Below are positions 1-17,197 of a stretch of 17,197 nt of DNA, piece after piece. Numbering within the stretch: the stretch's first letter is position 1; every line of letters starts with the position of its first letter. The stretch lies in the UHGV virus genome UHGV-0182888, one strand, 5' to 3'. The notes below the pieces were generated by a model. That model saw nothing but the letters and a program-made list of their open reading frames with translations, searched no databases and was not told the DNA's origin. This DNA is from a virus. The position numbers were made by a program, and so were the translations under genes.

Positions 1-6311: not shown

Positions 6312-7022
6312 TCACATTTCTGCCACTTTGAGGGCTTCTTCTTCCTCATAGTATTCAAGAGCCATGGCCAACGCAGATTCATCAAGCTGCGTAAAAGCGG
6401 CCTTTAACCCAGCCCAGTGCCCTGAATAGACACGCAACCATGTCGAACGGTCAACGCTAACCATGCGGGCCAACGCTGCACCAGCATAGTCTTTATAGGT
6501 TTCATTATTTCTGGTTGCGGCAATTTCCTGCCCGGCCAGCCATACCAGGCCTATCAGTTTCTTTACTACGCGCTCCTGAAGCGAGTTTTCACCCAGGCAT
6601 TTCTGATAAGTTTTCCAGACGTATTCACACATCATCACCTGGTGCTTATAGCTCAGGTCAAAGCCGTAGCAGTACCGCAACCAGGCCTGCTGGTATCCAC
6701 TAAGCGCGGACACTGCCCTACGCCACGGCGCGGACTCAAATTCCGCATCTTTTATCGGCGGCATTGGCCTGCGGCGGCTGCGTGTTTCCAGTACATACAG
6801 TGGCGCGGAAAGCGAGTGAACAAAGCGTGGCCCCTTCTCTCCTTCAAGTTCGACGAGATGAATTCCACGGCGCGGGGTGGCATTTTTGTCTGCTGGTGGG
6901 TGTTCACTGAAAGCCTCAAGCTGCCCTTTTGTTCCCCCAGAGAGGTCAGGTAGCGCGCGGCGCAATTCTATTCTTACAAAATTCAGGTCTTGTTGATTCA
7001 TGCTTCTTTGCGCTCCATACAC
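6312..7022 (-). CDS. Putative late-gene antiterminator Q (QuuQ-like); start may be the internal Met at 7001
   Basis: 236-aa ORF directly abutting the DUF968 stop and immediately upstream of the promoter/terminator pair and late genes. Synteny matches DUF968–Q pairs in E. coli Qin/DLP12-type prophages (recalled). No confident sequence-level match from memory. Confidence 0.6.
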   Translation of the reverse strand: MYGAQRSMNQQDLNFVRIELRRALPDLSGGTKGQLEAFSEHPPADKNATPRRGIHLVELEGEKGPRFVHSLSAPLYVLETRSRRRPMPPIKDAEFESAPWRRAVSALSGYQQAWLRYCYGFDLSYKHQVMMCEYVWKTYQKCLGENSLQERVVKKLIGLVWLAGQEIAATRNNETYKDYAGAALARMVSVDRSTWLRVYSGHWAGLKAAFTQLDESALAMALEYYEEEEALKVAEM

Positions 7023-8018
7023 TTAAGCTGTCGCAATTACGCCGATCGCCAGCGCCCGATCAATAAAACGCAGTAGCAGCTCAAGCTGCGTACCATGCTT
7101 CTGCTCGAATGCTGGTACATCGGCGTGTAACTCGTCGTGGCACTCTCTGCACAGAGGGATCACGAAGAGGTCATGGGCTTTTGTTGCTGTCCCCCCCATA
7201 CCGTGACCTACGATATGGTGTGGATCATCTGCTGGCCGTCGGCAACACTCACAGGGTTGTGTTTTAACCCAGCGGGTGTACGTCTCATTTATCCAGCGGC
7301 GACGTTTTGGCCTGAGCATAAAAGACTCTGGCGACTCAGGATCAACAGAGAGCGTGAGGATCTTCTTCGCCTTCTCCTGCACGAGTCTGGTTGCTGACGA
7401 GGAAGGCACTATGTCGCTTTCCCTCATGACAGAGCGGATCTTCTCATCCGGAAGGCGCAGCCCTTTGTGCGCAACGCTTTCCGGAATAACATCAGCCAGG
7501 TCGTTTCTGACCATCCACCAGCACAGTTCCGGAAGCGTCAGGATATGCGACTCGGGAAAACCAGAATCACGCCGAATGACTTCCAGAATCCAGGATACCA
7601 GGTTTCCGGCCGCTATACCTGCAAGCTGTTCGGTATGCTGCCCCGACAAAGTGTGATCGCAATGCCAGCACAGGCGAATACTTCCTGGTGGGTGCCGCAT
7701 TGTTGTGAAGTTCTTGTCGTGCCACGTTGAATGTGGCCACTGGCATTCAAACCGATTACTCAACCATTGCTCAAGGGAAGGAAGCCCGCCGGCACGCTGA
7801 ATAACCCGCTCATTCCCGAAGACCTGCCGCATTACCGGATCATCAGCCAGCGGCTGAATGGCGGCGGGAACAGCCCCTGTACTGAATGACGCCATTTCTT
7901 CTGGTTCAGGCTCGAGCAGAACGCGACCGCGCATGAAGAGATGCATCAGTTCCGCACCGGGCCGAAACAACACAATCCCCATACGATGGGCTACTTCAGG
8001 AGTTAACAAAGCCCTCAC
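7023..8018 (-). CDS. DUF968-family protein with C-terminal HNH-like zinc-binding motif (YdfU-like)
   Basis: 331 aa. C-terminus CECCRRPADDPHHIVGHGMGGTATKAHDLFVIPLCRECHDELH gives C-x2-C … HH … C-x2-C-H-x3-H. ATGA overlap with the upstream antirepressor stop. Conserved position upstream of Q. Confidence 0.75.
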   Translation of the reverse strand: MRALLTPEVAHRMGIVLFRPGAELMHLFMRGRVLLEPEPEEMASFSTGAVPAAIQPLADDPVMRQVFGNERVIQRAGGLPSLEQWLSNRFECQWPHSTWHDKNFTTMRHPPGSIRLCWHCDHTLSGQHTEQLAGIAAGNLVSWILEVIRRDSGFPESHILTLPELCWWMVRNDLADVIPESVAHKGLRLPDEKIRSVMRESDIVPSSSATRLVQEKAKKILTLSVDPESPESFMLRPKRRRWINETYTRWVKTQPCECCRRPADDPHHIVGHGMGGTATKAHDLFVIPLCRECHDELHADVPAFEQKHGTQLELLLRFIDRALAIGVIATA

Positions 8019-8701
8019 GCCGCCTGTCCCCCTGCAATATATTCAGCCCACAAACCACCAATCCAGCGGACCCCCTTGGCAGTGAAACGCGTCTGGCTGA
8101 ATGCGTGGTTAGATGTACTCGATGTTCCCGTCTTAACTTCAAATCTTCCCGCGGAAATGTGCTGCGCCATGGGGGTAAGTGTGCCGCCGAGGCGATATAG
8201 GATATTGCGTTCAATGAGGAACAGGCGGAACTCGGTTTCTTTTGCGTTAAGCAATTTGGCTACCTGCCGAAATGACATGGAGCCTTTTGCAGAGCAATAA
8301 CGATCAACAAACTCCACTTTTGGCGCCGCGGCTGCCAGCTGGATGGTCAGTTGCTCTTTCTGCTCGGCTAAATCAGCAGCCAGGCGAAGCGCTTCCGGCA
8401 ATGAGCGGGGAACACTGACACTCTGCCCTTCTTCCAGTTCCTGCCAGCGATCGACAACCGCGGCGGTAAATTCAGGAGACAGTCTGGCAACAATCACCAG
8501 AGAGTCGCGTTTGTTAAAACGATACTCCTGGTACACATTACCGTTATGCTCAAAATCGAACTGCGCCAACGGCGCGGTTAAAATTCCCGCAGCAACAAGA
8601 CGCTCAGCCGAGCGTTTCACGTCACTGTGTTTACTCTGAACCAGATCCGCAATATCACGGCTGGACATTGTTACTACACCATTCACGATAAACTGGCTCA
8701 T
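8015..8701 (-). CDS. Phage antirepressor / regulatory protein, Rha family
   Basis: Rha-type N-terminus MSQFIVNGVVTMSSRDIADLVQSKHSDVKRSAERL. Preferred start is ATG 8701, which has SD GGAGA 5-6 nt upstream; the ORF-track start at 8740 has no SD. Confidence 0.8.
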   Translation of the reverse strand: MSQFIVNGVVTMSSRDIADLVQSKHSDVKRSAERLVAAGILTAPLAQFDFEHNGNVYQEYRFNKRDSLVIVARLSPEFTAAVVDRWQELEEGQSVSVPRSLPEALRLAADLAEQKEQLTIQLAAAAPKVEFVDRYCSAKGSMSFRQVAKLLNAKETEFRLFLIERNILYRLGGTLTPMAQHISAGRFEVKTGTSSTSNHAFSQTRFTAKGVRWIGGLWAEYIAGGQAA

Positions 8702-8714
8702 ACTTTTCTCCATA

Positions 8715-9101
8715 TCAGGCGGCTGCACCCGCCGGTTCATATCTGCTGATCGTTATCTCTACCCGACCTTTCGGCACAACGGGTCCCCATTCCACCAGCA
8801 TGCGCTTAATCTGGCTGTCGTCTTCCCAGACACCCGCATGCGTCAGCGCGTCAAACAGGGCTTTGTTGTAATTATCGATATCCCGGCGGCGCGCATCCGG
8901 CGGGTACAGGGTGATTTCTACCGCTGCAAGTTCAGTCGATGGCTTTGGAAGGCGTCGTAATTGCTCAATGATCGCCACGCAGGCAGCGCTCTGGTATTTA
9001 CGGCCATCAGCGCTAATGAGGTGACGACCGGCCAGCGGCCCCTTGTTAGGGGCGCGCCAGTAAGTGTTCACGCTCGGAGGAAAAGGCAGGATCAGTTTCA
9101 C
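8715..9101 (-). CDS. rusA: Holliday junction resolvase RusA
   Basis: 128 aa. LPFPPSVNTYWR … DARRRDIDNYNKALFDALTHAGVWEDDSQI … GRVEITI matches the RusA pattern (PPS.N.Y, D.RRRD.DN..KA.FDALT.AG.W.DD) from recall. Confidence 0.9.
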   Translation of the reverse strand: MKLILPFPPSVNTYWRAPNKGPLAGRHLISADGRKYQSAACVAIIEQLRRLPKPSTELAAVEITLYPPDARRRDIDNYNKALFDALTHAGVWEDDSQIKRMLVEWGPVVPKGRVEITISRYEPAGAAA

Positions 9102-10417
9102 GCGGCCTCTCCCCTCATACTGCGAACAAGTTCAGAAGCTGCAGTAATGATTTCGCTGGTGGCCGTCCGCTCCAGCCAGAGTTGATTGATATTGGCTTTC
9201 AGCTTGTTCTGCTGTGATTCATCCAGCATGTCAGCGCCATCAACCTGGTCGAATACAATTCCAACCTCCAACGGCCAGATACGGGACTCGGGAAGCGGAT
9301 CCGCCACTGGTTTAGCTTTCTCACGGATGTGCATGCGGATGTGGCGAATATTGGACCAACTGGAAACATCCAGGCTTCCCATAGCTGCAATGAAATCAGC
9401 ACTGTTCATGCCATATTCACCGGATGCTTCAAGGGCAACAGTGCGAATACGTTCCGACATATCCAGGCGCGCAGCAGCGTCATCGAATTGAATCGACAAC
9501 AGCCACTCATCCACACCGAACAAAATACTCTCACGAATAAGCAGCTTCGCTTTGTCGATCGTTAATGGTGATACCTGAGAGAATTCCGGTGCTTCGACAG
9601 AATCCGCCGCCCAGGTATGCCCAAACTTCGATTCACTGAATGTGTATTCTTCTTTATCGCCGAACGCAGCTCTAACACATGCCCACGCTTCGACACCGCT
9701 GATATCAAAAATATCTTTCTGGGTGAGTGGCAACTCTGTTTCTGGCTTACCGGCTACTGTTGGTGTGGACGTTGCTGGTTGAGGTTTGCTGGCAGCAAAT
9801 TGTGCCAAAGCCATAAACGCACGCCCTTTTGCCTCCAGTTCTGTACGGTTGATATAGCTGAAACGCTCGCCACGCCATGACTTATCGAATACAGCTATGG
9901 CACCGGCAAAAAACGCGCTGGTGGGTTTTTGTTTTTCGTCAGCAGGTACAAACCACACTGGCAGATCGAACCCAATGCGCCCGCGGATGAATACAATGTG
10001 ATCGGCATCTTCCGGCCACCACGTTTCGCTCGGCGCAGCTTTTATCAGGAATACATAGCGACCGCCCTTTTCGCGCTGGGCTGCTGCGTAGTTCATGATG
10101 TGCGTCATGCCGGTGATCGCCTGTTTCTCGTGGTACTGCGAACGGCTATACGGTGGGTTGCCATAACCTGCACCACCCAGTTCTGCCAGACGTTCAGACC
10201 AGTCCTGTGTCAGTGCATTATCTTCGGCGGTGTACCATGCCGGGCACTTCGCGTTGTCGTCGTCAGCAAACAAGTCCAGAACTAATGGACCAAATAGCGC
10301 GTTGATACCCCAGAAAAGCAGATCCGGTGTTCGCCACTGATCGCCAACCTCTTTCAGTTCGTGGGCTGGTTTGCTGCGCAGTGCCGCCAGCGCCTGGCAA
10401 TATTTGTTTAACGTCAT
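9098..10417 (-). CDS. Phage Dam-like N6-adenine methyltransferase domain (about 180 aa, NPPYS motif) fused to an uncharacterised C-terminal domain of about 250 aa
   Basis: N-terminal WRTPDLLFWGINALFGPLVLDLFADDDN … GYGNPPYS … FIRGRIGF pattern is typical of the phage Dam family (Pfam Dam, PF05869). Single uninterrupted 439-aa ORF. ATGA overlaps with both neighbours. Resembles the YfdM/YfdN region of E. coli CPS-53 (recalled). Confidence 0.8.
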   Translation of the reverse strand: MTLNKYCQALAALRSKPAHELKEVGDQWRTPDLLFWGINALFGPLVLDLFADDDNAKCPAWYTAEDNALTQDWSERLAELGGAGYGNPPYSRSQYHEKQAITGMTHIMNYAAAQREKGGRYVFLIKAAPSETWWPEDADHIVFIRGRIGFDLPVWFVPADEKQKPTSAFFAGAIAVFDKSWRGERFSYINRTELEAKGRAFMALAQFAASKPQPATSTPTVAGKPETELPLTQKDIFDISGVEAWACVRAAFGDKEEYTFSESKFGHTWAADSVEAPEFSQVSPLTIDKAKLLIRESILFGVDEWLLSIQFDDAAARLDMSERIRTVALEASGEYGMNSADFIAAMGSLDVSSWSNIRHIRMHIREKAKPVADPLPESRIWPLEVGIVFDQVDGADMLDESQQNKLKANINQLWLERTATSEIITAASELVRSMRGEAA

Positions 10418-11271
10418 CCTCTGAACCCCTCTGGAATCGTTGTTTCAACCGGACCAAAAGCCATCACATCGCGCTTTTTCGCGCCCCAGTCAGCCCGTTT
10501 AGGCCGTCCCTTCTGCTCCCAGCAGGTAGCGCTTTGCAGATAGCTCTCGAATTTCTTCGGGCCGAACAGCGTTTCCGGACGCATGTACTGGTACTGCTCG
10601 TCGTTCTCGTGCCAGTGCTCATGCTTCAGGTCGATAACAAGTTGCAGGTCTGCAACGCTGTATCCCTCACGCAGTCGGGCACGGATGTTCTCCAGGGATG
10701 TTTTTGATTTCTGATACCGGGATCCGCTGATCTGGTTCAAATGGGTCAGAACCAAAATTGCCTGATCAGTAATCACGACTTCAGGGTCTGGTTGCGCCGC
10801 AACCGGACAAGAGGGTTTTGAAGTTACTTGTGGATCTTGTTTTGATTTTACTGACGGATCCCCGCCAGATTCTGACGGGTCAAAACCGCCATTTTTGCCA
10901 GATTTCGACGGGTCAGCTTTTGAGGTGTCAAAATTTGATGCGTCAGATTTTGACGTGTCAGAATCTGACAGTTGAGAAAATGCGGCAGCCTGAAGTTTCG
11001 CCACATTCAGGCGGTAAACGTTCGAAGCATTACGGTTACCATTACGGCGCTGTGTACGCGTGAGCCAGCCATCTTTTTCAAGCTTAGCGATTGCCGTTCT
11101 GATAGTGCTCGGCCCTGCGCCAAGCTGGCGAGCGATAGTTTCAATAGACGGCCAGCACACCCCCTCATCGCTGCTAAAATCAGCAAGGCGCGCCATGATC
11201 GCGACACTAGACAACTTCATGCCCGACGCCGCGCAACCATCCCATACGTAGCCGGTTAATTTAGTGCTCAT
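10414..11271 (-). CDS. Replication initiator (O-like): N-terminal HTH domain, C-terminal phage replication domain (Phg_2220_C-like)
   Basis: 285 aa. N-terminal HTH-like region (WPSIETIARQLGAGPSTIRTAIAKLEKDGWL). C-terminal VLTHLNQISGSRYQKSKTSLENIRARLREGYSVADLQLVIDLKHEHW … FGPKKFESYL. Iteron-like direct repeats inside the central low-complexity linker. Confidence 0.8.
   Translation of the reverse strand: MSTKLTGYVWDGCAASGMKLSSVAIMARLADFSSDEGVCWPSIETIARQLGAGPSTIRTAIAKLEKDGWLTRTQRRNGNRNASNVYRLNVAKLQAAAFSQLSDSDTSKSDASNFDTSKADPSKSGKNGGFDPSESGGDPSVKSKQDPQVTSKPSCPVAAQPDPEVVITDQAILVLTHLNQISGSRYQKSKTSLENIRARLREGYSVADLQLVIDLKHEHWHENDEQYQYMRPETLFGPKKFESYLQSATCWEQKGRPKRADWGAKKRDVMAFGPVETTIPEGFRG
10844..10975 (-). 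repeat. Iteron array (putative replication origin) inside the O-like gene
   Basis: At least five direct repeats of a roughly 15-bp core GATTYTGACGGGTCA: gattctgacgggtca 10867..10882, gatttcgacgggtca 10900..10915, aatttgatgcgtca about 10932..10945, gattttgacgtgtca 10946..10960, gaatctgacagttga 10961..10975, plus a degenerate copy at 10844..10860. Analogous to ori-lambda iterons within O. Confidence 0.65.
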
Positions 11272-11440
11272 GATCGTCCGTTATCTCCCTGAACTTTTGC
11301 CTGAAATGCTCAAGTGGGCTGAAGCATTCGTGCGGGTAGCCATCACGCAGGTAGATAACGCGTTGTGTTTCTGGTTCCCAGCGGATAACACGGACAGACA
11401 CTCCGCGGTGGTCTTTGAACCTTCGGTTAAGTTCGCGCAC
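11261..11440 (-). CDS. Small hypothetical protein (59 aa, GTG start), translationally coupled to the O-like gene
   Basis: Minus-strand ORF VRELNRRFKDHRGVSVRVIRWEPETQRVIYLRDGYPHECFSPLEHFRQKFREITDDHEH. GGAGGG lies 10 nt upstream of GTG 11440. Its stop overlaps the O-like start (…CATGAGCACTAA…). Not in the ORF track (under 60 aa, no ATG). Confidence 0.4.
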   Translation of the reverse strand: MRELNRRFKDHRGVSVRVIRWEPETQRVIYLRDGYPHECFSPLEHFRQKFREITDDHEH

Positions 11441-11612
11441 TGGCGTTTTGCCCTCCGGTTGTAGACCCCCACAATTGAAACCGCCCTACTGTGGTTACAC
11501 GGAATCCAGCGGTTTGATAATCTGCGTTCATACCGAAACAACGGAGTACCCGAAACCGGGATCATCCTGAGTTGCGGTAGACGGTTAAAAGCCGTTAAAC
11601 TGCTCATGCGGA

Positions 11613-12179
11613 TTATTTCTCCATACTCGAAGAGTTGTTCGCCAAGGCGCCCGGAGCTGCACACTCGCGGGCGTCATTCTTTTCTGGCGCGCAGAAAACA
11701 CGGAATAGCAGCGTCAAATGCTCCTGCCACTTAGCCATTACCTGATAACTGTTCTCTTCAATCTGCTCACGTTCTGCCGGATCAATAACCCCGTCGGCGG
11801 TTGCCTTACGCAGGTACTGCGAGTGTTTGCCAATCCATTCGATTGACTCCATCAGACGCTGGTTGATATCGCCGTTATCAAGATCATCTACTTCCACCAG
11901 CGGAACGAATACACCACCACTACGGCGGGCTATCGCATCGGTGACATACTTAGTACCGCTCGCATCCTGAAGCACCATCGCCCACTCAAGCGGGAAAATT
12001 TGATCACCTTCGTTACGTAGTCGGTTATAGAGTGCATCCGTTGAGAGTTTTCCAGCGCGGTACAGACCAAGCCATTCAGCTGCTTCGGCATACCCACCAG
12101 ACATTTCGGCGATCGTTCTTTTGATTGCAGCCACCAGCCAAGCTGGTTGTCGCTCTACTTTCCAGTGTTGTTTATCCAC
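11613..12179 (-). CDS. CII-like lysogeny regulator (phage 186 CII / Phage_CP76-like)
   Basis: 188 aa. The segment YAEAAEWLGLYRAGKLSTDALYNRLRNEGDQIFPLEW resembles the 186 CII HTH region (…LRNKLNPEQPHQFTPPELW…) from recall. Located directly downstream of cro on the early-right strand. Confidence 0.6.
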   Translation of the reverse strand: MDKQHWKVERQPAWLVAAIKRTIAEMSGGYAEAAEWLGLYRAGKLSTDALYNRLRNEGDQIFPLEWAMVLQDASGTKYVTDAIARRSGGVFVPLVEVDDLDNGDINQRLMESIEWIGKHSQYLRKATADGVIDPAEREQIEENSYQVMAKWQEHLTLLFRVFCAPEKNDARECAAPGALANNSSSMEK

Positions 12180-12207
12180 GGTTGTCCCCTATTTTCTGTG
12201 GTTTTAA

Positions 12208-12405
12208 TCACGCAGCCGAATGACTACGCTTTTCATAAAGGGATTGGTTAACTTTCAAATCACCTTTCGTCAGCGCCTGGATCTCAAATGCCCTCCCCTT
12301 TGGGATAACTTCATCCCAGCCCGATACAGATGCGTGGGAGATATTCAGCGCCTTGGCGGTTTTCCCTACGCCACCGAAGTAAGAGATAACGTCATTCTTT
12401 TTCAT
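12208..12405 (-). CDS. Cro-like repressor (small HTH protein, YdaS/Cro family)
   Basis: 65 aa, MKKNDVISYFGGVGKTAKALNISHASVSGWDEVIPKGRAFEIQALTKGDL. Divergent from cI across an operator-containing intergenic region of about 100 bp. SD GAGGG upstream of ATG 12405. Confidence 0.75.
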   Translation of the reverse strand: MKKNDVISYFGGVGKTAKALNISHASVSGWDEVIPKGRAFEIQALTKGDLKVNQSLYEKRSHSAA

Positions 12406-12442
12406 TTTTCCCTCTGGAGTTAGGTCATGCAGTGCATAGATA

Positions 12443-12504
12443 GTAGGATATCTTACATAAAATGGTCAAGCACTCCTACATTAGAAAATGGTAGGATTGC
12501 CTAC
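12443..12504. promoter_or_regulatory. OR-like operator region between cro and cI (14-bp palindromes GTAGG-N4-CYTAC)
   Basis: gtaggatatcttac at 12443..12456 and the perfect palindrome gtaggattgcctac at 12491..12504, with a weaker third half-site (cctac 12475..12479). The second site abuts the cI ATG at 12505, suggesting a leaderless cI mRNA. Confidence 0.5.
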
Positions 12505-13161
12505 ATGAAAATGAATGATCGAATCCGAAGCAGACGAAAAGAGCTGAAGATGACGCAATCCGTCCTGGCAAAGCTTGTCGGGGTAAACCGCGTCACGATC
12601 ACCGGCTGGGAATCTGGTGACTATAAACCTGGCGGTGAGAACCTTCAGGCGCTTGCGGCTGCTCTTGAAAAGACACCGCAGTGGTTGCTGGAGGGTAAGG
12701 ATGACGGGAAACAACAACCGCCAACAATGAACCCAGAGCAGAGATTCGGAATTAGATCAGTTCCCGTTTTAACGTGGGTGCAAGCCGGGGAATGGACTGC
12801 CAATAGCGGTGCGATAACGGAACGAGACATTCAAGACTGGGTTTACACTTCAGCAGCTGTTTCAGAGAGCGCTTTTGCACTAATAGTCCGCGGTGACTCA
12901 ATGACTAACCCAAATGGCGCACCAAGCATCCCGGAGGGCTCTCTCGTCGTCGTAGAACCTGACTTTGGAGATGCCAGCCAAGCAAATGGTAAAATTGTCA
13001 TTGCTCAGCTAATGGGAAGTGACGAAGCCACTATAAAAAAATTCGTCATTGATGGTCCGCTTAAATACCTTGTACCTCTCAATCCCAACTACAGGATGCT
13101 CGAGGTAAACGGCAACTGCCGTTTGGTCGGATTAGTAAGACAAGTGATAATGGATTTATAA
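12505..13161 (+). CDS. cI-like repressor (N-terminal HTH, C-terminal LexA/S24 autopeptidase domain)
   Basis: HTH region MTQSVLAKLVGVNRVTITGWESG. Ala-Gly cleavage site (WVQAGEW). S24 catalytic motifs VRGDSM (Ser) and a conserved Lys (EATIKKF). Start taken at ATG 12505 (MKMNDR…); the ORF-track start at 12427 would leave no room for operators. Confidence 0.9.
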   Translation: MKMNDRIRSRRKELKMTQSVLAKLVGVNRVTITGWESGDYKPGGENLQALAAALEKTPQWLLEGKDDGKQQPPTMNPEQRFGIRSVPVLTWVQAGEWTANSGAITERDIQDWVYTSAAVSESAFALIVRGDSMTNPNGAPSIPEGSLVVVEPDFGDASQANGKIVIAQLMGSDEATIKKFVIDGPLKYLVPLNPNYRMLEVNGNCRLVGLVRQVIMDL

Positions 13162-13162
13162 G

Positions 13163-13188
13163 GAAACCGGGTTATCCCGGTTTTTTTT
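13163..13188 (+). terminator. Rho-independent terminator after cI
   Basis: Stem aaccggg (13165..13171) pairs with cccggtt (13176..13182), loop ttat, followed by a T-run (8 T at 13181..13188), 4 nt after the cI stop. Confidence 0.7.
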
Positions 13189-13199
13189 CACCCCTCAAT

Positions 13200-13251
13200 G
13201 TAAGTTATCCAACATTTCCTCTTGACCTTTCTTTGTAAGTTATCCTACACT
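13200..13251 (+). promoter_or_regulatory. OL/pL-like region: two operator-like sites and a sigma70-like promoter reading rightward
   Basis: gtaagttatccaac at 13200..13213 and gtaagttatcctac at 13235..13248 match the OR pattern GTARG-N4-CYTAC. -35 TTGACC at 13222..13227 and -10 TACACT at 13246..13251 (18-nt spacer), with the second operator overlapping the spacer and -10. Confidence 0.45.
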
Positions 13252-13550
13252 AAATAAACAAACAGCGAACAGGCAGGACGCCCACGAAGTAGCCGCCGGT
13301 GGCATATGAATAACCGGATGATTCGCTGACAGGTGTCTTCGGGAGGGGTAACAGAGGCGCGGTCTGATTAACCGCAACTCGTAGTCAAATTCCTATAGCT
13401 GGTGGCGATACCCAAGCCAGGAATACCAAAACCAGCAGGAGTGTTAAGGGCAAGGGCTAATCACCCCCTTAGCACCCCGCCCGAAGATACCTACCACCAC
13501 GCCTGATGTGGTTAAAAGCAGGCCAAAGCAATAACAAGTAACTCCCTGTT

Positions 13551-13600
13551 CTGGCGGCCCGGTGTTTTCACGTTTGTCCGGTAACCGCCAGCCTTTTTCA
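13551..13600 (+). terminator. Terminator-like hairpin within the early-left leader
   Basis: ctggcgg (13551..13557) pairs with ccgccag (13585..13591) around an inner ccgg/ccgg stem, followed by CTTTTTC (T-run 13595..13599). Lies between the pL-like promoter and the first early-left gene. Confidence 0.4.
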
Positions 13601-13758
13601 GGGCGCAACAGAAAAGGGTATCACCGGGCGACGGGCTCATAACCCAATCCCCCCGGGCAAGAGGATGGCGATTGCAGTCGCCGACAAATGCAGGTGCCCT
13701 TCTCTGTTGTGTATGGAGAAAGTTCGGCGGTTGCAGCCGCCTTAACGAGGGTAAAACC

Positions 13759-14130
13759 ATGAGTAATGACCGCATGACCGTAGTGCCAGATTTCCTTGGC
13801 GAACTGGATGCCGGCGTGTTCATGAACAAAATCGCGGCAGCACTTAATACCACCGCGCTTGGCGTTCTGAACAACGGCAACAAAGGCAAAGTAGTCCTCA
13901 CATTTGATTTTGAGCGCATGGGTAATTCCGTTGAAGAGAAGCGCGTCAAGATCAAGCACAAGCTGAACTACAGCACCCCAACACCGCGTGGTAAAGCCTC
14001 CGAAGAGGACACAACCGAAACCCCGATGTGGGTCAACAAAGGCGGGAAGCTCACCATCCTGCAGGAAGATCAGGGTCAGCTGTTCGGGATCACTGGCGCG
14101 GTGGATGGAAAGCTTAAAGCGGCTCAGTGA
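13759..14130 (+). CDS. Hypothetical protein (123 aa), first gene of the early-left operon (YfdP-like by recall)
   Basis: ATG 13759 with SD GAGGG 8 nt upstream; the ORF-track entry 13672..14130 uses an upstream TTG. Acidic/neutral product, not arginine-rich, so not N-like. Confidence 0.65.
   Translation: MSNDRMTVVPDFLGELDAGVFMNKIAAALNTTALGVLNNGNKGKVVLTFDFERMGNSVEEKRVKIKHKLNYSTPTPRGKASEEDTTETPMWVNKGGKLTILQEDQGQLFGITGAVDGKLKAAQ

Positions 14131-17197: not shown

Follow-up and report, generated by a model that had tools for sequence, protein, structure and literature searches.

The window, i.e., the whole stretch of 17,197 bp that was analyzed here, is part of a lambdoid prophage. The genes and signals of its early region are the following, with positions counted from the first base of the window:

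12427-13161, opposite in direction to the cro operon: LexA-like cI repressor
12440-12469, minus strand: candidate pR-like promoter upstream of cro (TTGACC-18-TACTAT), a consensus match only
12208-12405, minus strand: cro
11613-12179, minus strand: CII/YmfL-like gene
11261-11440, minus strand: DUF4222 gene
10414-11271, minus strand: replication initiator gene (rep) encoding 285 aa and containing the whole element described below (ORF, Pfam, PHROG)
9098-10417, minus strand: Dam-type methyltransferase, the start of which overlaps the rep stop by 4 bases

The Dam gene is followed on the minus strand by RusA, an antirepressor, a DUF968/HNH gene, Q, a second methyltransferase, the lysis genes and the small terminase. 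Between cro and Q no gene for a helicase, a helicase loader or a primase was found, which makes the 285-aa gene the only replication gene of the module.

The 285-aa protein carries both domains of the phage initiators of the HTH_36 plus Phg_2220_C (TIGR02220) type. Pfam assigns HTH_36 to residues 23-70 (46 bits, cut-off 25) and Phg_2220_C to residues 174-246 (83 bits, cut-off 27), and the PHROG matches, i.e., 11896 (E = 4e-81), 428 (E = 1.4e-69) and 391, with E-values ranging from 4e-81 to 5e-50, are named "primosomal protein", "replication initiation protein" and "replication initiation O-like". A sequence-only reading of this DNA had called the gene O-like. By PHROG and Pfam it does encode a replication initiator, whereas a kinship to lambda O in sequence is not borne out and the likeness is one of analogy: in BLASTP the best E-value of lambda O against the initiator is 0.81, i.e., there is no detectable similarity, and lambda O belongs to PF04492 (Phage_rep_O, 5.7e-36), a family that the initiator does not match at E<=0.01. 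The protein is, by analogy, a counterpart of lambda O drawn from a different protein family. An identical protein is present in Citrobacter braakii and C. freundii, and the C. braakii assembly shares the gene order. Public records describe it as "conserved phage C-terminal domain-containing protein" or as "GntR family transcriptional regulator", the latter of which is wrong. The C-domain shows a weak PHROG match to "DnaD-like helicase loader" (E = 7e-8); the comparison with DnaD-like proteins gives scores no better than those of generic MarR/ArsR regulators, and DnaD of the Firmicutes DnaD/DnaB primosomal proteins differs in being a host adaptor that is recruited by DnaA and reads no iterons in its own gene.

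The protein structure was modeled with AlphaFold2 from a 34-sequence alignment, and a single-sequence model with a mean pLDDT of 43.5 was discarded. A confident winged helix is predicted for residues 1-103 (pLDDT ~90-97) and a confident helical domain for residues 163-260 (pLDDT 93-98), while the linker in between, residues 104-162, is modeled at low confidence (pLDDT 50-58). In terms of the DNA the two domains are:

10963-11271, minus strand: N-terminal winged-helix DNA-binding domain, residues 1-103, which presumably reads the iterons
10417-10785, minus strand: C-terminal helical Phg_2220_C domain, residues 163-285, the presumed recruiter of the host helicase (AlphaFold2, PHROG, module exchange)

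Fold searches returned only generic winged-helix proteins for the N-domain and nothing among the listed matches for the C-domain, and a sequence search of the PDB with the initiator gave nothing significant. The linker is predicted to be disordered and would therefore be able to carry codons that are dictated by the DNA. It is in this linker, at residues ~101-136 between the N-domain and the C-domain, that the iterons are located. The parts of the element, in the order of transcription, are:

10897-10969, no strand assigned: five 13-bp iterons in tandem with a 15-bp period (10957-10969, 10942-10954, 10927-10939, 10912-10924 and 10897-10909; repeat search, TRF, pattern search)
10877-10896, no strand assigned: spacer between the array and the isolated iteron, variable in sequence and fixed in length (33 bp start to start)
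10864-10876, no strand assigned: isolated sixth iteron, GTCAGAATCTGGC in gene sense, adjoining the A-rich segment (pattern search)
10839-10863, minus strand: near-invariant block GGGGATCCGTCAGTAAAATCAAAAC with one GATC and a GTCAG half-site (per-base diversity ~0 in 73 genes)
10815-10860, minus strand: A-rich segment of low stability with two 22-nt direct repeats at 10839-10860 and 10815-10836 (repeat search, stability scan)

The array had been described from the sequence as at least five repeats of about 15 bp, spaced by roughly 14 and 33 bp. It is real and lies at the given place; its exact copy number is six, the 33-bp distance was confirmed, the shorter distance measures 15 bp instead of 14 bp, and a 13-bp palindrome, perfect in GTCAGAATCTGAC at 10957-10969, is the more fitting description of the conserved unit. 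In a pattern search with <=2 mismatches, GTCAGAWTYTGAC occurs in six copies starting at 10864, 10897, 10912, 10927, 10942 and 10957, i.e., all within 106 bp (10864-10969) and with starts separated by 33, 15, 15, 15 and 15 bp, and no copy was found outside the array in the whole window. The search gave 10 strand-hits compared to 1.28 expected, and 0 of 200 shuffles reached 10. Repeat finding returned a 19-mer in five copies (10864, 10897, 10912, 10942 and 10957), and TRF reported a period of 15 with 4.7 copies at 10899-10969 as well as a period of 30 with 1.9 copies and 85% match; the repeat finder, TRF and the pattern search are in agreement on the array. Read in gene sense, the array encodes L-SDSD-TSKSD-ASNFD-TSKAD-PSKSG...FDPSESG, and the minus-strand translation contains LSDSDTSKSDASNFDTSKADPSKSGKNGGFDPSESGGDPSV, matching the repetitive peptide that the sequence-only reading had quoted. 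DnaA boxes with <=1 mismatch are absent from 10700-11100 and their number in the whole window is at chance level. Searches in Rfam gave only miRNA-like matches far below threshold, caused by the palindromes.

The architecture is maintained among homologous genes. The homologue set comprises 73 unique genes with N-domains that are >=76% identical, taken from viral contigs and phage records. A logo of 372 sites from these genes reads (G)TCA-R-A-W-T-C-TGA-C, and the sites are almost confined to nt 300-450 of the gene. When 75 unique genes are taken together, neighboring sites are separated by 15 bp in 298 cases, by 33 bp in 69 and by 48 bp in five, and all but one of these genes carry 5-7 sites, the copy number shifting in 15-bp steps. 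The spacer at 10877-10896 reaches a nucleotide diversity of up to 0.5, yet the 33-bp distance is kept in 68 of the 75 genes. With a period of 15 bp neighboring sites are ~154 degrees apart around the helix, and, judged from this geometry, the abutting packing would put neighboring dimers on nearly opposite helix faces.

The isolated sixth iteron lies inside the least variable stretch of the gene, with diversity near 0 at all three codon positions, and it is followed in the direction of transcription by the GGGGATCCGTCAGTAAAATCAAAAC block, which belongs to the same stretch. The first GATC is present in 71 of 71 genes with an anchorable block. Each of the two 22-nt repeats carries a GATC in gene sense (at 10833 and 10857); both sites are kept in 66 of the 71 genes. 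In phiP27, three related GATCC repeats are present. The interval 10811-10851 is the least stable 40-bp window of the gene and lies at the 96th percentile of window instability, although the A-rich segment has only ~62-65% A+T and several intergenic regions are much less stable. The stretch 10815-10863 is a candidate unwinding region, a proposal that we make with moderate confidence. Of 65 loci of the window's clade, 53 have a Dam-domain gene <=2.5 kb downstream, compared to 28 of 82 loci with the GAACC-type core described below. A link between the GATC sites and the Dam gene was considered and set aside, since common ancestry of the loci confounds this enrichment and the association is not exclusive.

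The 15-bp period corresponds to five codons, the encoded peptide is repetitive, the copy number changes in steps of one period and the linker is predicted to be disordered, so that the array might be nothing but a low-complexity peptide linker of S-K-S-D units that arose by replication slippage and has no role as DNA. The variation among the homologues argues strongly against this. Synonymous diversity is 0.380 over 92 codons of the N-domain compared to 0.023 over 22 iteron codons (Mann-Whitney p = 3e-11), i.e., it is ~16-fold lower in the iterons, while amino acids change freely at the tolerated positions (K/N/E/T and S/F/A). Variation is tolerated in the two bases between sites, in the palindrome centers and in the 20-bp spacer. 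Third-position diversity in the 73 genes is 0.27-0.49 at gene nt 31-300, falls to 0.03-0.28 at nt 301-480, which is the level of positions 1 and 2, and is back to 0.38 at nt 481-510. This loss of the third-position excess shows that ~180 bp evolve as a DNA element:

10792-10971, no strand assigned: segment with non-coding-like variation, in which the third codon position is no more diverse than positions 1 and 2 (codon-position diversity)

The choice of codons is in line with this. If the codons are redrawn from the prophage's own usage while the peptide is kept fixed, 5000 draws yield 0.28 sites on average and never more than 3, compared to the 6 sites observed, and serine is encoded by TCA in 7 of 12 codons compared to 13% of the local Ser codons. 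Moreover, the sites show dyad symmetry, which counts for a role as DNA since peptide repeats do not require it, and the 22-23-bp periods found in related initiators cannot encode a peptide repeat. The lambda control for the synonymous-site test, 80 lambda-O loci, was too uniform to validate it (third-position diversity of the N-domain <=0.06), and a replicate with the ST64B clade showed a trend in the same direction at a diversity too low for use. An overlapping gene was considered as source of the constraint, since two alternative frames are open across the array. Their stop-free spans range from ~90 to 633 nt among the homologues, i.e., these frames are not conserved in extent and do not explain the constraint; their products are by-product repeats (QNLT/QILT), and the overlapping gene was rejected. 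The low synonymous diversity, the codon redraw, the co-inheritance with the N-domain and the clade-specific arrays (see below) together identify the repeats as a DNA element and not as by-product of a peptide. The six sites are under purifying selection at the DNA level, and the pure peptide repeat, to which we assign almost no probability on these sequence comparisons, is rejected.

The iterons are inherited with the DNA-binding domain of the initiator. The phages SfIV (Shigella), ST101-KPC2phi6.3 (Klebsiella) and phiP27 share with the prophage the N-domain (61-89% identity) and the type of iterons; their C-terminal halves are unrelated and their downstream genes are different. In the Salmonella phage 118970_sal3, the C-domain is 95% identical and is combined with another N-domain, which matches no Pfam family, and with a different array at the same place, the 23-bp period of which means that it cannot be a peptide repeat. 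The C-domain was thus swapped independently of the N-domain and the iterons in SfIV, phiP27 and sal3. Nor do the cII-like, DUF4222 and Dam genes follow the distribution of the iterons, and the initiator N-domain is the only one of the checked modules that co-occurs with GTCAGAWTCTGAC sites. Furthermore, 9 of 10 clades with divergent N-domains (8 of 9 HTH_36 clades and sal3) possess their own, different array at the same place. These arrays consist of 2-5 mostly palindromic repeats that start 260-380 nt into the gene, and some have periods that are not multiples of 3; the sole divergent clade lacking a clear array is that of the Acinetobacter phage Phab24. Further relatives with arrays of their own have N-domains that are only 35-43% identical; their arrays comprise 2-4 mostly palindromic repeats and begin at 260-330 nt of the gene. 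Examples of the repeats and their spacings are:

Stx2a_F451 / SI5: GGGGCAGGAGCTGCCC, 21 and 24 bp
ST64B: GTGCAGGAGATTCAC, 45, 21 and 24 bp
RothD: TGCCATCTGATGGCA, 23, 22 and 24 bp
Vibrio p42: GGTCAAATTCCGACC, 39 bp (or 17 and 22 bp for a 12-nt core)
Vibrio D72: GTGACAAAATGTCAC, 21 and 24 bp
Stenotrophomonas BUCT709: TATGCCGCCAAAAAGCATAG, 24 and 21 bp

The matrix of motifs by genes is nearly block-diagonal, as would be expected for repeats that are read by the N-domain. Across these comparisons the sites are co-inherited with the N-domain and co-vary with it.

Similar arrangements are known from other phages. In ori-lambda four iterons and an AT-rich tract are located inside gene O, and in Stx phages the number of iterons is six; the number varies between lambda/Stx relatives and thereby adds residues to the linker (PMC7466680). 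The prophage, for which the sequence-only reading had already drawn the parallel to the iterons inside O, resembles this layout: dyad-symmetric iterons lie in the middle of the gene between the parts coding for the N-domain and the C-domain (gene nt 303-408 here and nt 349-433 in O), an A/T-rich segment lies downstream of the iterons in the direction of transcription (PMC7466680), the initiator gene is part of a cro-cII early operon, the iteron number varies between relatives and adds linker residues here too, and N-domain and iterons are inherited jointly as a single module that sets specificity. There are also clear differences to lambda. The sites are 13 bp long and repeat every 15 bp, apart from a single one at 33 bp, compared to 18-bp sites at 20-24 bp in lambda, and the 15-bp spacing compared to the approximately two helical turns (20-24 bp) in lambda and most relatives means that the complex could not simply reproduce the lambda O-some. 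Compared to lambda, the A-rich tract is less pronounced, and it is built from the two GATC-bearing 22-nt repeats, and where lambda has a P-like gene, the prophage has none and continues with the overlapping Dam methyltransferase gene.

The HTH_36 "O-like" initiators of ST64B, Stx2a_F451, SI5, RothD, D72, BUCT709, phiP27 and SfIV have the N-terminal domain family in common with the initiator. As in the window, a clade-specific array of 2-5 repeats directly follows the part coding for the DNA-binding domain; C-terminal halves as well as partner genes can be exchanged. Most of these relatives have iterons 21-24 bp apart followed by a nearly invariant block AGAACCAGTCACTCTTTTGAACCAGTCA, whereas the window's clade shows the 15-bp packing and the different conserved block GGGGATCCGTCAGTAAAATCAAAAC; in many of them a helicase, loader or primase-helicase gene comes next, which is not the case here. 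For the Francisella phage KIRK, an in silico prediction places an origin inside the Phg_2220_C gene fhv_0043, which encodes an internal amino-acid repeat and contains four repeat units, and the authors drew the analogy to lambda (PMC7924643). KIRK shares the C-terminal domain family and the repeats inside the gene with the prophage and differs in that it belongs to another host phylum branch, has another repeat sequence, and no analysis of constraint or covariation was reported (PMC7924643).

In six other HTH_36 clades a near-identical block, cCAGAACC(A/T)(G/A)TCACTCTTT(T/A)GAACCAGTCA-NN-GAACC, was observed directly after iterons that are unrelated to each other; its synonymous positions are identical and both of its flanks are unrelated. 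A pattern scan found the AGAACCAGTCACTCTTTTGAACCAGTCA-NN-GAACC block next to upstream iterons that form at least 23 different clusters, the phages being those of Escherichia, Salmonella, Klebsiella, Vibrio and Stenotrophomonas. The scan was ascertained by its own pattern and so documents the spread of the AGAACCAGTCAC... block and not its conservation. A literature search found no paper mentioning a GAACC-type block. It may tentatively be proposed, as a rather doubtful generalization, that HTH_36 origins are composed of two parts, i.e., hypervariable clade-specific iterons and a much more conserved downstream repeat element, the latter being a core for unwinding/helicase loading or a linker. 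In the window's clade this core would correspond to the near-invariant 22-24-nt repeats with GATCC at 10815-10863. If this were true, the shared core could be an unwinding/helicase-loading site read by a conserved host factor, and the GATC sites of the window could be methylated by the Dam protein encoded in the gene overlapping rep. Another possibility is that the core is a recombination linker of the Botstein type, by which phages would exchange their origin specificities.

The claim that iterons inside the initiator gene mark the replication origin is thus supported in silico by the family of the initiator, the position in the linker, the constraint on the DNA, the co-inheritance with the N-domain, the divergent arrays in other clades and the A-rich segment. 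The array is probably the part of the prophage's replication origin to which the initiator binds, and this origin would follow the plan of lambda in being embedded in the initiator's own gene. A plausible course of initiation would start with the production of the 285-aa initiator from the rightward early operon transcribed from the pR-like promoter. Its N-terminal winged-helix domain, probably as a dimer, would bind the six 13-bp palindromes GTCARAWTCTGAC, five of them abutting with a 15-bp period and one 33 bp further, all written into the codons of the disordered linker. The resulting nucleoprotein complex might destabilize the adjacent conserved A-rich segment at 10815-10863, and the Phg_2220_C domain might bring in the host DnaB helicase, directly or via DnaC; recruitment of the host helicase is proposed since neither a phage helicase nor a loader is encoded in the module. 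Our inferences from the data described above concern the binding itself and the stoichiometry of the dimer, the site at which the DNA unwinds, the recruitment of the helicase and the activity as origin.

Sequence data cannot separate an origin from an operator bound by the initiator. In the latter case the sites would serve to autoregulate or block transcription of rep and of the downstream dam-nin genes, while replication starts elsewhere. The evidence for binding by the initiator applies equally to such an operator, the sites lie inside the transcription unit and public annotation calls the protein a GntR-type regulator. We nevertheless consider this unlikely, and, judged from sequence, an operator-only role less likely than an origin: the family matches of the protein are replication initiators and the module has no other replication gene, TRF reports only two tandem arrays in the window, the other being a weak 20-bp one, and there is no other match to the motif, and the conserved A-rich block follows the array in a layout like that of lambda. 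Moreover, the roles as operator and as origin are not mutually exclusive. Alternatively, the conservation might come from the sites of a host protein or of another phage protein, or the segment might be a "linker" acting as crossover point for the exchange of modules between mosaic phages. In support of this, the mosaic junction from the N-domain/iteron module to the C-domain lies just past the element, and other clades have the near-identical block of 28-36 nt at the same boundary beside many different iterons. The co-occurrence of GTCAGAWTCTGAC sites with no other checked module than the N-domain and the change of the sites when the N-domain changes argue against this, a recombination linker would not need six phased palindromes and the segment lacks DnaA boxes with <=1 mismatch, so that these explanations appear very improbable.

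Iterons inside an initiator gene are textbook knowledge for lambda and Stx phages (PMC7466680), and the conceptual surprise is small. Apart from the prediction for KIRK, the literature search found no description of an origin for SfIV, SfII, e14-like phages, the Citrobacter clade or Phg_2220_C initiators, and no experimental binding or origin data for the family of the initiator; the SfIV genome paper lists the replication module and no origin. As a summary, the analysis gives the position of a probable origin to ~180 bp (10792-10971) for a very common enterobacterial prophage family, with >590 viral contigs carrying this N-domain and 14,135 protein clusters in the wider family. The loss of third-codon-position variation inside a gene clearly delimits the embedded cis element here and may serve as marker for other such origins, and the lambda rule that DNA-binding domain and iterons travel together extends to a non-homologous initiator family. 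This might be of use for understanding origin-specific incompatibility or exclusion between prophages, for the design of phage-derived replicons and for a better annotation of these phages.

The number of iteron copies in the linker-coding part of the initiator gene is polymorphic among otherwise close relatives. Across the homologous initiator genes (L005-L084), the KLQ-to-QP stretch is 195, 210 or 225 nt long, i.e., it changes in steps of 15 bp (198-228 nt when measured between the alternative anchors), and the 33-bp distance to the isolated iteron is preserved.

The following genes of the window lie next to the initiator gene or downstream of Q:

9098-10417, minus strand: Dam-family methyltransferase, 439 aa
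11261-11440, minus strand: ORF of 59 aa, DUF4222/phrog_1343 match (E=2e-33)
11281-11664, minus strand: ORF of 127 aa, phrog_1170 match (E=2e-16)
5500-6162, minus strand: ORF of 220 aa between Q and the second DNA methyltransferase
4272-5324, minus strand: second DNA methyltransferase, N6/N4-type

The Dam-family gene occupies the position that the P gene holds in lambda, and its start codon overlaps the initiator stop codon (ATGA). In Pfam, the Dam domain match is limited to residues 19-199 of the protein, and the last ~240 residues have no match. Of the 65 loci of the window's clade, 53 have a Dam-domain gene no more than 2.5 kb downstream of the initiator, and two conserved GATC sites are present within the candidate unwinding region, the A-rich segment beside the iterons. 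Upstream of the initiator, the two ORFs at 11261-11664 share 160 nt, read in different frames, and each has its own match to a phage protein family; public gene calls retain only the DUF4222 ORF, and the 127-aa ORF has its counterpart, by position and size, in orf40 of SfIV. The 220-aa ORF, which has no PHROG match, is situated where the window is least stable and richest in AT; it may be a moron or a piece of defence cargo carried downstream of Q.

Proteins identical or 98-99% identical to the initiator (10414-11271) are present in NCBI records from Citrobacter, Salmonella and E. coli, and one cluster of this protein is found on at least 1000 contigs. They are named 'conserved phage C-terminal domain-containing protein' or 'GntR family transcriptional regulator', names that do not convey a role as replication initiator. 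The initiator of Salmonella phage 118970_sal3 is annotated as 'putative transcriptional activator'. This protein of 437 aa, including an additional C-terminal extension of ~150 aa, shares the Phg_2220_C C-domain with the window initiator (95% identical), whereas its N-terminal domain is unrelated and has no Pfam match. At the equivalent linker position it carries a different array:

L004 3463-3618: sal3 initiator repeat array, ~5 repeats with a 23-bp period

For phage phiP27, the reference genome encodes an HTH_36 initiator, which is followed by a DnaC-like loader:

L086 (NC_003356.1) 1501-2427: phiP27 HTH_36 initiator

Its N-domain is 61% identical to that of the window initiator, and its iterons are TCAGAWTCTGAA. 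The 'P27' O protein was described as lambda O with two substitutions and 13 extra residues (PMC7466680); the 'P27' replication regions of NC_003356.1 and PMC7466680 appear not to be the same.

Six unrelated HTH_36 initiator clades, from phages of Escherichia, Salmonella, Klebsiella, Vibrio and Stenotrophomonas, carry a nearly invariant block of 28-36 nt, AGAACC(A/T)(G/A)TCACTCTTT(T/A)GAACCAGTCA-NN-GAACC, immediately 3' of their clade-specific iterons:

L089 1793-1835: GAACC-type block
L088 1772-1815: GAACC-type block
L090 1811-1855: GAACC-type block
L091 1808-1848: GAACC-type block
L176 1468-1510: GAACC-type block
L177 1500-1545: GAACC-type block
L180-L299: GAACC-type block, further loci

The block encodes the peptide R-T-[SY]-H-S-[FL]-E-P-V-x-E-P, and in the six clades even its synonymous positions are identical, with unrelated sequence on either flank. 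A scan for the pattern itself, which shows the spread of the block rather than its conservation, located it beside no fewer than 23 different iteron clusters upstream. We found no mention of the block in the literature; it may represent an origin core common to these clades, or a recombination linker.

Follow-up and report, generated by a model that had tools for sequence, protein, structure and literature searches.

The stretch of DNA analyzed here, virus genome UHGV-0182888 (17,197 nucleotides; hereafter the window), covers the regulatory and early region of an enterobacterial lambdoid prophage, and its nearest phages, Eeyore, Flotzy, LLS, phiNP and 118970_sal3, are 77–82% identical over parts of the query. 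The minus strand carries cro (12208–12405), a cII/YmfL-like gene, replication genes, a gene for a Q-like antiterminator (6312–7022), which lies far from the leader described below and in another operon, lysis genes and the small terminase gene. On the plus strand, the gene for a LexA/cI-like repressor (12511–13161) is followed by what reads as its intrinsic terminator (13163–13189), a hairpin of AAACCGGG and CCCGGUUU joined by UUAU and followed by a U run (T8 in the DNA). SfV, ST64B and an E. coli prophage retain this hairpin and its T run, and the SfV record annotates the hairpin as a terminator. A promoter scan placed a pL-like sigma-70 promoter on the same strand (feature 13199–13251), composed of TTGACC (13222–13227), an 18-nt spacer and TACACT (13246–13251), with a 9/12 match and a predicted transcription start at about 13258. 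This was the only promoter-like site detected on the plus strand between 13000 and 14300. Two apparent operator copies, TGTAAGTTATCC(A/T)ACA, flank the promoter on the plus strand (13199–13214 and 13235–13250), and half-sites related to these pL operators are present at the divergent cro and repressor promoters (12440–12505).

The first early-left gene (13759–14130, plus strand) encodes a YfdP-like protein of 123 residues (PHROG 204, E = 1e-41), a homologue of which RefSeq calls 'YfdP family'; the gene begins at 13759, which corrects the position implied earlier (after 13758/13760). It is followed by genes for YfdQ/DUF2303, a dNMP phosphatase and small unknown proteins. The original prediction had also held that no N-like gene is present, and the scans upheld it: the YfdP-like protein is neither arginine-rich nor N-like, neither Pfam N_peptide nor an antiterminator PHROG matched any plus-strand ORF between 13759 and 16940, and no N-like protein was detected by Pfam or PHROG in the 3.4 kb of the pL operon that lie within the window.

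The interval between promoter and first gene had been described as free of reading frames, and this description was accurate. No plus-strand ORF in 13255–13758 exceeds 34 residues; the longest in 13189–13758 are of 34 (GTG start, 13402–13506), 26, 26 and 24 residues, with zero Pfam matches among the plus-strand ORFs, and a TTG extension of the downstream gene also reaches into this interval. Remnants of the small genes of relatives (SfV orf33; 'ClpX C4-type zinc finger protein') were absent from the leader by tblastn. The 505-nt leader (13258–13762) folds at −201.1 kcal/mol compared to −167.7 ± 6.3 kcal/mol for dinucleotide shuffles (z = −5.3), of which 0/100 were as good as the native sequence. 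The window gave no Rfam 15 match at gathering thresholds, and a search of 13100–13850 at E values up to 10 returned six chance-level matches (E ≥ 0.33), all far below thresholds. By BLAST, the leader is a mosaic in which two short non-coding blocks, A and B, are conserved across many phages, with an ORF of 300–370 nt inserted between them in relatives. The leader is a modular, heavily folded non-coding RNA, and the best explanation of the interval is that it is the 5′ leader transcribed from pL ahead of the early-left genes, in an N-less lambdoid prophage akin to LLS, ST64B and SfV.

A covarying three-helix RNA at the start of the leader

Block A (13262–13330, plus strand) is a three-helix RNA motif of about 65 nt that begins about 6 nt past the predicted transcription start and was delimited by covariation and the covariance model R1. 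Helix P1 joins 13264–13269 to 13322–13327, and helix P1a (GGC/GCC, 13272–13274/13280–13282) carries the loop AGGAC. An invariant 13-nt junction, CACGAAGUAGCCG (13283–13295), leads into helix P2 (13296–13300/13313–13317), the loop of which is GGCAUAUGAAUA here and GGCRYAYGAANN in the 50-sequence alignment, and AUGA (13318–13321) forms the 3′ junction. This copy scores 95.7 bits with R1 and is the sole R1 match in the 17.2-kb window.

An exact-core scan of IMG/VR, together with phage matches, yielded about 90 distinct versions of block A from 125 phage and prophage loci. In a 50-sequence alignment, 91% of cells are paired, compared to 72% in shuffled and 22–40% in slid controls, and 148 cells show double changes compared to 44 in shuffled alignments. 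P1 appears as GCGAA/UUCGC, ACGAA/UUCGU, CCACC/GGUGG, CAUC/GAUG and GGAAC/GUUCC, and P2 as CCGGU, CCUGG, CCCGG, CCGAC, CCACC, CCAGC, CCCGA and CCCCA, each with the matching partner strand. Unguided, RNAalifold returned the same three helices, with compensatory changes in 10 of the 13 pairs, and its G-U pairs, which would read as A-C mismatches on the opposite strand, assign the RNA to the plus strand. Block A is a three-helix RNA that is conserved and covaries.

The junction and loop of block A are nearly invariant, amounting to about 26 invariant unpaired bases, an invariance that for the junction is partly imposed by the search pattern. In the more distant versions, those of Providencia, Erwinia, Mixta and Aeromonas, the P1a loop switches from AGGAC to AAGGAAA with its GGA retained, and CCCACGAAGUAGC is kept. 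A possible pseudoknot between GCC (13292–13294) and GGC (13301–13303) shows one double change (U-A in Klebsiella) and one wobble but also mismatches, and its pairing string is partly mis-registered. A hammerhead-like core (GAUGA/CGAAG around a three-way junction) was considered and rejected, as the strand order is unsuitable and the Rfam ribozyme models are silent.

Matches to block A were obtained in 51 phage records and in 1819 of the 5426 complete E. coli genomes, or a third, and it is annotated in none of them. It spans at least ten genera, from Escherichia to Aeromonas; besides E. coli genomes, it is present in phages of Salmonella, Shigella, Klebsiella, Yersinia, Pectobacterium, Erwinia, Providencia and Aeromonas. 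In K-12, it is carried by the e14 prophage between ymfK, which encodes a LexA-like repressor, and ymfJ (73 bits). A degenerate-pattern scan of genome contigs added little, since 118 of its 120 loci were chance matches, the real ones being in Erwinia sp. and Mixta mediterraneensis. No description of block A was found in the searchable literature on the core sequence, on e14 ymfJ/ymfK or on the ST64B sRNAs. Block A is a widespread RNA motif that is absent from Rfam and apparently undescribed.

Its position relative to promoters and genes is regular. In 81 of 101 distinct contexts, the 125 nt or so upstream of block A contain a sigma-70 promoter with a match of at least 9/12, and in 83 contexts, by distances re-derived from the scan offsets, the best promoter match ends 6–28 nt before P1, mostly 12–24 nt. 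Block A typically starts 5–18 nt after the transcription start. In SfV, ST64B, e14, SPN3UB, SEN34, mEp237, a Klebsiella phage and Aeromonas phage pAEv1818, it lies between the repressor gene and the early-left genes, with genes of the kil/gam/recE/exo type downstream. The virulent T5-like Providencia phage PR1 has a copy in its terminal repeat, between a strong promoter and the pre-early genes A2 and A1, and the boxA CGCTCTTTAA follows that copy immediately.

The first ORF after block A starts 2–940 nt downstream and is of 79 kinds, with only scattered Pfam families among 30 sampled, and in relatives a small ClpX-type zinc-finger gene or orf33 is often found on the 3′ side. This variety indicates that block A belongs to the start of a transcript and not to a gene. 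The T5-like Providencia phages share no regulators with lambdoids; given this, and since the junction is near-invariant from Escherichia to Aeromonas, comparison of the sequences suggests that the partner of block A is probably a conserved host component, which is likelier than a phage protein. A boxA ([CT]GCTCTT[TA]A) lies within 400 nt after block A in 10 of 103 distinct contexts, compared to about 0.006 per context expected by chance on our own estimate, and one of these is a perfect rrn-like AGCTCTTTAACAA.

The leader terminator and the adjoining modules

Between block A and the first gene lies an intrinsic terminator (13551–13599, plus strand), identified by folding and conservation, that reads CUGGCGG.CCGG...CCGG...CCGCCAG followed by CCUUUUUC. 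The hairpin (13551–13592) is built on a stem of 13551–13557/13586–13592 with an inner CCGG/CCGG; it folds at −24.5 kcal/mol with flanks (z = −2.95), and it had been missed by a consensus scan because its loop is longer than 8 nt. A hairpin with five or six T residues lies directly upstream of domain B in 40 of 40 distinct contexts and is made of covarying stems with at least eight unrelated sequences, and a position kept with so many unrelated stems is the signature of a selected intrinsic terminator. The strong hairpin and T run that the original prediction had called terminator-like is thus a conserved feature, and with its G+C-rich hairpin, U run and conserved position, 13551–13599 has the sequence attributes that define a rho-independent terminator. 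An ops/RfaH-like GGCGG at the base of the terminator was also considered and discarded, with 7 of 12 positions matching in relatives and fewer here.

Upstream of the terminator, the fold predicts a closed domain of about 150 nt, domain 2 (13336–13487, plus strand), held by a 12-bp helix of UCUUCGGGAGGGG (13336–13348) and CCCCGCCCGAAGA (13475–13487) that is present in both the minimum-energy and centroid folds (sub-fold z = −2.6). The interior of domain 2, predicted from the fold without covariation support, differs among relatives, and ST64B and the loci L050 and L080 retain the closing strands around a different or similar interior. Conservation further marks block C, ACCACCACGCCUGAUGUGGUUAAAAGCAGGC (13494–13530, plus strand), in which a candidate pseudoknot of CCAC/GUGG crossing GCCUG/CAGGC was read by eye, without covariation support; block C is conserved in an E. 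coli prophage and forms the very start of the LLS leader. A C-rich, G-poor stretch (13430–13549, GC skew about −0.25) lies immediately upstream of the terminator and, in composition, looks like a Rho loading site.

Downstream of the terminator lies domain B (13604–13711, plus strand), delimited by covariation. An 18-bp long-range helix (13604–13622/13693–13711), interrupted by a conserved mismatch at 13613/13702, encloses one hairpin (13624–13628/13652–13656) and a second, variable hairpin (13661–13692). Among 17 sequences, 97.5% of cells pair compared to 42–50% when slid, six pairs show double changes, and there are 17 double-change cells compared to 4.5 in shuffled alignments; an earlier covariation test on the inner hairpin alone was weak. 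Domain B is a covarying long-helix domain between the terminator and the first gene. Its tip, CGGGCUCAUAACCC (13632–13645), is identical over 14 nt, including three G-C pairs (GGG-CUCAUAA-CCC), to the anticodon arm of the E. coli initiator tRNA metZ, and is almost invariant in 30 variants, with ST64B-type variants differing at loop position 37. ARAGORN found no tRNA or tmRNA in the window, and the likeness to metZ is limited to the 14-nt anticodon arm. The run-up to the first gene (13715–13761, plus strand) consists of GGAGAA (13715–13720), a hairpin GGCGGUUGCAGCCGCC (13726–13741), a Shine-Dalgarno sequence GAGGG (13747–13751) and the ATG at 13759; in the fold, the conserved GGAGAA can pair with the U run of the terminator, which extends the long helix of domain B. 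The cassette of terminator and domain B also precedes genes other than yfdP. The LLS leader starts with a segment equal to 13490–13760 of the window, and in mEp460 and Stx2a_1447 a different 5′ module stands ahead of the cassette.

Relation to known antitermination signals

Block A occupies the slot that is held by N and nutL in lambda and by putL in HK022 and HK639. The put RNAs of HK022 and HK639 are cis-acting antiterminators that bind the zinc-binding domain of the beta′ subunit without protein factors and are blocked by the rpoC mutation Y75N. The fold of put is V-shaped, made by two stems with a triplex (PMC9378689), and a 2025 paper on phage LLS states that there is no N homologue and only suggests 'put RNA-mediated' antitermination (PMC12315714). 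In total 48 put variants were collected, and a put model, R2, built from 25 put sequences, gives HK022 putL 95.7 bits and HK022 putR 45.4 bits. It detected nothing in the window (best match 7.3 bits, E = 4.6, elsewhere), SfV, ST64B, LLS, mEp460 or Stx2a_1447; reciprocally, R1 detected nothing in HK022 or HK639, put sites included, nor in LLS, mEp460 or Stx2a_1447. The annotated 'putL-like antiterminator RNA' of HK639 and the putL and putR of HK022 are alike among themselves and unlike block A. A shared CGAAC..GGC and GGAUGA had made block A a candidate put, which was rejected, as CGAAC is a covarying P1 strand and both models reject homology. The leader start of mEp460 and Stx2a_1447 (AACACGGCG...CAUGCGUCG) was likewise considered as put-like and is undetected by the put model.

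The original prediction had proposed that the leader encodes a cis-acting, HK022 put-like or otherwise structured RNA. A conserved, structured non-coding RNA is indeed present, as folding (z = −5.3) and compensatory changes in two modules across many phages agree, but it does not belong to the HK022 put family. Block A resembles put in being a structured RNA of about 65–75 nt right after pL in N-less lambdoids, with no dedicated protein gene, and put is likewise widespread in enterobacterial prophages (48 variants recovered). It differs in being a closed three-way junction with an invariant junction, with no homology in either direction, and the conserved two-stem put sequence (CGAACGGCGCG...AAACCAUGCGUCGG...GGCGGG...CGGCAAU) does not occur in the window. 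HK022 has a second site, putR, in its pR operon, whereas the pR operon of the window, which is covered from cro through Q to the lysis genes, has none; in HK639 only putL is annotated, so a second put site is not universal. The 129 block A loci (1.28 Mb) gave no put match, and just one of 48 put loci gave a block A match, a near-exclusivity that fits alternative solutions to one problem and equally fits independent modules. In that one locus, L346, block A and put stand in tandem, 13 nt apart, in one leader.

Lambda-type nut sites, which had also been suggested for the leader, were not recovered. Block A lies at the same place of the pL transcript as lambda nut and is followed by boxA in about 10% of relatives, but N, boxA and a boxB-like pentaloop hairpin are all missing from the window, and block A is several times the size of boxB and better conserved. 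The arginine-rich N expected as first pL gene is absent by PHROG and Pfam. A boxA (CGCTCTTTA-like; exact YGCTCTTWA) is absent from the whole window, with matches at one mismatch occurring at chance level and none on the plus strand of the leader. Block A loci were also compared with the rrn antitermination leader (boxB-boxA-boxC; NusB/E, NusA, NusG, SuhB, S4). In the T5-like Providencia phage and SfV-like prophages, a near-perfect rrn boxA (CGCTCTTTAA or AGCTCTTTAACAA) comes directly after block A or after block A plus one hairpin, but most block A carriers, the window included, lack a boxA.

Domain B invites different comparisons. RNase III cuts long hairpins in the lambda N leader and in T7 early mRNAs. 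Domain B resembles such sites in being a long, irregular double-stranded helix just upstream of an early gene, while its apical tRNA-like hairpin has no counterpart there. Mimics of tRNA anticodon arms occur in mRNA leaders, for example in the thrS operator, and the hairpin of domain B is likewise an exact copy of a tRNA anticodon stem-loop, that of initiator tRNA. Unlike the thrS operator, the copy in domain B lies about 115 nt upstream of the start codon, away from the ribosome-binding site, and the YfdP-like gene has no known link to tRNA-fMet.

Possible functions of the leader

For the question of how lambdoid phages that lack both N and put pass their early terminators, block A is a concrete candidate, being a strongly covarying, unannotated 65-nt RNA at the position of known antitermination signals. 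The reading that we tentatively favor, short of an even expectation, is that block A is a cis-acting RNA through which the transcribing polymerase comes to resist termination, directly or via host Nus-type factors. Block A would act in cis on the RNA polymerase that transcribed it, elongation would then resist the leader terminator and Rho on about 500 nt of untranslated RNA, and early-left genes would be expressed only from transcripts begun at pL. The function would be like that of HK022 put with an unrelated fold, and domain B, lying further downstream, would serve in processing or translation, possibly as an RNase III-type site, outside the antitermination step. This reading is suggested by the promoter-proximal position of block A, the conservation of a terminator downstream of it, the lack of N, put and boxA in the window and the enrichment of boxA in relatives. 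The conserved terminator between block A and the first gene means that there is something to read through, and the C-rich stretch precedes it. The argument is one of position and analogy, and the effect on polymerase is the step that we infer.

A broader claim is doubtful: that block A represents a second, structurally unrelated class of self-sufficient phage antiterminator (or anti-Rho) RNA, requiring no phage protein and used by many N-less lambdoid prophages (SfV, ST64B, e14, mEp237/Gifsy-like) and in the first transcripts of T5-like phages, and that the anticodon-arm copy in the leader, targeting the 30S P site/IF3, MetRS or a VapC-type nuclease, is a further new phage-host interaction. 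Should block A prove to be an antiterminator, just one other RNA fold would be known that reprograms bacterial RNA polymerase by itself; otherwise it is all the same a very widespread RNA motif of phages and merits an Rfam entry. Its presence in e14 of K-12 makes the hypothesis testable with standard strains, reporters and purified RNA polymerase.

Several loci sit uneasily with the antitermination reading. If block A does the same job as put or N, its occurrence in tandem with put (L346), or about 200 nt upstream of an N-like gene (L041), would be redundant. SPN3UB, SEN34 and mEp237 have only weak plus-strand terminator candidates, and no clear intrinsic terminator, downstream of block A. LLS, mEp460 and Stx2a_1447 have the cassette of terminator and domain B with block A absent by the R1 model. 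In some loci, such as L059, about 90 nt including another 5′ module separate block A from the promoter, and in the window it is present in single copy, with none in the pR operon. A crude terminator counter applied downstream of block A mis-called the window's own terminator and gave more sites on the opposite strand, and its counts were discarded.

Other readings of the same features were weighed against antitermination by block A. The reading of the leader as a mosaic junk spacer that recombination left behind, with a small gene lost, its structure a by-product of G+C-richness and only the terminator functional, is scarcely credible; the mosaic make-up, the 300–370 nt ORF that relatives have between blocks A and B and the lack of covariation support for domain 2 and block C would fit it, but for blocks A and B it is contradicted by compensatory changes beyond the shuffled and slid controls, as well as by the presence of block A in a third of complete E. 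coli genomes and at least ten genera and by the z of −5.3 for the leader. An unlikely reading is that block A is a nut-like landing pad on which a trans-acting protein, a phage factor encoded elsewhere or a host factor such as NusA, S4 or SuhB, would build an antitermination complex, the RNA not being the effector. It would account for the nutL position, the boxA that follows in about 10% of contexts, the locus with an N-like gene right after block A and the zinc-finger gene or orf33 that often follows. No gene is common to all carriers, however, with 79 types of first ORF and T5-like phages that lack lambdoid regulators, the window itself has neither N nor zinc-finger gene nor boxA, and no boxB comes near the complexity of a three-way junction of 65 nt in which about 26 unpaired bases are invariant.

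The modules could instead set the fate of the RNA, with block A as a 5′ stabilizer or a site for a global RNA-binding protein and domain B as an RNase III-type processing site that releases a stable, translatable mRNA, a reading we regard as fairly unlikely. Block A usually lies at the extreme 5′ end, the GGA of its P1a loop is kept despite the loop change, as in CsrA sites, and its occurrence beside put or N suggests a separate job, while the 18-bp helix of domain B, extendable by the U run and GGAGAA, is generally reminiscent of RNase III sites; yet a stabilizing hairpin would not require an invariant 26-nt junction across genera, block A is sometimes not 5′-terminal, and the conserved terminator and the association with boxA would go unexplained. 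VapC toxins are anticodon nucleases that cut initiator tRNA, and early-left regions are known homes of anti-defense genes. It is quite improbable, on evidence that is circumstantial, that the leader RNAs are decoys for host take-over or counter-defense, made first and titrating a host or defense factor such as an anticodon nuclease, given that one RNA copy per transcript would be a weak decoy, that the likeness to tRNA is confined to the anticodon arm with no tRNA called by ARAGORN and that ST64B-type variants alter loop position 37. Such a role would nevertheless agree with block A being the first element transcribed both in early-left operons and in the pre-early region that T5-like phages inject first, with the general character of early-left regions as homes of anti-defense genes, and with the near-invariance in 30 variants of a 14-nt identity to the tRNA-fMet anticodon stem-loop that includes three G-C pairs. 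The cassette of terminator and domain B, with this copy of the initiator-tRNA anticodon arm, is a second conserved and as yet unexplained element of the leader.

Block A in other genomes

Block A, the three-helix RNA motif at window 13262-13330 (+) at the start of the pL leader, is also present in the e14 prophage of E. coli DH1/K-12 (L377 3501-3570; 73 bits with the block A model), where it lies between ymfK and ymfJ, is preceded by a promoter-like TTGACA-17-ATAATG and is followed 24 nt downstream by the ymfJ start codon. This copy is unannotated, and no mention of it was found in papers on e14, ymfJ or ymfK. In the virulent, T5-like Providencia phage vB_PreS_PR1, block A is located in the terminal repeat (L127, about 2490-2575), where it heads the pre-early operon upstream of A2/A1, with a strong promoter before it and a boxA, CGCTCTTTAA, directly 3′ of it. 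The loop of helix P1a in this version reads AAGGAAA, as compared to AGGAC.

The 3′ junction and P1 strand of block A (window 13318-13329) read AUG AUU CGC UGA, and a mini-ORF of 3-6 codons (M-I-R-stop), which recalls the lambda bar minigenes, is kept in many block A variants. Variants hardly differ in the UGA/UAA of the junction, and the Providencia and Aeromonas versions are without the mini-ORF AUG.

Combination with put, N and other leader modules

A single 14-mer scan of IMG/VR yielded 48 distinct variants of put, the cis-acting antiterminator RNA, indicating that put-family RNAs are common in that collection. Only one locus, an IMG/VR prophage (L346 8763-8935), combines the two elements among the 48 loci with put and the 129 with block A; its pL leader carries block A in tandem with a complete element of the put family, at a spacing of 13 nt. 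An AT-rich prophage (L041 5791-6445) encodes an N-like protein (34 bits to Pfam N_peptide, above cutoff) in a gene that starts ~200 nt after block A, and thus block A and N are not strictly exclusive.

Another conserved 5′ leader module, CCAGACC...UCUGGUUG followed by ACACGGCGUAUGGCACAUGCGUCG, occurs in mEp460 (L131 2430-2560), Stx2a_1447 (L132 2490-2620) and others, including the leader start of L059, where it replaces block A or stands upstream of it; it was not detected by the put model. Leader modules seem to be shuffled like cassettes. The put region of a further IMG/VR locus (L348) retains stem-loop I and has stem-loop II swapped for a boxA, CCGCTCTTTAACAA. The Aeromonas, Erwinia and Mixta versions (L126 2560-2640, L153, L239 and L087) share an extra motif downstream of block A, made up of GUUCUGAC, a hairpin with a GAAAGA loop that may be boxB-like, and then GGGCAUAACCAAU or GGUAUGACCAAU. 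GGGCAUAACCAAU and GGUAUGACCAAU resemble the core of block B, the long-helix domain 3′ of the leader terminator.

Further features of the window

Operator-like 16-bp near-palindromes related to TGTAAGnnATCCTACA are found at the divergent cro/repressor promoters (window 12440-12505) and around pL (13199-13250), which is the expected OR/OL arrangement. Just 5′ of the leader terminator, a C-rich, G-poor stretch (13430-13549; GC skew -0.22 to -0.27) has the composition expected for a Rho loading site. Within block B, 14 nt at 13632-13645 (CGGGCTCATAACCC) match the initiator-tRNA (metZ/W/V) anticodon stem-loop exactly, with its three G-C pairs, an identity that could reflect functional mimicry or the remnant of an old tRNA gene. 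Downstream of these 14 nt, AAUCC...CCGG faintly resembles a tRNA T-arm.
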